Notes under the pieces: model-generated | Databases searched by the model: none | Seen by the model: the letters and a program-made list of their open reading frames with translations, nothing else | What the model was told of the DNA's origin: nothing | Part shown: positions 1 to 64,000 of the stretch, piece by piece | Position numbering within the stretch: position 1 is the stretch's first letter | How the letters are laid out: each line of letters starts with the position of its first letter | Made by a program: the position numbers and the translations under genes | Virus record (IMG/VR): IMGVR_UViG_3300010167_000010 | Location: 96,001 to 160,000 of that record | Origin: a virus | Taxonomy: Duplodnaviria > Caudoviricetes | DNA: 64,000 bases | Reading direction: 5' to 3' (one strand)

Positions 1-1133
1 CTTCAATTAAAAATAATTTAAGAACAGAAATAAATACAAAAATTACTAAGTTTAATTTTGTAATAGATAAATTAGCACCATTATGCCAGAAAAACTTAAC
101 TGAATTAACTTTTAATGAAATATGTACTTGTTATAATTTAATTGATTCATTAAAAAATGAAACTAGAAAAGGTTTATTAGAAGATTTCTTATTCTCATAT
201 TTGAATATATTATATTATTATCGTCTTTTCTTTGTAGCAAAACGATTTAATAAAGAAAATGGAACTATGTGGATAATGAGAGCATTAGAATCTGTTCTAG
301 AATTTATTGTACCTTATGCATCAGAAGATAATCCACCTAAACCACCTTCTAAATTACAAAGAAGAAGACCAGCTTATAAAATAGCTTTTTATGAATTACA
401 AAATACTACTGTCGTTAAACAAAATGCTTTATTAAATGATATGTTCTTAGAAGAAGATAGGGTAAAAATTTTATATGTAAAAGTTAAATGGGTTACAAAA
501 AAGGAATATGATAAATGGATAAATTATATTGATTATCAAAATGATGAAATTGAAGTACCAGAAGTAATTAAAGTATATAGAAATGGTATAGAAAAATATG
601 CTGAAAAACCAATAAATGGTTTATATCAATTTACTTCAGCTGAATATTTAGAAAATGATAAAAATAAAAAATGGAATGCTTTACACCCACAAGATAGACA
701 AAGAGTAATTAATGATTTCGATTCTTGTGTTTTACAAATAAATTGGGGAGACTCACCAGATTTAACACCAATTAGATGGGATATTTTTGGTACTATAAAT
801 GTAGATAATTTATTCGAATATTCGCGAGCATCTGTATCTCCACAAGAGCTTCTTTGTTTAATTGAAGAAGGTGCTGATTTTTGGACAATAAATATTCCTG
901 AATCTTTATGGCCTCGTGTAGAAGGATATAGAACAAAATTAAAAATTAGATTATACGAAGAAATATTAGACGATATAAATATTAAAAATGATCCTTATAT
1001 TACATTATTAGGACCAATGGCTTATACAATGTACCCAATTACTAATAAACAAGAAAGACCTGTTCCAGGAGTTAGTGCTGAAGTACCAGAAATATATAGA
1101 CATATGAACTCTGGTGTTGATGGTTTTAATTAA
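1..1133 (+). CDS. hypothetical phage protein, 5'-truncated
   Basis: Frame is stop-free from position 3 to 1133, so the TTG at 201 is probably not the true start. Confidence 0.7.
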   Translation, partial: SIKNNLRTEINTKITKFNFVIDKLAPLCQKNLTELTFNEICTCYNLIDSLKNETRKGLLEDFLFSYLNILYYYRLFFVAKRFNKENGTMWIMRALESVLEFIVPYASEDNPPKPPSKLQRRRPAYKIAFYELQNTTVVKQNALLNDMFLEEDRVKILYVKVKWVTKKEYDKWINYIDYQNDEIEVPEVIKVYRNGIEKYAEKPINGLYQFTSAEYLENDKNKKWNALHPQDRQRVINDFDSCVLQINWGDSPDLTPIRWDIFGTINVDNLFEYSRASVSPQELLCLIEEGADFWTINIPESLWPRVEGYRTKLKIRLYEEILDDINIKNDPYITLLGPMAYTMYPITNKQERPVPGVSAEVPEIYRHMNSGVDGFN

Positions 1134-1930
1134 AGCCAGACATTAGAAGCTGGAATAACTGGAACACCATTATCTACTGAAGGAGAATTTCCAACACAAC
1201 CAGCAGCTTTCATTCCGTGATGTGCTAAAATTAAATTACGTGCATCAAATTCTATAGTTGGTGCATGAAAATCTATTTTATCTGGAGTCATAGTAATAGA
1301 ACTATGAGCTACTGCACCAACAGTTACTGGATTAGGTGGAGTACCAACTCTCATATATATTTTTTGTTGTTGAACTGTTATAATAGAACCAGAAGTATTT
1401 AATAAAACCCAATCTCCAGTTAAATAATTATAACATTGAATCATACCGCCCCTGTCTGACGCAACCCACTGTACAACTTGAATATGATTATAATCAAAAT
1501 CAGACGGTAATGCTCTTCTTTGTTGTAAAAAAGATTTAACATCTCTATAAGAATAACTGTCTTCATATTTAACAGTACTTTTTCCGAAAACATTAGCTTT
1601 AGCAACTATATAACCAACTTGTAAATCTGGAGTACAAATACACCAAACATATTCAGCATCATCACCGTCTACAACGTGGCTCTTTCCAGTAATAACTTGG
1701 CCTTTTACCCAGGGTGGATATTTAGGAAGATCTTCCATTTCTTCATCATCAATTCCCTGTAATTCTGGTAATACTTGAACTTGAAGCCTATCATCACCAG
1801 GACCTAAACATTTATATATTTTAGCTTTTCGGAAAACATATTCATCTGAAAATGTTAAAGCTTTTCTTTTATTCATATTTAATGGGTCATTATGGAATTC
1901 GTCTAAATGTAAATCTTGAAATATATTCAT
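1130..1930 (-). CDS. putative baseplate spike/hub (gp5/gpV-like OB-fold) protein
   Basis: GDDRLQVQVLPEL resembles the gp5/Vgr N-terminal OB-fold; beta-rich C-terminus; tail cluster. Confidence 0.5.
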   Translation of the reverse strand: MNIFQDLHLDEFHNDPLNMNKRKALTFSDEYVFRKAKIYKCLGPGDDRLQVQVLPELQGIDDEEMEDLPKYPPWVKGQVITGKSHVVDGDDAEYVWCICTPDLQVGYIVAKANVFGKSTVKYEDSYSYRDVKSFLQQRRALPSDFDYNHIQVVQWVASDRGGMIQCYNYLTGDWVLLNTSGSIITVQQQKIYMRVGTPPNPVTVGAVAHSSITMTPDKIDFHAPTIEFDARNLILAHHGMKAAGCVGNSPSVDNGVPVIPASNVWL

Positions 1931-1938
1931 ATTATCTC

Positions 1939-3234
1939 CTAAGGTGACTCATAAAGTAGTGGTAACATTGAAAGTGAAGTACTGTCTTCATTTCCAACAA
2001 ACGATGGTCTAACTAAATAAGATTTGGTTAAAAACTTTTCAACATCTTCTGCATCAGTATAATGTTCAAAGCCAACATTTAACCATTTACCATCCATCCA
2101 ATGTACTTTACTTCTTTCATCTCTTTCATTATATTTAATTGGAGTTATATTTATTTCAGAAGTATCCCCAATAGATACTTTGTCTCCAATAAAGTTGGTA
2201 TAAACAGTTAAAAAGAATAAATTATCAGGCACCCTAGCTGCTTGAAATAATAATGGAATAACATCAAAAGCTTGTCTATTATAAATAATTTTAACAGAAG
2301 TTCCTTTAGTTTTCATCATTAACATATTATCTATTGGTAACATGTTACCAAATGAAGAACCAGACCTATTTCTTAATTTATTAGATAATTTTTTACTTCC
2401 ACTTAAAAAAGAACCATCTTCTAAATTTTCAAACAAGAAATATGGGTAAATTTCTTTTAATATATCTTCATTACCAATTTTTAAATGTAATTCTGAAACT
2501 GGGAAATGGTGTGTTCCAAAATTTATATTATTTTTTTCACATATTTCTTTAATTCTTTTTAAGTTTGTTTCTTCTGAAAGATGCTCTTCATTTTGAGTAT
2601 ATATTATTTTAGAGTTTTCACTGTATAAATTTCTAAAAGATTTAAGAAAAAATTCTCCTCTATCATTACAGAAAAAATGCGCGGGCATTTTATTTATTGT
2701 AGTATATGGTAATAATTTATTTTGTATAAAATCCCAATCAGTTTCACTAATTTTAAATCGACTTAATTTTCCATTATCGTCTGTTTCATCAAAATTATCA
2801 TCATCAGCTTCAAAAGCCATTCCCCTATCTTCATCTTTTAAAATCTTTTTTATAAGTTCAGCTATGTTCATTGGCTTATAAGCATGATTTTTTATATTTT
2901 TATATAAAAACCAAGCATGGCCAAACCATATTCTTATTGTACCGGCCAATCTGGAAGAATTAGCTGAAAAATCATTTTCAAGTTGAAGAATATAAAACGT
3001 TGGATATTTATGAGTTTCTTGATTATCTGCAAAATTAGCTAAAGTTATATCTATTGACGCACCTATTTGAAGATTTTCAAATCTAGCCATTATGTAACTG
3101 TAATGATCGTCTACAGTTATATATCCGTATGGAAGGCCTTCTTTAATAGAAGTATATAATTTAAAACCTAATAAATAAACTGGGTCAATTTCTGTTATTC
3201 GATTTAATATAACCGATATTGCACTACTTTGCAT
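1939..3234 (-). CDS. putative baseplate hub/tail protein (gp27-like)
   Basis: 431 aa; ETDWDFIQ..L and GDT..I...MDGKWL..G.EH patterns typical of hub proteins; upstream of spike-like gene. Confidence 0.5.
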   Translation of the reverse strand: MQSSAISVILNRITEIDPVYLLGFKLYTSIKEGLPYGYITVDDHYSYIMARFENLQIGASIDITLANFADNQETHKYPTFYILQLENDFSANSSRLAGTIRIWFGHAWFLYKNIKNHAYKPMNIAELIKKILKDEDRGMAFEADDDNFDETDDNGKLSRFKISETDWDFIQNKLLPYTTINKMPAHFFCNDRGEFFLKSFRNLYSENSKIIYTQNEEHLSEETNLKRIKEICEKNNINFGTHHFPVSELHLKIGNEDILKEIYPYFLFENLEDGSFLSGSKKLSNKLRNRSGSSFGNMLPIDNMLMMKTKGTSVKIIYNRQAFDVIPLLFQAARVPDNLFFLTVYTNFIGDKVSIGDTSEINITPIKYNERDERSKVHWMDGKWLNVGFEHYTDAEDVEKFLTKSYLVRPSFVGNEDSTSLSMLPLLYESP

Positions 3235-3239
3235 AATAA

Positions 3240-3542
3240 TTAGTTAGACGGAGGTTCTCCTAAAATTATCATACCAGCAGGAATAATATTAGGCGGTTCA
3301 TTACCAAATCTGTCAAAAACAAGAAAATTATCTTTCCCACCTATTTTAAATCTATAAACTATAGTTTCTTTTTCTGATTCTATTAAATTGAATACTATAT
3401 CTGGATATTGAGACATAACATAATTTAAAATTTCTGTTCTTTGTTCTTCATTGAAAGCATTCATTTTATTTACTTTCAAATAAATTTTCTTGAGTTCATT
3501 ATATTCTTTTTCTGTCAATCTTTTAGACAAATTTTCTATCAT
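3240..3542 (-). CDS. hypothetical protein
   Basis: 100-aa ORF in operon. Confidence 0.6.
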   Translation of the reverse strand: MIENLSKRLTEKEYNELKKIYLKVNKMNAFNEEQRTEILNYVMSQYPDIVFNLIESEKETIVYRFKIGGKDNFLVFDRFGNEPPNIIPAGMIILGEPPSN

Positions 3543-3551
3543 AATAATATA

Positions 3552-4472
3552 TTAACTATTATCCATATAAGTTTTTATTTTCTGAACAGTATTTTTGTTA
3601 AACAAGCCCTCAGTTAAACAGAGCTCTTTAGCATGCGCATCAGATTCAAAAATTCTTTTTATATAACTTAATTGAAACTTATGTTTACTAGATATTTCTT
3701 TATCAAAATCAATTTCTTTTAAGATTTTATTTATATTAGATATTCTCGAGTCTATGCCTTTACTATGTTTTATTATAGAAAAAGTTTCTTTATATATTTC
3801 TATAAGAGGAGTTAAAAGATAAATTATACTCATAATAAATATTGCAGTAAAACAAGTTACAATATTAAAAGCTACCAATAAGATAAAACATAATGGGTAA
3901 AGATTTATAATATCTACAACAATATTCTTTTTAACGTTTCTTTCTAAAATATCAAATATAAAATTTATAGAACAAGATAAAACTGCTGTTACTATAAAAA
4001 ATATTAAAAATCTGGTAGTAAATAAAGATTGCAACCCTAAAACAAAAAGTTTAATATATTCTTCATAATAAATTTCTTCTACTCTGTATATAAATAGAGA
4101 AAAATCTGATATTCCAAATAATAAAAGAAATGCAAATATTAAAGAATATACGATATATATTAAATTTTTTATCTTATAAGAAATTCTAGCAATATGATAA
4201 CCAAGTAGTCTCCCTTTTATAGTTATAGATAAAAATAAGTTATAATAGAAAACTATAAAAAAAATCAATAAAGAAGAAACACTACTAACTGTGAAAAATC
4301 TAATTAGAAATATAATTAGAAATATATTAAAAATATAACTAAACACAATATAAGGAACACGCAAATCAGCACCATCTGTTAAAAATCTATTAGAGATACT
4401 GACTAATTGTATTCCGTTACTTACAACTATACTTATAAGTAAAAATATAACAAAAATTTGCTCTATAAACAT
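3552..4472 (-). CDS. multi-pass membrane protein
   Basis: About 6-7 hydrophobic segments followed by a soluble tail. Confidence 0.65.
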   Translation of the reverse strand: MFIEQIFVIFLLISIVVSNGIQLVSISNRFLTDGADLRVPYIVFSYIFNIFLIIFLIRFFTVSSVSSLLIFFIVFYYNLFLSITIKGRLLGYHIARISYKIKNLIYIVYSLIFAFLLLFGISDFSLFIYRVEEIYYEEYIKLFVLGLQSLFTTRFLIFFIVTAVLSCSINFIFDILERNVKKNIVVDIINLYPLCFILLVAFNIVTCFTAIFIMSIIYLLTPLIEIYKETFSIIKHSKGIDSRISNINKILKEIDFDKEISSKHKFQLSYIKRIFESDAHAKELCLTEGLFNKNTVQKIKTYMDNS

Positions 4473-5203
4473 CTAATATTCCTTTTATTTATTGTGGGTT
4501 TTTCCACACTATAACGACCCTTATCTATTACAATATTTTTTATTAAAAGAATTGTAAATAATAACTTACTTAAAAATATTATAAATAAATAAGTATCTAT
4601 AAGATTTCCTGATAAGAATGACACAAAAGATAAAACAAAATAAAATATAAACGAAAAGTATAAAATTTTTATAGAATTAGACAAAATTTTACTATTTCTT
4701 AATAAAGTTATTAAGAATAAAATTATATTTACTAGTGGAAATATAATAAATAAATTAAATAATGGATGATATTGGACAAATATATTTAAAAAAGACATTT
4801 CATGTAGATTAGTATTATATGAAGGAATCATTACGATTATTAAACACATTATAATTAAAACTATATAATTACTTATTATTGTAAAAAAGAAGAAAAATCT
4901 TTTATAGTAAGCATTTAAAAATAGCTTATAAAATTTTGAAAAGAATAATGACATATATGAAAAAGAAATTACAAATAAGTATATAATTATTATTTCATAA
5001 TGTAAAATATTGATATGATTACTTAACGGTTCATATAACAATAACATTAGATATACCATTAAGTATTTGACACAAGCTATTATTAGCCAATTAAACTGGA
5101 TAGATATGAATTTTTCTTTTACTATCAAGCGAAGAGAGTATACTATAATAAATATTTTAGCCAGTATTAAAACTAACAATATTATTATATTTAATGTAGT
5201 CAT
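4463..5203 (-). CDS. multi-pass membrane protein
   Basis: About 7 hydrophobic segments. Confidence 0.65.
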   Translation of the reverse strand: MTTLNIIILLVLILAKIFIIVYSLRLIVKEKFISIQFNWLIIACVKYLMVYLMLLLYEPLSNHINILHYEIIIIYLFVISFSYMSLFFSKFYKLFLNAYYKRFFFFFTIISNYIVLIIMCLIIVMIPSYNTNLHEMSFLNIFVQYHPLFNLFIIFPLVNIILFLITLLRNSKILSNSIKILYFSFIFYFVLSFVSFLSGNLIDTYLFIIFLSKLLFTILLIKNIVIDKGRYSVEKPTINKRNIRCL

Positions 5204-5208
5204 AAAAG

Positions 5209-5988
5209 TTATTCTCCGTTTTTATCTTCATTTGCAGTACTATCGTTATTTACCAAACTATTTAATCTTTGCGTGATTTGTTCAGTTCTGTTTTTTGTTA
5301 ACTCCAATATTTTATTTTGTTGATCTTTAGATAATCGGATAAAGTTTTTAATAGCTTCATCAACAGTATCGCGAATTCTATTTGTTGCTGTATCAAATAA
5401 CTTATTTAATAGTTTAATATCAGAAATTAAAATATATTCTCTAATTTTTAATTTCATTGCCCTAATACAATCATCAGTAATAGCTTGAATTTCATTATTT
5501 ACTTCTAAATCCGTTCTGTCTAAAAATGATGACGACTCTTTAAGCATATTTAGTCTAGTAAATAATACTATACTAAAATCTCTATGTAAATATAATTCTA
5601 AAATGTGACCCATTTTTTGTAAAGAGTTTTCTGCTGTTTCTTCGTATACATTACCGAATTCTAAACATAAGTGCTCTATTGCTCTAGTTAAAGCTAATTG
5701 TTGAATATTTTTTAATTCTTGATTAATTCGAGAATTTAATTCTTCTTCCGACAGAATAAATTTTTCGTATTCATCACCAATTATTTTCTGTATTAGAAAT
5801 ATGTTCTTTTTATTATCTGCATTAACTACAACTTTAGCACTATCTAATTTGACAGGGCCTATTGCCCTTAATCTGGGAAAAACTTTCCAAATGAACCAAA
5901 TTATTAAAGCTATTAAAGAAAAGGCGATTACAAATAACAGAATAGTTCCATGGGTTGTAGATAATAATACTTCTAGTATTTCTTTCAT
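5209..5988 (-). CDS. membrane-anchored helical protein
   Basis: One N-terminal TM helix, then a helical domain; AGGAG RBS. Confidence 0.65.
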   Translation of the reverse strand: MKEILEVLLSTTHGTILLFVIAFSLIALIIWFIWKVFPRLRAIGPVKLDSAKVVVNADNKKNIFLIQKIIGDEYEKFILSEEELNSRINQELKNIQQLALTRAIEHLCLEFGNVYEETAENSLQKMGHILELYLHRDFSIVLFTRLNMLKESSSFLDRTDLEVNNEIQAITDDCIRAMKLKIREYILISDIKLLNKLFDTATNRIRDTVDEAIKNFIRLSKDQQNKILELTKNRTEQITQRLNSLVNNDSTANEDKNGE

Positions 5989-6028
5989 TTTTAAAATCGT
6001 TCTCCTATTAATTTAGTCTTAAAAAATA

Positions 6029-6054
6029 AAAAACCCTCGCTAGGGAGGGTTTTT
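6029..6054. terminator. intrinsic (bidirectional) terminator
   Basis: AAAAACCCTC-gctagg-GAGGGTTTTT. Confidence 0.8.
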
Positions 6055-6079
6055 CTCATTAAATTATTTTTATTATAAT

Positions 6080-6952
6080 TTATGCTAATCTTCTAAATGA
6101 TATATCAAAAGTTCTGTTATTATTTATAAACATCATTACAGCTTCATATCTAACAGGTATTTCAGTTCCTAAATAATTTCTTAAAAGGTCAAATTTATAA
6201 ATTTCATGATTATTTGCTTCAGAGTTCATTATATTAAAGGCATTTATTGCATTTGCTGCAGTTCCATTTCCTGAAATTGCATTTAAGGTTGTACCTGAAG
6301 CAGCATAAGTTCCGCCGCCAGGTTCTCCTCCAATAAAACATCTTTGTTCCCACCCAGCATTCCCAGCTACAAATATTTCTTCCATAGTATAGCCTAATGG
6401 AGGAACTGAAGGTCTCCTAGAAGATGCTATAGTAATAGCATTGGGACTATTATTTCCACCCTGTCCTGGTCTAATTCTGTCCATCGTCATAGACATAGAC
6501 ATAATTCTAATTGGATTATCATTTAGAATTATAGGGGAAAAAATAATTCTATATCTACTACGTTCAGATGTTGAAGTTCCAATGGCTGAATCAGCCTGAC
6601 CTCTTATAATTATAAAAGACACAAGATTATCTAAATTAAAATAAACGTAAGATTCTCTTCTTCTATTATCAGTAATTGCAGTATTAGTAAATCTTCCAAA
6701 TACTCCTATAAAAGGATTATTAGTATTATTAGTTGAAGCATTAGTTCCTATACCTGCAGCTGTTTCAAAAGTAACTCTATAAGTTATTATATTATTTGAC
6801 GTATGTCTTAAAATAGCCCTCCCACCATTAATTTCTGGTAAATCAATATCTACCATACCTTGTATTTCTAAATCTCTTAAAGTTAAAACAGACTCTGGTA
6901 ATAAATTTCTTTCTATTGGTATTCTTATATCATCATATATTATTTTTGGCAT
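6080..6952 (-). CDS. putative tail fibre/receptor-binding-associated protein
   Basis: Probable start MPKIIYDD at 6952, overlapping the upstream stop (TAATG); Asn/Gly/Ser-rich. Confidence 0.5.
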   Translation of the reverse strand: MPKIIYDDIRIPIERNLLPESVLTLRDLEIQGMVDIDLPEINGGRAILRHTSNNIITYRVTFETAAGIGTNASTNNTNNPFIGVFGRFTNTAITDNRRRESYVYFNLDNLVSFIIIRGQADSAIGTSTSERSRYRIIFSPIILNDNPIRIMSMSMTMDRIRPGQGGNNSPNAITIASSRRPSVPPLGYTMEEIFVAGNAGWEQRCFIGGEPGGGTYAASGTTLNAISGNGTAANAINAFNIMNSEANNHEIYKFDLLRNYLGTEIPVRYEAVMMFINNNRTFDISFRRLA

Positions 6953-7725
6953 TAAATTAATCTCCTTACTATTACAGTGCAATGTACACCATTTTCAGAT
7001 ACATCTGTTATAGTTGTTCCGCTGCTACCTGTTCTAACTATTATTTCATATAAAAAAACTTCATTATTTAAAATAAAACTTATCCAATATGTTGGTGAGC
7101 TAGCTCCAGAGCCGAATAAGCATTGATTATCTATCTGGAACGATTCACCATTAATTATTGGTCTGCTTATTGTATGAGTAGTATTGAATCCCCGCGACCA
7201 ATCAATATGACTTGCATTATTTGTTACTATAGTACTTCCATTTGATCCTGAACCAGCCCATCTGCCCTGCATCCTTACTCTTAAAGATACATTAGAAAAA
7301 GCGATACTCTCTGGAAAAGTATCTAAATGACAAGATAAAATATAACCACTAGCATTCCTAAAAGTTGTTCTAAATCTTAACATATCAGCTAAAACTATAT
7401 TAGCATTCCAAGGTTGTAATATATTTCTAGCAATATTATCTCTTATTAAGGGGTCATTTGCTGTAGATCCTGAAGGTCTTCTATTATTAGGCATCCAATT
7501 TGGTCTATCATTTAATGCGGGATCCCACATTCTAAATAAAAAAGTAGAATAATCTCTAGAACCTCTTAAAAGGGATACAGAAGGTAAATCATTAAAACGA
7601 TTTATTATCATTGATAATTGAGGAACTTGTTCTTGAAATTCGTTATGCATTTTTTTAGTTAAAAGAGAATAAGAATTATTATAATCATTCATTATCTGAA
7701 TATCATCATAAACATTTTGTGACAT
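6952..7725 (-). CDS. putative tail fibre-associated protein
   Basis: N-terminus (YDDIQI) similar to the neighbouring gene. Confidence 0.5.
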   Translation of the reverse strand: MSQNVYDDIQIMNDYNNSYSLLTKKMHNEFQEQVPQLSMIINRFNDLPSVSLLRGSRDYSTFLFRMWDPALNDRPNWMPNNRRPSGSTANDPLIRDNIARNILQPWNANIVLADMLRFRTTFRNASGYILSCHLDTFPESIAFSNVSLRVRMQGRWAGSGSNGSTIVTNNASHIDWSRGFNTTHTISRPIINGESFQIDNQCLFGSGASSPTYWISFILNNEVFLYEIIVRTGSSGTTITDVSENGVHCTVIVRRLI

Positions 7726-7732
7726 TTATTTC

Positions 7733-8401
7733 TTATCCTATAATATGAATTTCTTGAATATTTGGTTTAACAGTAGCTCCATTAAAATCTATTCTTAATC
7801 TATTTTGAATTACTTCATATTTTCTTGGAATTAATTCGGTATCAGTATTTTCAAAAAATTTAAAAATTGCTCTAGAAGGTAAAATCGTATTATTAAAAGT
7901 TATTTCTAAGATTCCATTTGCAAAAGAATTATTATCATTCCACATATTTGGTGTAAATACTTTATACATATTTTTTTCAGCAACAATATTTCTAGAACCG
8001 TCTAACATTTGACCTATTCCTAAAAAATTATTTTGATCATCTACAATAATATATAAACCATCTTCAGTTAAAATATCAGGACTAGTAGTATCACGAAACT
8101 TTTCTAAAGTTACTCTTGGAAATATAAGTTGAATTCCGCGCTCATCTCTTTTAAGATTAGCTGGTGAATTTGGTCTAAATATTTCATCAAAAGTTCCTGA
8201 GTCCATTATCCTTATTTGAATATTATTTGTATTACGATTAATTTCTAACCCAGGTCCAGCTCCTAATGGTACAGGTAAATTATCTAATCTATTATGGGCA
8301 TCTTCAGCTTTTATTTTTATTTCTTCAATTAAATCTAAAGGAGTTTTATCAGCAACTAACTCTTTTTTTCCATTTTTTATAGAATAAATACCTTTTTTCA
8401 T
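7733..8401 (-). CDS. putative tail fibre-associated protein
   Basis: AGPGLEI fibre-type motif; N-terminus shared with neighbours. Confidence 0.5.
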   Translation of the reverse strand: MKKGIYSIKNGKKELVADKTPLDLIEEIKIKAEDAHNRLDNLPVPLGAGPGLEINRNTNNIQIRIMDSGTFDEIFRPNSPANLKRDERGIQLIFPRVTLEKFRDTTSPDILTEDGLYIIVDDQNNFLGIGQMLDGSRNIVAEKNMYKVFTPNMWNDNNSFANGILEITFNNTILPSRAIFKFFENTDTELIPRKYEVIQNRLRIDFNGATVKPNIQEIHIIG

Positions 8402-8415
8402 ATTTTAATTTCCTT

Positions 8416-9066
8416 TTAAGATAATTGTAATGATGGTAAATGTAAATTATTGATCATATGATTTTGCAGTGGATCACTAGTGATCCACATGGCTGAAAAA
8501 CTAACAATAGCATTACCACTAGGCCAACTTGGTGCTGGCGAAATAGATCCGCTAGTATTTCTAAAAAAAATATCTCCATTTGGTTCAATAAATACTAATC
8601 CATTATGAGAATCACTATTTCCAGACCCACCTTGCGCGGCCCAGATAGCAATAACTCTTTCCATAGGTCTCCAACCAAAAGGAATGTTACCTGGTATTAC
8701 ATTTGTAAACGTACCTGTTTTAGATCTATTATGATTAAAATGAACTAAAAATTGCATTCTGTTAATGAAAGCTGGGCAGTTATTAACCCACCCAGAACTA
8801 TTTTGAATAATACCAACCCTATAATTAGCTAAAGCTTCTTCTAATGAACCTGTCCCACCTAACCACGGTGGTATTCCTTCAATAAAATCCCAATGTACTT
8901 GATTAGTAGGATCGTTTAGTATTCTATGATTATGTGCTCCAGGTTGTATTGATAAAAGACCACCATCATTATCATCAGTATGACCATGTATTAATGTTTC
9001 ATTTAAATCAGCTATTCTTTTCTTTTTTCCATTTTTAATGGCGTATATTCCTATTTTATTCTTCAT
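8416..9066 (-). CDS. putative receptor-binding/tail fibre tip protein
   Basis: IPFGWRP...IEPNGDI...SFSAMWIT resembles the C-terminal head of siphovirus-type RBPs. Confidence 0.55.
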   Translation of the reverse strand: MKNKIGIYAIKNGKKKRIADLNETLIHGHTDDNDGGLLSIQPGAHNHRILNDPTNQVHWDFIEGIPPWLGGTGSLEEALANYRVGIIQNSSGWVNNCPAFINRMQFLVHFNHNRSKTGTFTNVIPGNIPFGWRPMERVIAIWAAQGGSGNSDSHNGLVFIEPNGDIFFRNTSGSISPAPSWPSGNAIVSFSAMWITSDPLQNHMINNLHLPSLQLS

Positions 9067-9086
9067 ATTATTTAGTTCTTTAAAAA

Positions 9087-9115
9087 TAAAAAGGCGATAT
9101 ATTTCTATATCGCCT
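9087..9115 (-). terminator. intrinsic terminator
   Basis: AGGCGATATA-tttc-TATATCGCCT with a U-tract on the minus strand. Confidence 0.8.
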
Positions 9116-9136
9116 GTAAAAATTATTTATTAAATT

Positions 9137-10540
9137 TTATGGGTTGTCGTCGTCAGGTTCGCCGCCGCCGTCAATAATTGGGCTATCTTCAACTACAAAA
9201 TAAATACCCCAATTTTCTCTTTTACTTTTATCAATTTCATCGAATTCTGTTTCAGTTACAACATTTTGTCTAAATCTTATCCCAGCTTCTGATACAGTGA
9301 GTTCTTTTGAAGATCTTCTATCAATTTTTACTGAAATTGCATTTCCAGGAATATTTTTATTTATGTCTCCAACGATACCATCACCAGCAGTGTAAGGAAC
9401 AATAAATTCTGAAAGATTTGCAAAAGTATATTTAATAGTTGATACTGCATCAGTTTCAGTTTTCTTTGTAAAGAAACCTAAAATAAGATATCCTCCAGGA
9501 GTTAAACTATCTGGGGCTTGATCCATAATATTATTTCTAACAGTTTCTGGAATTTTAGCATCAAATTCCCAACCTGTATTCGATAATCTTAATACGCTTG
9601 CGAATGCAATTGTAGTTCCAATTGTAAGTTCTACTTTTCCTAATTCAAAAGGTTCACCTGTTTCATCATCTTTACCAAGTAATTTAAGAATATTACCTGA
9701 TTGTTCAAATGTTACATTTGCTAAAAGACCATCATCGTCATCCCATGTTAAAACTTTATCTGTTTCATCTACCTGTGTTTTAATAATTAATGCTTTAATT
9801 TCTTCAGCTACTGTCCCAAATTCATCGTTTTCAAATTCGACTGGAATATCTCCACCATCAATAGTAACTGCACCATTTGGATCTGGGGCGGCTCCATTAA
9901 CTGTTTTTACTAAACTATTTTGAAGAGCTTCAAGTGCTTCAACTCTTTGTCTTACACCAAGTAAAGCTACAGGGCATGCTGTTCCATGATTAGCTTCAGC
10001 ATCTTCTTGCATTTCAATCCACCAAAGTCTAATTAAAGCAAAGTTACCAAGTGGATCCGCATCCATTCGTGCAGCGTCCATTCTAGCTGCTAAAACAGGG
10101 TCGACTTCATGAAGTCTTGAACTTGGATCAATATCCCACTTTCCTGGTGTACCAGGAATATCATCTGTTCCCGGGACTGGGTCAACCCACGTTGCTGGAA
10201 TATAATTCCAATCTTTATTAAATTGTAAGAATAAAAGTTTATTTGCTACTGCAACTTCTTCTCTTATCCAATTTGTAAAATCCCAGTTATTTTGAAGATT
10301 TTTATCAGTTGCACCTAACAAAATTGCTAATTCAGTGATTTTATCTCTTACTGATTTATATTCTTGACCGTCTGCTTCTTCTTCAGAAGTAAAAAACGGA
10401 ATTTGATATGCCGCTAATCTTAAATCTTTGTAATATTTAGAATTTTTATCCTGCTCAGCTTGAAGACCATTAATTGTTTCAAGTTTGTTAACTTCAGCAA
10501 GAACTTTTTTCTCTCCATTAATTACTCTAATTACTGCCAT
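9137..10540 (-). CDS. tail fibre-like structural protein
   Basis: VKTVNGAAPDPNGAVTI and YTAGDGI fibre motifs. Confidence 0.6.
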   Translation of the reverse strand: MAVIRVINGEKKVLAEVNKLETINGLQAEQDKNSKYYKDLRLAAYQIPFFTSEEEADGQEYKSVRDKITELAILLGATDKNLQNNWDFTNWIREEVAVANKLLFLQFNKDWNYIPATWVDPVPGTDDIPGTPGKWDIDPSSRLHEVDPVLAARMDAARMDADPLGNFALIRLWWIEMQEDAEANHGTACPVALLGVRQRVEALEALQNSLVKTVNGAAPDPNGAVTIDGGDIPVEFENDEFGTVAEEIKALIIKTQVDETDKVLTWDDDDGLLANVTFEQSGNILKLLGKDDETGEPFELGKVELTIGTTIAFASVLRLSNTGWEFDAKIPETVRNNIMDQAPDSLTPGGYLILGFFTKKTETDAVSTIKYTFANLSEFIVPYTAGDGIVGDINKNIPGNAISVKIDRRSSKELTVSEAGIRFRQNVVTETEFDEIDKSKRENWGIYFVVEDSPIIDGGGEPDDDNP

Positions 10541-10567
10541 TTATTTCTCCTTATTAAATAGTTGTTC

Positions 10568-11194
10568 TTATAAAATAAAGTATGTTCCATCATACTTTTT
10601 ATTTCCGAAAATTAATTTGTCATCAATTTCTTTATCAAATTTTATTTTAGTATTTGTCCAAGCTTTTGGCTGTCTATCAGCATATTGATTTATAGTCATT
10701 CTTTCAGCATCAGCTTTTCTTTTATTAAAATTTTCATCAGTTTCATCATCATTTTTTTCAATAGATACAATATTCACAAATTGGGGGTTTGCATTTAATT
10801 GTTGAGCTTTAAGAATATCACCAGTTAAATCTTCTGGGTTTATATCTATAGAAATATCATTTATTTTTGTATTGAGAACATCAATAAATTGAATAATATT
10901 ATTTTTTCCTAATGTTTCTCGTAGTTCATTAAATATAGTTCTATCTTGACCTGATAATTCAGTTCCTATTGCATTATTAAATCTATTTGTAAAACCACCT
11001 ACAGAATCTATAGCATTTTTTATTTGTTCATATAAATAATTAAACATTTCTACAGGCATTGGGGCTATTTCTAATAATTCTTCATTAAAAGCACGAATTC
11101 CACCAAGTCTAGGATTTTCTTCTACAGATTCTCCTAAAACTTGTCTTTGTAATTCATCCCTTAATTCTATTAAATCATCTCTTGTTAACGGCAT
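10568..11194 (-). CDS. hypothetical virion protein
   Basis: 208 aa; AGGAG RBS; late-type motif upstream. Confidence 0.6.
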   Translation of the reverse strand: MPLTRDDLIELRDELQRQVLGESVEENPRLGGIRAFNEELLEIAPMPVEMFNYLYEQIKNAIDSVGGFTNRFNNAIGTELSGQDRTIFNELRETLGKNNIIQFIDVLNTKINDISIDINPEDLTGDILKAQQLNANPQFVNIVSIEKNDDETDENFNKRKADAERMTINQYADRQPKAWTNTKIKFDKEIDDKLIFGNKKYDGTYFIL

Positions 11195-11216
11195 TTTTAA
11201 TCTCCTATTATTTAGT

Positions 11217-14200
11217 TTATCTAAATTTTTTAAATTTAAATCTCATATGAACAGGTAAACTTGCTCTAAAACCAATACCCGTTGGATTTTGATTATTTGC
11301 TGGAGTTGTATGAAAATCTCCAAGAATACCTTCGTAAGAACCATCATTAGGTCTTCTTGGTCCCTCTGATCTATGACGAATTAAAATTCCAGGTTCTGTA
11401 AAAAAATCTGTTTCAGTATCAGATGAAAGATATATGTTTAAATTACGTTTAATACCAGTCCAACCTTCTTCACTATCAAATTGACCTGCAAACATTTCTC
11501 CTAATTCTCTATTAGTAATAGGTAATTCAATATTAGCTGCAATTGCAGCTAATCTTATATTTTCAAATGTAATGATATTTAAACCACCATTATGTAAAAG
11601 ATTAAAATCCCATAAATCAGGTTCTATTTCAATTTCATTCCAAATAGCAATTAAGTTTATATCTTCCATAACAGTAATTGGCCAAGAAACTACGCCACCA
11701 CTTACATATTCCCAATGACTAAACTCATATGTAAATTCTTCAGTTGCAACTTTAGTTAATTCTATTGTTGGTGCTTCTAAAGAGGTACCTTCTTTTTTCG
11801 ATTCTAAATTTATAAGTGGTATACCACCATTTGTATCATAAGTTATTGTAAATATTACTTCATTAAAATCAGCTGTTAGAATAATATTTTTTGTAATTGG
11901 AGTACTAAAATCAAATTCTTCATTATTTTCGTTTAACCATTTTATAAATGTATAACCAATTATTTTTGGATTTTGGGGAATATCATCTAAAACTTCCCCA
12001 TGTAAAACTTCTCTAATAATATTAGTTTGGCCATGTCCAATTTCAAATGTAATTGTATGTGGTATTGGTAACCATTTAGCTACTAAAACTAGATTATTTA
12101 ATACTATCCCAGGAATATATTCTTCACTATTTAATTCCCAATAAACGAAATCAAAGCCATCTCTTGTAATAGTTGGTAATTCTATTTGAACTCCAGAATT
12201 AAAAGTTCTAATTAAGTTTCCATTATCATTCGGCCAATTAGGTATTGTTGTTGTAACATGAGTATTTCTTAATTCTACTATAAATGGAATTGGTAACCAT
12301 TTAGCATATACTATTATATTTTTTTCGACATAAACTTCATCAAATTTATTACTAAATGTGTTATTATCTTTATACCAACCATCAAAATAGAAATGTTCTT
12401 TAGTTAAACCTTGACCATTACTTAAACTAAAGATATTATTACTTGGTCTAATTCCAGTAATAATTATAGTTCCATTATTATTATCAATTGTCCAATTTGG
12501 ATTATTTCCATTTTCATATATTGCACCATTTAAGTGATATGTTACTGTAAAAGAAATTTCTACCCATTTAGCTGTTAATTCAGTATGGGTAGTAATTGTT
12601 CTATTTTCTTCACTTACTAAAGAGCTATTTAAAAGCCAACCATCAAAGGTATAATCATTTTTAATTGGTGTTGGTAAATTATTTATATTTAATAAATTAT
12701 TACTAACAGGTATTCTTAATGGATCATTATTTGTTAAAATTCCACCGTCTGTATTAAAAGAAACTTCATAAAAGAAACTTACGTTAGGAAAAATAAACTT
12801 TGGAATACTTTCTCTTTCATTTTCATCAATAAGAATAAATTCTAAACTCTCATTAGTAGTAAATGTTTGAGATAAATTAGGGTGAACATTAAATTCTAAA
12901 CTTGGTCCACCAGCTATTCTCATATTAGTTACTTTAAAAGAACCTTCATTAAAATATATTTCTATATTACTTATTGTAAATGAATCTCCTTGTTTTACTT
13001 CTTGAGGGTTTACATTAAAAATAATATCATATATGTCTGGTAATTTATAAGGATTAAATATTCCAGGATTTACTTCTATAGATCTAAAAGTTCCATCAAT
13101 GTTTGTTGCAGTAATTATAAATGGAGTATTATCTGTTATAGTTTTAGGTGATGTAAAAGTAATCGTTCCTTGAAAACCTTCTGTATAATTTATATTATTA
13201 AAAGGAATATTTTCACCATTATGTGTAATAGCTACTGATTGTAAATTTAAACCACCTTTATATATTTGAGCGTCAATCCCAGTAACTTGATAACTTAAAG
13301 TATCATGAAGTATATCTGGAAGTCCTAATAATTTTTTAGCACCAAAATGAGGTGGTATAATTGAATCATAAAATATCATATTAAATATATCTGAAAATGG
13401 TACATTATCAAATATAATACCTTGGCGGGCACCACCAACTGTATGTAAAGTTTTTACGAACTCGCCATCTTCTATAGGAGAAGTAAATGTACCTGCTGGG
13501 AAATTATGTGTATGATCACATCTAGCTGCTGTTGTTGAAGTTCCGTTTATTCCACCTGAAATTCCTAATTCTAAATGATGACCGTGATTTCTTATTTCAG
13601 AAATATCATGATCATGTATTTCGGGAGCTGCACCAACTTCTGAATATGTATAAGTTGGTTTTTCTATTGCTTTTGCCCAAGGGTGTACGTCTGAAGCTTC
13701 TCTTTTATCTATTAAACGATAGTCTCCTTCTTCAATATAATCACCGATTGGTTGATAACCGTGGACATGATCTACACGTGAAGCTTGAATAGCGTCTGGA
13801 ACATTTCCTGAATAATTTATTTTTGCCCAATCACTAACATCAGCTGCATTTCTAGCATTAGTAAGTCTATAATCGTTTTCTTCAATATAATTTCCAGCAG
13901 GTTGATAACCGTGAGTATGCCCTAATGGGGAGGCGCCAATATCAGCAGGTGTTAAAGCACCAGAAATTAAATTAGTAATATGACCTTCATCTGAAACTGT
14001 AATACCTTTATAAATAATACCCGAATTTAATTGAGAATTATTTAATAATCCAGTAACGTGTTGATATTCAGCTGGGAGTTGATCTGCTGTTAAATATTGA
14101 TCGTGAGTATGACCTGTTAATGCATATTGGTCATGGGCGTGTCCTGATAAAGCATATTGAGTATGTTCGTGACTAATAGGTGCAAATACATTACCAGATA

Positions 14201-15713
14201 CTGAAATAACATCTCCACTAATTATAATATTTTCACCTGGAGTATATGTAGTATTAGTATAAGTTGAATCTAATGTTCCATCATTTAAAGTTAAATTATT
14301 TCCTAGAATAAAAGCTCCGCTTATACCATCAATAGTTGTAACACTATTTGGGGAGCTCATATCAGTAACGTTTATTTCTCCTGTTGAAGTTATTGATAAA
14401 TTATTTCCAAGAGTTAAAGCCCCGCTTAATCCACTAATTGTAGTTGTATGATTTATAGCCCAAGCATCTTTTTCTGCCTGGGTAACGTGAAGCTCACCAA
14501 CACCATGTATAAATGTCATATCAGGTACTTGTATTTGTCCTTCAGGTGTAATAGAAATTTTACCGCTTAAAGTTAATGCTCCACTTAATCCACTTATTGT
14601 TGTAACATAATTAGGAGTTTCCATATTTGCTACATTAATAGTATTACCACTAAGAGATATATTTGATCCTAAAGTAAATGCACCGCTAATACCACCAATT
14701 GTTGTAGTATAATTTTTAGCCCATTCAATTTTTTCTTCTGCAGATACGTGATAACCAGATGGATGAGAAAAATTTTCTAAAATATCTAATTTATTCTTAT
14801 CTTCTGAGCTCATAAATCCGCTAATTGTAGGAGTAACAAGACCATGTGAATGCACAGCACTAATAGTTGTCCCACTAATTTGAATGTTTATCCCAGAAAT
14901 TAATCTATCTTGTTTATTATTCCAAGTATCTCTTTCCCCTGATGTTAAATGTGTTGTATCACCAACATGTTCTATTGGAGCAAATGGGTGCCCGTGTTGA
15001 TATTCAGGATGCTCATGTGGCAATGGTTGCCTTGCATTTTCAAGTCTTTCATCGCCTTCTCTAATTAAATCATCTGGTAAACTTGGTAATGCATGCATAT
15101 GATCGCTTTTAGCTGCTGTCAATAAAATACCATTTTGAACATCTTGTCCAAATTGTGGTGCAGTTTGATTACTTAAATCAGCTACATTAGCTCCACCATG
15201 ACCACCTTCACATTTATTATCATCTATATATTGTTTTATATTTATTGTTGAGCCATCAGAAATTGGCATTTCTGCACCATGATTCCAGTGATTTCTTTCA
15301 TCATAATGTGTAAGAAAACCAGACACTATCTGAGCATTAATAACTGCTATATGTGCTTGTTCATCTGTTAAGTGAGTATTTAGTACACCACTAATACTAG
15401 ATATTGAAGCTGTATTTCCTGATATTAGTCCTCTAATTGCTGTATCATCGTAACCTGCTACACCCTCTGGGAGATATGGAACACAATTAATATCTTGGAA
15501 CCCACCTGCAAATATATATTCAGTTGGTTGCATTGAGCCATTTATACCATCTCTGACAGTAAATTTAAGACCTATATATCTTTGTCCTACAGGTAATTGT
15601 TGCAATGCAAATGTTAAATTACCTGCAAAATATGTTTTTGAATCTAAAGGAGTTCTACTTTGTGTAAAAAAGTTTCCCATCCCAACATTATTTGAACTAT
15701 CATGTATACTCAT
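11217..15713 (-). CDS. long tail fibre with HxH repeats and C-terminal Listeria-Bacteroides (Flg_new/InlB B-repeat) domains
   Basis: Many HxH motifs, TTISGLSGALTL repeats, several V.F..GG...P....Y.F.GW...L.AKW repeats. Confidence 0.75.
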   Translation of the reverse strand: MSIHDSSNNVGMGNFFTQSRTPLDSKTYFAGNLTFALQQLPVGQRYIGLKFTVRDGINGSMQPTEYIFAGGFQDINCVPYLPEGVAGYDDTAIRGLISGNTASISSISGVLNTHLTDEQAHIAVINAQIVSGFLTHYDERNHWNHGAEMPISDGSTINIKQYIDDNKCEGGHGGANVADLSNQTAPQFGQDVQNGILLTAAKSDHMHALPSLPDDLIREGDERLENARQPLPHEHPEYQHGHPFAPIEHVGDTTHLTSGERDTWNNKQDRLISGINIQISGTTISAVHSHGLVTPTISGFMSSEDKNKLDILENFSHPSGYHVSAEEKIEWAKNYTTTIGGISGAFTLGSNISLSGNTINVANMETPNYVTTISGLSGALTLSGKISITPEGQIQVPDMTFIHGVGELHVTQAEKDAWAINHTTTISGLSGALTLGNNLSITSTGEINVTDMSSPNSVTTIDGISGAFILGNNLTLNDGTLDSTYTNTTYTPGENIIISGDVISVSGNVFAPISHEHTQYALSGHAHDQYALTGHTHDQYLTADQLPAEYQHVTGLLNNSQLNSGIIYKGITVSDEGHITNLISGALTPADIGASPLGHTHGYQPAGNYIEENDYRLTNARNAADVSDWAKINYSGNVPDAIQASRVDHVHGYQPIGDYIEEGDYRLIDKREASDVHPWAKAIEKPTYTYSEVGAAPEIHDHDISEIRNHGHHLELGISGGINGTSTTAARCDHTHNFPAGTFTSPIEDGEFVKTLHTVGGARQGIIFDNVPFSDIFNMIFYDSIIPPHFGAKKLLGLPDILHDTLSYQVTGIDAQIYKGGLNLQSVAITHNGENIPFNNINYTEGFQGTITFTSPKTITDNTPFIITATNIDGTFRSIEVNPGIFNPYKLPDIYDIIFNVNPQEVKQGDSFTISNIEIYFNEGSFKVTNMRIAGGPSLEFNVHPNLSQTFTTNESLEFILIDENERESIPKFIFPNVSFFYEVSFNTDGGILTNNDPLRIPVSNNLLNINNLPTPIKNDYTFDGWLLNSSLVSEENRTITTHTELTAKWVEISFTVTYHLNGAIYENGNNPNWTIDNNNGTIIITGIRPSNNIFSLSNGQGLTKEHFYFDGWYKDNNTFSNKFDEVYVEKNIIVYAKWLPIPFIVELRNTHVTTTIPNWPNDNGNLIRTFNSGVQIELPTITRDGFDFVYWELNSEEYIPGIVLNNLVLVAKWLPIPHTITFEIGHGQTNIIREVLHGEVLDDIPQNPKIIGYTFIKWLNENNEEFDFSTPITKNIILTADFNEVIFTITYDTNGGIPLINLESKKEGTSLEAPTIELTKVATEEFTYEFSHWEYVSGGVVSWPITVMEDINLIAIWNEIEIEPDLWDFNLLHNGGLNIITFENIRLAAIAANIELPITNRELGEMFAGQFDSEEGWTGIKRNLNIYLSSDTETDFFTEPGILIRHRSEGPRRPNDGSYEGILGDFHTTPANNQNPTGIGFRASLPVHMRFKFKKFR
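14095..14172 (-). repeat. 30-bp coding tandem repeat (HxHxQYALxG x3)
   Basis: HEHTQYALSG HAHDQYALTG HTHDQY in translation. Confidence 0.7.
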
Positions 15714-15722
15714 TTATTTCTC

Positions 15723-17405
15723 CTATAAATTTGGAAACACTATTGTAAAATTAGCAGATCCAGCTGTTCCACCAGTATTTTGTACCCTTAAACTATAAGT
15801 AATATCATCAATAATTTCATTTCGTTGATGAATAAAAGAACCAGCAACGTCTGCATTCATAGAATTTCTAATTTCCATTGGTCCAATATCAATAGGTATT
15901 AAAATTGCTGGCCAATTAAATTCAAATGGAACATTCCATGCTACAGGTTGAGTTCTTTCTGCTTTTACTTTGGTAAAATTAGTTATATTAAAATTATTAA
16001 TATTCATTGGTTCAGGTTCTCCAAAATCATTTTCTGCACCCTCTATTGCTCCCCAATAAAAGAACTTATCATCAATAATTTCTTCTAAATCAGCTATTAA
16101 AATAATATCTTCTTTTATAGGTGTATCAAAATCGAACTCTTCATCATCTTCATTTAACCAACCTTTAAAAGTATATCCATCAACAACTGGATCAACAGGC
16201 TTAGTTACTGTTTCATTCCAATTTACTGTTTCAACAATATGCTCAGCATCATTTATTTTAAAAGTTACAGTAAATGTATCAATATTAAATTTTGAAATAA
16301 TGGTTTCATTTTGAGTAATTATTGAAGTAAAATCGAAATCCCATGCATCAAATGTATGACCTTCTCTTATTGGATTATCTGTAGGAGGTGTTATATTTCC
16401 ACCATCAGCAACCTCTGTTATATAAAAATCTGTTCCATTATAATTTAAGAATCTAATTGTATGAGTTATTTGTTCATAAACAGCTTTAATTGTAATATCT
16501 TCTTGTGCAGATAACGGCCAATTTATTATATTATTATTTTCATTATTTATCCAATGTAAAAAATTAAATCCAGGTTTTATTGGATCAACTGGCTTTTCAA
16601 AATCAGTACCTTTAATTGCTTTAAAGTTTCTTATAATATTATCTTCATGATCTAAAAGAGTTAAAGTAATAAATACTAAATCTGTATCCCAAAATAAATC
16701 ACTTAAAACACCATTTGAATCAACTGTAGCTTTAAGAACATAAGTAACATCTTCACCAGTTGATGGAAGTGTTCTAGGATCTTGTATGTTTCTTCCAAAT
16801 AAACTGATAGTATTGCTTTCTGCTGGAGCAATAGAAGTATTTCCCAATGTAGAAATACCAGCTACTGTTAAATTATCTCTTAACGTTGTTGCACCAGTTA
16901 CATCTAAAGTTTGAGTAACTCCTAAAGTACCATTTATATTTGTTGAATTGTTAACTGTTAAAGTACCATTAATAACTACTGCACCTTCAGCTGTTAAAGT
17001 TCCTCGTAATAAAGTTACACCGCTAACAGTTAATTGCTGTATAGTTGTTGCAGCAATTTTATTTAATGGAATATTCCATTCTTCTTCTCTTCCATTAGTT
17101 CTTCTTAGAGTAAAAGATTCTAAATAATCATCTCCAATATAATTAGGAATTAATTCAAAATCCCAACCAATTTGGACTTTTTGTGTCATTGCTCCAGATC
17201 TATTTTCTAGAAGCCATGTATCATTATTAGCTCTATCGTATCTTATTTCGTAATCTGACAAAATAGTTTCTAAATTAAGTTTATCGCCATCGAATAATCG
17301 CAATATCGGTTCAGATAATCTATCAGGTTTAGTATATAATTCAAATTGTAAATCTTCAATTACAGCTACGTGATTACGATTAGCTTCTGTTATTCTATAA
17401 CTCAT
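15723..17405 (-). CDS. structural protein with Flg_new/InlB B-repeats
   Basis: Three KP.DP...G..F.GW repeats; beta-helix-like V.G.T.L segment. Confidence 0.7.
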   Translation of the reverse strand: MSYRITEANRNHVAVIEDLQFELYTKPDRLSEPILRLFDGDKLNLETILSDYEIRYDRANNDTWLLENRSGAMTQKVQIGWDFELIPNYIGDDYLESFTLRRTNGREEEWNIPLNKIAATTIQQLTVSGVTLLRGTLTAEGAVVINGTLTVNNSTNINGTLGVTQTLDVTGATTLRDNLTVAGISTLGNTSIAPAESNTISLFGRNIQDPRTLPSTGEDVTYVLKATVDSNGVLSDLFWDTDLVFITLTLLDHEDNIIRNFKAIKGTDFEKPVDPIKPGFNFLHWINNENNNIINWPLSAQEDITIKAVYEQITHTIRFLNYNGTDFYITEVADGGNITPPTDNPIREGHTFDAWDFDFTSIITQNETIISKFNIDTFTVTFKINDAEHIVETVNWNETVTKPVDPVVDGYTFKGWLNEDDEEFDFDTPIKEDIILIADLEEIIDDKFFYWGAIEGAENDFGEPEPMNINNFNITNFTKVKAERTQPVAWNVPFEFNWPAILIPIDIGPMEIRNSMNADVAGSFIHQRNEIIDDITYSLRVQNTGGTAGSANFTIVFPNL

Positions 17406-17416
17406 CTATTTACTCC

Positions 17417-20400
17417 TTATATTTCCTTTGTAGTAACATTTATAATTACATTGTTGTATGGCATTTCAAAAGTAAATCTTGTTGCACCATTTTGATGATG
17501 AACTAATCTAACATTTGGTAATTTATCTATTTGTTTTGCTGTTTTATCGCTTGCCATAAATCCATTAGTAAAGTTAAGTTGTACAGATATAGTATCATCA
17601 GCTCTCCACATTGCAGGTGTGCTAACGTTAACACCTAAAGAGTGTTCGTCTTCACTCGTAATGAAAGTTAACCAATACTCATTTCTAAATACTCTAAACT
17701 CTTGTGTCAATATTAAAGATGGTCCTTGTCGAGCATCAAGTTTATCAACTAATAAATTACTTACAGAAGTAAATCTTATAGTAAGTATCTCATAATCAGT
17801 TCCAATTGGTATTGGTTTATCACTTATTACTAATCTACCAGTTTCTTCACCTATAGTTGCCCTTTCTTTATCATCTGAAATAATTTCCCATTTTCCTCTA
17901 ATATCTGTTAATCCTGTTGGATTAAAAATGTTACCTTCATTATCAAACCAAGTAATTCCTAAATTATAACCATTACTTGTTCTAACTGGATGATTATTTA
18001 TTTCACCATTATATAAATGTACATAAACTTCAATTGGTAATCGTACTACTTTAGTTGGATCAAATGTTGGTGTAAATACTAATGTTGATGAGCCTATACT
18101 TAATGCAGTTATAATTGCTTTATCTAAAGAATTAGCTACTGCTGGTTCTACTGAAAAAGTATTTCCATCAACAGACCAAGTTCCTGTTCTATCAGCTGTA
18201 TAACTATTTCCCCAATTTATATGAGCTTCATATTCTTCATTTCTAGAAGGTGTTTTATGAATAAAATCTTCTATTCCTCTTCTATTAGCAATTACTTGAC
18301 CTTCAATTAAAAGTTCTTTTATTTCTCTTAATACTAATACATTTACAATTTTTGATAAACCTGATGCAGTTTGAATTGTAAATCTAGCGGTATCACCATC
18401 TTTTGGTTCTTCTATTACTCTAATTCTACCCCAACTGTTTATACCTTGGGTTGAACCAATAACTTCAATATTAGGAGTACAGTCTATAATAGTAATAGGA
18501 TCATTAACACCTAATGGTTCAATTATAAATTCTATAGTATTATTCATTCTTTCATCTTCAAACCATACTAAGTTTTTAGTATCTGTTATTGGATGATTGT
18601 TTATTTTATAGTCTAAAACAAATATTTTATGATAATAAGATGGCTCAATATGAAGTATTGCAATATTCCCATTCATAACTTCTGGTAATCTTCTAGCAAA
18701 AAACTTCCAAGCAAATGAATTTGCTAATTGTTCCATTCCAATTGAGTTGGTCATTTTCCAAATAAAATATCCAATTTGAGTTGTATTATTACTATACATA
18801 AATATTTCAAGTTTTATTTCTTCATAATATGCTTGATATAAAACACCATTAAAACCTGTCGTATTTGTAACATAACCAGATGGAATACTTGGATGCATTT
18901 GAACTTCAATCATTTGTCTAGCTGGTCTAAAATCTAAAATTAAATCTTCACCTGTTAAATTCATACCTTCTGGATTAAAAAACTTATGTTCACCAATTAA
19001 ACCATAATCTAAGATACGAGAAGGATTAGATTTTTCATAAAGTATCCAACCTCTTCCATCATCAGGGTTTCTCCAACCAGAATCTCTACCAATAACACCA
19101 TCACCATTCATAAATTGCGATCTAATTTGTACAACACCATTAGCATTAGAATAAGAATAAATTTCACCAGTTTTTCTACCAAGTGCATCTACTGCCTTAT
19201 CTCTTCTAATATTATCATATAATAAACCTTCAATATTTCCGACAATAATTCTATAACCTGAAATATGATTACAAGCTACTTTTGGGATTACATAATTTAC
19301 TATAAAACCATCTGGTCCTAATTCTTCTGTCCCAATTACATCAACTACTGTTCTCATATTTGGAATAAAATTAATGCTTGATTCGTCAAACTTAGTTAAA
19401 TCGTCTGCATTAAATTTAATATTTCCAATTTCCCAAGGATATACAATATCAATCTGATCAAAATAGAATGTATATTTTCTATTTGGTACTACGTTTTTAA
19501 ATGTAATTTTTGATGGAGCATGTATAACAAATTTATAAACTGAAAAACCAGGTTCTAATTCTATTTCAGTATCACCCCTAACATTATTAAATTCTTTAAG
19601 AGGCATTGCCATTCCAGTTGTTATAAGCGCATCAATTTCTGGTCTATTATAAGTTTCTTCTTTATTATATACTTCATCTTTTGTATATACATCTTCTTTA
19701 TCAGCTTTTTCATCTAATAAATCATCTGTTTCTTCTCGAGTATAATAATTTTCTAAAGTATCATCAATTTCATCTTTAGTATAATAATTTTCATCAAGAT
19801 AACCGCTTATACTTTCTACTTTATTATCTACTTCATTAATTAAACCTGATAACCAAAGATCACCTGAAACTCTGTTATTTTCTAATTCAAATGCTCTTTC
19901 AACCATTATAGTATGTAATCCAGAAATTCTTAAAGTATTATTAAATACTTCTCCTGAAACTACTTCTAATTCACCAGAAATAGTATGAACTATTTCAAAA
20001 GCTTTTTCATTAGTTATTTCACCAGAAATTAAATATCGTTCATCAATCTCTTGATTATAAACTTTTATTTCTTCGGCTTCAAGATCAATATTTTCAGCTT
20101 CAATTTTAATATCTTCTTCAATTTTAATATCTAATTCTTTAGTTCTAATATCGAAAGTTTCTGTTTCTAAATCTATTTTTTCTTTTGCTTCTACTTGGAA
20201 ACTTTTTGCAAATACAATTTCATCATTTCCAATATTTGTAGTTCTATCATTTTTAATTGTAGTTACAACATTACCACTAACAAAATTATTTTCATTTTCT
20301 AAAATATAAGTAATTTTATTTTTAATAAATGTATCTAATATACCATTTTCAGCTCTGTTATAAATATTACCGCTAGCATTTAAAAAATAATCTTTTGCAT

Positions 20401-22360
20401 TTTGCGTCCAATTAAAACCAGGAGCTTCGGCAACTACATCTGAATATTTTATCCAGTTTATAGTAAGCTTAATATCACTTAAGCTGCTTACTGTATGGCC
20501 TTTTACTATAATCTTATCGAATAATTCAAATGTTGGACCAGGCCAATACCATTCAAATTTACCATCAGTTACAGTTGCTGATGGTGCTACAAGACCTTTG
20601 TCTGTTCCGAAGAACACTGGGTTATTATTTGTTGCTACATGTCCAATTTCTAATCTGAAATCAAACGGAATTTTTTGATCATTAAGTAATTCAGTTACTC
20701 TTAAACCAATATTTTCTACAATTGGTTGATCAATATTTATATTATTTTTATTTCCAACATCAATTACAAATTGACCTCTATTTTCTTCAGGAATTTCTTG
20801 TTGGATTAAAGATGGTATTATAGTATTTCTAAATACATCCCATCTGCGAGTATCATTTGCATTAGCACCATTTACTTTTGGTTCTAATAAATCTGCTAAT
20901 TTTAATTTTAAATCTGTCTGTTTATTTATATCACCTACAATGTGTCCCCATTCTGTAGTTAAACTTTTTAATGCTTGAGAAATTGGTACACCATTATAAA
21001 GTGGTTCACCTTCAACTGGACCAATTAAGTTTACTGGAAGTGCTCTTGTTGGATCACCAATGTTAACTGATGTAACTGGTTTGAAGAGTAAATATATTCT
21101 GACATTATGTAATAAAGCTGTTCGAGTAATATCATCTAAATGTAAAGTTATTCTATTAAATCTTTGACCAGAAAGTTTCCAAAGAATTGTTGAAGTTGAA
21201 GACCATTTTTCTGATCTTTGACCTTGATCTGTTTCTAACCAAACAAAAGTTTGTTGAGTATTTAAACTTCCAATTTCTATCTGTACAGCTTCAATTTCAT
21301 TATGACCATCTGTTAAAGCATCAAAATGTGTTCCAAGATTAGTTGCTAATACTCCACCTTCTTGTAAAGAAATATTATTTGTTGAAAATGCTAATCTATT
21401 TCCTTCTGAACCTTTTTCTACTTGTTCAAATGCTTTTACATACTCACCTTGAGATACTACATATCTATCTGTTCCTTGTGGAAATGGCTTTATTGCTTCT
21501 GTAGTAATATTCCATTTTTCTCTTTCTTCAGGAGTAACATGAACTGATACTGGAGCTCCAATATCTCTAATATGTTCATCTAAACTCTCTGCTGTCTTTT
21601 CTGATAATTCTATATTTTCATTCCAAGCTTTTCTTTCTGAACCATCGCCTTTTAGGTGAAATTGTGTATCATTTACGTGATCATTAAACACTGGGAAAGT
21701 TACATAAGCTCTTAAATCGGGAGCATCAATTTCTACCCAAGTTTCATGCGGAGTTGGTGTTTGCTTCATATCCCAAATCCAATATGTTGCAGTATTATTT
21801 ATTCCTTCTTGACCAGGTTTTGGTTCTACTAAATAAAATCTTTCAACTACACCACCATCAGGAAAAGTTAAATTTAAAACTCTTTCTGCAGTTGTTGCCC
21901 ATGCATTAGTATCTGGATCTTTAATCCATCTAACATATGTAAACATTCTGTCTTGGTTATCTGCAATTTTTTGTTGAATCAATTCATATATTTCTATTTT
22001 AGAATATGTGTCAATAATTTCTGGTGTAATTTGAAGTTTAATTGCGCCATCACTATTTGGTAATTGCAATGGTCTATCATTTACTGCTATGGCTTGAATA
22101 CCATTAGCTTCTCCGTCTGGAATTTCCATCCAACCTGTCCATCGTGCAACACCATGAATATCTTTTACTAATCGTTTTTCGTATATTTTACCTTCTTCTT
22201 CTGTAGCTCTGAATACTTGTCGACCAGCATCAAAATCGTATTTCCAAGATTGAAAGATTCCGTTTTTAGCTTGAGGAAAATCGTTTAATTTACCTTCTCT
22301 ATAAAAAATTGTACCGTTAGTCTGTTTTTCAAAAACATCTGTAGGATATATTTTAGCCAT
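17417..22360 (-). CDS. large tail fibre/structural protein
   Basis: 1647 aa; HVTPEEREKWN and YYTKDEID-type repeats; Ig-like C-terminal region. Confidence 0.65.
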   Translation of the reverse strand: MAKIYPTDVFEKQTNGTIFYREGKLNDFPQAKNGIFQSWKYDFDAGRQVFRATEEEGKIYEKRLVKDIHGVARWTGWMEIPDGEANGIQAIAVNDRPLQLPNSDGAIKLQITPEIIDTYSKIEIYELIQQKIADNQDRMFTYVRWIKDPDTNAWATTAERVLNLTFPDGGVVERFYLVEPKPGQEGINNTATYWIWDMKQTPTPHETWVEIDAPDLRAYVTFPVFNDHVNDTQFHLKGDGSERKAWNENIELSEKTAESLDEHIRDIGAPVSVHVTPEEREKWNITTEAIKPFPQGTDRYVVSQGEYVKAFEQVEKGSEGNRLAFSTNNISLQEGGVLATNLGTHFDALTDGHNEIEAVQIEIGSLNTQQTFVWLETDQGQRSEKWSSTSTILWKLSGQRFNRITLHLDDITRTALLHNVRIYLLFKPVTSVNIGDPTRALPVNLIGPVEGEPLYNGVPISQALKSLTTEWGHIVGDINKQTDLKLKLADLLEPKVNGANANDTRRWDVFRNTIIPSLIQQEIPEENRGQFVIDVGNKNNINIDQPIVENIGLRVTELLNDQKIPFDFRLEIGHVATNNNPVFFGTDKGLVAPSATVTDGKFEWYWPGPTFELFDKIIVKGHTVSSLSDIKLTINWIKYSDVVAEAPGFNWTQNAKDYFLNASGNIYNRAENGILDTFIKNKITYILENENNFVSGNVVTTIKNDRTTNIGNDEIVFAKSFQVEAKEKIDLETETFDIRTKELDIKIEEDIKIEAENIDLEAEEIKVYNQEIDERYLISGEITNEKAFEIVHTISGELEVVSGEVFNNTLRISGLHTIMVERAFELENNRVSGDLWLSGLINEVDNKVESISGYLDENYYTKDEIDDTLENYYTREETDDLLDEKADKEDVYTKDEVYNKEETYNRPEIDALITTGMAMPLKEFNNVRGDTEIELEPGFSVYKFVIHAPSKITFKNVVPNRKYTFYFDQIDIVYPWEIGNIKFNADDLTKFDESSINFIPNMRTVVDVIGTEELGPDGFIVNYVIPKVACNHISGYRIIVGNIEGLLYDNIRRDKAVDALGRKTGEIYSYSNANGVVQIRSQFMNGDGVIGRDSGWRNPDDGRGWILYEKSNPSRILDYGLIGEHKFFNPEGMNLTGEDLILDFRPARQMIEVQMHPSIPSGYVTNTTGFNGVLYQAYYEEIKLEIFMYSNNTTQIGYFIWKMTNSIGMEQLANSFAWKFFARRLPEVMNGNIAILHIEPSYYHKIFVLDYKINNHPITDTKNLVWFEDERMNNTIEFIIEPLGVNDPITIIDCTPNIEVIGSTQGINSWGRIRVIEEPKDGDTARFTIQTASGLSKIVNVLVLREIKELLIEGQVIANRRGIEDFIHKTPSRNEEYEAHINWGNSYTADRTGTWSVDGNTFSVEPAVANSLDKAIITALSIGSSTLVFTPTFDPTKVVRLPIEVYVHLYNGEINNHPVRTSNGYNLGITWFDNEGNIFNPTGLTDIRGKWEIISDDKERATIGEETGRLVISDKPIPIGTDYEILTIRFTSVSNLLVDKLDARQGPSLILTQEFRVFRNEYWLTFITSEDEHSLGVNVSTPAMWRADDTISVQLNFTNGFMASDKTAKQIDKLPNVRLVHHQNGATRFTFEMPYNNVIINVTTKEI

Positions 22361-22380
22361 TAGACATCTCCTATTTTTAT

Positions 22381-22388
22381 TATTTAGT
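22381..22388 (-). promoter_or_regulatory. putative late-promoter motif ACTAAATA heading the tail operon
   Basis: ACTAA(A/T)T(A/T) recurs upstream of at least 15 transcription units. Confidence 0.6.
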
Positions 22389-22455
22389 TAGTTTTTAACA
22401 TAAAAATGACTTTCAAACTTTATTGATTTTTTTAAAAAAGTTTACTAATTATTAA

Positions 22456-22707
22456 ATGGATTTTATTTGGTATAATAATGGTGAACGTAATAAAAAAATT
22501 TATGAAGGCCAAGACCCGCCAAAAGGATATAAAAAAGGGTATTTTATTGTAAAAAATAAAATGGAAAGACTTAAAAAATTAAATAAAATTTATGATAGAA
22601 AAATTGAAGCATTAGAAAAGAAAACTAAATTACAATTAAAACTTAAAAAGGAGAAATTAGAGAAAGAATTGAAAGAGAAACAACAAATTATCTTTCCTGA
22701 TCTTTAG
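22456..22707 (+). CDS. hypothetical basic protein (NUMOD-like WYNNG...G..KG motif)
   Basis: WYNNGERNKKI...PPKGYKKG. Confidence 0.55.
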   Translation: MDFIWYNNGERNKKIYEGQDPPKGYKKGYFIVKNKMERLKKLNKIYDRKIEALEKKTKLQLKLKKEKLEKELKEKQQIIFPDL

Positions 22708-22721
22708 TTAATATAATAAAA

Positions 22722-22937
22722 ATGGAAACGATTTATGTATCAGAAAACACAACTCCTTTCTATTTAGCAAGGTGGTTATTTTTAAAGAAAAAGATTTCTC
22801 AAAAAGAGTTTAAAGAATATGTAAATATGAGTAAAGAAGAATTAATCAACATTTTATGTGATTTTAATTTCAAAATAAAATTTAGGGGACAAGATAAGGT
22901 AGTATTCGAACCAACAGGTAGTCAGTTATTTGATTAG
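22722..22937 (+). CDS. hypothetical protein ending QLFD
   Basis: ORF preceded by the AGTTAAT motif. Confidence 0.6.
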   Translation: METIYVSENTTPFYLARWLFLKKKISQKEFKEYVNMSKEELINILCDFNFKIKFRGQDKVVFEPTGSQLFD

Positions 22938-23009
22938 AATTTTGAACGATATTTTATAATATCTTATATTATTATTGTAGGGATTTAATTCCTATAAGGG
23001 AGATGAAAT

Positions 23010-23237
23010 ATGAGACATACTATTAAAGTTGTTACGAGTAAACACGTAACTGAATCACATGCTACTTTTCTCCAAATGAACGGGTTCGATGTCCGGTCAA
23101 GAAAATCTAAAACTTTTATTATGGGACTTCCAGAAGATTTTGCTGATCTTTCAAGAAATGAAAGCATTTTTATGAGTGACATTATAAATGATGTTTCTCT
23201 TAAAATAACTGATGGTGATTTTACTTGGAGTAATTAA
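23010..23237 (+). CDS. hypothetical protein
   Basis: GGGAG RBS. Confidence 0.6.
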   Translation: MRHTIKVVTSKHVTESHATFLQMNGFDVRSRKSKTFIMGLPEDFADLSRNESIFMSDIINDVSLKITDGDFTWSN

Positions 23238-23371
23238 TGGTATTTGTAGTAATATTATTTAAGATGTCGATGTTAGCATTAGGTTGCGCATTAGCAATTT
23301 GGCTTACTTTGAGACTTATAAATTCTATAAGGAGTTTATAATATAAATTTATAGTTAATTTACTAATTATA

Positions 23372-23548
23372 AGGTAGTAATACCTCTTGGCACTGATTGA
23401 GAATTTGCTCTAGCCCGGGTATCCTGAAAGGATTGCTAATGGAGCTTATGAAGAACAGGTAGTTGAGTAAAAACTTACTGTGAGGGTAATCACCTATATC
23501 CTCGAGAAAAGATTAGGTGTTCGGCGGCTTTAAAAATTACTGCTGCCC
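23372..23548 (+). ncRNA. structured RNA of unknown family, immediately upstream of tRNA-Pro
   Basis: GC-enriched non-coding stretch: GNRA hairpin, GAAA hairpin, H-type pseudoknot, terminal hairpin. Confidence 0.6.
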
Positions 23549-23550
23549 AA

Positions 23551-23623
23551 CGGAAGGTTTGATAGCGGCTAATCGGCTTGGTTTGGGACCAAGATTTCGT
23601 GGGTTCGAGTCCCACCCTTCCGA
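23551..23623 (+). tRNA. tRNA-Pro(TGG), CCA not encoded
   Basis: Acceptor CGGAAGG/CCTTCCG, anticodon arm CTTGG-TTTGGGA-CCAAG, T arm GTGGG-TTCGAGT-CCCAC. Confidence 0.93.
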
Positions 23624-23625
23624 AT

Positions 23626-23805
23626 ATGAATTTTGATGAAGAAAAATATGTCAGAAGTTTAGAAGCAAAATTGGATGCAATAAAACAATTAGCAGATGAA
23701 GCCTGGGAAAGTGGAAAACATTTAGTAATTTATGATCGTTCAATGTTACCTCTTTCTAATATTCGAGAAATTCAAATTATTTCTAATTTAGAAAAAAATA
23801 ATTAG
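23626..23805 (+). CDS. hypothetical protein
   Basis: ATG 2 nt after the tRNA; the ORF-track start at 23578 lies inside the tRNA. Confidence 0.55.
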   Translation: MNFDEEKYVRSLEAKLDAIKQLADEAWESGKHLVIYDRSMLPLSNIREIQIISNLEKNN

Positions 23806-23814
23806 GAGACTAAT

Positions 23815-24201
23815 ATGTCTACAAGATCACTTATTAATGTCGAATGTAATGATGGAATTGTAAGATCTGTTTATTGTCATTTCGACGGTTCTGATCATTT
23901 ACCCACTTTACAACTTCATTATAATTCGCAAGAATTAGCTGAAGCTTTAGTAAATTTGGGAGATATGAGTTCTTTAGGACCATTTATGTCTTGTCCAGAA
24001 GGTCACTCATTTGAAAATCCAGTTGATGATTATTCAGTATTTTATCATCGAGATCGTGGTGAAGATTGGGATGATACTTGTCCAGCTGAATTTGATACTT
24101 TGGCAGAAGCAAGAAAACAAGATCGTGGACAGCAATATATTTATGAATGGAAAGAAGGCGCTTGGCGCGGATATAATGTTTATAGAAAAAGATATATGTA
24201 A
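23815..24201 (+). CDS. conserved phage hypothetical protein
   Basis: MSTRS...SVYCHFDG pattern common in large phages; AGGAG RBS. Confidence 0.75.
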   Translation: MSTRSLINVECNDGIVRSVYCHFDGSDHLPTLQLHYNSQELAEALVNLGDMSSLGPFMSCPEGHSFENPVDDYSVFYHRDRGEDWDDTCPAEFDTLAEARKQDRGQQYIYEWKEGAWRGYNVYRKRYM

Positions 24202-24215
24202 GGGAGGTGAATAGA

Positions 24216-24305
24216 TTGGTTTTGAGAAAAAGAGTAATATTTGTGATATTGATTTTAGTTGCTGCGTCATTTGCAGCAGTTGAGCTTTTTGTAAAAGTTC
24301 TATAA
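24216..24305 (+). CDS. 29-aa single-TM peptide
   Basis: GGGAGGTGA RBS, TTG start, MVLRKRVIFVILILVAASFAAVELFVKVL. Confidence 0.5.
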   Translation: MVLRKRVIFVILILVAASFAAVELFVKVL

Positions 24306-24310
24306 TAATT

Positions 24311-24383
24311 TGCCTGGTAGTGTAATGGTTTAGCACTACAGACTTTGAATCTGTCAGTGGAGGTTCGAATCCTCCCTGGGCAG
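24311..24383 (+). tRNA. tRNA-Gln(TTG), CCA not encoded
   Basis: Acceptor TGCCTGG/CTGGGCA, anticodon arm ACAGA-CTTTGAA-TCTGT, T arm GGAGG-TTCGAAT-CCTCC. Confidence 0.95.
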
Positions 24384-24402
24384 CTAATTTATGAGGTGAT
24401 AT

Positions 24403-24570
24403 ATGCCAACAATTATAAAAATTAGAAAGCCAAAACTTAATTACAGTTTTGAATATCTTAGTAAAAAATTAAAAAATAAAACAGTCGAACTTAACGATGA
24501 CGAATTATTGTCTCTAATGAATTCATTTCTTTATCTTTATAAAGAATTTAAAAATCAAGAAGGCATTTAA
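24403..24570 (+). CDS. small hypothetical protein
   Basis: GAGGTGA RBS; stop overlaps next start. Confidence 0.55.
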   Translation: MPTIIKIRKPKLNYSFEYLSKKLKNKTVELNDDELLSLMNSFLYLYKEFKNQEGI

Positions 24571-24845
24571 TGAAAGATGTTTATGGTTTTAATGTTGATG
24601 TTGGAGATTATGTAATATATCCAAATGAAATAAAACGATATAATTTTTATATTTGGAAAGTACATAAAGTTACACCCCAAAAAATTTGGACAGATAAATT
24701 TCCAGGAGCAAAAGAACCTTATTATAATGCATTTACTAGACAAATGGAAATAAGGGACACACAATTAGTAGGAAGAGAAAACGTTGTAAAAGCAACGCCT
24801 GAACAAATTGAAGTGGCCAGGCAAAGGGGGATGTTAGTTGAATGA
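24570..24845 (+). CDS. hypothetical protein (SH3/KOW-like)
   Basis: D..G..V.VGDYV pattern. Confidence 0.6.
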   Translation: MKDVYGFNVDVGDYVIYPNEIKRYNFYIWKVHKVTPQKIWTDKFPGAKEPYYNAFTRQMEIRDTQLVGRENVVKATPEQIEVARQRGMLVE

Positions 24846-25054
24846 GTTGGAAATTTGGAATTCAATGTACTGAATGTAATAAAATTACAATACCTTATAG
24901 ATATGCAGATTGTATATGTGAAAAGTGCGGCGCGCTACTTTGGACAAGCGGAGATGATAAACGTATATTAAAATCTGGGCGCAGAGTATCATATAAAAAT
25001 CGTTTATTTAGAAAACCATTAGTAAGGACAGATATTTATGAAAACAATACTTAA
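24842..25054 (+). CDS. small zinc-ribbon protein
   Basis: CTEC...CEKC. Confidence 0.6.
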   Translation: MSWKFGIQCTECNKITIPYRYADCICEKCGALLWTSGDDKRILKSGRRVSYKNRLFRKPLVRTDIYENNT

Positions 25055-26246
25055 AGAAACAGCATCCATTAAAGTTTATCTTGAAACTGATAAGCTTGGA
25101 GATCAATGGAAAAAGTTTCGTTCAAAAGAATATAATTATAATTTTAATTTAAGAACAGGAATGTTCCAACGTTGGGGTATCTCAGAAAGAGATGATCCAG
25201 ATATGTCAGAATTTGGACCAGAAATTTTAGATTTTGAAATTACTACGTCTTGTAATGGAATTGATGGTAAACTTTGTAAATACTGTTATAAAGCCAATAC
25301 TCCAGAAGGAAAAAATACTTCATTTGAAGATTTTAAAAAAGTAATTCAAGAAATAAATTTTAATAATCAGCTAACTCAGGTTGCTTTTGGTTTAGGTTCA
25401 TCTGGATTAGAAAATCCAGAACTTTGGAATATGTGTGAATATCTCAGAGAAAACCACATTATACCAAACGGAACAATTGCTCAAGTTGATAATGAAACAG
25501 CCAGACTTATTTCAGAAAATTTTGGCGGAGTAGCTGTAAGTTTCCATTCTGATTTTGAAGTTCTAGCTGAAACAATTAAGAAACTTTCACTTGCATCTGT
25601 TAGTCCTTATCCAGAAAAAAGACAAACTTTACAACAGATCAATGTACATTTTTGTTTAATGGAAGAAACGTATGATGATTGTTTGAAACTTTTTGAAATG
25701 GTAAAAAGTGATAATCGATTTGAAGGGCTGAATGCAATAGTATTGCTTGGTCTCAAACAATGTGGAAGAGCCAAAACAGGTTTTAGTAAATTGTCAGACA
25801 AAAAATTTAGAGACTTAATTAGAATTGCATTTGAGAAGAAAATTGGAATTGGTTTTGATTCATGTTCTGCAAATAAGTTTATTAAGGCAGCTGAAATATT
25901 GTCAATGGAAAAAATACAACAAATTGAAGAGGGGTTAATAGATGATTTTGAAGTTGGCCATCAATTACCTAGACCAGAAGTAATGCTTGAAAAAATAAAA
26001 TTGCATAATATGCTTCAGTTAGTAGAGCCTTGTGAAAGTGGTTTATTTTCAAGTTATGTAAATGTTAATTGTATTTATCATCATTGTTCATTTGAAGAAG
26101 GGAGTGATAAAACTAATTGGAAAGGTTTCGATTTAATAAATAAATCTACTTCTTTTAAGCGATTTTGGCAAATACATGCTGAAATGAAAAGATGGAGAGA
26201 AGAATTGGCTGCATCTGGAAGAAGCTGTCCAATTTATGATGTTTAG
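25038..26246 (+). CDS. radical SAM enzyme with C-terminal SPASM/Twitch-like region
   Basis: PEILDFEITTSC-x7-CKYCY; PCESGLFS.Y.....HCSF; terminal CP. Confidence 0.88.
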   Translation: MKTILKETASIKVYLETDKLGDQWKKFRSKEYNYNFNLRTGMFQRWGISERDDPDMSEFGPEILDFEITTSCNGIDGKLCKYCYKANTPEGKNTSFEDFKKVIQEINFNNQLTQVAFGLGSSGLENPELWNMCEYLRENHIIPNGTIAQVDNETARLISENFGGVAVSFHSDFEVLAETIKKLSLASVSPYPEKRQTLQQINVHFCLMEETYDDCLKLFEMVKSDNRFEGLNAIVLLGLKQCGRAKTGFSKLSDKKFRDLIRIAFEKKIGIGFDSCSANKFIKAAEILSMEKIQQIEEGLIDDFEVGHQLPRPEVMLEKIKLHNMLQLVEPCESGLFSSYVNVNCIYHHCSFEEGSDKTNWKGFDLINKSTSFKRFWQIHAEMKRWREELAASGRSCPIYDV

Positions 26247-26331
26247 ATATGATAGTATCAGTAATTATTTTAAGTTTTGGGTTCGGATTTTTATTCGGAA
26301 TATTAGCTGGTGGTAAATTAAGGAGTAAAAT

Positions 26332-26772
26332 ATGAAAATAAGAAACGGTTTTGTTAGTAATAGTTCAAGCTCTTCATTTGTTATTGGATCAAATGAGAAA
26401 TTAGATAAAACTTTAAAAGAAAACTTTACAGAATTTTTTCCAGCTGAAAACGAAAGAACTAAAGAGTTTATAAAATTATTAGCAGATGAAATTGATTGGG
26501 AATTTGAAAGTTACGATGGACATGAAACAATGGAAACTTGGAAAGAATATGAGAAATATCATCGTGATGGTTGGGGTCAATATAATGAAGAAATTCCAGA
26601 AGAGGATATAAAACTTTATAAACCATTTTTTGATAATTGGAAATACGTTCACTTTATAAGAATACCTTCTGATGGTGATGGAGGAACTCGATTAAGTCAA
26701 GCATTACGATATGCTTTTCCAAGAGAATATAAAAGTGAAAAATGTGAAATTAAAATAGAATGTAATGGATAG
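26332..26772 (+). CDS. MKIRxGFVSNSSSSSF-leader family protein 1
   Basis: Leader motif; AAGGAG RBS. Confidence 0.85.
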   Translation: MKIRNGFVSNSSSSSFVIGSNEKLDKTLKENFTEFFPAENERTKEFIKLLADEIDWEFESYDGHETMETWKEYEKYHRDGWGQYNEEIPEEDIKLYKPFFDNWKYVHFIRIPSDGDGGTRLSQALRYAFPREYKSEKCEIKIECNG

Positions 26773-26784
26773 AAGGAGATAAAA

Positions 26785-27150
26785 ATGAAAATTAGAAATG
26801 GTTTTGTTAGTAATTCTAGTAGTTCAAGTTTTGTAATTGCTGGAGTAAGAATGGACGAAGATCAATTTGTTGAATTTTTTAATGTAGACGAAGATACTTT
26901 AGAAGAAATGAAAGAAGATTGTTATAATATTCCAACAAATTTTGACACAAAAGGTCTCGATATTGAAGTAGATTTTGAAAATGAATCTTTTTATGTAGGT
27001 AAAGTAATTATTGGTGATGACGGTGAATTTTATGGTGGATGCGCGCTTGATTTAAATGAAGCAACTAAAGCAATGAATTCTACTGAAGTAAAATCTATAA
27101 AAGAAAATGGGTATGTACCTAAAGTTTTAATAGTAACTATACCTGGGTAG
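26785..27150 (+). CDS. MKIRxGFVSNSSSSSF-leader family protein 2
   Basis: Leader motif; AAGGAG RBS. Confidence 0.85.
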   Translation: MKIRNGFVSNSSSSSFVIAGVRMDEDQFVEFFNVDEDTLEEMKEDCYNIPTNFDTKGLDIEVDFENESFYVGKVIIGDDGEFYGGCALDLNEATKAMNSTEVKSIKENGYVPKVLIVTIPG

Positions 27151-27161
27151 GAGAATTAAAA

Positions 27162-27446
27162 ATGAAAATAAGAACAGGTTTTGTAAGTAATAGTTCTAGC
27201 AGCTCATTTTGTATTTTTGGTACTTATGAAAATCTTACTAGCGAAATGATAGATAAATTAGAAGATGCTGGTTTTAGCGTTTATGATCCATGGGAATCAT
27301 CATGTCAATATGCTGGCATGGATTGTGATAAAATGGAAATGGATGAAACTCGTCGTCAATTTGAAGATCGTGTTACAAAAAAATTAGAAGAATTAGGATA
27401 TAAAGGTCCATTTGGACACTATCGTGAAGGCTGGTATAATGGGTAA
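27162..27446 (+). CDS. MKIRxGFVSNSSSSSF-leader family protein 3
   Basis: Leader motif; AGGAG RBS. Confidence 0.85.
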   Translation: MKIRTGFVSNSSSSSFCIFGTYENLTSEMIDKLEDAGFSVYDPWESSCQYAGMDCDKMEMDETRRQFEDRVTKKLEELGYKGPFGHYREGWYNG

Positions 27447-27548
27447 AATCTTATGTTATTTAGGATTTCACGATTGGGAATATTGTTATGATACAGCTTC
27501 CCATGCACCCGTTAAACATTGTATAAAATGTGGAATTAAAATATTGAG

Positions 27549-27854
27549 GTGTACATGATAAAAATTATATTTTTAATTATTTTAGTTTTATTTATTGGGT
27601 GTTCTTCATTTGAAGATAAAGTAACAATATCTCAAGTAATAATTTTTGATGAAGAACTTTTTACTATCTATAGTTCACAAACTCCTAGGGGTCCAATGAG
27701 AGGAGATATAGCTATTGTTGGTCTTCTTCATACAAGAGGTAGAGTATTTCCAATTACAGTTTTTGGAAAACAAGATGAACATACTGATAAAGTAATAGAT
27801 AATATTGGTAGATCACTTCCAGTAAAAGAATGGGAAAAGTTAATTTCAAATTAA
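27549..27854 (+). CDS. putative lipoprotein
   Basis: Hydrophobic signal ending FIGC lipobox. Confidence 0.6.
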   Translation: MYMIKIIFLIILVLFIGCSSFEDKVTISQVIIFDEELFTIYSSQTPRGPMRGDIAIVGLLHTRGRVFPITVFGKQDEHTDKVIDNIGRSLPVKEWEKLISN

Positions 27855-27863
27855 GAGGATAAC

Positions 27864-28580
27864 ATGAAAATAAGAAATGGATTTGTAAGTAATAGTTCAA
27901 GTAGTTCTTTTGTAATTAATGTTGCAGATATATTTATAATACCTGGAATGCCAAAAACTTTAAAAGATAGAAAAACTTTAATTGTGCCATTTATTTTTGG
28001 CGGAGAAACTTGTTTTGGTAGACAACGAGAAAATTATTCAGATTTTGGCAGTCGTTTAAATTGGGCTTATCTTCAAGCGAGATCATTAAAAAGAGCTTAC
28101 GATCTTTTACAACAAGATCCAACAATGAGTGTTCAACATACTCAAAAATCTATAAACTTAATAAAGAAACATAATAATGATATTACTATTTTAGAAGAAA
28201 TATTAAAAGAAAATTTAAAAATAGAAAATATAGAATGGAGATTATTACACGATTATGAAAAACCACCAACTAGATGGGAAAACGAATATCACAGTGGTCC
28301 TGGTGGAAACGAACCATTAGGTTATGTTCAAGGATATATTGATCATCAATCTACTTGGTATGATAGACCAGAAGAGTACTTAAATATTTTTGAAAATAAA
28401 GAATCTATTTTTCAATGGCTTTTCGGTGATGGGAATTATGTTGCAAATCGTTCTGATGAGTACGAAGATGCATCAGATCCGGAAGTAAATCATTTATTTG
28501 ATTATATGACATATGAATTATATTACAATGAACAAGATAATCCTGAGAAGTTTGATCAAAAAGGTAATTTTATAGAGTAA
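27864..28580 (+). CDS. MKIRxGFVSNSSSSSF-leader family protein 4
   Basis: Leader motif; longer body containing YIDHQS. Confidence 0.85.
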   Translation: MKIRNGFVSNSSSSSFVINVADIFIIPGMPKTLKDRKTLIVPFIFGGETCFGRQRENYSDFGSRLNWAYLQARSLKRAYDLLQQDPTMSVQHTQKSINLIKKHNNDITILEEILKENLKIENIEWRLLHDYEKPPTRWENEYHSGPGGNEPLGYVQGYIDHQSTWYDRPEEYLNIFENKESIFQWLFGDGNYVANRSDEYEDASDPEVNHLFDYMTYELYYNEQDNPEKFDQKGNFIE

Positions 28581-28608
28581 CTTCTTATATAATATCAGGA
28601 ATTATATT

Positions 28609-29268
28609 ATGGATTTTCAAGTAGCTTTAATGCATAGACGAAAATTTCCCAGAATTGGTCATACTATTGATAGTAAAAGTATGCAGGCCGATGATTTTGT
28701 AGTTAATCCAAATTTTTTACATAAAAATGTAGTAATTACTGAAAAACTTGATGGTGAAAATACTGTTATGGGCAATCGTTATATACATGCCAGATCTTTA
28801 GATAGTGGCGGAGCTGCATGGAGAACAATGGTGGCCGCAATTCACGCTAAAATTAGTTCGCATATTCCCGAAACAATGAGAATATGTGGAGAAAATATGC
28901 AAGGAAAACATAGTATCGAATATGAACTTGATTATCCTTTTTATGTTTTTCAAGTTACAGATAAACAAAAAGTATTAAGTTGGGACGATACATTAGTAAT
29001 ATGTGAATGTTTAGAATTACCTGCTGTCCCAGAAATTTATCGTGGAGAATATCATCCAGATTTAATTAAATTAGCATACAGTTTATATCAAAATAATTCA
29101 TTAAATGATGAAATTGAAGGATATGTAATTCGTAATGTAGACGAATTTAATGAATCTGATTTTGATAAAAATATAGCAAAATGGGTTAGACCTAATCATG
29201 TTCAAACAGATGAACATTGGACCAAAAATTGGACACCAAATAAAATAAGGAATAAATCGTGTTATTAG
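28609..29268 (+). CDS. RNA ligase (Rnl2-like nucleotidyltransferase)
   Basis: Motif I TEKLDGEN, motif III GEN, motif IV EGYVIR, motif V AKWV. Confidence 0.85.
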   Translation: MDFQVALMHRRKFPRIGHTIDSKSMQADDFVVNPNFLHKNVVITEKLDGENTVMGNRYIHARSLDSGGAAWRTMVAAIHAKISSHIPETMRICGENMQGKHSIEYELDYPFYVFQVTDKQKVLSWDDTLVICECLELPAVPEIYRGEYHPDLIKLAYSLYQNNSLNDEIEGYVIRNVDEFNESDFDKNIAKWVRPNHVQTDEHWTKNWTPNKIRNKSCY

Positions 29269-29789
29269 TAACTGTAGGAATTTCTGGAAGCGGGAAAAAT
29301 AGATTAAAAGATTTTTTAGATCAATATTTTAGTAGCAAAGGAATTGCATTTACTAATGTTGAACCAGATGCAATACGTCGAAAAATGTGGGGAGACGTAA
29401 ACGAGCAAAAAAATGGCCACTTAGTTTTTAAGAAAGCTGGAGAACAAATTATTAAAGGTATTATTGAAAACAAAATAGTATTTTTTAATGCAACAAATAC
29501 AAACTGGTCACGTCTTAAAGCTTTTGTAGAAGAAAATACAGATTATACTCAAAAAGTTATTTATATTTTTATGATGGATAGCTTAAACTTTAATATTTGT
29601 AAACAACGTGTAAATGATGATATTAAAAGTAATATAGATAGATCTCGCGTTCCTGACGATATAATTTATCGTCAGTATCAAAATTTTCAAACATGTTTTA
29701 GAAATGCAAAAGATGATCATGAAGCAGAAATTTATGAATATGACGGGCAATATCATAAGCTTATTCTTTATATCGAAAAGTTAATTTAA
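29259..29789 (+). CDS. polynucleotide kinase-like P-loop protein
   Basis: GISGSGKN, DAIR, NATN, R.VP. Confidence 0.8.
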   Translation: MLLVTVGISGSGKNRLKDFLDQYFSSKGIAFTNVEPDAIRRKMWGDVNEQKNGHLVFKKAGEQIIKGIIENKIVFFNATNTNWSRLKAFVEENTDYTQKVIYIFMMDSLNFNICKQRVNDDIKSNIDRSRVPDDIIYRQYQNFQTCFRNAKDDHEAEIYEYDGQYHKLILYIEKLI

Positions 29790-29793
29790 TATT

Positions 29794-30306
29794 ATGAAAT
29801 CAATATTACTCATCGTTCATGGGATGGATGGGTCTGGAAAAGAAAATTTACGAGATAAATTATTAAATTATTATAAACATAATTTTATTACTGTAGATTT
29901 AGAAGATATAAAGAATAATGCAATTGGCTCTTTAAATGAGAATACCCAACAATGGGTATTACAAATTGCTTATCATATTTTAAACAGTACTCAAGAAAAT
30001 AATATTTTATATTTCGATGTTAAAAGTTTTTATTGGGAAGACTTAAAAGAATTTATAAATAAAAGTGCACCTGATACTAAACAAATCTATTTATTTTTAG
30101 AAGATTCATTAGATCCAAAATTATGTATAAATAGAGCAAACGAAGAAATAGAAAACTCTTTGAATAAAGACATTATTACACCAGAAGAAATGATACTACA
30201 ATATAATAGTTTTATAGATAGTTTAGAAAAAGCTAAATTAGAAAATAACTACTATATTTACAACGATTTTGATAAGTTAATATCTTATATTAAGGAGAAT
30301 ATATGA
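29794..30306 (+). CDS. degenerate paralogue of the P-loop kinase
   Basis: GMDGSGKE; DSLDPKLC parallels DSLNFNIC. Confidence 0.65.
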   Translation: MKSILLIVHGMDGSGKENLRDKLLNYYKHNFITVDLEDIKNNAIGSLNENTQQWVLQIAYHILNSTQENNILYFDVKSFYWEDLKEFINKSAPDTKQIYLFLEDSLDPKLCINRANEEIENSLNKDIITPEEMILQYNSFIDSLEKAKLENNYYIYNDFDKLISYIKENI

Positions 30307-30575
30307 CAATAGAAATTATAAAAACAGAAACTATAGAAATAAAACCGGGAATTGAAACTATTTATTTTTATCACTCTGAGGACCCAACATTAAATAATTT
30401 AATTTATGTGTCGTCCCGCGATGATGACTTTAAAAATGCTGCAAGTTTTCTAAGATTAGATAATAAACCAATAGTTTTACGAAAAATTGAAGGAACTGAA
30501 AAAGAATGGTTTGAATTAAGAAAAGAAAAAGAAGAACTTATGGCTCAGGGAACAAAATGGGAAGAAAACTCTTAA
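30303..30575 (+). CDS. hypothetical protein
   Basis: ORF with AAGGAG RBS. Confidence 0.6.
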   Translation: MTIEIIKTETIEIKPGIETIYFYHSEDPTLNNLIYVSSRDDDFKNAASFLRLDNKPIVLRKIEGTEKEWFELRKEKEELMAQGTKWEENS

Positions 30576-31159
30576 AAATATTTGATAATGAAATTAAAAA
30601 AATAAATGATGAATCTTTAAAAAGAGCTGTCAAAGATATTTTAATTTTATGTGATGATAAAAATGCCGTTGGCGCCGCATCGTCTTCTGGAAAATATCAT
30701 CCACAATTTAGTTTAGGAGAAGGTGGCTTAATTAGGCATACAAAAGCAGTATGTCTATTTGTAGAAAGAATTCTTTCTATGATGCCACAATATGACAATA
30801 AAGAAGCTTGGGATATTCCTTATTGTGCTGCAATTCTACATGATATGTGTAAATATATAAAAGGTCAAGAATATACTGAAATGCAACATCCTCTTATTAT
30901 GGGAAAAATGATAAGAGAATATGCTAAAGAAAAATTTGCTAATTTTGATAATTTAATAGAAGGCGATTATACTAAAATGTTATTGGTTGCAGATGCTGTA
31001 GAATGTCATATGAGTAGATGGCATACTGATAAAAAAACGGGTAAACCATTAGGAATACCACCTACAAAAATGGAACATTATATTGTTGCTATTGCAGATA
31101 TGATAAGCGCAACTAGAAATATTAAAATTGATTTTGATGAAAATAATAACATCAACTAA
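30557..31159 (+). CDS. HD-domain phosphohydrolase
   Basis: ASSSGKYHP, H, LHDMCK, HM, AD. Confidence 0.8.
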   Translation: MGRKLLKIFDNEIKKINDESLKRAVKDILILCDDKNAVGAASSSGKYHPQFSLGEGGLIRHTKAVCLFVERILSMMPQYDNKEAWDIPYCAAILHDMCKYIKGQEYTEMQHPLIMGKMIREYAKEKFANFDNLIEGDYTKMLLVADAVECHMSRWHTDKKTGKPLGIPPTKMEHYIVAIADMISATRNIKIDFDENNNIN

Positions 31160-31164
31160 TTATT

Positions 31165-31386
31165 ATGAATAAAGCACTTTATTATTTTAAAACCGAGTAT
31201 AATCACGAAGAACATGATTTATATCAATTATATGGTGAAGATTATTCTCATTTAAAATATTGCTTAGAAAAGAAAGAATTATTAGATCCAGCAGACGAAG
31301 TATTAGAAAAAGAAATGAAATGTATTATTGATGCTTTTATGCATGAAAAATTTCAGGAGAATAAAAAAAGAAGACGTGCTTATTAA
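31165..31386 (+). CDS. hypothetical protein
   Basis: ORF in operon. Confidence 0.55.
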   Translation: MNKALYYFKTEYNHEEHDLYQLYGEDYSHLKYCLEKKELLDPADEVLEKEMKCIIDAFMHEKFQENKKRRRAY

Positions 31387-31628
31387 TGAACTTTGTACCG
31401 GGTACTTTAGTAAAAATATCTAATCTCTCAAAATCTAGTTATTATGTTTATAAATCTTATTTACAATATACACCGTTGCTTATTTGTCCATGTCATGTTA
31501 AACGAGATAAAATATTAAGAGTTGAAGATGTATTCGATAATGGATTAGTTATACTATCTATAAAAGGTTCTAAAGCATTAACTATGACTTACAAATCTGA
31601 CTTGGAGGCTATATATGAACGATATTGA
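31386..31628 (+). CDS. hypothetical protein
   Basis: ORF in operon. Confidence 0.5.
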   Translation: MNFVPGTLVKISNLSKSSYYVYKSYLQYTPLLICPCHVKRDKILRVEDVFDNGLVILSIKGSKALTMTYKSDLEAIYERY

Positions 31629-32001
31629 AAAAACAGAAAAATTTTATAATCGTTATTCTAAATATAGAATTATGGAAATACAAACAGATAGAAGATTACA
31701 AGTAACTTCATTTAAACAACTTCTTAAAAATTTTAATCTTTATGATACACCTTCTGATATTTCAGATGAAGAAAACTTTATAGATAAAATAGACCATCTT
31801 TTAAAATCAAACTTATCTCTTTATGAGGTAAAAAATTTTTATAGTTATCTTAAACTCGTGTATGATAAAGCATTATATCAATATCATAATTTTATAGAAA
31901 AAGATTTTGAAGATATTGATAACATTAAGATGAAAAAAGATGAGGAAATTTCTGATTTGAAAACTACCCTCCAAAGAACTACAGATTTACTATTAGATTA
32001 A
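31615..32001 (+). CDS. hypothetical protein ending LLLD
   Basis: GGAGG RBS. Confidence 0.6.
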   Translation: MNDIEKTEKFYNRYSKYRIMEIQTDRRLQVTSFKQLLKNFNLYDTPSDISDEENFIDKIDHLLKSNLSLYEVKNFYSYLKLVYDKALYQYHNFIEKDFEDIDNIKMKKDEEISDLKTTLQRTTDLLLD

Positions 32002-32023
32002 AAATACAGTACTAATTAACAGG

Positions 32024-32752
32024 ATGATAAGCAAAAACTTATTTAAAAATTGGAGTAAAACTGAACTTAAATGGTTCGGTTTTTCTAATTTATTATTATT
32101 TATTTCTATTATTTTCTCAATTCAATTTGCCGAAGGAAATATGTTTTTGTTTAGTATAATTGCTTTAGGAACTATTACAGGAACTTGGGGTGTTATTGCA
32201 GCTACTAAAAGAAAAGTTTCAAATTTTATTATAAATTTTGCATCAATTTTTTTATTAAGTATTGTTTATTTTAATTTACAGCTTTATGCTATGGCTGTTA
32301 CTTATGTCTTATTTTTGATACCAATGCAATTACATGGATTTTATTCTTGGATATCTTTTAAAAATACGCAAAACGATGAAATAATGGTAATTAGAACATT
32401 AAATTCGAGACATAGAATTTGTATATTTTGTATGTTTCTTATAGGTATTATTGCTTTTTATTTTGGTATATATTTTGTTATTGAAACATTTAATATTAGA
32501 GATACTTATACTTTAGTACCATTTTTACAATATTTAGATGTAACTTCTGCATCTAGTAATGTTACTGGTCAATTTTTATTAAATTTAAGATATCTTTTAA
32601 ATCAAAGTATTTATTGGAAAATAGTAAACTTAGTTCAAATACTTACTTTTGGATATATTATTTTTGTTTTAAATGAATTGATATATTTTCCAGTATTTGT
32701 TATGTATATAATCTGGTTTATAAATTCGATGTGGTTTTCTCAAAAAAGTTAA
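32024..32752 (+). CDS. pnuC: nicotinamide riboside transporter PnuC
   Basis: Multi-TM; QLHGFYSW, P..D......GQ.L...Y....W; adjacent to nadR. Confidence 0.85.
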   Translation: MISKNLFKNWSKTELKWFGFSNLLLFISIIFSIQFAEGNMFLFSIIALGTITGTWGVIAATKRKVSNFIINFASIFLLSIVYFNLQLYAMAVTYVLFLIPMQLHGFYSWISFKNTQNDEIMVIRTLNSRHRICIFCMFLIGIIAFYFGIYFVIETFNIRDTYTLVPFLQYLDVTSASSNVTGQFLLNLRYLLNQSIYWKIVNLVQILTFGYIIFVLNELIYFPVFVMYIIWFINSMWFSQKS

Positions 32753-32761
32753 TTTAATTAT

Positions 32762-33730
32762 ATGACAGTTGGTCTTTTCGAAGGAAAATTTTTACCATTT
32801 CATAATGGTCATTTATTTAGTATTATAAAAGTCTCACAAATAGTAGATAAATTATACGTTATATTAAATTTTAATAGAAAAAGAGATTTATATGAATGTA
32901 CTAAAAGTAATTGTAAAGAAATATTTCCAGAAAATCGTTTATCTTGGTTATATCACGAATTAAAGTATTATAAGAATATTAAAATTTCAGCAATAGAAGA
33001 TTTTGATGATATTTATGATTATGAAAAAATGTTACCACAACATATAAAATTATTTGGAAATACTTTAACACATATTTTTTCTTGTGAGCAAAACGATATA
33101 TATCAAAAATTATACCCTAATGCAAAACTCTATATTTTAGATAAATTTATAAATATTAGTTCTTCTCAAATAAGAGAAAATCAATTTAATTATTGGGATC
33201 AAATACCCAATATAGTTAAATCTTATTTTGTTAAAAAAGTTTTAATTACTGGAACTAAAGGTACTGGTAAAACTATATTAGCCCGTAATTTAGCTAAATA
33301 TTTTAATACAAAATATATAAAAGATACAAATTATTTATTTTATAAAAAATATAAATTATTATCACCTGGATTATATGATAATATAGCTATGCAACATCAA
33401 TTAAACATAGAAAAAGCTATTAAACAATCTAATAAATTTTTATTTATAGATACTGATGCTATAATAACTCAATATAATTTAGGAAGAAAATATAATGGAT
33501 TAATGTCAGCAAATATTGATAGAATTATAGATCTTCAAGAATTTGATTTAATAATTGGATTAAGCCCTGAAATGATTAAAGATGATCAAGAAAATGCTTT
33601 AAATGATACTGCATATTTATTTCAATTATATACAAATTTTTATAAAAAGAAAAATATTGTAACTATTGAAGGTGATAATTATCACGATAGATTTATAAAA
33701 TCTATAAATATAATTAAGTCTATAATCTAA
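32762..33730 (+). CDS. nadR: NadR-like NMN adenylyltransferase/ribosylnicotinamide kinase
   Basis: GKFLPFHNGH, ISSSQIRE, P-loop GTKGTGKT, FIDTDA. Confidence 0.85.
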   Translation: MTVGLFEGKFLPFHNGHLFSIIKVSQIVDKLYVILNFNRKRDLYECTKSNCKEIFPENRLSWLYHELKYYKNIKISAIEDFDDIYDYEKMLPQHIKLFGNTLTHIFSCEQNDIYQKLYPNAKLYILDKFINISSSQIRENQFNYWDQIPNIVKSYFVKKVLITGTKGTGKTILARNLAKYFNTKYIKDTNYLFYKKYKLLSPGLYDNIAMQHQLNIEKAIKQSNKFLFIDTDAIITQYNLGRKYNGLMSANIDRIIDLQEFDLIIGLSPEMIKDDQENALNDTAYLFQLYTNFYKKKNIVTIEGDNYHDRFIKSINIIKSII

Positions 33731-34820
33731 ATAAAGTTGAAAATTGATCATTTGTTGGAATAAGAATAGATTCTAATCCACCAAAAGTTAATGTTCCTTG
33801 ATATGGAAAACCATATTCATCAACTTGAGTAAAATCAAAACTCCAATCTACATTATTTACTACTGCTGGTCCCCATGTCATTCTACCCATTCGTATACAC
33901 AATGCACGAGAATCATTTGCTAAAGTAGTTCTAATAACTGTTTCAGTAGTTCTAATTAAATTAGCTTCTATATCAGTAACACGTCTAACTATACCACCAG
34001 CTGCTTCACCATCTTCACCCATTGATCTAGAGTCTGACATAATACCTCTTAGACCAACATCACTTAATGTGGTTAAAAAACCAGCTAAATAAGCTGGTGG
34101 TGTTGGTATCGGGCCCTTGAAATAGTTTTGTTCAGCTTCTAATGGTCTAAATAATCTAGCTAGGGTAATAATTGGACGAACAACTTCATGTTCACCAGAA
34201 AATATTCCTGCCTGCCCAAATTGAAAAGTAAACTTAAGAGATGATGATAGCGATATTGGATTGACTCCTGTCCATGCTGGTGCTTCTTTATATCGAGACA
34301 TAAATCTACCACCTGCTGGAATTGTTCCACCACCAGAACCAGATAACATTGCTACAGCTCTGGCTGCTTCTGCTAATTGTTGAACTTTACTTAATAATCC
34401 CTTATCACTTAATTCGGCCCAAGCTTTTGTATAATTATGTTTATAACCAAATGTAAATGATTTTTCTTCTGGATATAAAAATATATTAGGTGATACTTCA
34501 TTACCTCTCCATGAACCCCAAGCTGAATCATTTGGTTCTGGAGGAGTAGTTCTACCAGCCGAAACTACTGCTAGATCACAAATTTTAAATTTATTTATAA
34601 ATTCGTAAACATGACCTTTTTCATCTGAATAAAGACTACTCTCAAATGTATCGTGTAAAGGATTTTTAGTTCCTACTAATGTTGGGAAATTTTCTCTAGT
34701 ATGTGTATCAGTAGAGTATACTCTTTGAGATATTGTACCAGCTCTTTCTGTTGCTGCTACAGATGTATTAGAATTGGGTGTTCTTCTTAATTCACTATAA
34801 TTTACTCTTCCTATTGCCAT
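33720..34820 (-). CDS. putative tail tube initiator/baseplate protein
   Basis: Follows tape measure; VVNNVDWSFD...DEYGFPY C-terminus. Confidence 0.55.
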   Translation of the reverse strand: MAIGRVNYSELRRTPNSNTSVAATERAGTISQRVYSTDTHTRENFPTLVGTKNPLHDTFESSLYSDEKGHVYEFINKFKICDLAVVSAGRTTPPEPNDSAWGSWRGNEVSPNIFLYPEEKSFTFGYKHNYTKAWAELSDKGLLSKVQQLAEAARAVAMLSGSGGGTIPAGGRFMSRYKEAPAWTGVNPISLSSSLKFTFQFGQAGIFSGEHEVVRPIITLARLFRPLEAEQNYFKGPIPTPPAYLAGFLTTLSDVGLRGIMSDSRSMGEDGEAAGGIVRRVTDIEANLIRTTETVIRTTLANDSRALCIRMGRMTWGPAVVNNVDWSFDFTQVDEYGFPYQGTLTFGGLESILIPTNDQFSTLFRL

Positions 34821-34830
34821 TTAATTCTCC

Positions 34831-37800
34831 TTACGATGACCTAGATGGTGGTGCTGTCCAAGATTGTGGTTTTACAGCTAAACCTTTTAATATTTCACCA
34901 ACATCAGTTCTAATATCTTTTAATATTTCAGATGATTCACTTCCTTGTGCTCCTGGTCCTGCCGCACCTCCCATATTACTTACTGTATTTACTAATTTTA
35001 ATACTGAATCAGCATTTCTACCAAGATTACTTAATGTAGTTAGTACGTTACTTCTTCTATTTAATTTATCTAATTCACTAGCTGTTTCACCTAATCTTCT
35101 ATTTAATTGATTTAATCTATTTATAGCTGGATCTAATTCAGTCATTGGTTTGATTATATTTGTTCTGAAGTTTAAACTGAATTCACTAATAGCATCTGCT
35201 CTATTAGTTAATTCTTGAACTTTAATCATTGCAGCTAATAATGCATCGCTAGCAGTTTTTAAACTACTTGCTCCTCTAACTAAACCAGTAATAAAATTGT
35301 TTTGTTTTTGAGCTTCTTCACCAACTTTTCCTAAAGCTTTGAATACAGTTCCAATAGCCATAATTTTAGCTTCTGCAGCTGCAGTATCTTGTCCTTGCCA
35401 TAATCCTCTAAAGAATTGTCTAGCTCCGCCGCCGCCAGTATTTGCTTCTGCTAACATATTACTTGTCATATTTATTACTCTTTGTAAACTTGGTAGTGCA
35501 TTAGCTAAGGCTGTCATAGATTCTTCGATTGCTGCTGAAGTTCTAACTAAAGACATAATTGGTCTCTCTGCTGCTAATGCAACTAAACCTAGTGCACCTA
35601 ATGCTGCAATAATAAATATTAAAGACATTATTTTCCCCATTGCATTTAAGGCGCCCGACATTCCAGGTGCAATTTTTCCAATTAAACCCAATAATCCACT
35701 TGATGGTGCTTGATCATCTAAAAATACTCCAACAGCTGCTAATGCTCTACTAATAGCTGGCATTGCGGCCGCTAAAGAGTCCATTGCTGCAGGAACTGCT
35801 TCTGCAAATTTCTTTAATCCATTCATAAATGGCCATGCTACTGTTGCAACTATACCTAAAACTGCAATTAAAGCAATTATAATTATTAAACCAATAAGTC
35901 TACCTAAAAGCGAAATCATATTTCCAATTGGTTTCAAGTTAGGGTTTATTAAACCTAAGAAAGTTCCAAGTGCACTTTGCCCTTCACCTAATGCTGCCCA
36001 TACCGCATCAACACCTGAAACTATATCTCTCATAGCTTGTGCTAACATTCCCATTGCGATCGGAACAGCTTCAGCAAATTTCTTTAATCCTAACATTAAT
36101 GGCCAAGCAATAGTAGCTACTAAACCTAATACTGCTACTAATGCAATTATAATTATGAGACCAATAAGAGATCCTAAAATATTTATAACGCCGCCTAATG
36201 GTTTTAAGTCATCACTTAATGCACCTAATAATCCACCAATACCACCTTCACTATTTTCACCTAAAACAGCTGATACTTGTTTCATAGTTTCAGCAATAGA
36301 TTTTATAACGTTAACTAATAATGGAATAGCAACTAGAGCTAATAATCCAAATAATAATAAACCAAGCATTGGTAATACAGCAATTAAAGCAATAAAACCT
36401 ATAATTGCAAAAGCTAATATAACGAGAGCAATTGGTAATAATGCAAGAGCTACAGCAATAAACGCTCCAAAAGGTTGTGGAACGCCAGATAACCATTCGG
36501 GCGTTTCTACTCCTGCTAAGAAATCTCCCATTATAAAGTCCATTAATTTCAAAGTTTCTTTTAATGCTAATCTTAAGAAAATAACAGCAATAAAAATAAG
36601 TAATGAAACTAAAGTTAAAGCTAATACTGGAAATACTGCCATTTTAGCTAGAAAACCTAATATAGCGAATGCTACTAAAATTAAAGCCATAGTTATTACA
36701 CCAATTAAAATTGGTAATAATAATTTTGGATCAAAATGTCGTTGAATTAAAATTAAAGATATAGTCATTAAAATAACTGCAACAGCTATTTGAATGGCAA
36801 TGTCAGCAAAAAATTTCAATGGTATTTTTAATAAGAATGCAATTGTACCAAGAACCATTACACCTAATAAAAATAATGCGATTCCTAAAAGACCTTGTAA
36901 GGCTATTGGAATAACTATACTTGCAACTGCAGCTAACGCAGCGGCAATTAATAATCTTAAAAATACATGTGCCATATCCCCCATTGTTCTAACAAATAAA
37001 GGGGTTGGAAATTTTGATAATAAAAGTAATCCAAAAAACATCGGAATACATGCAATAATAAATAGAACAGATAATAATGCACCTAATGCTGCTGGTATTG
37101 CAAGAACGCCTGCTGCTATAGCAAATATAGCAGCAAATGTAATAGCTTTATATAATATAGCTAAATTTTTTGCTGTTTCACTCCCCATTTTCGCTAAAGG
37201 AGCAATTTTTGGCCAACCTAAAAGAGCAGCTAATAATAAAGAAATTAAAACGAATGGAATTAAGAGCATTGTAAAAACAGTTGCAGGGATTGCTAATGCT
37301 CCAGCAGCTATCGCATAAATTGTTGACCACATTAAAGATTTAAATATAATACCAATTGCAGCTGCACTTTCACTAGCTATTTTAACAGCCGCTGGATTAA
37401 AAAATGCAATTATATTTGCAATTAAAATTACTGCTAAAATAAAAGGTATCATTAATAGGGCAAATACTGTTGCAGGTATTGCTAACGCGCCTGCAGCTAA
37501 AACAGCAAAAATCGCTGTTTTTAATGCGACAAATATTTTAGAAACCGATTCAGCAAATAAAGCAATATCTTTTGCTGCTTCAGCTTGTTCTTTACCTACT
37601 ATTGGTATTTTCCCATCTGCATCTTTAAACAGGGCCTTCTTTAATGCTAAAATAAATTTACCTAATAAAGTAGCAATTACTGGAGCAACTAATAAAAAGG
37701 CAGTTACTGGAATTACATTTTTAGATAAACTTTCTAATGACTTAAATAATTCACTTAAACCTGTCGTTAAATCTTTTAACTTTGTTGAATCTAAAGTTGA

Positions 37801-38412
37801 TGCTTGTTCCATAGCTTTTAAAACGTTTGTAAGCTCATCTAAAGATTTTAATTTTTCTTCATCAATATTTCCAGCTACAATAATTAAAGCACCTGTTTTT
37901 ATACCAGGTCCTTTTACATCGTCTTTAACAGTATTCATATTAGATAAAATTGGTCCAATAGAATCTTTTAAATCATTTAAAGAATTTAAAATATCAGTTC
38001 CTACTGTTACTAATTCATTTATTTTAGAACCTAAGAATAATGGCGGTGATGCAATCTTCGCCGGCAATTTTAAAAGATCATTTTCAGTAACATTTTCTTT
38101 AGAAGGTTCATTTTCTATTTGTTCTGTTTTTCTTTGTTCTTCTAAAGACTGTTCTTCATTTCCTAAAATTTGATTTACAGATCTTATATTTTCTACAACA
38201 ATAGAAAGTTGATTAAAAACTTTTAAAAACTCTTCTGGTAAACCTTGAACTTCTGTTTTGAGAACAGTATCTTTTATTTGATGTAAGCCTTCAATACCTT
38301 CTGCAATTCTATTTAAACCAGTAGTATTAGCGGTGTTTGCAGAGTTTATTTGAGATATTATATTATTAGATGCATTTTCAATACTGCTTGAAATTATAGG
38401 TCCATCAGCCAT
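34831..38412 (-). CDS. tail tape measure protein
   Basis: 1193 aa, Ala/Leu/Ile-rich helical, with internal ~70-aa repeats and long hydrophobic tracts. Confidence 0.75.
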   Translation of the reverse strand: MADGPIISSSIENASNNIISQINSANTANTTGLNRIAEGIEGLHQIKDTVLKTEVQGLPEEFLKVFNQLSIVVENIRSVNQILGNEEQSLEEQRKTEQIENEPSKENVTENDLLKLPAKIASPPLFLGSKINELVTVGTDILNSLNDLKDSIGPILSNMNTVKDDVKGPGIKTGALIIVAGNIDEEKLKSLDELTNVLKAMEQASTLDSTKLKDLTTGLSELFKSLESLSKNVIPVTAFLLVAPVIATLLGKFILALKKALFKDADGKIPIVGKEQAEAAKDIALFAESVSKIFVALKTAIFAVLAAGALAIPATVFALLMIPFILAVILIANIIAFFNPAAVKIASESAAAIGIIFKSLMWSTIYAIAAGALAIPATVFTMLLIPFVLISLLLAALLGWPKIAPLAKMGSETAKNLAILYKAITFAAIFAIAAGVLAIPAALGALLSVLFIIACIPMFFGLLLLSKFPTPLFVRTMGDMAHVFLRLLIAAALAAVASIVIPIALQGLLGIALFLLGVMVLGTIAFLLKIPLKFFADIAIQIAVAVILMTISLILIQRHFDPKLLLPILIGVITMALILVAFAILGFLAKMAVFPVLALTLVSLLIFIAVIFLRLALKETLKLMDFIMGDFLAGVETPEWLSGVPQPFGAFIAVALALLPIALVILAFAIIGFIALIAVLPMLGLLLFGLLALVAIPLLVNVIKSIAETMKQVSAVLGENSEGGIGGLLGALSDDLKPLGGVINILGSLIGLIIIIALVAVLGLVATIAWPLMLGLKKFAEAVPIAMGMLAQAMRDIVSGVDAVWAALGEGQSALGTFLGLINPNLKPIGNMISLLGRLIGLIIIIALIAVLGIVATVAWPFMNGLKKFAEAVPAAMDSLAAAMPAISRALAAVGVFLDDQAPSSGLLGLIGKIAPGMSGALNAMGKIMSLIFIIAALGALGLVALAAERPIMSLVRTSAAIEESMTALANALPSLQRVINMTSNMLAEANTGGGGARQFFRGLWQGQDTAAAEAKIMAIGTVFKALGKVGEEAQKQNNFITGLVRGASSLKTASDALLAAMIKVQELTNRADAISEFSLNFRTNIIKPMTELDPAINRLNQLNRRLGETASELDKLNRRSNVLTTLSNLGRNADSVLKLVNTVSNMGGAAGPGAQGSESSEILKDIRTDVGEILKGLAVKPQSWTAPPSRSS

Positions 38413-38432
38413 AATAATTAGTTTAGTTTATC

Positions 38433-38831
38433 TTAGGCTCGGAGATTTTTTAATAATAATTCCTCATAGTCAGTACTTTCACTATATTTTTCTACAGCCC
38501 TATTTAATATTCTCCACCACCAATAATAATGAAGATTTAATTTAATTGGTGAACCAGATAATGGACATTGATAATCGTCCATTCTTCGATGTATAAATCG
38601 CCTCAAAGTAATTACATTTTTAACATTATATATCTGATCTGGAAAATTAGCTGCTGAAAGAATATGAGCCCTATCTAAAGTAATAGGACTACCCGTTTTT
38701 AATTGATGAAATTCTTTTGCTGTTAAACATTTATCAAATTGACAAGCTTTTTTATCTCGCTTATCAACTAATTTTTTAGTTTCGATCCAACAAGGATCGT
38801 CTGAAGACCTGCGACCGTTGCCATTGCTCAT
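38433..38831 (-). CDS. HNH-type nuclease
   Basis: RD..C...C, AHI, N.ITL...H..MD. Confidence 0.65.
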   Translation of the reverse strand: MSNGNGRRSSDDPCWIETKKLVDKRDKKACQFDKCLTAKEFHQLKTGSPITLDRAHILSAANFPDQIYNVKNVITLRRFIHRRMDDYQCPLSGSPIKLNLHYYWWWRILNRAVEKYSESTDYEELLLKNLRA

Positions 38832-38853
38832 ATTATTTATTTAGTAAATTAAC

Positions 38854-39129
38854 TTATTGCCACGGTTCCCAATCATCAAAACCTTTAATAAAGGCTTCTG
38901 CATCATCTGAGTCTTCTGGAAAACCGAATTCAAAACCGTATTCATTTAATGAATTTACTAATCTTTCTGCATCTTCATTATCATATCCGTTATCCATTAA
39001 ATGTTCTACTTTCTCATCGTCGGCCATATTATATTCGTACATTTCAATTAAAACTGAATTATCGTTTACATAAACAGATTCTTTTAATTTTTTAAATTCA
39101 TTATAAATTTGATCAAATGTTTTTTCCAT
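38854..39129 (-). CDS. small acidic protein, candidate internal head protein
   Basis: MEKTFDQIY...LKES leader. Confidence 0.55.
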   Translation of the reverse strand: MEKTFDQIYNEFKKLKESVYVNDNSVLIEMYEYNMADDEKVEHLMDNGYDNEDAERLVNSLNEYGFEFGFPEDSDDAEAFIKGFDDWEPWQ

Positions 39130-39162
39130 TTTATTTCCTTTAATAGTTAGTTACTAAATATT

Positions 39163-39672
39163 ATGAGTTTACTATTTGAAAGAATATATGCTAAATCTCT
39201 AGAAAATAAAGCTGTAATAAATGATAAAGAAATTCATTTAACTCCTTTAAGAGATGTGTTACGACAAGCTCAAAATTATTTTAAAAGAAACTTATTAGAT
39301 AAAACTATAATTACTAAAGAAAACAAGAAAATATCTATAACAGAAAAAGGGTTTAATGAATTATTTTTCTCTATTGGAGAAGCATTACGAGGTGGCTCAA
39401 AAGGGGCTGCAGATGTTTTTAAATCTAGAGCTGACGATGAAGATTATTGGTATGACATTTTATCTATTGTTGTTTCGTTAGAAGATATTCTCAAAGATAT
39501 GGAATTTGATTATAGTAAACCAAATTATAAACAAGAAAAGAAACCTAATGTAGAAAGATATGATACTTATTCTTGTGAAGTTTTGATGGATGACGAATTA
39601 CATGATACTAAAATACGAGTTGAAGTCGATAAAGATAATAAGAAAAAATATTATTTTCATTATATAGATTAG
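39163..39672 (+). CDS. LPD3/BECR-like putative RNase domain protein
   Basis: AQNYFKRNL...I.ITEKG..E...YYFHY pattern. Confidence 0.5.
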   Translation: MSLLFERIYAKSLENKAVINDKEIHLTPLRDVLRQAQNYFKRNLLDKTIITKENKKISITEKGFNELFFSIGEALRGGSKGAADVFKSRADDEDYWYDILSIVVSLEDILKDMEFDYSKPNYKQEKKPNVERYDTYSCEVLMDDELHDTKIRVEVDKDNKKKYYFHYID

Positions 39673-40259
39673 TCACTTAAAGATATTCCCATATAATAAG
39701 CAACATCTTCAAACATTTCTTCTGTTAAAGTTTGAGTTCCAGCATATTGCGCAAAACGTTCATAATCTAAATCTTTTACACATTGTCGTAAAAGTGATGC
39801 TGATGCTTGTTCAGTTTTATCTAAGCTATTATCATCTCTTTGACCGGCAAGCTCTATTTCTAGCTTATCAAATTTAAAATATTCATTTTCTTTTAATCTG
39901 TCATTAAATTCTTTTATATCATTATATTTTTTAGCTGTTTGAAATTCTTTAACCCGATCACTACCACCAAATAAATAACAAACTTTATATCCCATTTTAT
40001 AAATAATTGATAATGCTTGATATAAATTAGCTGCTTGATCTTTTGAAACTGTAGTATTATCTAAGTCATTAATCATATCTTCAACAAATTTAACTTTATT
40101 GTCAAATGGAAGTGGATTCTTTTTTGGATCACAACTACTACTTAATAATAAAATTGCGTCTGCATCTAATTTTATTGCAAGATCATCCATTTGTTTGGCC
40201 ATTTTTCTATGACCAATTGTAGGAGGATTAAGTCTTCCAAAATTTATTACTGCTTTCAT
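39669..40259 (-). CDS. phage cytidyltransferase-like nucleotidyltransferase
   Basis: FGRLNPPTIGH, KNPL, GSDR, AG.R, SAS.LR. Confidence 0.85.
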   Translation of the reverse strand: MKAVINFGRLNPPTIGHRKMAKQMDDLAIKLDADAILLLSSSCDPKKNPLPFDNKVKFVEDMINDLDNTTVSKDQAANLYQALSIIYKMGYKVCYLFGGSDRVKEFQTAKKYNDIKEFNDRLKENEYFKFDKLEIELAGQRDDNSLDKTEQASASLLRQCVKDLDYERFAQYAGTQTLTEEMFEDVAYYMGISLSD

Positions 40260-40693
40260 TATAATCCTTTCTCATATTCTACAACTGCTAATTTAGCTTT
40301 CATTTTAACTCTATCGTCTTCTAACCAATGAGAATAAACCGGTCTCACTTCACAATGTTTTCTTGCCCACCCACTAAAATCTCGAGGGTAAACTTTTTCT
40401 ATTACTTCATAATCTTTTCCAACACGTTCTAAAACATAATCATTGTGAACTACATATTTTGGCATACCTTTTGTTGGCTTATCAAACAATGTTCCTTCAT
40501 TTAATATATCATCAAAAGATTTTATTTTCTTTTCTTTTCTTTTTAATTTATAAACATATTTCATAGCATCTTCTTTAGTTTCAAAATAATCTATAAAGGC
40601 ATTATCCATAATTAATCCTACTTTTTTATAGCGCATATCTGGATCATAAAATAATTCATACCCTTTTCTTTTTATAAATGGTTCTCTTATCAA
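40259..40693 (-). CDS. hypothetical protein
   Basis: Internal KSFDDILNEG motif. Confidence 0.6.
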   Translation of the reverse strand: MIREPFIKRKGYELFYDPDMRYKKVGLIMDNAFIDYFETKEDAMKYVYKLKRKEKKIKSFDDILNEGTLFDKPTKGMPKYVVHNDYVLERVGKDYEVIEKVYPRDFSGWARKHCEVRPVYSHWLEDDRVKMKAKLAVVEYEKGL

Positions 40694-41370
40694 AATGGTA
40701 TCTCCTTATCACCTTTCATCATTGCTAATTCTTCTTGATCTTGTTCGGCCTTTTCTAATTTATTTGAAGTTCTACGAGGATCATCATTTTCTTCAATAAT
40801 ATTTTCATCTTCGTCCCAATCAACATCGATCCATTTTTGTGATGCTAAATAATCTGCTAAGTGTAAACATTTTTCATCAAATTCTTCTGGAGCAGGTGCA
40901 CCTTTATCGAAATTACCCATGTGAGCATAGACTAATCGGGCTTCATCTTTTAAGCCAATTCGGTGTAATTCCATTCCAGCATCTTTAGCATGATATTTAG
41001 ATGTATGTTGACTATCATCAGAAGAATACTTAAATATATCATGTGCAAGAGCTGCTATTATCATAGTATCTTGATCTAATTCTGGAAATGCATTACAAAT
41101 TACTTGAACAAATCTAACTACTGCTTTAGTGTGTTTAGATAATCCAAATTCTTTATTAGCGAATTTTGGATGATATTTTCCAGTAGATGACGCGCTTCCT
41201 TGTATATTTTTATATGCTGATGTTCTTAATAAATTTTCTAATTTAGTACGTTTAGAATTATCTTTAATTAAATTTAATTGCGCTTTAAATCTAACGTTAA
41301 TTGGAGATTCAAGCATGAGTTGTTCTTCATATAAATATTGTTGGTAAATCTCTTCAAATAATTTTATCAT
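40690..41370 (-). CDS. HD-domain phosphohydrolase (paralogue of 30557-31159)
   Basis: ASSTGKYHP, HTKAV, AHDIFK, HMG, ADYLAS. Confidence 0.8.
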   Translation of the reverse strand: MIKLFEEIYQQYLYEEQLMLESPINVRFKAQLNLIKDNSKRTKLENLLRTSAYKNIQGSASSTGKYHPKFANKEFGLSKHTKAVVRFVQVICNAFPELDQDTMIIAALAHDIFKYSSDDSQHTSKYHAKDAGMELHRIGLKDEARLVYAHMGNFDKGAPAPEEFDEKCLHLADYLASQKWIDVDWDEDENIIEENDDPRRTSNKLEKAEQDQEELAMMKGDKEIPF

Positions 41371-41380
41371 TTTATTTCCT

Positions 41381-44300
41381 TTAACTTATTTTTATATGAT
41401 CAGCAATTTTTGTAATTAAATTAGATCCTTTTTCATCTACAACTGATAATGGATATTTTGCAGCACGAGATAATAAACAAGTTAAATTAAAAATTAAATT
41501 TTGTTTAACATTCTTAGGTTTTGCTAATTGAGTTCCCTCAAACTTATTTTTTAAATTACTTAAAAAATTTATCAACTCATCTCTAAATAAAGAAGATTTT
41601 GAACCACGTGCTGTTTGTATTTCGTTTAATTTATTTAAATAATAAATTTTATAAAAAGTATTTTCTCCCAATCTTTGTAATAATTTTGCATAATTTTTTA
41701 TTTTTTCATTAGGTGAAGTTCCCGTATAGGAAGAATTTTTAAATATATTTTGAAATTTAATTAAATCTTCACCATATTCATCTAAAATTTCTCTATTACT
41801 TATATCTTTATCTTCTAATTTTTCAGCTATTTCTGTTATAAGTAAATTATCATTTTCAGAAAAATTAAATAAATTATAATTTTCAAAATCATTTTTACTT
41901 CTTGAACCTAATAAATTATTTGTATATAAAATAGAATAAAAATCTTTTAATTTATTTATAGATGATAATTCATCTTTTAATCCATTAGAAAATCTACCAA
42001 TTTTTGCACCTGTTAGTGAATCTGTTCCTGGCATAGCTTCCATTTGTTGTGCTTCATCCTCTGATTTTCTTTTAAATAATAAATTCATAGATTTTAAATG
42101 AGTACTAATATACCCATCATCAGAAGTTCTTAATGTTAATATTGCTCCGGAAGGCTGATCTGATATAGAATAATTTTCAATAAATGTACTTTTTAATCCT
42201 ATTTCAAAATAAACGAATTTTTTTAAATCATCAGTATTAAAATATTGTTTATTTTTATTATCTCCAGCTATATAAAAATTTCCTTTTATTATAGAAATAT
42301 CATATGTATTATAATCATTTTTTTTAAGTGAAATAGGAATATATTTTTTATTTAAAAATAAATTATTAGAATTTTGAATATATTTCTCTGCTGAAGTTCC
42401 ACTTTTTACCGATTTTCCAAACTCTATAACTTCTCCTATGTGATCTTTTGCAACGAAAAAAATATCAGCTGGTAATATAGAATCTCTATCTATTCTTTTA
42501 TTATTAGAAGTTATTAAAGTTACTTTTTCTAAAACATTTTTTAATTTATCTATATCTTCTCTAGAAAAACTTTTTTCTAATTGATTATATGTAATACCAT
42601 CAATATAAGAAGGATGAATTAAAAAATAATCTTCTAATTTTAATGCACCATCTTTATATAAAGTAGTTAAAGAATTAAATATTTTTCTATTATCATCAAT
42701 ACTATCAAAGGATTCGATCCAACTATCAATAAAAGATGAAATTCTACCTACGTTTACTGGGTATTTATTATTCATTTCTATTTTTTTAGGATTGTCTCTA
42801 TCAAGAATTTTATTAAATTCTTCAATACATTTTTGTTCATCTGTAATATCACCTTTTTCAGAAATATAACTATCATTAAGTGCAATTTTTACACCCTGTT
42901 TAATTATTTTTCCCAAAAAATATTCTTGTAATACAGTAATATCTGATTTTTCAAATTTTTGTTCACCTAATTCTAATCTAGCTAGGCTTTGTTTTGTTTT
43001 ACCAGCCTTTATAAAAGCTGGTATCAATTCTTTTGGTGGTGCACTTCCAGTTCCTCTTATAGCTAAACTTCCGTCATTGAAAATTGCTATTTTTTCTCCA
43101 TCAATATCTTTTTGAAAATTACTATATTTTAATAAAAAAGGTTTTAATTCTTCGTTTTTAGGTCGTGAAGCTCTATTTAATGGGTGTACACTTATTTTAG
43201 TTTCATATCCAGTTTTTGTTTGACTAGAAGTTTTATTCCAAAATAATAAATGTGAAAATTCCTTATTTAATTTTTTACATAAATCACTTAAAAGATTATT
43301 TCCTAAGTTTTCTAAAAATTCATTTTTAGGTATATTTATTATTGAAACTGGTGCAGATCTTGGATCTAATTCTTTTTTAGAAATTTTAGCAGGTTTCGAT
43401 TTTATTTTTTCTTTTGTATTTAAACTCTGAGTTAAAACTTTTTCTACTTTAGATTTAACTTTCCCATTTTTAACTATAGATTTGATTATAATAGTATAAG
43501 TACCATCTGATTTAGTTCTTAATTTTGCTTCCATAGAATTATCAGTATATTTATCTTTTATATTTTTTAAAGCTCTTTTAGCAGAATCTAAATTAGTATA
43601 AGGTTCTATTCCAGTACCAGAAGTTCCGCGCATTCCTTCTTCACGTTCTCTTGGACCAACATATTTTTCTTGTTCTAATAATTTTTCTATAAGTTGATCA
43701 TTTTCTATTAAATCATCTTCAATTTCTTCTAATGCTAACTCGGCTTCTTCTTCAGTTTCAAAAGTTAAAATTATTTCTTCTATTTCTTCACTTTCAGTAA
43801 TTCTTTCAAACCCCTTAACAACATCAGGTGAACGATTAAAATAACTAAATGCTGATCTATCTACCATCTTAACAAATTTACCATCATTATCACTAATAAC
43901 AAAACCTTCACCATTAGTAACTTTCATCCCGCCAGATCTAGTATTGACTCTTGTAATCCACTCCTGTGATTTATTAAATTGATCTATTAGAATTCCTTTT
44001 ATATGAGTAGCAAATTGAAGTCCTCTAGCTATCTCTTGAATTAAATCTTTATTATTTTCTACAATAAAATGTAATTCTTTAGATGTAGAACTAATACTAT
44101 CTCTTTTATTATCTCTTCCTTTAACTGTTTTTAATTTATCTAATCCAGAATATGCTTTATGCATTTTTTTAGTAATCCAATCATGGAGTTCTTCTATAAA
44201 AGTACTTGTTTCTATTTCTTCACCTTTGTCAACTTTATGATTTTGTAAAGTCATCATATAGAATTGAATAAATTCTTCATTACTAACTAAATTTTCATAT

Positions 44301-45070
44301 TCATCATGGTTAATTAATCTATTACAAATATTTTTTAATTCTTCGATACCATTAAATAATCCTTCAGAAGCATTTTTATCTAATGTAACTTTCCCACTTA
44401 AATCTGGTAAACGAGCATCAATAACAAAAGCCCAATCTGGAACATTTTGTAATTCATCAATTCTAACATCATTAGACTGTTGTGGAGATTTTAAACTTCC
44501 TCTATAACGAGTATGAAAAACTATTCCAATTTCTGTTGTAGCAATCCTAGCTGCTAAATTAGTATCTGCTGGAGCAGCGTAGGCTAAAGTATTGGGTTGA
44601 ACATAAACATACTTAACACCCTCAGCTTCAAATGTTTTATAGTCACCATGGGTCCAAAGCATATCACCTTGCCAAATTTCTCCAGGTGGAATAATCTCTT
44701 CTTGTGCAAGTTTAAGTGCTGCTTTCATTTTTTCTTTTAAACCTTCAGCCCTACTATCATTATTTATATCTTCATTAGAATAATAAACTTTAGGATTTAC
44801 ATTAAAAAGTGATTTTGTACTTATACCTGGGGCATTTAAGTCGGCTGTTCTTGTCCACATTGTGATTGCTGGAGCTCCGTCCCATTTAACTGTGGGGCGT
44901 GGTTGTGAAGAATCGGCCGTTCCTTCTACAATTTCTAATGCATGATTAAAAAATCCGAGCATTCTTTTAATATAATCTTGACCTAATAATAGGCTATCTT
45001 CAATATGAAGGGCATGGGTATTTGCTTCCCGTAATTTTATATTTTTATATCTTTCTTGTAATGATAACAT
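41381..45070 (-). CDS. DUF6267-like ligase-fold domain fused to a putative PD-(D/E)xK nuclease-like domain
   Basis: NTH..HIED, TVKWDGAPA, QGD, PNT, EGFV, VKMVDR..FS..N; acidic linker; PADIF...ISLKK. Confidence 0.7.
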   Translation of the reverse strand: MLSLQERYKNIKLREANTHALHIEDSLLLGQDYIKRMLGFFNHALEIVEGTADSSQPRPTVKWDGAPAITMWTRTADLNAPGISTKSLFNVNPKVYYSNEDINNDSRAEGLKEKMKAALKLAQEEIIPPGEIWQGDMLWTHGDYKTFEAEGVKYVYVQPNTLAYAAPADTNLAARIATTEIGIVFHTRYRGSLKSPQQSNDVRIDELQNVPDWAFVIDARLPDLSGKVTLDKNASEGLFNGIEELKNICNRLINHDEYENLVSNEEFIQFYMMTLQNHKVDKGEEIETSTFIEELHDWITKKMHKAYSGLDKLKTVKGRDNKRDSISSTSKELHFIVENNKDLIQEIARGLQFATHIKGILIDQFNKSQEWITRVNTRSGGMKVTNGEGFVISDNDGKFVKMVDRSAFSYFNRSPDVVKGFERITESEEIEEIILTFETEEEAELALEEIEDDLIENDQLIEKLLEQEKYVGPREREEGMRGTSGTGIEPYTNLDSAKRALKNIKDKYTDNSMEAKLRTKSDGTYTIIIKSIVKNGKVKSKVEKVLTQSLNTKEKIKSKPAKISKKELDPRSAPVSIINIPKNEFLENLGNNLLSDLCKKLNKEFSHLLFWNKTSSQTKTGYETKISVHPLNRASRPKNEELKPFLLKYSNFQKDIDGEKIAIFNDGSLAIRGTGSAPPKELIPAFIKAGKTKQSLARLELGEQKFEKSDITVLQEYFLGKIIKQGVKIALNDSYISEKGDITDEQKCIEEFNKILDRDNPKKIEMNNKYPVNVGRISSFIDSWIESFDSIDDNRKIFNSLTTLYKDGALKLEDYFLIHPSYIDGITYNQLEKSFSREDIDKLKNVLEKVTLITSNNKRIDRDSILPADIFFVAKDHIGEVIEFGKSVKSGTSAEKYIQNSNNLFLNKKYIPISLKKNDYNTYDISIIKGNFYIAGDNKNKQYFNTDDLKKFVYFEIGLKSTFIENYSISDQPSGAILTLRTSDDGYISTHLKSMNLLFKRKSEDEAQQMEAMPGTDSLTGAKIGRFSNGLKDELSSINKLKDFYSILYTNNLLGSRSKNDFENYNLFNFSENDNLLITEIAEKLEDKDISNREILDEYGEDLIKFQNIFKNSSYTGTSPNEKIKNYAKLLQRLGENTFYKIYYLNKLNEIQTARGSKSSLFRDELINFLSNLKNKFEGTQLAKPKNVKQNLIFNLTCLLSRAAKYPLSVVDEKGSNLITKIADHIKIS

Positions 45071-45137
45071 ATTATTTAGTTAGATAGATTTACAATAATG
45101 TTTGAATAGCTAAATCTAATATCTTATATAGATTATT

Positions 45138-45293
45138 ATGAGAATTAAACAAGAAGATCTAGAAAAAACATTTAATTGTAAAATTTTCTTTAAAAATGAA
45201 AGATTTTTTGCTGAATTTTCTGATGGATTAGTTATTGCGGCAAAAAGTTTATCACAACTTAAAGCTAAACTTATAAAAGTAGATTGGAAATAG
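45138..45293 (+). CDS. small hypothetical protein
   Basis: MRIKQEDLEKTFNC...; ATG 8 nt after TCTTATAT motif. Confidence 0.5.
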   Translation: MRIKQEDLEKTFNCKIFFKNERFFAEFSDGLVIAAKSLSQLKAKLIKVDWK

Positions 45294-45295
45294 AT

Positions 45296-45327
45296 TTTGA
45301 ACATGTAATCTAAGTTTCTTATATAAT
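45296..45327 (+). promoter_or_regulatory. putative early/sigma70-like promoter (TTTGAA...TCTTATAT)
   Basis: Similar arrangement near 22941-22969 and 45101-45129; TCTTATATAAT also near 28583. Confidence 0.45.
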
Positions 45328-45348
45328 ATTTGTAAGGGAGATTATATT

Positions 45349-45717
45349 ATGGGAATGTTTAAGGAAGAAGCTTATCAGTTCGAAACTCTTTATGAGAACC
45401 AACCGAACTTAGGATATAATACTGGAAATCAAAATCATTCTGGCGCACTTCAAGAAATCCGTAATTGGATGACAGAAATGAAAGATATGCGTTATAATGT
45501 TACTTATTTTTCATATATAGGTTTAGAAGTTACCGACCCAACTTTGTATCATAAACGTCAAGACACATATTTTATCGCCTGGGAAGAAGATGAAGGCATG
45601 ATTCGCGGGACAGAATATATTGTTCTTACTACAAAAAAGGCTGACGGAACAAAAACAGTAACTTTAAATGGTCGAGCCGCATCTTATACTCCAAAACAAT
45701 TTAGGATGAAAAAGTAA
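45349..45717 (+). CDS. hypothetical protein
   Basis: AGGGAG RBS. Confidence 0.65.
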   Translation: MGMFKEEAYQFETLYENQPNLGYNTGNQNHSGALQEIRNWMTEMKDMRYNVTYFSYIGLEVTDPTLYHKRQDTYFIAWEEDEGMIRGTEYIVLTTKKADGTKTVTLNGRAASYTPKQFRMKK

Positions 45718-45719
45718 AT

Positions 45720-45917
45720 ATGAAGAAACCAAGATGTAAACCTGAATTTTATCTTCATAAATTAAAACTTGAAGGAAATATAGAATCTTATTCAAAAAAT
45801 GATTTGATTAAATTACTTATTGAACTTTATAAGCTCGACCCAGAAATGGCAAGAGTAACTGTTGGATGTGCTTGTTTAGCATGGAAATATGACGGAATAA
45901 AATTAAGGGAAATATAA
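45720..45917 (+). CDS. hypothetical protein
   Basis: ORF in operon. Confidence 0.55.
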   Translation: MKKPRCKPEFYLHKLKLEGNIESYSKNDLIKLLIELYKLDPEMARVTVGCACLAWKYDGIKLREI

Positions 45918-46108
45918 TGGAATGTCGAACACGAGATCAAGTTGAAGAACAACTTGAAGGTCTTTTAAAATTACATGGAGTTCAGCCAAATTATTATGTA
46001 ATACAATGTTTAGCTGATTATGTTGAAGAAATAGTTCAAGAAGAAATTGATGAAATAGTTTATGATGTAAAAGGCATCGTAAGTTAATTTAGAATAAGGA
46101 AAATAATT

Positions 46109-46297
46109 ATGTATACAAAAACCAAGAAAATGTCGATTTTTACCAGAATACTTATAGCAACTATTTATAGAAATAAGAAAGGACATACACATTCAAATCA
46201 AGAAGTTGATGGGACTACCAAACTTGTTCTTCATACTTTTTTAGGTGATTTTGTACGTCATGAAAATAATTTTTGGTATATAGAAAAGGGAGAGTAA
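46109..46297 (+). CDS. hypothetical protein
   Basis: AAGGA RBS. Confidence 0.55.
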   Translation: MYTKTKKMSIFTRILIATIYRNKKGHTHSNQEVDGTTKLVLHTFLGDFVRHENNFWYIEKGE

Positions 46298-46298
46298 T

Positions 46299-47612
46299 AT
46301 GAAATACGGATCAAGTGATATTAATGAAAAAGTTTCATCAACAGAGAAAGTTATTTCTATGTTTTATGAAATAGAAAAAACTCAAGGAACAAATAATAAA
46401 AAAGCACTTCTTAAAGAATTTGAAAATGATACTGAGTTTGTTAAGACGCTTCGTTGGTATTTTAATAATCTCATAATTACTGGAATTGCCGCGAAAAAAG
46501 TAAATAAAGAATTTTATCATGATATGGGTGATATGCCTATTGATAATCTTGGTGAACTTTTAGAATATTTAACTGTAAATAATACTGGTAGAGATTCAGA
46601 TATTGCAACTGTACAAGCTTTCGCAGTTAAATTTGATGGAGATACAGAAGAAGGAATATATCGCCTTGCAACTAAATCTTGGGATAAAGGTCTCGGTATT
46701 GGCCGTACAGTTTGTAACTCAGTTTATGGTGATGATTTTATCCCAATGCATGAAGTAATGCTTTGTCAAGATTACTTCAGTGATCCAGACTATTTTGTTG
46801 GAAAGTCATTCGCAATTCAGGCAAAGCTCGACGGCTTCCGCATGACAATATTCAAAAAAGGTAACAATGTAAAAGTTCTCAGTCGTAGTGGAAAAGACCA
46901 AACTGGTAATTTCCCTCTCATAGAAAAAGATGTGTTAAATGCATTTCCCGGAATTGATGTAGTTCTCGATGGTGAAAGAATGCCAGTCGGTTTTATGGAA
47001 ATGGATAGCAAACAGCAATATAAACTCGTTTCTGAGTCCACACGAAAAGGTGGCTCGAAGGAAGTTTGTTTAGCGGTTTACGATTTTATGCCTCTCAAAG
47101 ATTGGAATTCAAAGAAATGCAATCAAACTTATTCTGAGCGCTATGCAAATTACAATGCCGTTATTGGAAAAAAATACAAGTATCTCTTTGCACTTCCTGC
47201 TCTCTATATTGGTGACAATGTTTCTGAAATTGAAAACTGGTTGAATTGGGCGAAGGAAAATGATAAGGAAGGCGTCATTGTAAAAGATATGGACGCAATG
47301 TACGAATGGGATAGAACAATCGCATGTGCTAAAGTGAAATCATTCTTTGATATTGATTTACCAATTGTTGGATTTAACGAAGGCAAGGGCAGACATAAAA
47401 ATTCGCTTGGTGCAATTGAAGTTGAATATAAAGGGAATATAGTAAAAGTTGGAAGTGGTTTTTCTGATATAATGAGAAAAGAAATTTGGAATAACAAGAA
47501 AAACTATTTAGGAAAAATAGCAGAAATAGTTTATTTCGAAGAAACATCAAATAAAGCTGGTGGAATTTCGTTAAGATTCCCAACTTTCAAAACGATCAAA
47601 ATAGGAGATTAA
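46299..47612 (+). CDS. ATP-dependent DNA ligase
   Basis: KLDGFR, SRSGK, LDGE, YDF, EGVIVK, KVK, VGSGFSD, SLRFPTF. Confidence 0.95.
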   Translation: MKYGSSDINEKVSSTEKVISMFYEIEKTQGTNNKKALLKEFENDTEFVKTLRWYFNNLIITGIAAKKVNKEFYHDMGDMPIDNLGELLEYLTVNNTGRDSDIATVQAFAVKFDGDTEEGIYRLATKSWDKGLGIGRTVCNSVYGDDFIPMHEVMLCQDYFSDPDYFVGKSFAIQAKLDGFRMTIFKKGNNVKVLSRSGKDQTGNFPLIEKDVLNAFPGIDVVLDGERMPVGFMEMDSKQQYKLVSESTRKGGSKEVCLAVYDFMPLKDWNSKKCNQTYSERYANYNAVIGKKYKYLFALPALYIGDNVSEIENWLNWAKENDKEGVIVKDMDAMYEWDRTIACAKVKSFFDIDLPIVGFNEGKGRHKNSLGAIEVEYKGNIVKVGSGFSDIMRKEIWNNKKNYLGKIAEIVYFEETSNKAGGISLRFPTFKTIKIGD

Positions 47613-47737
47613 TATGAATATGTATCAAGTTAATGTAGGTGGGTTTATTTATTTCGCAAAGGCTACTTCACAAGAGCATGCTGAACAAAGAGTGTTTGAA
47701 ATGTTAAGTAATCCTAATATAAAACCTAGCGATTTAT

Positions 47738-47956
47738 ATGAACTTAATAACTAAGAAACAACGTGATCTAAATATAGATCCACTTATTGGAGTAATTGCT
47801 ACGTTAAAAACACAACCATATAGAATTGATGATTGCATTAGAACATTAAAAGATGTAATAATGAAGCTTTCTCTGAATACAGACGATATAGAATTAAACC
47901 AACGATATCGTAATATTCTACGAAAGAAATTATATCAAAGAAGGAGATATAAATGA
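47738..47956 (+). CDS. hypothetical protein
   Basis: ORF on coding strand. Confidence 0.5.
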   Translation: MNLITKKQRDLNIDPLIGVIATLKTQPYRIDDCIRTLKDVIMKLSLNTDDIELNQRYRNILRKKLYQRRRYK

Positions 47957-48104
47957 CAAGTTTTCTTACAGGTCTTTGTGCTGGTATAATAGCATCAATT
48001 GTTGTTACTACTATAGGGCTTCCAATATGGATGAATGTTATTATAATATTTTCCACAATATTTATTACTCGAAGTTTTTATGATGCTATAAATAGGAAAT
48101 AATT

Positions 48105-48335
48105 ATGATGAATCAATTCGAATTTGGAAGTCAAGTTTATAAAGATATTTTTTCTCCAGCTAAAATTACTAAAGAGATGATAATAAATGGACTTCAAGAT
48201 AATAAAGTGTCATTAGGAAATGCAGAAATAAGAGAAGAAGATAATCCAAAAATATTTGAAGCATTAAAAATGTTTGTATTATTAGATGCAAAACAGAAAG
48301 CAATAGAGGCTAAAGAAAGCGAGTTATTTGACTAA
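48105..48335 (+). CDS. hypothetical protein ending ELFD
   Basis: ORF with RBS. Confidence 0.6.
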   Translation: MMNQFEFGSQVYKDIFSPAKITKEMIINGLQDNKVSLGNAEIREEDNPKIFEALKMFVLLDAKQKAIEAKESELFD

Positions 48336-48571
48336 TGCCATCATTAAATAAATATTTTGATCAATGGATTAAAGATCATAATAGAGAATTAAATAAAAAA
48401 ATATGGGCCGCACTCGATAAGTGTGGCTTACCAAAATGTAATACTTGTATTCATAATTTATCTACTGATTCTTTATGCGATTCTTGTGAAAGATATAAAC
48501 AAAATTTAAAAACTACACAGTGGTTATTTGATGATGAAGAATATTTTAAAATATTTGGAAATAAGATATGA
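48335..48571 (+). CDS. small Cys-rich protein
   Basis: CNTC...CDSC. Confidence 0.55.
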   Translation: MPSLNKYFDQWIKDHNRELNKKIWAALDKCGLPKCNTCIHNLSTDSLCDSCERYKQNLKTTQWLFDDEEYFKIFGNKI

Positions 48572-48939
48572 TGCCTAACAAAAATTGGTTAGACGATTAT
48601 AAAAAATGGGTTGCAAATTATTCATATAAAGGAAAAGTCCCACCACCATTAGAAAAAATAAGAACAGGACCATGTGATAGAGGTTGTTATGTTTGTGGAT
48701 ATGCTTCTGATGTAAATAAGTGTGAAAAATATAATAATACTTTAAAAAAAGAAATTTGTATAGAACATAATGGAAGAAAAATTTATTTAAATATCCCAGA
48801 ACATATGAACTTGGATGATTATGAAGAAATAAATGGTATTAGATATTATAAAGATAATGATAGAGAAGTTGGATATCCAACACAATATTTAATAGATTAT
48901 TACTTTTTAAGAGAAGAAGAAAATATTTTATTCGATTAG
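48568..48939 (+). CDS. hypothetical protein ending ILFD
   Basis: Cys cluster CDRGCYVC. Confidence 0.6.
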   Translation: MMPNKNWLDDYKKWVANYSYKGKVPPPLEKIRTGPCDRGCYVCGYASDVNKCEKYNNTLKKEICIEHNGRKIYLNIPEHMNLDDYEEINGIRYYKDNDREVGYPTQYLIDYYFLREEENILFD

Positions 48940-48964
48940 TTAATTTATATTAAAGGAATAATGT

Positions 48965-49843
48965 ATGGCAAATCATAGATATAGTGCCAGTCGTTTTGGA
49001 ACTTATAGTTCTTGTTTAACAAAATATAAACTCACTTATATTGACGAATTGGTAGTAACGGGTAGAGAATCTGACTTACAAGAAAAAGGTTTAGCGTTTC
49101 ATGAAATAGCTGAACAGATGGATTCTAAAAAGACTATTAAAAAGCTAAATAAATTAGCTGAATCTATTTTAGAAGAAAAAAATATAGATCAAGAAAAATA
49201 TCCAGTTGCAAAAGCAATTCCCAGATTTTATATGTGGTGGCATGAATATATTAAAAAATGGGAAAGTGAAGGGTATGTTCTTTTTAAAGAAAATTGGGAA
49301 TATAATTCATTATCTGGTAAAGCCCTTTGTGGTGCAATAGATATGCTTCTTGTAAAAGAAGATACTAAAGATGTAGTAATTATCGACTTTAAAACTGGCT
49401 CGAAGGCTAATATAGCTGGATATGAAAATCAATTACTTTTATATGTCTATATGGTTGGAAAAAGATTAAAAATAAAAGATAAAGATTTAGCTAATAAAAT
49501 TAAAACTTATTTATTTTTCCCATTAGCTGGGATTAAAGAAGAAGATATTGATAATCCAGAATCTACAAAAAAATTTATGAATAAAAGTTTTAAACAACTT
49601 ATCTTCACTCCAGAAGATGTAGATAATGTTATAAAACAATTTACTGATATAGTTATTAAATCTGAAGAAACAAATTGGGAAGAACTAGATTTAGAAAAAA
49701 ATGCAACTATGAGTTTTGGTTGTAGTTGGTGTCCATTTTTAGGCCATCCTACATATTGTCCTGCTTCGTATAAAAATGGATTTAAATTTCCTCGAAAAGC
49801 GAAAATAATGACCAAAACAGAATTTAAGGAACTTCAAACTTGA
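48965..49843 (+). CDS. PD-(D/E)xK (RecB/Cas4-like) exonuclease
   Basis: S.S....Y..C, G..FH, GAID, IIDFKTG, QL..Y, CSWC...C. Confidence 0.88.
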   Translation: MANHRYSASRFGTYSSCLTKYKLTYIDELVVTGRESDLQEKGLAFHEIAEQMDSKKTIKKLNKLAESILEEKNIDQEKYPVAKAIPRFYMWWHEYIKKWESEGYVLFKENWEYNSLSGKALCGAIDMLLVKEDTKDVVIIDFKTGSKANIAGYENQLLLYVYMVGKRLKIKDKDLANKIKTYLFFPLAGIKEEDIDNPESTKKFMNKSFKQLIFTPEDVDNVIKQFTDIVIKSEETNWEELDLEKNATMSFGCSWCPFLGHPTYCPASYKNGFKFPRKAKIMTKTEFKELQT

Positions 49844-50076
49844 TTATAAGTAGTATTATATTTTTAATAGCAATAATAATCACATCTTTTTTATTTTATA
49901 GGGTGGGTTATTCTAATGGGCGAGAGTCAGTTTTTAAATATTTTCATAATAAAAAGCCAAAAAATCCAACATCGATGCCCGGCGGAATTTTAGATTGTTA
50001 TCATCGCCCACCAAATAGTAATTGTGCAGAACATTGTTTAGAAGATTGTAAGTATTTTAATGTTTACAATAACTAA
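49840..50076 (+). CDS. small membrane-anchored Cys-rich protein
   Basis: N-terminal TM; C-terminal Cys cluster. Confidence 0.5.
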   Translation: MIISSIIFLIAIIITSFLFYRVGYSNGRESVFKYFHNKKPKNPTSMPGGILDCYHRPPNSNCAEHCLEDCKYFNVYNN

Positions 50077-50081
50077 ATAAT

Positions 50082-51311
50082 ATGAATGATTATTCTGAAT
50101 TTGATGTGTCTCGAGAACTGTTATCTGAAGCTCGAATATTAGGAAAAACAGTTGATGAAGACACTGCTTTAGGCACTTTAACACAAAACCCACATTCTAA
50201 ATTAGAATTGTTTGCTATTAATGACAAAGAAGTCGATATTATATTAAAAGAAAATATTTCCCTTCAAGAAAGAATTGCAACAAGTTATTTAGATGCAGAA
50301 AAATTTTCAGATAAATTAGCAATAATAAACCCAAATGTTGTTCATTCTGATGAACTCGATGTCAAAGAAGGTAAAGTTTATTATGATTCTACTCAGGGAT
50401 TTTTAAAAGCTGAACCAACTAAAGAAGGTTTATCAAAACTTGTATATTGGCTTAAAACATATCCACAAAAATTTAAAAGTTGTTTTATTAAGTTTATAAG
50501 GGGTGATGAAGCAATAAAGGCTCAAGTTGTAAAAGATGGTGGTAATACATACTCAGATGAAAACAAAAGAGGAAAAGGTATAGGCCAAGATTCTAAACCA
50601 GAAAATATTTTATTAAAATATATTGGCCCTTCTGGCCAAATGGTGCCAGGATTAAATAGATCTTATATTAAAGGTACAAAAGTAGAAGTTCCAGCTGAAA
50701 TGGCTGATCAATTAAGACAGACAAAATTATTTGAGGAGATAGAAATGGAAGAAAATAGAATGAGAGAAGATTTTTCAGAATGGGATGTAAGTGACGATAA
50801 TCTTAAAAAAGAAGTTTTACAAGAAGGTGGTCACAGAGTTAAAATTCCAGAAGAAGATAAAGAAAGAATTGTACATCTAATTTGTTTAATTAAAGATCCT
50901 CAAAAAAGACTATCTGAGTGGAATGATATTTTATTACGCATACAAGAAAGAAATGCAAAAGATGCAGCAAAAGCTGAAAAGAAAGCAGCTGCAATTTCTA
51001 TTAAAGAAAGTATTGATAAAACAGAAGATGATATGTTAGATTGTATAGATGCTGCTTATGGAAAATTTGGTGATAAAGTAGATGAACTTATTACTGAATA
51101 TGGTGGAAATTTACCAGATTCTGATACTTGGTGTGAAGGTGTTGAAGACATTGAAGGTCTTTATTATAAAGTTAGAGATGTAGTTAAAAAACAAGCAACA
51201 TGGGATCCTGTAACTTATAAATCATGGGGTGGTACTGAATATCTTAGAAACATTTGGGATCTCGAATGGGATAAAGCTGGTAAAACTTTAATCAATGCGA
51301 GGTATAGATGA
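50082..51311 (+). CDS. hypothetical protein, candidate internal head polyprotein
   Basis: Late motif; repeated D(Y/F)SE(F/W)DVS leader; LxE sites. Confidence 0.65.
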   Translation: MNDYSEFDVSRELLSEARILGKTVDEDTALGTLTQNPHSKLELFAINDKEVDIILKENISLQERIATSYLDAEKFSDKLAIINPNVVHSDELDVKEGKVYYDSTQGFLKAEPTKEGLSKLVYWLKTYPQKFKSCFIKFIRGDEAIKAQVVKDGGNTYSDENKRGKGIGQDSKPENILLKYIGPSGQMVPGLNRSYIKGTKVEVPAEMADQLRQTKLFEEIEMEENRMREDFSEWDVSDDNLKKEVLQEGGHRVKIPEEDKERIVHLICLIKDPQKRLSEWNDILLRIQERNAKDAAKAEKKAAAISIKESIDKTEDDMLDCIDAAYGKFGDKVDELITEYGGNLPDSDTWCEGVEDIEGLYYKVRDVVKKQATWDPVTYKSWGGTEYLRNIWDLEWDKAGKTLINARYR

Positions 51312-51808
51312 AAACTTTTAATGAGATATTAAAAGAAAGTTCTGTTACTAATAATGGTATTATAATAGGAGATGTAAAATTTTATTGTAGAAAAAGTGAT
51401 AGTAAAGACCGATCTTGGGGTAATAATTCTCCATACTATGATTTAATTTTAGATGGACCAAAAGGAAAGAGAATTATAAAACAATGGGCTTGTTGGAAAT
51501 CAGGTAAATATGGTGGAGGTATGGGTCCGTTTGCAACTAGATCACAAAAAAGATATACTATAAATACTGCTTGTGGGTTTAATGGTGGTGGAGAATCTAT
51601 TTCTGGTCCAAATCCTAGAGAAACATCTACTAAAGCTATGGAAAAAACACCTCAATTAAAAATATGGGAAGGAAATAGTCTTAAAAATAGTATTCTCAAA
51701 AAATATGGAGAAGAATATCTTGATGTTGGTGGTGACCCATCAATTTTAGATAATTTATGGGATAAATATCCGTTTAAATCTACTTTTGAAGAGGATGATG
51801 AATTTTAA
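51308..51808 (+). CDS. candidate internal head protein
   Basis: MKTFNEILKES leader resembling the T4 capsid-targeting sequence. Confidence 0.6.
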   Translation: MKTFNEILKESSVTNNGIIIGDVKFYCRKSDSKDRSWGNNSPYYDLILDGPKGKRIIKQWACWKSGKYGGGMGPFATRSQKRYTINTACGFNGGGESISGPNPRETSTKAMEKTPQLKIWEGNSLKNSILKKYGEEYLDVGGDPSILDNLWDKYPFKSTFEEDDEF

Positions 51809-52023
51809 TGAAAGAATTTAATGAAGTTTTAAATGAATCTAATGAACCCGAACTTCCTAGAATGTTAAAAACAGGAAAAACTAATGATTTGGCATACGAA
51901 TTAACACAAGAACTTATTAGGCATGTTAAAAATTATAATAATCCTCAAGAGGGATTACTTAATGCTAAAAAAGTATTAAAGTTTATATATTCAGAAATAG
52001 AATTAGAATCCTGGGGAAATTAA
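51808..52023 (+). CDS. candidate internal head protein
   Basis: MKEFNEVLNES leader. Confidence 0.6.
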   Translation: MKEFNEVLNESNEPELPRMLKTGKTNDLAYELTQELIRHVKNYNNPQEGLLNAKKVLKFIYSEIELESWGN

Positions 52024-52049
52024 AAATTACAACTCAAGAAATAAATGAA

Positions 52050-52598
52050 TTGCATATAAGAGCAGTTCAAAAACATCGTAAATTAGTATCTAAATATCTC
52101 GAAAAATTTGCTTTATCGAAATTAGGTGAAGAATTAGGATTTTCTTATTCTGACGCGGAAGATTTAGCATATACTCACGATAAAGATAAATTAGAAAATA
52201 AAGAACTTTTTGATCAATATAAATATATTTCATATCTTTATTATTGTAAAAAACATGATTTAGAATGTGAAATAGAATATACTAAAGAAATGGACGACGC
52301 TACTCAAGATCACATTATAAATAATAAACATCATGCTGAATATTGGGATAAAAATTATAGACCAGTTGAAGTTACAGATTTTAAAAATAGAGATAGCACA
52401 ACTATAAACTCTGTATCTGGAAAAAATATGCCAGATGAATCAATAATAGAAATGGTTTGTGATTGGAAAGCTGTTGGAGATTCTCGAAATAATAAAGCAA
52501 TTGAATGGGCTGATAAGGTTAAAAAAAATAAAAGATACGTTTTTACTGATGATCAGTGGGATTTTATTTACGAAATATTAGATGTTATAGATAATTAA
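52050..52598 (+). CDS. HD-like (DUF5662-type) protein
   Basis: H...V, HDKDK, H...NKHHAEYW, EMVCDW. Confidence 0.75.
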   Translation: MHIRAVQKHRKLVSKYLEKFALSKLGEELGFSYSDAEDLAYTHDKDKLENKELFDQYKYISYLYYCKKHDLECEIEYTKEMDDATQDHIINNKHHAEYWDKNYRPVEVTDFKNRDSTTINSVSGKNMPDESIIEMVCDWKAVGDSRNNKAIEWADKVKKNKRYVFTDDQWDFIYEILDVIDN

Positions 52599-52602
52599 AA
52601 TC

Positions 52603-52920
52603 TTATTCATGACCAATTTGCTTATTTAATAAGAAACCTTCTAAATCTTGAGGAACAATTTTATAAATTATATCGCCTGGTCGTAAATCCATTAAATAAC
52701 GAATTCCATTGATGTTGAGCCAAATATCATCCATTTCATTCATTCCATATTGTTCATGCATACAAGCCCAAAATCTAGCTAAATCTCGTGATGTAATCTC
52801 ATATTCAGAAGGGATTTGAGAAATTGCTCCTGTATTGTAATTATGTAGTGGGTCTGGAAATAATTGACCATCTATATCTAAAACTACACTATCATCAAAA
52901 TAATCGTATCGTGATCTAAT
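52603..52920 (-). CDS. gp53/LysM-like baseplate wedge protein with AUU start (absent from ORF track)
   Basis: 105 aa (M)RSRYDYF...YG....DIWLNINGI...DLRPGDII; AAGGAGG 8 nt before ATT; in-frame TAA directly upstream. Confidence 0.7.
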   Translation of the reverse strand: MRSRYDYFDDSVVLDIDGQLFPDPLHNYNTGAISQIPSEYEITSRDLARFWACMHEQYGMNEMDDIWLNINGIRYLMDLRPGDIIYKIVPQDLEGFLLNKQIGHE

Positions 52921-52957
52921 TTAAGTATCCTCCTTTTTAATTTAGTACTAAATAATA

Positions 52958-52990
52958 AGCAAAAAGGAAGCGCTAACTTCCTAATTGCTC
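52958..52990 (+). promoter_or_regulatory. 5' leader hairpin of the GIY-YIG gene
   Basis: AGCAA-aaa-GGAAG-cgctaa-CTTCC-taa-TTGCT. Confidence 0.55.
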
Positions 52991-53019
52991 TAACACAATG
53001 AACTGTAAGGAGTATCATC

Positions 53020-53628
53020 ATGTCTAATAATATAGTTGGAATTTATAAAGTTACAAATTTAATTAATCAGAAGTTTTATATAGGTATGTCTAAAAATATT
53101 TTTAAAAGATGGAAAGTACATAAAAATTTAAAAAGAAAACTTAAAACATATTTTGATTTTGCTTTATTAAAATATGGAACAGAAAATTTTAAATTTGAAA
53201 TTATTGAAGAATGTGAAAGTGAAAATATTAATGAAAAAGAAATTTATTGGATTGCAAAATTAAAACCAGAGTATAATCTTACAAAAGGTGGGACAGGTGG
53301 TGATACTTGGTCTTTATTATCTGAAGAGAATAAAAAATTAAAAATTGAAAAATTAAGAAAAAGTTGTAAAATAAGTCATAATACTGAATCTTATAAAGAA
53401 TATGCAAAAAAAGCCGTATTAGGTAATAAAAATCCAATGCATAAAAATAACTTTACTTTTACACCCGAATTGCTAGAAAAATGGAGGCTTTCTCATTTAG
53501 GTGAAAAAAATGGAATGTATGGAAAAAAACGATATACTAACGGAAAAGAAAATATAGTAGGAATAGAATGCCCTCGAGGATTCAGGCCAGGCATAACCCA
53601 TTCCATTATTAATAAATCCAAACTCTAA
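53020..53628 (+). CDS. free-standing GIY-YIG homing endonuclease with NUMOD-type C-terminus
   Basis: GIYKVTN..N..FYIG.S..I..RW..H, E..WI, YN; GEKNGMYGK. Confidence 0.92.
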   Translation: MSNNIVGIYKVTNLINQKFYIGMSKNIFKRWKVHKNLKRKLKTYFDFALLKYGTENFKFEIIEECESENINEKEIYWIAKLKPEYNLTKGGTGGDTWSLLSEENKKLKIEKLRKSCKISHNTESYKEYAKKAVLGNKNPMHKNNFTFTPELLEKWRLSHLGEKNGMYGKKRYTNGKENIVGIECPRGFRPGITHSIINKSKL

Positions 53629-53632
53629 ACTC

Positions 53633-53694
53633 TGATCTCTGATTTTGTTTCCTTTTTAAATTTATCTTTAAAAACGAAAGAGATTTCGAGATCA
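53633..53694. repeat. imperfect 28-bp inverted repeat
   Basis: TGATCTC...TTTTTAAA-tttatc-TTTAAAAA...GAGATCA. Confidence 0.6.
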
Positions 53695-53728
53695 AAATGA
53701 TATTATACATAAAAGTTAATATAATTAT

Positions 53729-53983
53729 ATGAGAGATGAATTAAGATTAAAGTTAAAAGGATTACTTCCAGAAAAATTTATAATAGACTCTGCCATTGAC
53801 TATCCTGAAGATGGTGCTTGCAAAGTTAGGGGTAAAATAGGTCAATGGGCAGTTCTTATCGAATGGCATTACTTAGAAAATGAGGAAATGTGTTGGCTTG
53901 AAACAGTTGGTTTAGATTCTCAAGGAAATAAAGGCGAATGTTTAGTAGATAATTTATATAGAGTTCTAAGTGGATTAAGTTAA
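53729..53983 (+). CDS. hypothetical protein
   Basis: AGTTAAT-N8-ATG. Confidence 0.6.
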   Translation: MRDELRLKLKGLLPEKFIIDSAIDYPEDGACKVRGKIGQWAVLIEWHYLENEEMCWLETVGLDSQGNKGECLVDNLYRVLSGLS

Positions 53984-54013
53984 TATATTTATAAAATTAT
54001 ATTGGAGGAATAG

Positions 54014-55192
54014 GTGATAAGTTTTACAATTAAAACAGATCAATTAAGTAGAATTAAAATTTTACAAGACTACATTAAAAAAATGGAAACATTTTCTTCT
54101 TTAGATAAAAAGCAAGTTTTTGTATTAGAGAATGATAAACTTACTATTTTTGGAAAAGCAGATAGTGCCGGAGCTGGTCATATTGAAGCAACATTTGATA
54201 TTTCTAATTTAAATAAAAGTGAATCTTTTGGTTTTGAACTAGATAAGTTTATAAATTATTTAGAAAAATGTAAATCTGATGAAATAAATATCAGTATTGC
54301 AAATAATAAAATTACATTTAAAACCAAAACAAATAAATTGATAATAAATGAAGCTTTAGTATTTACAGCATTAGATCCACAAGTTTTAACTGAATTAAAA
54401 GATAATATTAAAAATAAATTGGCTCTCCCAGAATTCAAGAAACCAATTGAAATTAAATTAGATCATAGAGATTTAATTACTGAATTAGGCACTATGACCA
54501 AGCTTCAAGATACAAATCATCAAATACTTTTAGGTAAAGATTTTATTAAATCAGCTGATACTTTATGTATATTAAGTTTAAAATCTTCTTTAACTATTGT
54601 GCAAACAGATGAAGAAGTATTTATAGATAGAGATATAACTTCTATATTTAAGAATACAGATTCTTTTAAAATATCTTCTGATAAAAAATATTTTTATTTT
54701 GATATTCAGAATTATGGTATTAAATTGATATTTGTACCAAAAACATTTAATTGGTCATTTCCAACAGATCAAGATATTATTGATATTAGTCCAGAAGCTA
54801 AAAAGCTAATAACTTTAAAAATAAATACAGAAAGATTTTATGAAGAACTTTCTAAGTTTGAAGGGGTTTTTGAAACTGGAACTTGGAGATATGGTCAAAT
54901 AAAAATTAGAACACCTAAAGGTTTTAAAGATGAATTAGAATTATCTTTTGATAATAGTATAACAGAAGTATTTACTACGTTACCAATTACTATAACATCT
55001 AATACAGATAAAACAGATAATTTTGAATTTATGATCCCAACTATTCATTTTAAATCATTAAAATCTATTTTATCTAGTGAAGATACTTTTACATTTAAGT
55101 ATTCATCTTCAAAATTAAGTGACCCAAATGGTGTTGCAATAATTATAGAAAATACTAATGCTAATATTATTTTAGCCAAAATGGAGGAATAA
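54014..55192 (+). CDS. putative DNA sliding clamp (beta-clamp-like)
   Basis: 392 aa, three-fold beta-rich organisation; MISFTI.. start and ..IILAKM end resemble DnaN; GGAGG RBS, GTG start. Confidence 0.5.
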   Translation: MISFTIKTDQLSRIKILQDYIKKMETFSSLDKKQVFVLENDKLTIFGKADSAGAGHIEATFDISNLNKSESFGFELDKFINYLEKCKSDEINISIANNKITFKTKTNKLIINEALVFTALDPQVLTELKDNIKNKLALPEFKKPIEIKLDHRDLITELGTMTKLQDTNHQILLGKDFIKSADTLCILSLKSSLTIVQTDEEVFIDRDITSIFKNTDSFKISSDKKYFYFDIQNYGIKLIFVPKTFNWSFPTDQDIIDISPEAKKLITLKINTERFYEELSKFEGVFETGTWRYGQIKIRTPKGFKDELELSFDNSITEVFTTLPITITSNTDKTDNFEFMIPTIHFKSLKSILSSEDTFTFKYSSSKLSDPNGVAIIIENTNANIILAKMEE

Positions 55193-55193
55193 C

Positions 55194-55568
55194 TTGAAAA
55201 TTAGAAATGGTTTCGTTAGTAACAGTTCATCAAGTTCATTTATTATAATTGGATTAAGAGTACAAGATATTGAAGAATCTTTAATTAAATATGCTAAAGA
55301 GTTTTGTTCTGCCGCATTTTATAATGAAAAATTAAGTATGTTTGAATTAGCTGAACACCTTGGTGTAGATTATGATTGCGACGGTGATGATAATGATGGT
55401 GTTATTGGTAGAACAATTGCATATGTAGATTATGAAGATTGTTGTATAGAAAGAGAAATGATATCTGTAAAAAATATTGTTGAAGAACCAAAATTAAAAA
55501 CTTTATTTGATATTACTGGTAAAACTAAAGATGATTTAGTAATATTATCTGGTAATGGTGAAGCATGA
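55194..55568 (+). CDS. MKIRxGFVSNSSSSSF-leader family protein 5
   Basis: TTG start after GGAGG. Confidence 0.85.
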   Translation: MKIRNGFVSNSSSSSFIIIGLRVQDIEESLIKYAKEFCSAAFYNEKLSMFELAEHLGVDYDCDGDDNDGVIGRTIAYVDYEDCCIEREMISVKNIVEEPKLKTLFDITGKTKDDLVILSGNGEA

Positions 55569-55727
55569 ACAAAAAATTAATTATAGAAAGATTAAAATCT
55601 TTAAAAGTAATAGCTGATAATTTTTTAGATGAACAAGATTTTGATGAATATACAGATAGGGAAATTTATACTCAAGTAATTGAAATATATGAAGATGGTA
55701 TAAACAATTTAATAGAGGATATTGATA

Positions 55728-56015
55728 ATGAAGATTAGAATTAGTTTTGTTAGTAATAGTTCTTCTGCATCTTTTATAATAGATAAAAGAACTATATCAC
55801 AAGATCAATTAATTTTAATATTAAATCATAAAGATAGTGGTTTAGAATATGCTAATACTGATGCTTGGGAATTAGAAGATGGATTAAATTATTTAAAAGG
55901 TTCTACAATTATAGATAATTTTGATATGCGAAGATTTCTAAAAAGTATTGGGATTAAAAAGGTTCACGAGTGGGAATCAGATAATGATGATTGGGAAGGA
56001 TGGGATTTAAAATGA
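55728..56015 (+). CDS. MKIRxGFVSNSSSSSF-leader family protein 6 (variant MKIRISFVSNSSSASF)
   Basis: Leader motif; start placed at ATG 55728. Confidence 0.8.
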   Translation: MKIRISFVSNSSSASFIIDKRTISQDQLILILNHKDSGLEYANTDAWELEDGLNYLKGSTIIDNFDMRRFLKSIGIKKVHEWESDNDDWEGWDLK

Positions 56016-56416
56016 AAATAAGAAATGGGTTTGTAAGTAATAGTTCTAGCAGTTCTTTTGTTATTGCCTTTAACGGTGATAGAATAGGATTAGAGAAAAA
56101 AATAAAAGATGTATTTGGAATGAAGTTTAAACATCCAATAAAATTCCCAGATTTATCTGGATCTATAATAAATTGTATTAGTGAAGAATATTCTGATATA
56201 GATGGAATAAAAGAATTTATGGATTATTTTGACATGGAAGATGAAAAAGATGGTCCAGATGAACATGTACAAGCAATAAAGTATCTTAAAAAAGGTTGGA
56301 TAATTTGTACTGGAGAATTTTCAGATCAAGATGATCCAGAAGAAGCACTTTTATGTAATTCAGAAATAGAATATAAAGATAAAGATTTATATATCTCTTC
56401 TCCAGAAGGCTACTAA
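56012..56416 (+). CDS. MKIRxGFVSNSSSSSF-leader family protein 7
   Basis: Leader motif; start placed at ATG 56012. Confidence 0.85.
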   Translation: MKIRNGFVSNSSSSSFVIAFNGDRIGLEKKIKDVFGMKFKHPIKFPDLSGSIINCISEEYSDIDGIKEFMDYFDMEDEKDGPDEHVQAIKYLKKGWIICTGEFSDQDDPEEALLCNSEIEYKDKDLYISSPEGY

Positions 56417-56430
56417 GTTAATATATAAAT

Positions 56431-56596
56431 ATAACCGAGGTGAACGGTTATAAATTATATTCATCGGTTCCTTAAAAAGGAACGGCGGTAGGAATATCCA
56501 AAACTGCCGCCAACTTTTTCTTTTTGCTACAAAAGAAGTAAACCTAAAATGTAGCTTACCTCCAATCCGACTCTCCCTTCGGGGAGAGTATTTTTT
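56431..56596 (+). ncRNA. structured small RNA of unknown family
   Basis: Own promoter motif, pseudoknot, three hairpins, UUCG terminator. Confidence 0.65.
56570..56596 (+). terminator. intrinsic terminator
   Basis: ACTCTCCC-TTCG-GGGAGAGT-ATTTTTT. Confidence 0.9.
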
Positions 56597-56617
56597 ACTA
56601 AATATTAAGAAGGATAT

Positions 56618-56983
56618 ATGAAAAAGATATTTTTAATTTTATTAGTTTTATTTATAAGTTCTACAATATATGCACAATCAGCAAATTATCAACAATTGGC
56701 ACAAGACGCTGCAAGAAACTTATCAAGAAATGAACAAGAGTATAATAGATTATTAGCATTATTAAATGAATCACAAAATAATTCTCGTTTTATAAGTTTT
56801 CAAACTAGATTAAATGGTTTACAAAGACAGATTGAAGCACAAGAAAAAATAGTTGAAGACTTAATAAATAGACCAGCTGTTATAGTAAATATAAGAAATG
56901 CATTAGATGAGTTAGTTAGACTTAATGACAGATATAAATCAGTAGAAGCCCAATATCGTGAATGGCTTAATTCTTTAAGATGA
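56618..56983 (+). CDS. secreted coiled-coil protein
   Basis: Sec signal ending IYA-Q; helical body. Confidence 0.7.
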   Translation: MKKIFLILLVLFISSTIYAQSANYQQLAQDAARNLSRNEQEYNRLLALLNESQNNSRFISFQTRLNGLQRQIEAQEKIVEDLINRPAVIVNIRNALDELVRLNDRYKSVEAQYREWLNSLR

Positions 56984-57198
56984 TAATAAAACAAATAGCA
57001 TATTCAGTAGCAAAATGTTTTGAGTGCAATTCATTTATAATTTATAAACCAGGTTCAGACGGTTTTCCAAATGTTTGCGAAAAATGCGGTGTTAGATATG
57101 ATGTACATTTAACTCAAGAACAAAGAATGCAAATGGAAAGAATGAAACAACATCCCGGACATCATACAACTATGAATGTTCATACAATTAAGTTTTAG
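56980..57198 (+). CDS. small zinc-ribbon protein
   Basis: CFEC...CEKC. Confidence 0.6.
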   Translation: MIIKQIAYSVAKCFECNSFIIYKPGSDGFPNVCEKCGVRYDVHLTQEQRMQMERMKQHPGHHTTMNVHTIKF

Positions 57199-57371
57199 TT
57201 AATTTAAATAAATGAGTAAAAAAGCAAAAATTATATTAAAAATAATATCATTTTTATTATTTATTTTTATTGGTTCATTTATTAGTGTTCATATTCCAAC
57301 AACTGATGTTGGAATAATAGCATTAGCTTTAATAGGAACACATTTACTAACAGATCATCTTGGAGATCATA

Positions 57372-57998
57372 ATGAAAATAATAAGTCATAGTGCAGAAAT
57401 AATTTATCCAGAAACAGAAGAAGATTGGTTACGGGAAGCAAAATTTATAGAATTAGCAGCCCGTAATTGTTATAAATCTGAAGATAAAATAACAAAAGAT
57501 AGTTGGCGATCTATGGTTAAAATGCTCAAAGAAAAAGAGCATGGAGCAATGATAGAATTTGGAAATATAATTGTTAGAATTATAACTGATATTAGATCTA
57601 AACGAGATATAACACGACATCGCTTATGTAGTTTTGCAGTTGAATCAACTCGTTATTGTAATTATAGTAAAGAAAAATTTGGTAAAGAAATTACAGTAGT
57701 ACAACCAACTGAAATATGGAATAAAGAATCAGTTCAATACGAAACTTGGAAACAAGCATGTGAAAAAGCCGAATGGTTTTATTTTACAATATTAGCTGAA
57801 GGAGCTAAAGCAGAAAATGCGGCTACTACACTTCCATTAGCAACTAAATCTGACATTGTTATGAAATGTAATTGGAGAGAAATGCTTCATATATTTAAGT
57901 TAAGAGGAAAATATTCTAAAGCACATCCAGATGTTAAATTTAATTTTGAAAAATTACAAGAAAAATGTATAGAAAAAATGCCGGAGGTTTTTACATGA
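57372..57998 (+). CDS. thyX: FAD-dependent thymidylate synthase ThyX
   Basis: AARNCYKS, H.AMIEF, RHRLCSFAVESTRY, N.RE..H...LR...AHP. Confidence 0.9.
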   Translation: MKIISHSAEIIYPETEEDWLREAKFIELAARNCYKSEDKITKDSWRSMVKMLKEKEHGAMIEFGNIIVRIITDIRSKRDITRHRLCSFAVESTRYCNYSKEKFGKEITVVQPTEIWNKESVQYETWKQACEKAEWFYFTILAEGAKAENAATTLPLATKSDIVMKCNWREMLHIFKLRGKYSKAHPDVKFNFEKLQEKCIEKMPEVFT

Positions 57999-58180
57999 AA
58001 GAAAGATGTGGTTATCATAATAAAAATGATACTTGTAATTGTACTCTTCTTTGTAAAGAGATAAAATGTATAGCAATTAAATCTAATCATTTAAATGTAG
58101 AAGATAAAGCTCTTAATATGATAGAAAATGGATTCGAATATTTAAAAGAAATAAAACAAGAAAGAAAAAGGTTAATTTAA
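57995..58180 (+). CDS. small Cys-rich hypothetical protein
   Basis: GGAGG RBS; ATGA overlap with thyX. Confidence 0.55.
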   Translation: MKERCGYHNKNDTCNCTLLCKEIKCIAIKSNHLNVEDKALNMIENGFEYLKEIKQERKRLI

Positions 58181-58238
58181 CTAAATAAATAGAGTCGCTG
58201 TAAAAAGGACTTACAATTCAAATAGGAGGAATTGCGTT

Positions 58239-64000: not shown

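Follow-up and report, generated by a model that had tools for sequence, protein, structure and literature searches.

A structured RNA of about 180 nucleotides, located directly 5' of a tRNA-Pro(UGG) gene in a jumbo phage, is, judged by sequence comparison, a previously undescribed family within the loose kind of structured RNAs linked to phage tRNA genes. Six distinct members were identified, and the fold that they share is strongly supported by covariation. We give about an even chance to the reading that this would be a stable non-coding RNA (~180 nt), the first product of a promoter-RNA-tRNA-mRNA unit, released by RNase P or, in some relatives, by its own terminator.

Genomic location and gene context

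The DNA analysed here (the window, 64,000 nucleotides) comprises bases 96001-160000 of a virus record of 329,018 bp that carries direct terminal repeats and was judged complete. The G+C content of this 329-kb jumbo phage genome is 28.5%, and DNA identical to it is present in termite-gut metagenome runs, which points to a termite-gut origin for the window's phage. The genome contains 22 tRNA genes, 19 of them clustered at 25-42 kb. The RNA occupies positions 23372-23548 of the window, where G+C rises to 42% versus 23% in the preceding 130 bases, and it is single-copy when the whole phage genome is searched with a covariance model built from four sequences. The stretch 23372-23550 is free of open reading frames, with the sole exception of a 39-codon GTG frame that extends into the tRNA. 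The elements adjoining the RNA are the following.

23354-23369, + strand: promoter-type motif GTTAAT-TT-ACTAATTA, recognised by enrichment of the composite motif and ending 2 nt before the RNA
23551-23623, + strand: tRNA-Pro(UGG), the invariant 3' neighbour of the RNA, detected by ARAGORN and by Rfam RF00005 (52.9 bits); CCA is not encoded
24311-24384: tRNA-Gln(UUG), which like tRNA-Pro(UGG) lies apart from the 25-42 kb tRNA cluster

The RNA is followed on the same strand, with small gaps, by a row consisting of tRNA-Pro, a 59-codon ORF, a gene for a protein of 128 amino acids, a 32-codon hydrophobic ORF, tRNA-Gln and further genes, among them a radical SAM gene 1.5 kb downstream of the RNA. 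In the window, only 3 nt (CAA) separate the last helix of the RNA, P6, from the tRNA; no sigma-70-type promoter above chance was found in the RNA region and no terminator between the RNA and tRNA-Pro.

Two of the small genes in this row deserve a short description. The 128-aa protein (23815-24201) belongs to no Pfam family; its homologues, at least 168 in number, come from metagenomes, plasmids and Salmonella, and a few carry the source name "post-segregation killing protein PndC". The 32-codon hydrophobic ORF MNRLVLRKRVIFVILILVAASFAAVELFVKVL (24207-24305) stands directly before tRNA-Gln, is conserved in the related contig L026, and contains a terminator-like hairpin at 24254-24284.

Identification of the family

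No match was found within 23372-23550 among the 4227 models of Rfam 15, either at the gathering score or at E<=10 with permissive filters. This agrees with an earlier note, made from the letters of the window alone, in which the RNA was said to match no recognised riboswitch or ribozyme consensus.

Megablast and blastn searches of 50,697 phage records revealed no phage relative at the DNA level. Relatives were reached by anchoring on neighbour genes and by covariance models, built from the window sequence alone and then from four sequences. The radical SAM gene as anchor led to the IMG/VR contigs L002 and L003, and the 128-aa gene to contigs L026, L027 and L046 and to a near-identical copy, L024. 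A single-sequence search of IMG/VR with the 128-aa protein returned no match; a search with its alignment returned 9 loci, in which the RNA was found only in two already known. Contigs L026 and L027 carry an evident homologue of the RNA immediately 5' of tRNA-Pro(UGG), and the other three were matched by covariance model as follows.

L002, 3963-4138: E = 6e-19
L046, 38-200: E = 6e-7
L003, 4602-4769: E = 5e-6

Together with the window these contigs provide six distinct members, 180-240 nt in length, each composed of one rod domain and one pseudoknot and each located between a promoter-type motif and tRNA-Pro(UGG). All six are from related uncultured phages, and all are probably of termite-gut origin, the habitat being documented for the window only.

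The family is small. A scan of metagenome contigs with the W-clade motif detected the RNA of L026 in identical form on a further contig, L034, and otherwise only L026, L027 and chance matches; the same scan found nothing in viral contigs and two chance matches only in GTDB genomes. A looser pattern, TCCCGGGT...AAANTKACT, gave 120 chance matches, none with an adjacent tRNA-Pro. The RNA was also absent from 116 IMG/VR loci that share the tRNA-Pro anticodon arm, and a match at one of these, L083, was rejected (E = 0.76, on the strand opposite to the tRNA). A second copy suggested in the window at 56481-56604 (- strand) reached E = 0.001 with the single-sequence model, was absent with the four-sequence model genome-wide, and was rejected as two unrelated hairpins.

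Contigs that possess the 128-aa gene and no tRNA-Pro are also without the RNA, indicating that RNA and tRNA travel together. This constant link may reflect inheritance rather than function, since the members share gene order and the family is tiny. BLASTP detects no similarity between the small proteins encoded upstream in the window and in L026, though a resemblance is visible by eye.

Some of the neighbouring genes differ among the members. In L002 (4191-4263) and L046 (249-321) the RNA is followed by tRNA-Pro(UGG)-like genes that were missed by ARAGORN; their acceptor, D and anticodon arms are normal, and their T-loop reads GGCAGAG instead of UUCRANY. Genes of this build are also present in L165, L168/L170 and L175. 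Several IMG/VR phages that are unrelated share the T-arm core GGGGCAGAGCC in their tRNA-Pro genes, and the gene with the GGCAGAG T-loop looks like a distinct phage tRNA-Pro variant. Contig L002 alone contains, between the tRNA-Pro-like gene and the 128-aa gene, a Cys-rich ORF of 228 amino acids (4265-4951), which, from its zinc-ribbon-like CxxC pairs, we presume may be a mobile endonuclease.

The nested fold

A single secondary structure fits all six members. Its helices were first found by eye on the unaligned sequences and were checked sequence by sequence. The nested part of the structure, with two unpaired segments, is listed below in the coordinates of the window.

23372-23385, + strand: P1, the 5'-terminal 5-bp hairpin AGGTA-GTAA-TACCT with a GUAA tetraloop
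23386-23467, + strand: 5' rod-like domain, in which P2 and P3 enclose P4, with large internal loops
23386-23394 with 23458-23467, + strand: P2, a long-range helix; 6 of 9 pairs changed on both sides
23407-23412 with 23440-23445, + strand: P3, a long-range helix; 4 of 6 pairs changed on both sides
23414-23419, + strand: palindrome CCCGGG in the internal loop between P3 and P4
23419-23436, + strand: P4, a hairpin that includes ATCC-TGAAA-GGAT (23421-23433); 4 of 5 pairs of inner P4 changed on both sides
23468-23481, + strand: A-rich linker UAAAAACUUACUGU between the two domains, the best-conserved unpaired segment
23482-23503, + strand: P5, the hairpin GAGGGUA/UAUCCUC; 5 of 7 pairs changed on both sides among the six members
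23523-23547, + strand: P6, the 3'-terminal hairpin GGCGGC/GCUGCC, ending 3 nt before the tRNA

In the six-sequence alignment of P1-P6, 90.7% of the cells are standard pairs and 25 of the 40 pairs are changed on both sides. The first of these figures is inflated, since the sequences were aligned to the model structure; the margin over the controls is still large. Controls slid by 1-3 columns were paired in 38-46% of cells with 3-8 double-changed pairs, and none of 500 column shuffles reached the observed values. Covariation with homologues, which the earlier note had named as a check, thus supports the fold far above its controls.

These results bear directly on whether the structure might have arisen by chance in a non-functional spacer. 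Such an origin would be in keeping with the stability of single-sequence folds, which is not significant against shuffles in the window (z = -1.59) or in L003 (z = 0.18), so that the helices of the earlier note could not be judged from the window sequence alone. Against it stand the covariation, the enrichment in G+C and the occurrence of the RNA at the same place in six lineages with diverged flanks, and we regard a chance structure as barely credible.

All motif coordinates of the earlier note were correct. Its GNRA hairpin at 23372 is P1, its ATCC-tgaaa-GGAT hairpin lies within P4 and its GGCGG...CTGCC stem is P6, all three kept through compensatory changes. Its GAG-aatttg-CTC hairpin, by contrast, is unsupported in the relatives; the CTC belongs to P3, and P2 and P3 take the place of that hairpin. 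The closing helix of the minimum-free-energy fold, GGCACUGAUU/GAUUAGGUGUUC, was rejected likewise, as it is not conserved in the relatives.

The individual helices vary extensively in sequence. The pair at position 4 of P1 is U-A, G-C, C-G or A-U in different members. P6 shows compensatory changes between the window and L026, is retained as a hairpin of wholly different sequence in L027 and L003, and is replaced in L046, with a spacer between RNA and tRNA of 3-8 nt among the members. A run of U follows P6 in L027, L003 and L002 only, and none is found in the window or L026. All six members have the linker consensus UA(U)AAAAU-ACU. A relative's contig from metatranscriptome run X7 differs from the window at four positions (23399 G>A, 23406 T>C, 23408 C>T and 23410 C>T); the two C>T changes, both in P3, convert C-G to U-G pairs and are compatible with the fold.

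The pseudoknot

The loop of P5 pairs with a strand further downstream, and the two strands in the window are these.

23491-23496, + strand: 5' strand CACCUA, in the P5 loop
23514-23519, + strand: 3' strand UAGGUG, reached through the A-rich loop GAGAAAAGAU (GAAUUAAAGA in relatives)

Neither MAFFT nor the covariance model aligned the pseudoknot in register, and its pairs were compiled in a manual table with the P5 loops anchored on the conserved UC.

Window and L026: CACCUA:UAGGUG, with the core UCACC:GGUG(U/A) for window, L026 and L027
L027: UCACC:GGUGA
L002: UCGAC:GUCGA
L046: UCGGCUAA:UUAGCCGA, with the core UCGGC:GCCGA
L003: UCGCG:CGCGG

The core of the pseudoknot contains 24 standard pairs out of 25 across five lineages and four different helix sequences. 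Only 2 of the 120 possible permutations of partners reach this number, namely the true assignment and one equivalent swap. The partner strand lies 10-14 nt downstream of P5 in four of the six members. L003 possesses an alternative five-pair partner farther downstream and is therefore the least certain member with respect to the pseudoknot. Shuffle tests on single sequences were weak (p = 0.03-0.4), and the support comes from covariation instead. On the strength of these pairs, which covary in register, we take the H-type pseudoknot proposed in the earlier note (GAGGGTA/TATCCTC, with CACCTA:TAGGTG) to be real.

Several short sequences in this region and its surroundings were considered as marks of known RNA classes and were rejected. 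AUUAGGUG as a T-box sequence is part of the pseudoknot strand and is replaced by unrelated sequence in L002, L003 and L046; the T-box leader model (RF00230) has no match at E<=10, and the window has no terminator. Mimicry of an anti-Shine-Dalgarno sequence by AUCACCU was dismissed because this segment, too, is replaced in L002, L003 and L046. CUGAUUGAG, a segment of the window similar to the hammerhead CUGAUGAG box, is conserved in neither L026 nor L027. No tmRNA or tmRNA-like RNA was detected by ARAGORN or Rfam, and the short frames that end at a conserved UAA, examined as possible tmRNA tags, differ among the members and lie in covarying helices. The candidate partner proteins Ro60 (TROVE) and CsrA are both absent from the phage.

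The palindromic internal loop

The hexamer between P3 and P4 is CCCGGG in five members and CUCGAG in L026, a double change that keeps its self-complementarity. It represents a single event, with a chance of about 1 in 15 given two substitutions in the hexamer. Adjacent nucleotides of CCCGGG are unable to pair within one chain, which makes the hexamer a candidate for a cross-chain contact. In L002, L003 and L026 the CCC/CUC half could slip-pair with GGG of the 3' strand of P3 instead, and RNAcofold gave an equivocal answer, with the palindrome duplex in the dimer minimum-free-energy fold of the window and L046 only. The palindrome may thus be a symmetric intermolecular contact, a homodimer hypothesis that rests on one double change. 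[quoted passage not shown] A reading of CCCGGG as Pro codons, in the manner of a T-box, was ruled out by CUCGAG in L026.

The promoter motif and the 5' hairpin

The earlier note had placed two stacked promoter motifs before the RNA. Their positions are correct (AGTTAAT at 23353-23359 and ACTAATTA at 23362-23369); the two are halves of one composite motif, GTTAAT-N2-3-ACTAWWTA, rather than separate motifs. The composite occurs in 8 copies in the 329-kb genome versus 0.2 expected, an enrichment of about 40-fold, and is located upstream of all six members (window, L026, L027, L002, L046 and L003). Apart from that of the window, the copies are as follows, in genome coordinates.

30659, 36643, 44208, 154171, 305573 and 310664, + strand: GTTAAT-N2-3-ACTAWWTA
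134853, - strand: GTTAAT-N2-3-ACTAWWTA

Of the eight copies, three are located within the tRNA cluster or next to it. A clear hairpin is found within about 3 nt on the 3' side of at least 4 of the 8 copies, that of the window included, which suggests that transcripts from promoters of this class start with a 5' hairpin. P1 may be the generic 5' hairpin of the class.

This observation is the main ground for a further reading, in which the RNA would be a passive 5' stabiliser or processing spacer that protects the tRNA/mRNA precursor from decay dependent on the 5' end and has no function of its own. P1 alone would suffice for such a role, and the rod, the pseudoknot, the A-rich linkers and the palindrome have been kept by compensatory change in six lineages; the passive role is accordingly judged quite improbable.

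Transcription and release of the RNA

Transcription would start at or just before P1 and continue into tRNA-Pro and the downstream genes. The spacer of 3 nt leaves no room for a separate tRNA promoter and, as no terminator intervenes, tRNA-Pro must be transcribed through the RNA. The 5' ends of tRNAs are made by RNase P, so that the cut of the host enzyme at the 5' end of tRNA-Pro would free the RNA upstream, with P6 as its protective 3' hairpin. In L027, L003 and L002, some transcripts may also terminate at P6 and its U-run. The freed RNA, with hairpins at both ends, would accumulate and act as a free RNA, perhaps as a symmetric homodimer joined through the palindrome. Release by RNase P is what we infer from the anatomy of the locus, which combines a 3-nt spacer, no intervening promoter or terminator and a hairpin at either end. 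Since these terminal hairpins are kept without attenuation, the RNA resembles a stable product more than an expression platform. On this reading it would be of one kind with T4 RNAC/RNAD and GOLLD/ROOL.

In one termite-gut metatranscriptome, contigs of close relatives cover 23367-23443 at a depth of 7.4 and 23465-23520 at a depth of 27.6, and contigs of the 128-aa gene have depths of 2.4-4.1. The difference in depth is a weak hint that the RNA accumulates, as it comes from relatives' contigs only and DNA carry-over is possible. None of the RNA-library contigs covers the tRNA or bridges RNA and tRNA, and run X5 covers the 128-aa gene only.

An argument against the stable-RNA reading is the position of the RNA, which directly follows the promoter and heads a long gene row on one strand, as a cis-acting leader would too. 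A regulatory leader, the fold of which would sense a ligand, a protein or RNA polymerase and control the downstream genes, is the main rival, plausible though less probable than the stable RNA. It could operate by attenuating transcription at P6, by put/EAR-type processive antitermination over the operon, or by gating the access of RNase P to tRNA-Pro. P6 with its U-run resembles an intrinsic terminator in L027, L003 and L002. The window and L026 have neither U-run nor terminator after P6, but compensatory changes have occurred between their P1, P4 and P6 helices; the structure, P6 included, is thus selected where attenuation cannot operate. The conserved A-rich loops of the pseudoknot recall several small aptamers, which are likewise pseudoknots with A-rich loops, whereas no riboswitch or leader family in Rfam matches at E<=10 and the gene context suggests no ligand. 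With regard to gating, the RNase P site is 3 nt away from the end of P6, and cleavage there can be influenced by the structure of the leader. A switch-like alternative exists in L046, in which UUAGCCGA of the pseudoknot is also able to form a local helix with CGGCUA immediately 5' of the tRNA. In four of the six members, however, the pseudoknot strand does not overlap P6, and hence there is no conserved competing helix. A precedent is provided by engineered riboswitches in tRNA 5' leaders, which control processing by RNase P (PMC8925977).

More specific is the idea of a natural sensor or assembly that acts on the supply of tRNA-Pro, which we consider unlikely in either of its two versions. In one, the pseudoknot would compete with a local hairpin, as L046 allows, and the RNA would be a switch gating RNase P, doing in nature what engineered riboswitches do when they control tRNA processing. 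The other version has a homodimer, held by CCCGGG/CUCGAG, that would form a miniature "ornate" RNA, comparable in kind to the assemblies of GOLLD and ROOL on a smaller scale.

The earlier note had also suggested a tRNA-processing ribozyme, which by cleaving itself or the precursor would form the 5' end of tRNA-Pro without RNase P. A compact pseudoknotted RNA beside a phage tRNA invites this comparison, theta ribozymes being linked to phage tRNAs (PMC10879173). No model of a self-cleaving ribozyme (HDV-like/theta, hammerhead, twister, pistol or hatchet) matches at E<=10; the part proximal to the tRNA, P6 and the spacer, varies in sequence and length, with no nucleotide conserved at the junction; and the place assigned to theta ribozymes is the 3' trailer of tRNAs, whereas the RNA lies 5' of the tRNA. 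Moreover, self-cleavage would leave a 5'-OH on the tRNA. The suggestion is abandoned here as very improbable.

Comparison with known systems

Structured phage RNAs adjacent to tRNAs (T4 RNAC/RNAD, GOLLD and ROOL) have been known for decades and, to our knowledge, none has an assigned function. The present family is compact, with about 180 nt in two domains, and has a defined promoter and processing site, which makes it amenable to mutational, probing and structural study. Two of its features lend themselves to testing, the covarying pseudoknot and the palindromic loop with its possible role in dimerisation. Should the RNA control the maturation of tRNA-Pro, or assemble as the large ornate RNAs do, it would be a tractable model for all RNAs of the class; should it be no more than a stable by-product of tRNA processing, it would be just another orphan RNA motif of an uncultured phage lineage.

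H-type pseudoknots with an A-rich loop 3 are known from viral frameshift signals and from small riboswitch aptamers. The pseudoknot described here resembles these classical cases in that a hairpin loop pairs with a downstream strand across an A-rich connecting loop. It differs from them in lying outside a coding region and in being joined to a second, rod-like domain, with no known ligand or frameshift context.

RNAC and RNAD of phage T4 are matured together with tRNA precursors, and we know of no pseudoknot described in them. Also named species 1 and 2, they are small RNAs from the tRNA region with roles unknown (PMC3014915, PMC9697503). The present RNA is similarly a small phage RNA from a tRNA gene region, and differs in phage lineage and in fold. 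Homology was compared by blastn only, and no similarity to RNAC or RNAD was detected with 11-base words against the 50,697 phage records, taken to include T4-type genomes.

The HDV-like theta ribozymes of gut phages are linked to tRNAs and have been postulated to process tRNA 3' trailers (PMC10879173). They share with the present family the physical linkage of a small pseudoknotted RNA to a phage tRNA gene. The family differs from them in its location 5' of the tRNA, in matching no HDV-like model and in the junction nucleotides, which are not conserved.

Finally, GOLLD (RF01998) and ROOL (RF03087) are structured RNAs of phages and prophages, often located beside tRNAs and possibly co-transcribed with them (PMC5737381), and they assemble by symmetric kissing contacts (bioRxiv 10.1101/2024.12.08.627333). 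The models of GOLLD and ROOL do not match the RNA described here. They are 3-5 times larger (~580 and 800 nt) and have many multistem junctions, compared with 180-240 nt and two domains. The present RNA is like them a phage RNA adjacent to a tRNA, and its change from CCCGGG to CUCGAG, one double change only, follows the same logic as their covarying palindromes.

Follow-up and report, generated by a model that had tools for sequence, protein, structure and literature searches.

A radical-SAM enzyme and a common N-terminal tag on diverse small phage proteins: a candidate protein-modification system

Our analysis points to a widespread phage system, for which we found no prior description, in which a single radical-SAM enzyme would read, and probably chemically alter, a common N-terminal 'tag' carried by many small proteins. 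The common tag, its two-way genomic linkage with the enzyme, the enzyme's fold class and the matching of enzyme and tag forms are directly supported by the data, and the pairing of enzyme and tag forms is a new finding of the present analysis. We put at roughly 55% the probability that these components make up a two-component phage system in which the enzyme attaches to the tag and carries out its chemistry around residues F7-V8-S/T9, a reading drawn from sequence, structural models and analogy.

The tagged proteins

The window (the whole 64,000-nucleotide stretch analysed here) comes from a complete phage genome of 329,018 bp with direct terminal repeats. All seven open reading frames (ORFs) that a preliminary description had listed as sharing a serine-rich N-terminus are present at the starts claimed (Table 1), with a 16-residue consensus, MKIR[N/T/I][G/S]FVSNSSS[S/A]SF (7/7 ORFs), and with a purine run resembling a Shine-Dalgarno sequence 5-10 nt 5' of the tag Met in each; four lie 3' of the radical-SAM gene, and two further tagged genes outside the window bring the genome's complement to nine. 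Serine codons at tag positions 11-15 alternate between AGY and TCN among the copies, as had been noted, so the tag is conserved at the protein level. The bodies that follow (94-238 aa) had been called acidic and barely alignable, and both statements hold: across the tagged family the median body pI is 4.5, with 90% below 5.5, and mean column identity outside the tag in the window copies is ~29%, mostly noise. A C-terminal Gly does close three of the window copies, but is not a family trait (among 209 distinct tagged proteins it is the last residue in 13% and lies within the last five in 42%), and we dropped it as a family feature. A first guess that positions 54014-55192 encode a sliding clamp was also dropped, for want of Pfam support.

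Table 1. Enzyme and tagged proteins encoded in the window
Feature	Position	Strand	Length and remarks
Radical-SAM enzyme, clade A	25038-26246	+	402 aa; phrog_7293, E 2.9e-74
Tagged protein 1	26332-26772	+	146 aa; MKIRNGFVSNSSSSSF then acidic body
Tagged protein 2	26785-27150	+	121 aa; body family 'VIAG...' (cluster 5)
Tagged protein 3	27162-27446	+	94 aa; body family (cluster 2), end W-Y/F-D/N-G
Tagged protein 4	27864-28580	+	238 aa; conserved ~230-aa body family (MPKxLKDxKTLxVP...)
Tagged protein 5	55194-55568	+	124 aa; TTG start, GGAGG upstream
Tagged protein 6	55728-56015	+	95 aa; member of largest body family (~90 aa)
Tagged protein 7	56012-56416	+	134 aa; overlaps stop of tagged protein 6 gene

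Beyond the window, 615 database proteins carry the tag in near-invariant form (E<=0.1). A logo of 201 sequences shows 98-100% conservation at positions 2, 7, 9-12 and 15-16, part of which is fixed by the regex pre-filter. The 209 distinct tagged proteins fall into at least 15 body clusters plus 53 singletons, with a profile-profile probability below 5% for most pairs of clusters (trimmed bodies); at the level of sequence, the bodies are mostly non-homologous to one another. Between 70 and 260 aa long, they take in both Cys-rich zinc-ribbon-like and ferredoxin-like types, with 2-16 tagged genes per genome; the body family of tagged protein 4 has 14 homologues among the first 120 matches. In a predicted structure of the 95-aa family, the one family folded, tag residues 14-19 form the first strand of a small ferredoxin-like alpha/beta domain and residues 1-11 an unpacked tail (pLDDT <50); a fold search with this model gave no match at E<=0.001 and only a weak ferredoxin-like resemblance.

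Neither Pfam nor NCBIfam returned anything meaningful for the tagged proteins, with no domain matched; six of the seven in the window match phrog_7397, through residues 1-20/48 only, and both this family and phrog_7293 are annotated 'unknown function'. A protein Atlas feature search with the 238-aa member gave unnamed viral clusters only, at scores below 0.9, and literature searches on the motif, on radical SAM in Slopekvirus and on phage-encoded radical-SAM leader systems found no published description; the earlier remark that no named family or function exists agrees with our finding no prior assignment with another function in Pfam, NCBIfam, PHROG or the literature. Against cultured phages, a DNA-level search with the locus and a tblastn search with one tagged protein both gave zero matches (in the latter, the Ser run was probably masked as low complexity), and their tag genes were found by profile searches of whole records. 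Phages that carry the system include T4-like ones infecting E. coli, Klebsiella, Enterobacter and Cronobacter, and jumbo phages of up to 548 kb.

The enzyme and its association with the tag

In the radical SAM superfamily, a three-Cys motif (canonically CX3CX2C) ligates the SAM-binding [4Fe-4S] cluster. The window enzyme has C72-x7-C80-x2-C83, followed by Y, in which C80 and C83 are invariant and C72 shows at least 90% conservation. Because the spacing in relatives varies from the canonical CX3CX2C up to CX12CX2C, we read the CX7CX2C of the window as a loop insertion. Its score against Pfam Radical_SAM (PF04055) is below threshold (21.2 bits versus a cut-off of 29.5), and 11/13 relatives match this family (best E 4.5e-10); the motif, these relatives and fold matches at probability 1.0 to many solved radical-SAM enzymes, whose hallmark is a partial TIM barrel, together bear out the radical-SAM identity first proposed for the gene. 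As to the accompanying 'SPASM' label, the Pfam SPASM model (PF13186) is found in 10/13 relatives (best E 2.2e-7), the window enzyme itself giving no match. Domains of this C-terminal, Cys-rich kind bind one auxiliary [4Fe-4S] cluster (twitch) or two (SPASM, 7-8 Cys); the four further Cys invariant in clade A, to which the window enzyme belongs (C276, C332, C350 and C397), fit one auxiliary cluster and hence a putative twitch-like domain, and a second clade, B, retains an additional CX2CX6CX2C block.

The enzyme N-terminus (residues 1-46) is a five-strand beta domain with a conserved YNYxF...GxFxRWG motif. For the AF2 model (pLDDT 95.3), the nearest structures in Foldseek are CteB, SuiB, anSMEcpe, SkfB and EpeE, all peptide- or protein-modifying (best matches E 1.8e-9 to 4e-7, probability 1.0, TM 0.35-0.58). 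Fold comparison alone worked here: searching PDB sequences with a profile of the aligned enzymes returned nothing at E<=1, and the sole NCBIfam match was TIGR04317, whose 24.7 bits fall short of the 380 cut-off.

Tag and enzyme co-occur in both directions. The enzyme is present in 37/49 IMG/VR records selected by tag, and in 14/14 when only records of 90% completeness or more are counted; with selection by enzyme, the tag is present in 44/45 records and, at that completeness, in 17/17; the base rate of the enzyme among cultured phages is 173/50,697 records. Near-complete genomes thus gave no instance of the tag independent of the enzyme, with adjacency in most: in the 14 selected by tag, the enzyme lies no more than 4 kb from an array of 2-11 tag genes, and across 18 neighbourhoods compared the enzyme and the tag family are the only common families. 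Adjacency is not universal, since in the cultured enterobacterial phages Matisse and RB43 two tag genes lie ~20 kb from the enzyme gene (the enzyme ORF of RB43 is split near its C-terminus). The genomic linkage is strong both ways, and the proposed functional link between the radical-SAM enzyme and the tagged proteins withstood the refutation named in the preliminary description, that leader proteins would occur independently of this enzyme.

The form of the tag is also matched to that of the enzyme. Tags with G6/S9 pair with a clade A enzyme (43 loci) and tags with D6/T9 with a clade B enzyme (about 69 loci), although the A/B partition may equal one ancient split, in which case these loci would not be independent events; the two clades are 23% identical. 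No T-tag occurs with clade A (0 loci), an S-tag occurs with an intermediate enzyme at 1 locus, and no locus among those scored for pairing mixes tag forms. Tag form follows the enzyme and not the body, because the same body families carry either the S or the T form (S-form homologues exist for 89/194 T-form bodies, in at least 8 body clusters). Position 9 is always a beta-hydroxyl residue, S or T, at 100% within each form, and the only clade-specific tag changes (G6D and S9T) fall around the F-V-S/T segment; the non-mixing of forms suggests that specificity is set by positions 6 and 9.

Proposed mechanism and alternatives

We propose a model in which a radical-SAM enzyme with a SPASM/twitch-type auxiliary cluster would recognise the 16-mer on many unrelated small acidic proteins, and most likely install the same covalent change within or beside it. 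The first ~13 tag residues, free and extended, would precede each body's opening beta-strand as a handle, of which the enzyme would read positions 6-9 at least (G/D-F-V-S/T); a hydrogen atom would then be abstracted from a tag residue, by analogy with the structural neighbours of the enzyme, with Ser/Thr Cbeta oxidation, an aromatic-to-Cbeta cross-link on F7-V8-S/T9, or epimerisation as candidate chemistries. An earlier suggestion that the enzyme modifies the SNSSSSS segment keeps its enzyme-tag link and its peptide-modifying fold, but the clade-specific changes lie at F-V-S/T instead. Physical binding, covalent modification, its site and chemistry, and the biological role are what we infer from these data; the system would probably serve to mature, stabilise or arm proteins for host takeover or anti-defence, given bodies that are small, acidic and diverse and whose genes lie among small non-structural ones. 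More tentatively, the tag may be the substrate of a new radical-SAM modification (a Phe7-to-Ser/Thr9 cyclophane, for example, or Ser/Thr Cbeta oxidation at the extreme N-terminus), serving as a common 'maturation code' that would arm or protect dozens of unrelated host-takeover/anti-defence proteins in large phages, with at least two orthogonal enzyme/tag pairs.

A co-fold of the enzyme with a 95-aa tagged protein, with two 4Fe-4S clusters and SAM included, gave a score of 0.60 (runs 0.60, 0.76 and 0.59), reaching the mark, against 0.00 for the best of three controls. That mark was passed by 58/80 solved complexes and 2/110 mismatched pairs in calibration; at or below 0.60 lie only 7 of the 80 solved complexes, yet both passing mismatches. 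The runs share at least 54% of contacts and the partner pLDDT is at least 41, with the partner fold uncertain, and the check lends weak support to the proposed pairing of enzyme and leader protein.

This result, and the co-variation of tag and enzyme, fit binding equally well as modification. It is conceivable, though we consider it unlikely, that the tag is a docking handle only, with the chemistry on a body residue or on a host molecule brought by the variable body, in which latter version the tagged proteins would act interchangeably on the enzyme, as specificity adaptors or as regulators. Two points count in favour of docking: RiPP enzymes usually recognise the conserved leader and modify the variable part, and no leader protease is conserved among the 18 neighbourhoods; however, the bodies carry no common motif to serve as a common site, and the beta-hydroxyl kept at position 9 looks chemically required and not a mere contact.

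That some other machinery reads the tag, as a signal for sorting, assembly or stability (capsid packaging for injection, degradation control or cross-beta co-assembly, for example), and that the radical-SAM gene is linked only indirectly, strikes us as decidedly improbable. The distance between tag genes and enzyme in Matisse and RB43 would suit it, and many diverse T4-type internal proteins, likewise small phage proteins encoded at plastic loci, carry a common short N-terminal capsid-targeting sequence; their sequences, however, are unrelated to those described here, the tag is without the L/I-x-E-type acidic residue of the T4 prohead protease site, and it co-varies with a radical-SAM enzyme and not with head genes. 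Co-occurrence both ways (14/14 and 17/17), adjacency in otherwise unrelated neighbourhoods, and a tag form that tracks enzyme clade without mixing also argue against such a signal.

We give very little credence to an intrinsic phosphate- or metal-binding loop of one very divergent superfamily, with the enzyme association as lineage hitch-hiking: the order of hydrophobic strand, Ser-rich loop and second strand does resemble strand-loop nucleotide-binding motifs, and residues 14-19 belong to the body's sheet in the sole model made, but the trimmed bodies of most clusters are without profile-profile similarity, they span 70 to 260 aa and both zinc-ribbon-like and ferredoxin-like types, residues 1-11 are unpacked and modelled at low confidence, Pfam and NCBIfam give no domain, and the concerted G6D/S9T switch with enzyme clade would be left unexplained. 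A single nucleotide-binding fold with a phosphate-binding Ser loop, the alternative raised in the preliminary description, is likewise disfavoured by the mostly non-homologous bodies and by the floppy residues 1-11 of the folded family. PP-loop (SGGxDS) and HAD-like N-terminal motifs, considered as possible parallels, were dropped, the bodies being too small and mutually unrelated.

Should modification of the tag by the enzyme prove true, phages would have a very common post-translational modification system, absent from the literature searched, and radical-SAM/SPASM 'leader-guided' chemistry would reach beyond short peptides to whole folded proteins. Hundreds of uncharacterised small acidic early-type phage proteins would also become more approachable, many known host-takeover and anti-defence factors being of that class, and the enzyme/tag pairs could serve as portable, genetically encoded protein-tagging chemistries. 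The availability in culture of RB43 (an E. coli phage), RB16 and Slopekvirus phages opens the system to direct testing.

Comparison with known systems

The best structural matches to the enzyme are RiPP maturases (CteB, 5WHY/5WGG; SuiB, 5V1Q-5V1T; SkfB, 6EFN; EpeE, 8AI1-8AI6), with which it shares a predicted auxiliary Fe-S cluster domain after the radical-SAM core and the apparent use of one enzyme for several substrates with a conserved N-terminal recognition sequence. The phage enzyme is, however, only 11-14% identical to them in sequence, its model has the N-terminal five-strand beta domain in place of an RRE winged-helix, and clade A keeps four auxiliary Cys, enough for one cluster; its putative substrates are phage-encoded, multi-copy, apparently folded proteins of 70-260 aa and many families, not short peptides. 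A RiPP cluster is recognised by a short precursor (leader plus core), an RRE, and a leader protease and/or exporter; unlike typical RiPP clusters, the 18 neighbourhoods conserve no RRE-type recognition domain, leader protease or exporter nearby, and the system, RiPP-like in its proposed working (shared leader, single maturase), is yet not a peptide natural-product cluster.

Full-length folded proteins, and not peptides for export, are likewise the substrates of the radical-SAM/SPASM enzymes anSMEcpe (4K36-4K39) and AtsB, which modify a Ser (or Cys) side chain; anSMEcpe is a structural neighbour of the phage enzyme (Foldseek E 6.9e-8), and the invariant S/T at tag position 9 would suit Cbeta-H abstraction, as in anSME. 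The tag, by contrast, is without the sulfatase motif (C/S)-x-(P/A)-x-R, which tells against the anSME-type formylglycine analogy originally drawn; at E<=0.1 none of the NCBIfam models for anSME picks up the phage enzyme, and anSME carries two auxiliary clusters to the one predicted for clade A.

In bacterial conflict systems, FxSxx-COOH peptides accompany a radical-SAM/SPASM enzyme (FxsA/FxsB; Kaur, Burroughs, Iyer, Aravind 2020, PMC7159879). There too, variable proteins with a short conserved F-x-S-x-x peptide are encoded beside a radical-SAM/SPASM gene, and F7-V8-S9-N10-S11 of the tag fits that pattern; the FxsA/FxsB peptide is C-terminal and protease-released (PMC7159879), whereas the phage tag sits at the extreme N-terminus. 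The FxsB NCBIfam model leaves the phage enzyme unmatched at E<=0.1, and none of the 18 phage neighbourhoods has vWA/MoxR or AP-ATPase partners.

Finally, triceptide cyclophane synthases cross-link an aromatic ring to the Cbeta of residue 3 in aromatic-X-X motifs (PMC11499958); just such a motif, F7-V8-S/T9, is present and invariant in the tag, and a cyclophane may be counted among its candidate chemistries.

The N-terminal tag and the proteins that carry it

Seven ORFs in the window, falling into two clusters (see table), open with the tag MKIR[N/T/I][G/S]FVSNSSS[S/A]SF (7/7). The preliminary description, which proposed radical-SAM modification of the family, had placed these seven genes correctly, as all are present in the ORF listing with the tag; its statement that the copies differ in using AGY or TCN serine codons at tag positions 11-15 is likewise borne out by codon comparison. 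A Shine-Dalgarno-like purine run lies 5-10 nt 5' of every proposed start, which places the tag at the true N-terminus. An alignment of the seven proteins is invariant at 14 of its first 18 columns and essentially noise in the remainder. Two more tagged genes lie outside the window in the same genome, a complete phage of 329,018 bp with direct terminal repeats; the GC content of the window is 28.3%.

Features of the enzyme locus and of the second tag cluster (window coordinates)
Feature	Position	Strand	Remarks
tRNA-Pro(TGG)	23551-23623	+	just 5' of enzyme locus
tRNA-Gln(TTG)	24311-24384	+	just 5' of enzyme locus
70-aa zinc-ribbon-like ORF, two CxxC pairs	24842-25054	+	overlaps enzyme gene start by 17 nt; not conserved next to the enzyme in the other 17 neighbourhoods
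Radical-SAM enzyme, 402 aa	25038-26246	+	ORF listing
Four tagged ORFs	starts 26332, 26785, 27162, 27864		after enzyme gene; ORF listing
101-aa ORF, lipoprotein-like signal (…LVLFIGCSSF…)	27549-27854	+	between third and fourth tagged genes, breaking array; no match in Pfam or PHROG
RNA ligase (PF09414, E 5.7e-25) and two small P-loop kinase-like proteins	28609-30306	+	directly 3' of array; kinase-like proteins have weak AAA_33/APS_kinase matches
GIY-YIG homing-endonuclease-like gene	53020-53628	+	flanks second tag cluster
392-aa ORF	54014-55192		just 5' of second tag cluster; no Pfam match
Second tag cluster, three ORFs	starts 55194 (TTG start), 55728, 56012		ORF listing
Lipoprotein- or secreted-type ORF	56618-56983		just after second tag cluster
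ThyX (Thy1) thymidylate synthase	57360-57998	+	flanks second tag cluster

A profile of the seven proteins, run against a large protein collection, retrieved 615 proteins at E<=0.1, with the same N-terminal peptide in all 120 of the matches listed. In the logo built from 201 distinct sequences the tag is M-K-I(85%)-R-x-G(96%)-F-V(97%)-S-N-S-S-S(94%)-S/A-S-F(98%), with two aliphatic residues after it, part of this conservation being fixed by the regular-expression pre-filter itself. Clustering the ‘bodies’ of 209 distinct proteins, trimmed of the tag, gave at least 15 clusters and 53 singletons, including a ~90-aa family, a ~230-aa family and Cys-rich zinc-ribbon-like proteins, amongst others; profile-profile probabilities stay under 5% for almost every pairing among the eight largest clusters, of which only three (~120 aa) show weak mutual relatedness. 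Because the bodies belong to many unrelated clusters, the tag is, on these comparisons, a module carried by unrelated proteins, as opposed to a conserved terminus within a single family. What the bodies do share is acidity (pI <5.5 in 90%); the C-terminal glycine remarked upon in the preliminary description does not generalise, being found in just 13% of the 209.

A radical-SAM enzyme that accompanies the tag

The window enzyme matches phrog_7293 (E 2.9e-74) and itself falls below threshold for Pfam Radical_SAM, a domain matched by 11 of its 13 relatives (SPASM by 10 of 13). Its cluster motif is Cx7Cx2C; as the relatives range from the canonical CX3CX2C through to CX12CX2C, we read this as a loop insertion. 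Four additional cysteines, C276 (GFDSC), C332 (EPCES), C350 (CSF) and C397, are invariant in 57 sequences, enough for one predicted auxiliary cluster. The AlphaFold model (pLDDT 95.3) places a five-strand beta domain at the N-terminus, before the barrel. A sequence profile found no match in the PDB; Foldseek, given the model, ranked CteB, SuiB, anSMEcpe, SkfB and EpeE at the top (E 1.8e-9 to 1e-6, 11-14% identity), all of which are peptide- or protein-modifying radical-SAM enzymes.

Enzyme and tag were found together from either starting point. Of 65 IMG/VR loci retrieved with the tag, 49 records were searched for the enzyme, which was present in 37, including 14/14 of those at least 90% complete; records without it were mostly fragments. 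In these 14 genomes, each with 3-11 tagged genes, the enzyme lies within ~4 kb of the tagged array, directly adjoining it in most. Starting from the enzyme, the tag was recovered in 44/45 records (17/17 at least 90% complete). In two uncultured relatives, whose enzymes are 53-54% identical, four to five tagged genes come just 3' of the enzyme. The RNA ligase and two kinase-like genes also come after the array in two related uncultured phages, L001 and L002.

Of 50,697 records of cultured phages, 173 contain the enzyme (Klebsiella Slopekvirus, Enterobacter, Cronobacter and Escherichia T4-like phages). Two tagged proteins are encoded by Klebsiella phage Matisse and two by E. coli phage RB43, in both cases ~20 kb from the enzyme gene, such that adjacency is common and not obligatory. 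The Matisse enzyme is an intact single ORF; that of RB43 (NC_007023, 26713-27859, minus strand) has been annotated as a pair of overlapping ORFs (ORF169c and ORF168c), with the C-terminal piece, bearing the last conserved cysteine, in another frame, through a frameshift or else a mistake in the old sequence. In cellular genomes (representatives of 185,579 species) the tag occurs at just 14 loci, all on MAG contigs and seven with the enzyme within the flank; the system, judged by this distribution, is essentially viral.

Matched forms of tag and enzyme, and a proposed modification

In two complete tag-selected genomes the enzyme was only 27-28% identical, and their tags read ...GFVTNSSSSSF. A search of IMG/VR with this ‘T-form’ (D6/T9, as opposed to the G6/S9 of the ‘S-form’) gave 79 loci and the logo M-K-x-R-x-D(91%)-F-V-T(100%)-N-S-S-S-S-S-F/Y (164 tags). 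A radical-SAM gene lies within 8 kb at 68 of the 79 and invariably belongs to a second clade (B), not once to the window clade (A), although the A/B split may be one ancient event, so that these loci are not independent counts. The two clades share 23% identity; clade B has an unlike first motif (C-x5-7-C-x6-C-Y) and retains an extra C-terminal CX2CX6CX2C block. Clade A accompanies 43 S-form loci, and an intermediate enzyme one; no locus mixing S and T tags was found among those compared. The intermediate enzyme, which adjoins its S-form tag on a Verrucomicrobia MAG contig (CANGMH010000252.1), has 25% identity with clade A against 32-35% with clade B, and may represent a third clade.

Of the 194 distinct T-form proteins, 89 have bodies homologous to those of S-form proteins, spread over at least eight body clusters, and the forms are unmixed; tag form therefore tracks enzyme clade and not body family. 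Every tag within a genome, on unrelated genes, has changed together with the enzyme, as predicted for one common reader. These comparisons point to positions 6 and 9 as candidate determinants of specificity; at 9 the residue invariably bears a beta-hydroxyl.

The account best supported by these findings is that a single radical-SAM enzyme, by structure of the peptide-modifying class, reads the free N-terminal tag shared by numerous small, acidic and mutually unrelated phage proteins, and probably modifies it around F7-V8-S/T9. We put direct recognition at roughly three in four, and consider a covalent change within the tag itself to be slightly favoured. The chemistry might be anSME-like oxidation at the Ser/Thr Cbeta, EpeE-like epimerisation, or a triceptide-like cross-link, in which an aromatic residue is joined to a Cbeta across three residues (PMC11499958). 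Co-folding of the enzyme (13-row alignment) with a 95-aa tagged protein (46 rows), SAM and two 4Fe-4S clusters being included, adds only a small increment: the score of 0.60 (runs 0.60, 0.76, 0.59; best of three controls 0.00) is graded ‘weak support’, at or below which lie only 7 of 80 solved complexes and both passing mismatches, the mark being passed by 58/80 solved complexes and 2/110 mismatched pairs. Contact agreement between runs was at least 54% and partner pLDDT at least 41.

The tag might instead serve only as a dock, with the chemistry elsewhere; this would fit the matched tag and enzyme forms equally well, and we rate it below modification of the tag, since the hydroxyl residue kept at position 9 looks chemically required. 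We also rate lower a sorting or stability signal for other machinery; tag and enzyme co-occur from either starting point, tag form tracks enzyme clade, and clustering of all ORFs in 18 neighbourhoods left nothing in common beyond the enzyme (18/18) and the tag family, with no recurring protease, RRE protein or transporter. An intrinsic loop of a single superfamily likewise ranks lower, given the unrelated bodies, even though AlphaFold, run on the 95-aa family with an alignment of 46 sequences (mean pLDDT 72; residues 1-11 below 50), makes residues 14-19 the opening strand of a small alpha/beta body, for which a fold search gave no significant PDB match.

Relation to known systems

In the literature searched we found no published description of the tag or of its pairing with the enzyme; one paper repeats the automatic annotation ‘peptide-modifying radical SAM enzyme’ for a Slopekvirus gene, and nothing further. 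The nearest published idea is that of the FxSxx peptides, which adjoin radical-SAM/SPASM genes in bacterial conflict systems (PMC7159879). An FxsB model gave no match to the window enzyme. The phage tag similarly contains F-V-S-N-S, but is N-terminal where the FxSxx peptides are C-terminal. Modification of the tag by its enzyme would make the pairing a variant of leader-guided radical-SAM maturation, acting on whole proteins, in phages and at large scale.

Follow-up and report, generated by a model that had tools for sequence, protein, structure and literature searches.

Short phage RNAs that run from a promoter to a terminator include lambda OOP and P22 sar, each of which is antisense to a gene beside it, and the T4 stable RNAs C and D, for which no function is known. 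In the T4 gene 32 mRNA, a pseudoknot at the 5′ end is an autoregulatory operator; from there, an unstructured operator rich in A and U extends as far as the SSB gene's ribosome-binding site. The put RNA of phage HK022 is a cis-acting antiterminator made of two stem-loops, with no pseudoknot, that suppresses termination. Type III antitoxin RNAs (ToxI-like) are pseudoknotted and occur as tandem repeats with a terminator and an endoribonuclease gene, a layout that sets the RNA-to-protein ratio.

The locus described here lies in a window of 64,000 nt, which spans bases 96001-160000 of a virus record. The full record is 329,018 bp long, has direct terminal repeats and contains ~28% G+C. We give roughly even odds (about 0.5) that positions 56431 to ~56525 of this window specify a new, independently transcribed structured phage small RNA that acts on its own. 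Like OOP, sar and T4 RNAs C and D, it would be a small non-coding phage transcript with its own promoter and intrinsic terminator; unlike OOP and sar, it has no gene opposite and no complementary target in the phage genome, and its sequence is related to none of these RNAs. The gene 32 leader is comparable in that a large lytic phage has, among its replication genes, a transcript that begins with an H-type pseudoknot, but here two hairpins and a terminator come next and the downstream gene is not constant. Like put, it is a compact multi-helix RNA right after a phage promoter and upstream of terminators, whereas its conserved unit contains a terminator and has no sequence similarity to put. 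As in ToxI systems, a terminator and a gene for a small protein come after a pseudoknotted RNA; however, there is a single unit per genome with no tandem repeats, and the downstream protein is a 66-73 aa Zn-ribbon protein rather than an endoribonuclease and is not always adjacent. None of the neighbouring proteins matched a toxin family. H-type riboswitch aptamers (preQ1-I and SAM-II/SAM-V type) resemble it in being promoter-proximal, in the loop-to-downstream pairing, in the 1-nt L1 and A-rich L3, and in the downstream terminator. Against this likeness stand different conserved bases, the lack of a covariance-model match, an extra hairpin between the aptamer-like part and the terminator, no evident antiterminator, and a downstream gene that is variable and often has its own promoter.

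Searching the whole window against Rfam 15, we found only two tRNAs above the gathering threshold, neither of them in the target region, and a search of 56300-56700 with E up to 10 gave four chance-level matches (12-16 bits against thresholds of 40-70). Membership of each family tested fails because a defining feature is missing. The RNA motif is new, though its general kind is known, and up to now it has been seen in a single clade of uncultivated jumbo phages.

The host of the phage is probably a spirochaete, likely gut-dwelling, because the flagellin gene of the phage shares 63-68% identity with FlaB from Spirochaetota, among them Treponema and termite-gut MAGs. The target gap at 56417-56617 (201 nt) holds a phage promoter motif, three hairpins, a pseudoknot and two predicted intrinsic terminators. 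Upstream of it is ORF 55991..56416, one of several paralogues sharing a MKIRNGFVSNSSSSSF-type N-terminus. Three paralogues stand in tandem at 55194-56416, each starting with a near-invariant MKIRNGFVSNSSSSSF; this motif is common to proteins of dozens of other large phage contigs, and the sole PHROG match of the paralogues was PHROG 7397, of unknown function. A clamp-like 392-aa protein with a weak PHROG match to polymerase processivity factor is encoded at 54014-55192, 1.2 kb upstream of the RNA; it has no Pfam match, is 49-59% identical across the clade and is the best synteny anchor for the RNA. Downstream of the gap, ORF 56618..56983 encodes a 121-aa protein with a signal peptide and is followed by a 72-aa CxxC...CxxC Zn-ribbon ORF, thyX and a family A DNA polymerase gene (polA). 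Within the replication module, the position of the RNA is fixed in the relatives that carry it, after the clamp-like gene and before thyX-polA.

The promoter region (56416..56431, + strand) comprises AGTTAAT at 56416-56422, which shares bases with the stop codon that ends ORF 55991..56416, together with a TATAAATA box at 56424-56431; the predicted +1 of the RNA, at 56431-56434, coincides with the base of hairpin 1. Across the whole genome, AGTTAAT stands 8, 9 or 10 nt ahead of an ATG in 16, 11 and 7 cases, respectively (34 of 141 copies), versus 1-3 cases at other spacings, and ACTAAWTA is followed by N2-ATG in 40 of 109 copies. Because the ATG spacing is so sharply fixed, both motifs seem to behave as −10-like elements that set +1 on the start codon. 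A large share of the phage mRNAs therefore appears to be leaderless, as the spacing of the two promoter-like motifs implies. Examples of the fixed-spacing motifs in the window are found at 57197, 58983 and 61914. Beyond the RNA, a late-type promoter motif, ACTAAATA, is placed at 56597-56604 (+ strand) by motif position and genome-wide spacing statistics, and the next transcription unit starts at 56597..56620 (+ strand), with the Shine-Dalgarno (SD) sequence AAGGA at 56610-56614 and the ATG of the 121-aa signal-peptide gene at 56618. The order in the window is promoter, RNA, two terminators (T1 and T2) and next promoter.

Every element that the original prediction listed for 56416-56596 was found in place on the + strand. 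Hairpin 1 (S1, 56430..56452) forms in the minimum free energy (MFE) fold by pairing of 56430-56437 with 56445-56452, giving 8 bp and the loop AGGUGAA. The pseudoknot helix S2 (56439..56465) joins GGUGAA (56439-56444) to UUCAUC (56460-56465); L1 is 1 nt (A56438) and L3 is A-rich and 7 nt long (56453-56459), an H-type geometry. The invariant G56466 separates S2 from hairpin 2 (56467..56483), which has a pyrimidine-rich 5′ strand and a purine-rich 3′ strand of GGA/GGAG type and passes into hairpin 3 with zero linker. Hairpin 3, or terminator T1 (56484..56525), consists of a stem-loop at 56484-56511 (GC-rich 8-bp stem, A-rich 12-nt loop, −13.8 kcal/mol), AAC and a U-tract at 56515-56525. A lineage-specific tail (56526..56568) contains a weak hairpin 4 (56526-56555) and UUACCUCC (56556-56563), and is followed by T2 (56569..56596), identified in a terminator scan as a UUCG hairpin at 56569-56590 (−14.7 kcal/mol) with U6 running to 56596. 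With a GC-rich stem and then a U-tract, hairpin 3 and T2 both have the form of an intrinsic terminator. The + strand folds to an MFE of −55.7 kcal/mol (z = −5.3; 0 of 200 shuffles fold equally well), and the − strand fold is weaker (z = −3.7).

The GGCGG...CUGCYGCC hairpin has exactly two copies in the 329 kb, at 23523 and 56484. The former belongs to a second AGTTAAT-driven non-coding stretch of ~180 nt at 23353-23550 of the window, which abuts the 5′ end of a tRNA-Pro (23551), has no Rfam match and has a fold z-score of only −2. Its 3′ hairpin, GGCGGC...GCUGCC-CAA, is the sole other copy of the hairpin-3-type motif, and the layout of this RNA recalls the T4 stable RNAs that are co-transcribed with tRNAs.

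When the locus was compared by blastn with 50,697 phage records, nothing matched. L003, a 261-kb IMG/VR contig reached via a neighbouring protein, keeps the three hairpins with different stem sequences. A covariance model (R1) based solely on the copy in the window was applied to loci retrieved via the Zn-ribbon and clamp-like proteins, where it detected the element in six more distinct sequences (L003, L171, L173, L181, L182 and L191) after identical copies were merged (L173 with L174 and L177; L181 with L189 and L190; L182 with L183; L191 with L192). A second model (R2), built from the seven sequences, scored all of them at 62-91 bits, with a single copy per genome. All counts refer to these seven distinct sequences, which come from one phage clade. 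The clamp-like gene was a useful anchor; IMG/VR searches with the 121-aa and Zn-ribbon proteins yielded little. The exact-loop pattern CGGCG-N-AATATCCAAAA hit more than 118 IMG/VR stretches, all by chance except L003, and a longer pattern hit 13, including one true relative that was already among the known ones. A pattern match in the high-GC L282 was rejected as chance, being antisense inside an ORF and having no terminator. Covariance-model searches of 156 genomes (5 + 151) of the likely host order, in which only some candidates were scored, gave no copy. Two close relatives, L188 and L186, lack the element at this position. A syntenic weak model match at L194:2698-2782 (16.7 bits), with a clamp-like protein 33% identical, may be a distant relative; with AGAUGCAA as the loop and GGCACC as the linker, it would have A.C in place of the invariant G.U pair, and the terminator 5′ strand falls within the hairpin-2 loop.

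Covariation supported all three hairpins. Pairs were counted in an alignment fitted to the model, which flatters the pairing figures: standard pairs made up 95.8% of pair cells (100% in hairpins 2 and 3), and compensatory changes occurred in 19 of 27 pairs overall (6 of 8 in hairpin 1, 5 of 6 in hairpin 2 and 7 of 8 in hairpin 3). None of 500 shuffles matched the observed values, and sliding the partners by 1-3 columns left 31-54% paired. A MAFFT alignment (A8), which misaligns hairpins 2 and 3, was left out of the counting. RNAalifold recovered the same three hairpins, and single-sequence MFE folds contained hairpins 2 and 3 in all seven sequences and hairpin 1 in five.

The proposal in the original prediction that the hairpin-1 loop pairs with downstream sequence was supported. 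In 7/7 sequences the loop reads A-GGUG-NN and the linker, 7-11 nt past the stem, reads NN-CAUC-GG. The four GGUG/CAUC pairs, one of them G.U, are invariant, and the two outer pairs vary with covariation: pair 5 is C-G in four sequences, A-U in two and a mismatch in one, and pair 6 is A-U, U-G or C-G in five of the seven. The covarying loop-linker pairing, the L1 of 1-3 nt and the A-rich L3 of 7-11 nt are those of an H-type pseudoknot. Because G.U pairs occur, including the invariant one, the + strand can be fixed as the putative functional strand. The invariant bases (G-A-GGUG, CAUC-G-G, A-C-G and C-A) gather where S2, hairpin 2 and hairpin 3 meet, and this clustering at a junction with 1- and 0-nt linkers suggests one compact fold. 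An alternative fold pairing CCGA with UCGG is present in some sequences (seen in L171); it was rejected as a switch, since it leaves the terminator intact and hence has no switch logic.

Judged by what is shared among the seven sequences, the conserved unit comprises only 56431 to ~56520-56525 (~90 nt), that is, the H-type pseudoknot, hairpin 2, and hairpin 3 with its U-tract. A GC-rich stem of 8-10 bp with a U-tract within 1-3 nt makes hairpin 3 a predicted intrinsic terminator in 7/7; its loop, 12-15 nt, is unusually large for a terminator. The features that follow it in the window, namely hairpin 4, ACCUCC and the UUCG terminator, are found in 0/6 relatives. Positions 56540-56590 resemble the region upstream of the RNA in L173, L182 and L003, and in L003 a hairpin and U-tract near-identical to T2 sit upstream of the RNA promoter. 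Since similar hairpins lie upstream of the RNA in relatives, the second half of the window RNA is a rearranged flanking module outside the family core. An extra 5′ hairpin stands right before hairpin 1 at L173:2595-2640, L182:5760-5804 and L171:1475-1517; its stem, GACUCUCUA/UAGAGAG, is like the T2 stem in the window, its 16-18 nt loop has the conserved sequence UAGUYYGUCAAA..GCG, and no U-tract follows.

The gene downstream of the RNA varies, being a Zn-ribbon gene, a glycosyltransferase gene, thyX or the 121-aa gene. The Zn-ribbon gene of L003, L173 and L182 has its ATG 13-14 nt past hairpin 3 and no SD sequence. This AUG has no promoter motif either (L003:3759-3772, L173:2733-2746, L182:5900-5912), and AUUAUG is conserved there. 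In L191 the Zn-ribbon gene downstream of the RNA is SD-led. A new GTTAAT promoter and a leaderless ATG follow hairpin 3 in L181/L189 (thyX) and L171 (glycosyltransferase). Directly before hairpin 1, motifs equivalent to the window promoter were present in L003, L191 and L181.

How the RNA is coupled to the next gene bears on whether it acts in cis. As a leader or attenuator, its pseudoknot and hairpin 2 would sense a metabolite or protein and set the stopping of RNA polymerase at hairpin 3, controlling the downstream Zn-ribbon, thyX and DNA polymerase A genes much as a riboswitch or protein-dependent attenuator does. This reading is tentative, at about half the weight of an independent RNA, but it stays serious because Zn-ribbon expression needs read-through of hairpin 3 in four genomes (L003, L173, L182 and L191), where the gene starts 13-20 nt past the terminator with no recognisable promoter motif of its own. 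The order of promoter, H-type pseudoknot with A-rich L3, intrinsic terminator and genes is moreover the canonical layout of a transcriptional riboswitch, the element is always 5′ of the thyX-polA block, and a requirement to pair in two ways could explain why CCGA and UCGG are invariant. However, a new promoter precedes the next gene in three of the seven (with a second terminator as well in the window) and the fold is still fully conserved, the immediate downstream gene changes, no riboswitch family matched even at E up to 10, and no antiterminator that pairs with the 5′ strand of hairpin 3 was found to be conserved, the sole alternative fold sparing that hairpin. Neither the constant gene class nor the mutually exclusive terminator and antiterminator folds of a transcriptional riboswitch were seen. 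It is improbable that the element is a structural boundary only, a terminator plus stabilising 3′/5′ structure that divides the clamp operon from the unit after it: a terminator needs no upstream pseudoknot with an invariant 4-bp helix, no invariant junction and no fixed linkers of 0-1 nt, T2, like other terminators here, is just a tetraloop hairpin, and L188 and L186 manage without the element at this position. What speaks for a boundary is that the element lies at a transcription-unit boundary in every genome and that hairpin 3 is a predicted terminator in 7/7; that 5′-terminal hairpins and 3′ terminator hairpins stabilise transcripts is established knowledge.

Two further readings concern ribosomes. 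The original prediction had an unpaired ACCUCC in a 165-nt small RNA masking GGAGGU ribosome-binding sites and favouring the phage's leaderless mRNAs. ACCUCC is indeed present at 56558-56563, as one of only two + strand copies in the window, it is unpaired in the centroid fold, and the leaderless promoters are real. But it lies 3′ of T1, and would be carried by read-through transcripts only; 6/6 relatives have no CCUCC within 300 nt of the RNA; the segment resembles DNA found upstream of the RNA in relatives; and in the MFE fold of 56431-56596 ACCUCC is paired to the hairpin-1 loop (GAGGUGA with UUACCUC) over 7 bp, at −9.8 kcal/mol versus −5.7 for the pseudoknot helix. The mature RNA thus contains no conserved, accessible CCUCC-type seed. 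An ACCUCC that proved unconserved or paired had been named beforehand as grounds for giving up the idea; the motif is unconserved and complementary to the RNA's own loop, which leaves masking by ACCUCC unsupported and, by our estimate, the least probable of the readings. Nothing supports a lineage-specific role of the 165-nt read-through form. The conserved feature has the opposite polarity, an SD-like GAGGUG within the pseudoknot. Presented by the hairpin, it could be a decoy for the 16S rRNA 3′ tail or the 30S platform that favours leaderless mRNAs, and we rate as quite improbable, a little below the boundary reading, that the RNA docks on the 30S subunit as an SD mimic, through the 16S 3′ tail or by a preformed GGUG:CAUC helix in the SD-helix cleft, and reprogrammes translation. 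AGGUG is invariant and GAGGUG occurs in 5/7 sequences, two promoter classes place +1 on the ATG, and pairing of the loop with a consensus 16S 3′ end, which may not be that of the host, was computed at −11.8 kcal/mol, against −5.7 for the internal pseudoknot. On the other hand, GGUG is itself paired within the conserved pseudoknot, many phage genes are SD-led, including the neighbour at 56618, so that a decoy would harm the phage too, the AGAUG of L194, possibly a distant relative, does not look like an SD sequence, and a decoy would be needed in amounts comparable to ribosome numbers. Were the mimic real, SD-dependent initiation would be titrated in favour of leaderless phage mRNAs; alternatively, ribosomes would be recruited to the SD-less AUG 13-14 nt past hairpin 3 in three relatives.

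Our order of preference is an independent folded RNA, then an attenuator, a boundary element, an SD mimic and finally an anti-SD RNA. The independent folded RNA is favoured because it is uncoupled from the next gene in three of the seven sequences and the fold is nevertheless fully conserved; the uncoupling is read from the new promoter that follows it in L171 and L181, and from T2 and ACTAAATA in the window. In L003 a terminator ahead of the RNA promoter insulates the RNA as its own unit. As we picture it, a middle/late-type promoter of its own would drive the RNA, with the 5′ end at the base of hairpin 1. The hairpin-1 loop would pair with the following linker (invariant A-GGUG with CAUC-G) in a classical H-type pseudoknot, the next two hairpins, on 1- and 0-nt linkers, would complete one compact fold, and the last hairpin and U-tract would act as an intrinsic terminator that frees the RNA. 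In the window, T2 and the new late promoter behind the RNA would make it a stand-alone transcript, and a minor 165-nt read-through form may bear the ACCUCC tail. We infer that the folded RNA acts in trans, with a protein or the ribosome bound via the invariant pseudoknot and junction; we do not think that it acts by antisense pairing through ACCUCC. Of the stand-alone small RNA first proposed, a structured, non-coding RNA with a promoter at one end and terminators at the other was supported; the anti-SD mechanism, whose ACCUCC lies outside the conserved unit, was not.

Two observations count against a strictly stand-alone RNA. In the four of seven sequences whose Zn-ribbon gene has no promoter of its own, the element would also be a 5′ leader that has to be read through, and L189 and L191 lack a terminator between the upstream clamp-like gene and the RNA, which could therefore arise there as a 3′ UTR as well. 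The best reading is of an independent RNA that, in some relatives, may double as leader and attenuator for the Zn-ribbon, thyX and polA genes.

Several other candidate modes of action were considered. No conserved ORF was found in the RNA, GUG-initiated frames differing in frame and length among the relatives; a small ORF starting at the loop GUG occurs both in the window and in L003, yet its frame relative to the conserved bases is not the same in the two, and in L173 and L191 it ends 4-5 codons in. A search of the 329-kb phage genome with five segments of the RNA gave no antisense target with ≤2 mismatches at a plausible position. The Zn-ribbon protein was rejected as an obligate partner: its gene is absent from the 40-kb G005 fragment that carries the RNA, and present in L186 and L188 without the RNA. 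A structure model of this protein had a pLDDT of 66 and only generic Zn-ribbon matches (E > 0.1). A CsrA sponge was rejected for want of GGA in the loops, and Pistol or another self-cleaving ribozyme because the topology differs and there is no Rfam match.

Giant phages have many unexplained non-coding RNAs, few of them with covariation support. The RNA described here is compact, easily synthesised and probed, and present once per genome at a fixed point in the replication module. Even if it were only a boundary element, it would still define the transcription units, the two promoter classes and the terminator style of a spirochaete-associated group of uncultivated phages. Because the phage appears to make many leaderless mRNAs, an invariant SD-like sequence locked in a pseudoknot would provide a concrete handle on whether such phages manipulate translation initiation or termination.
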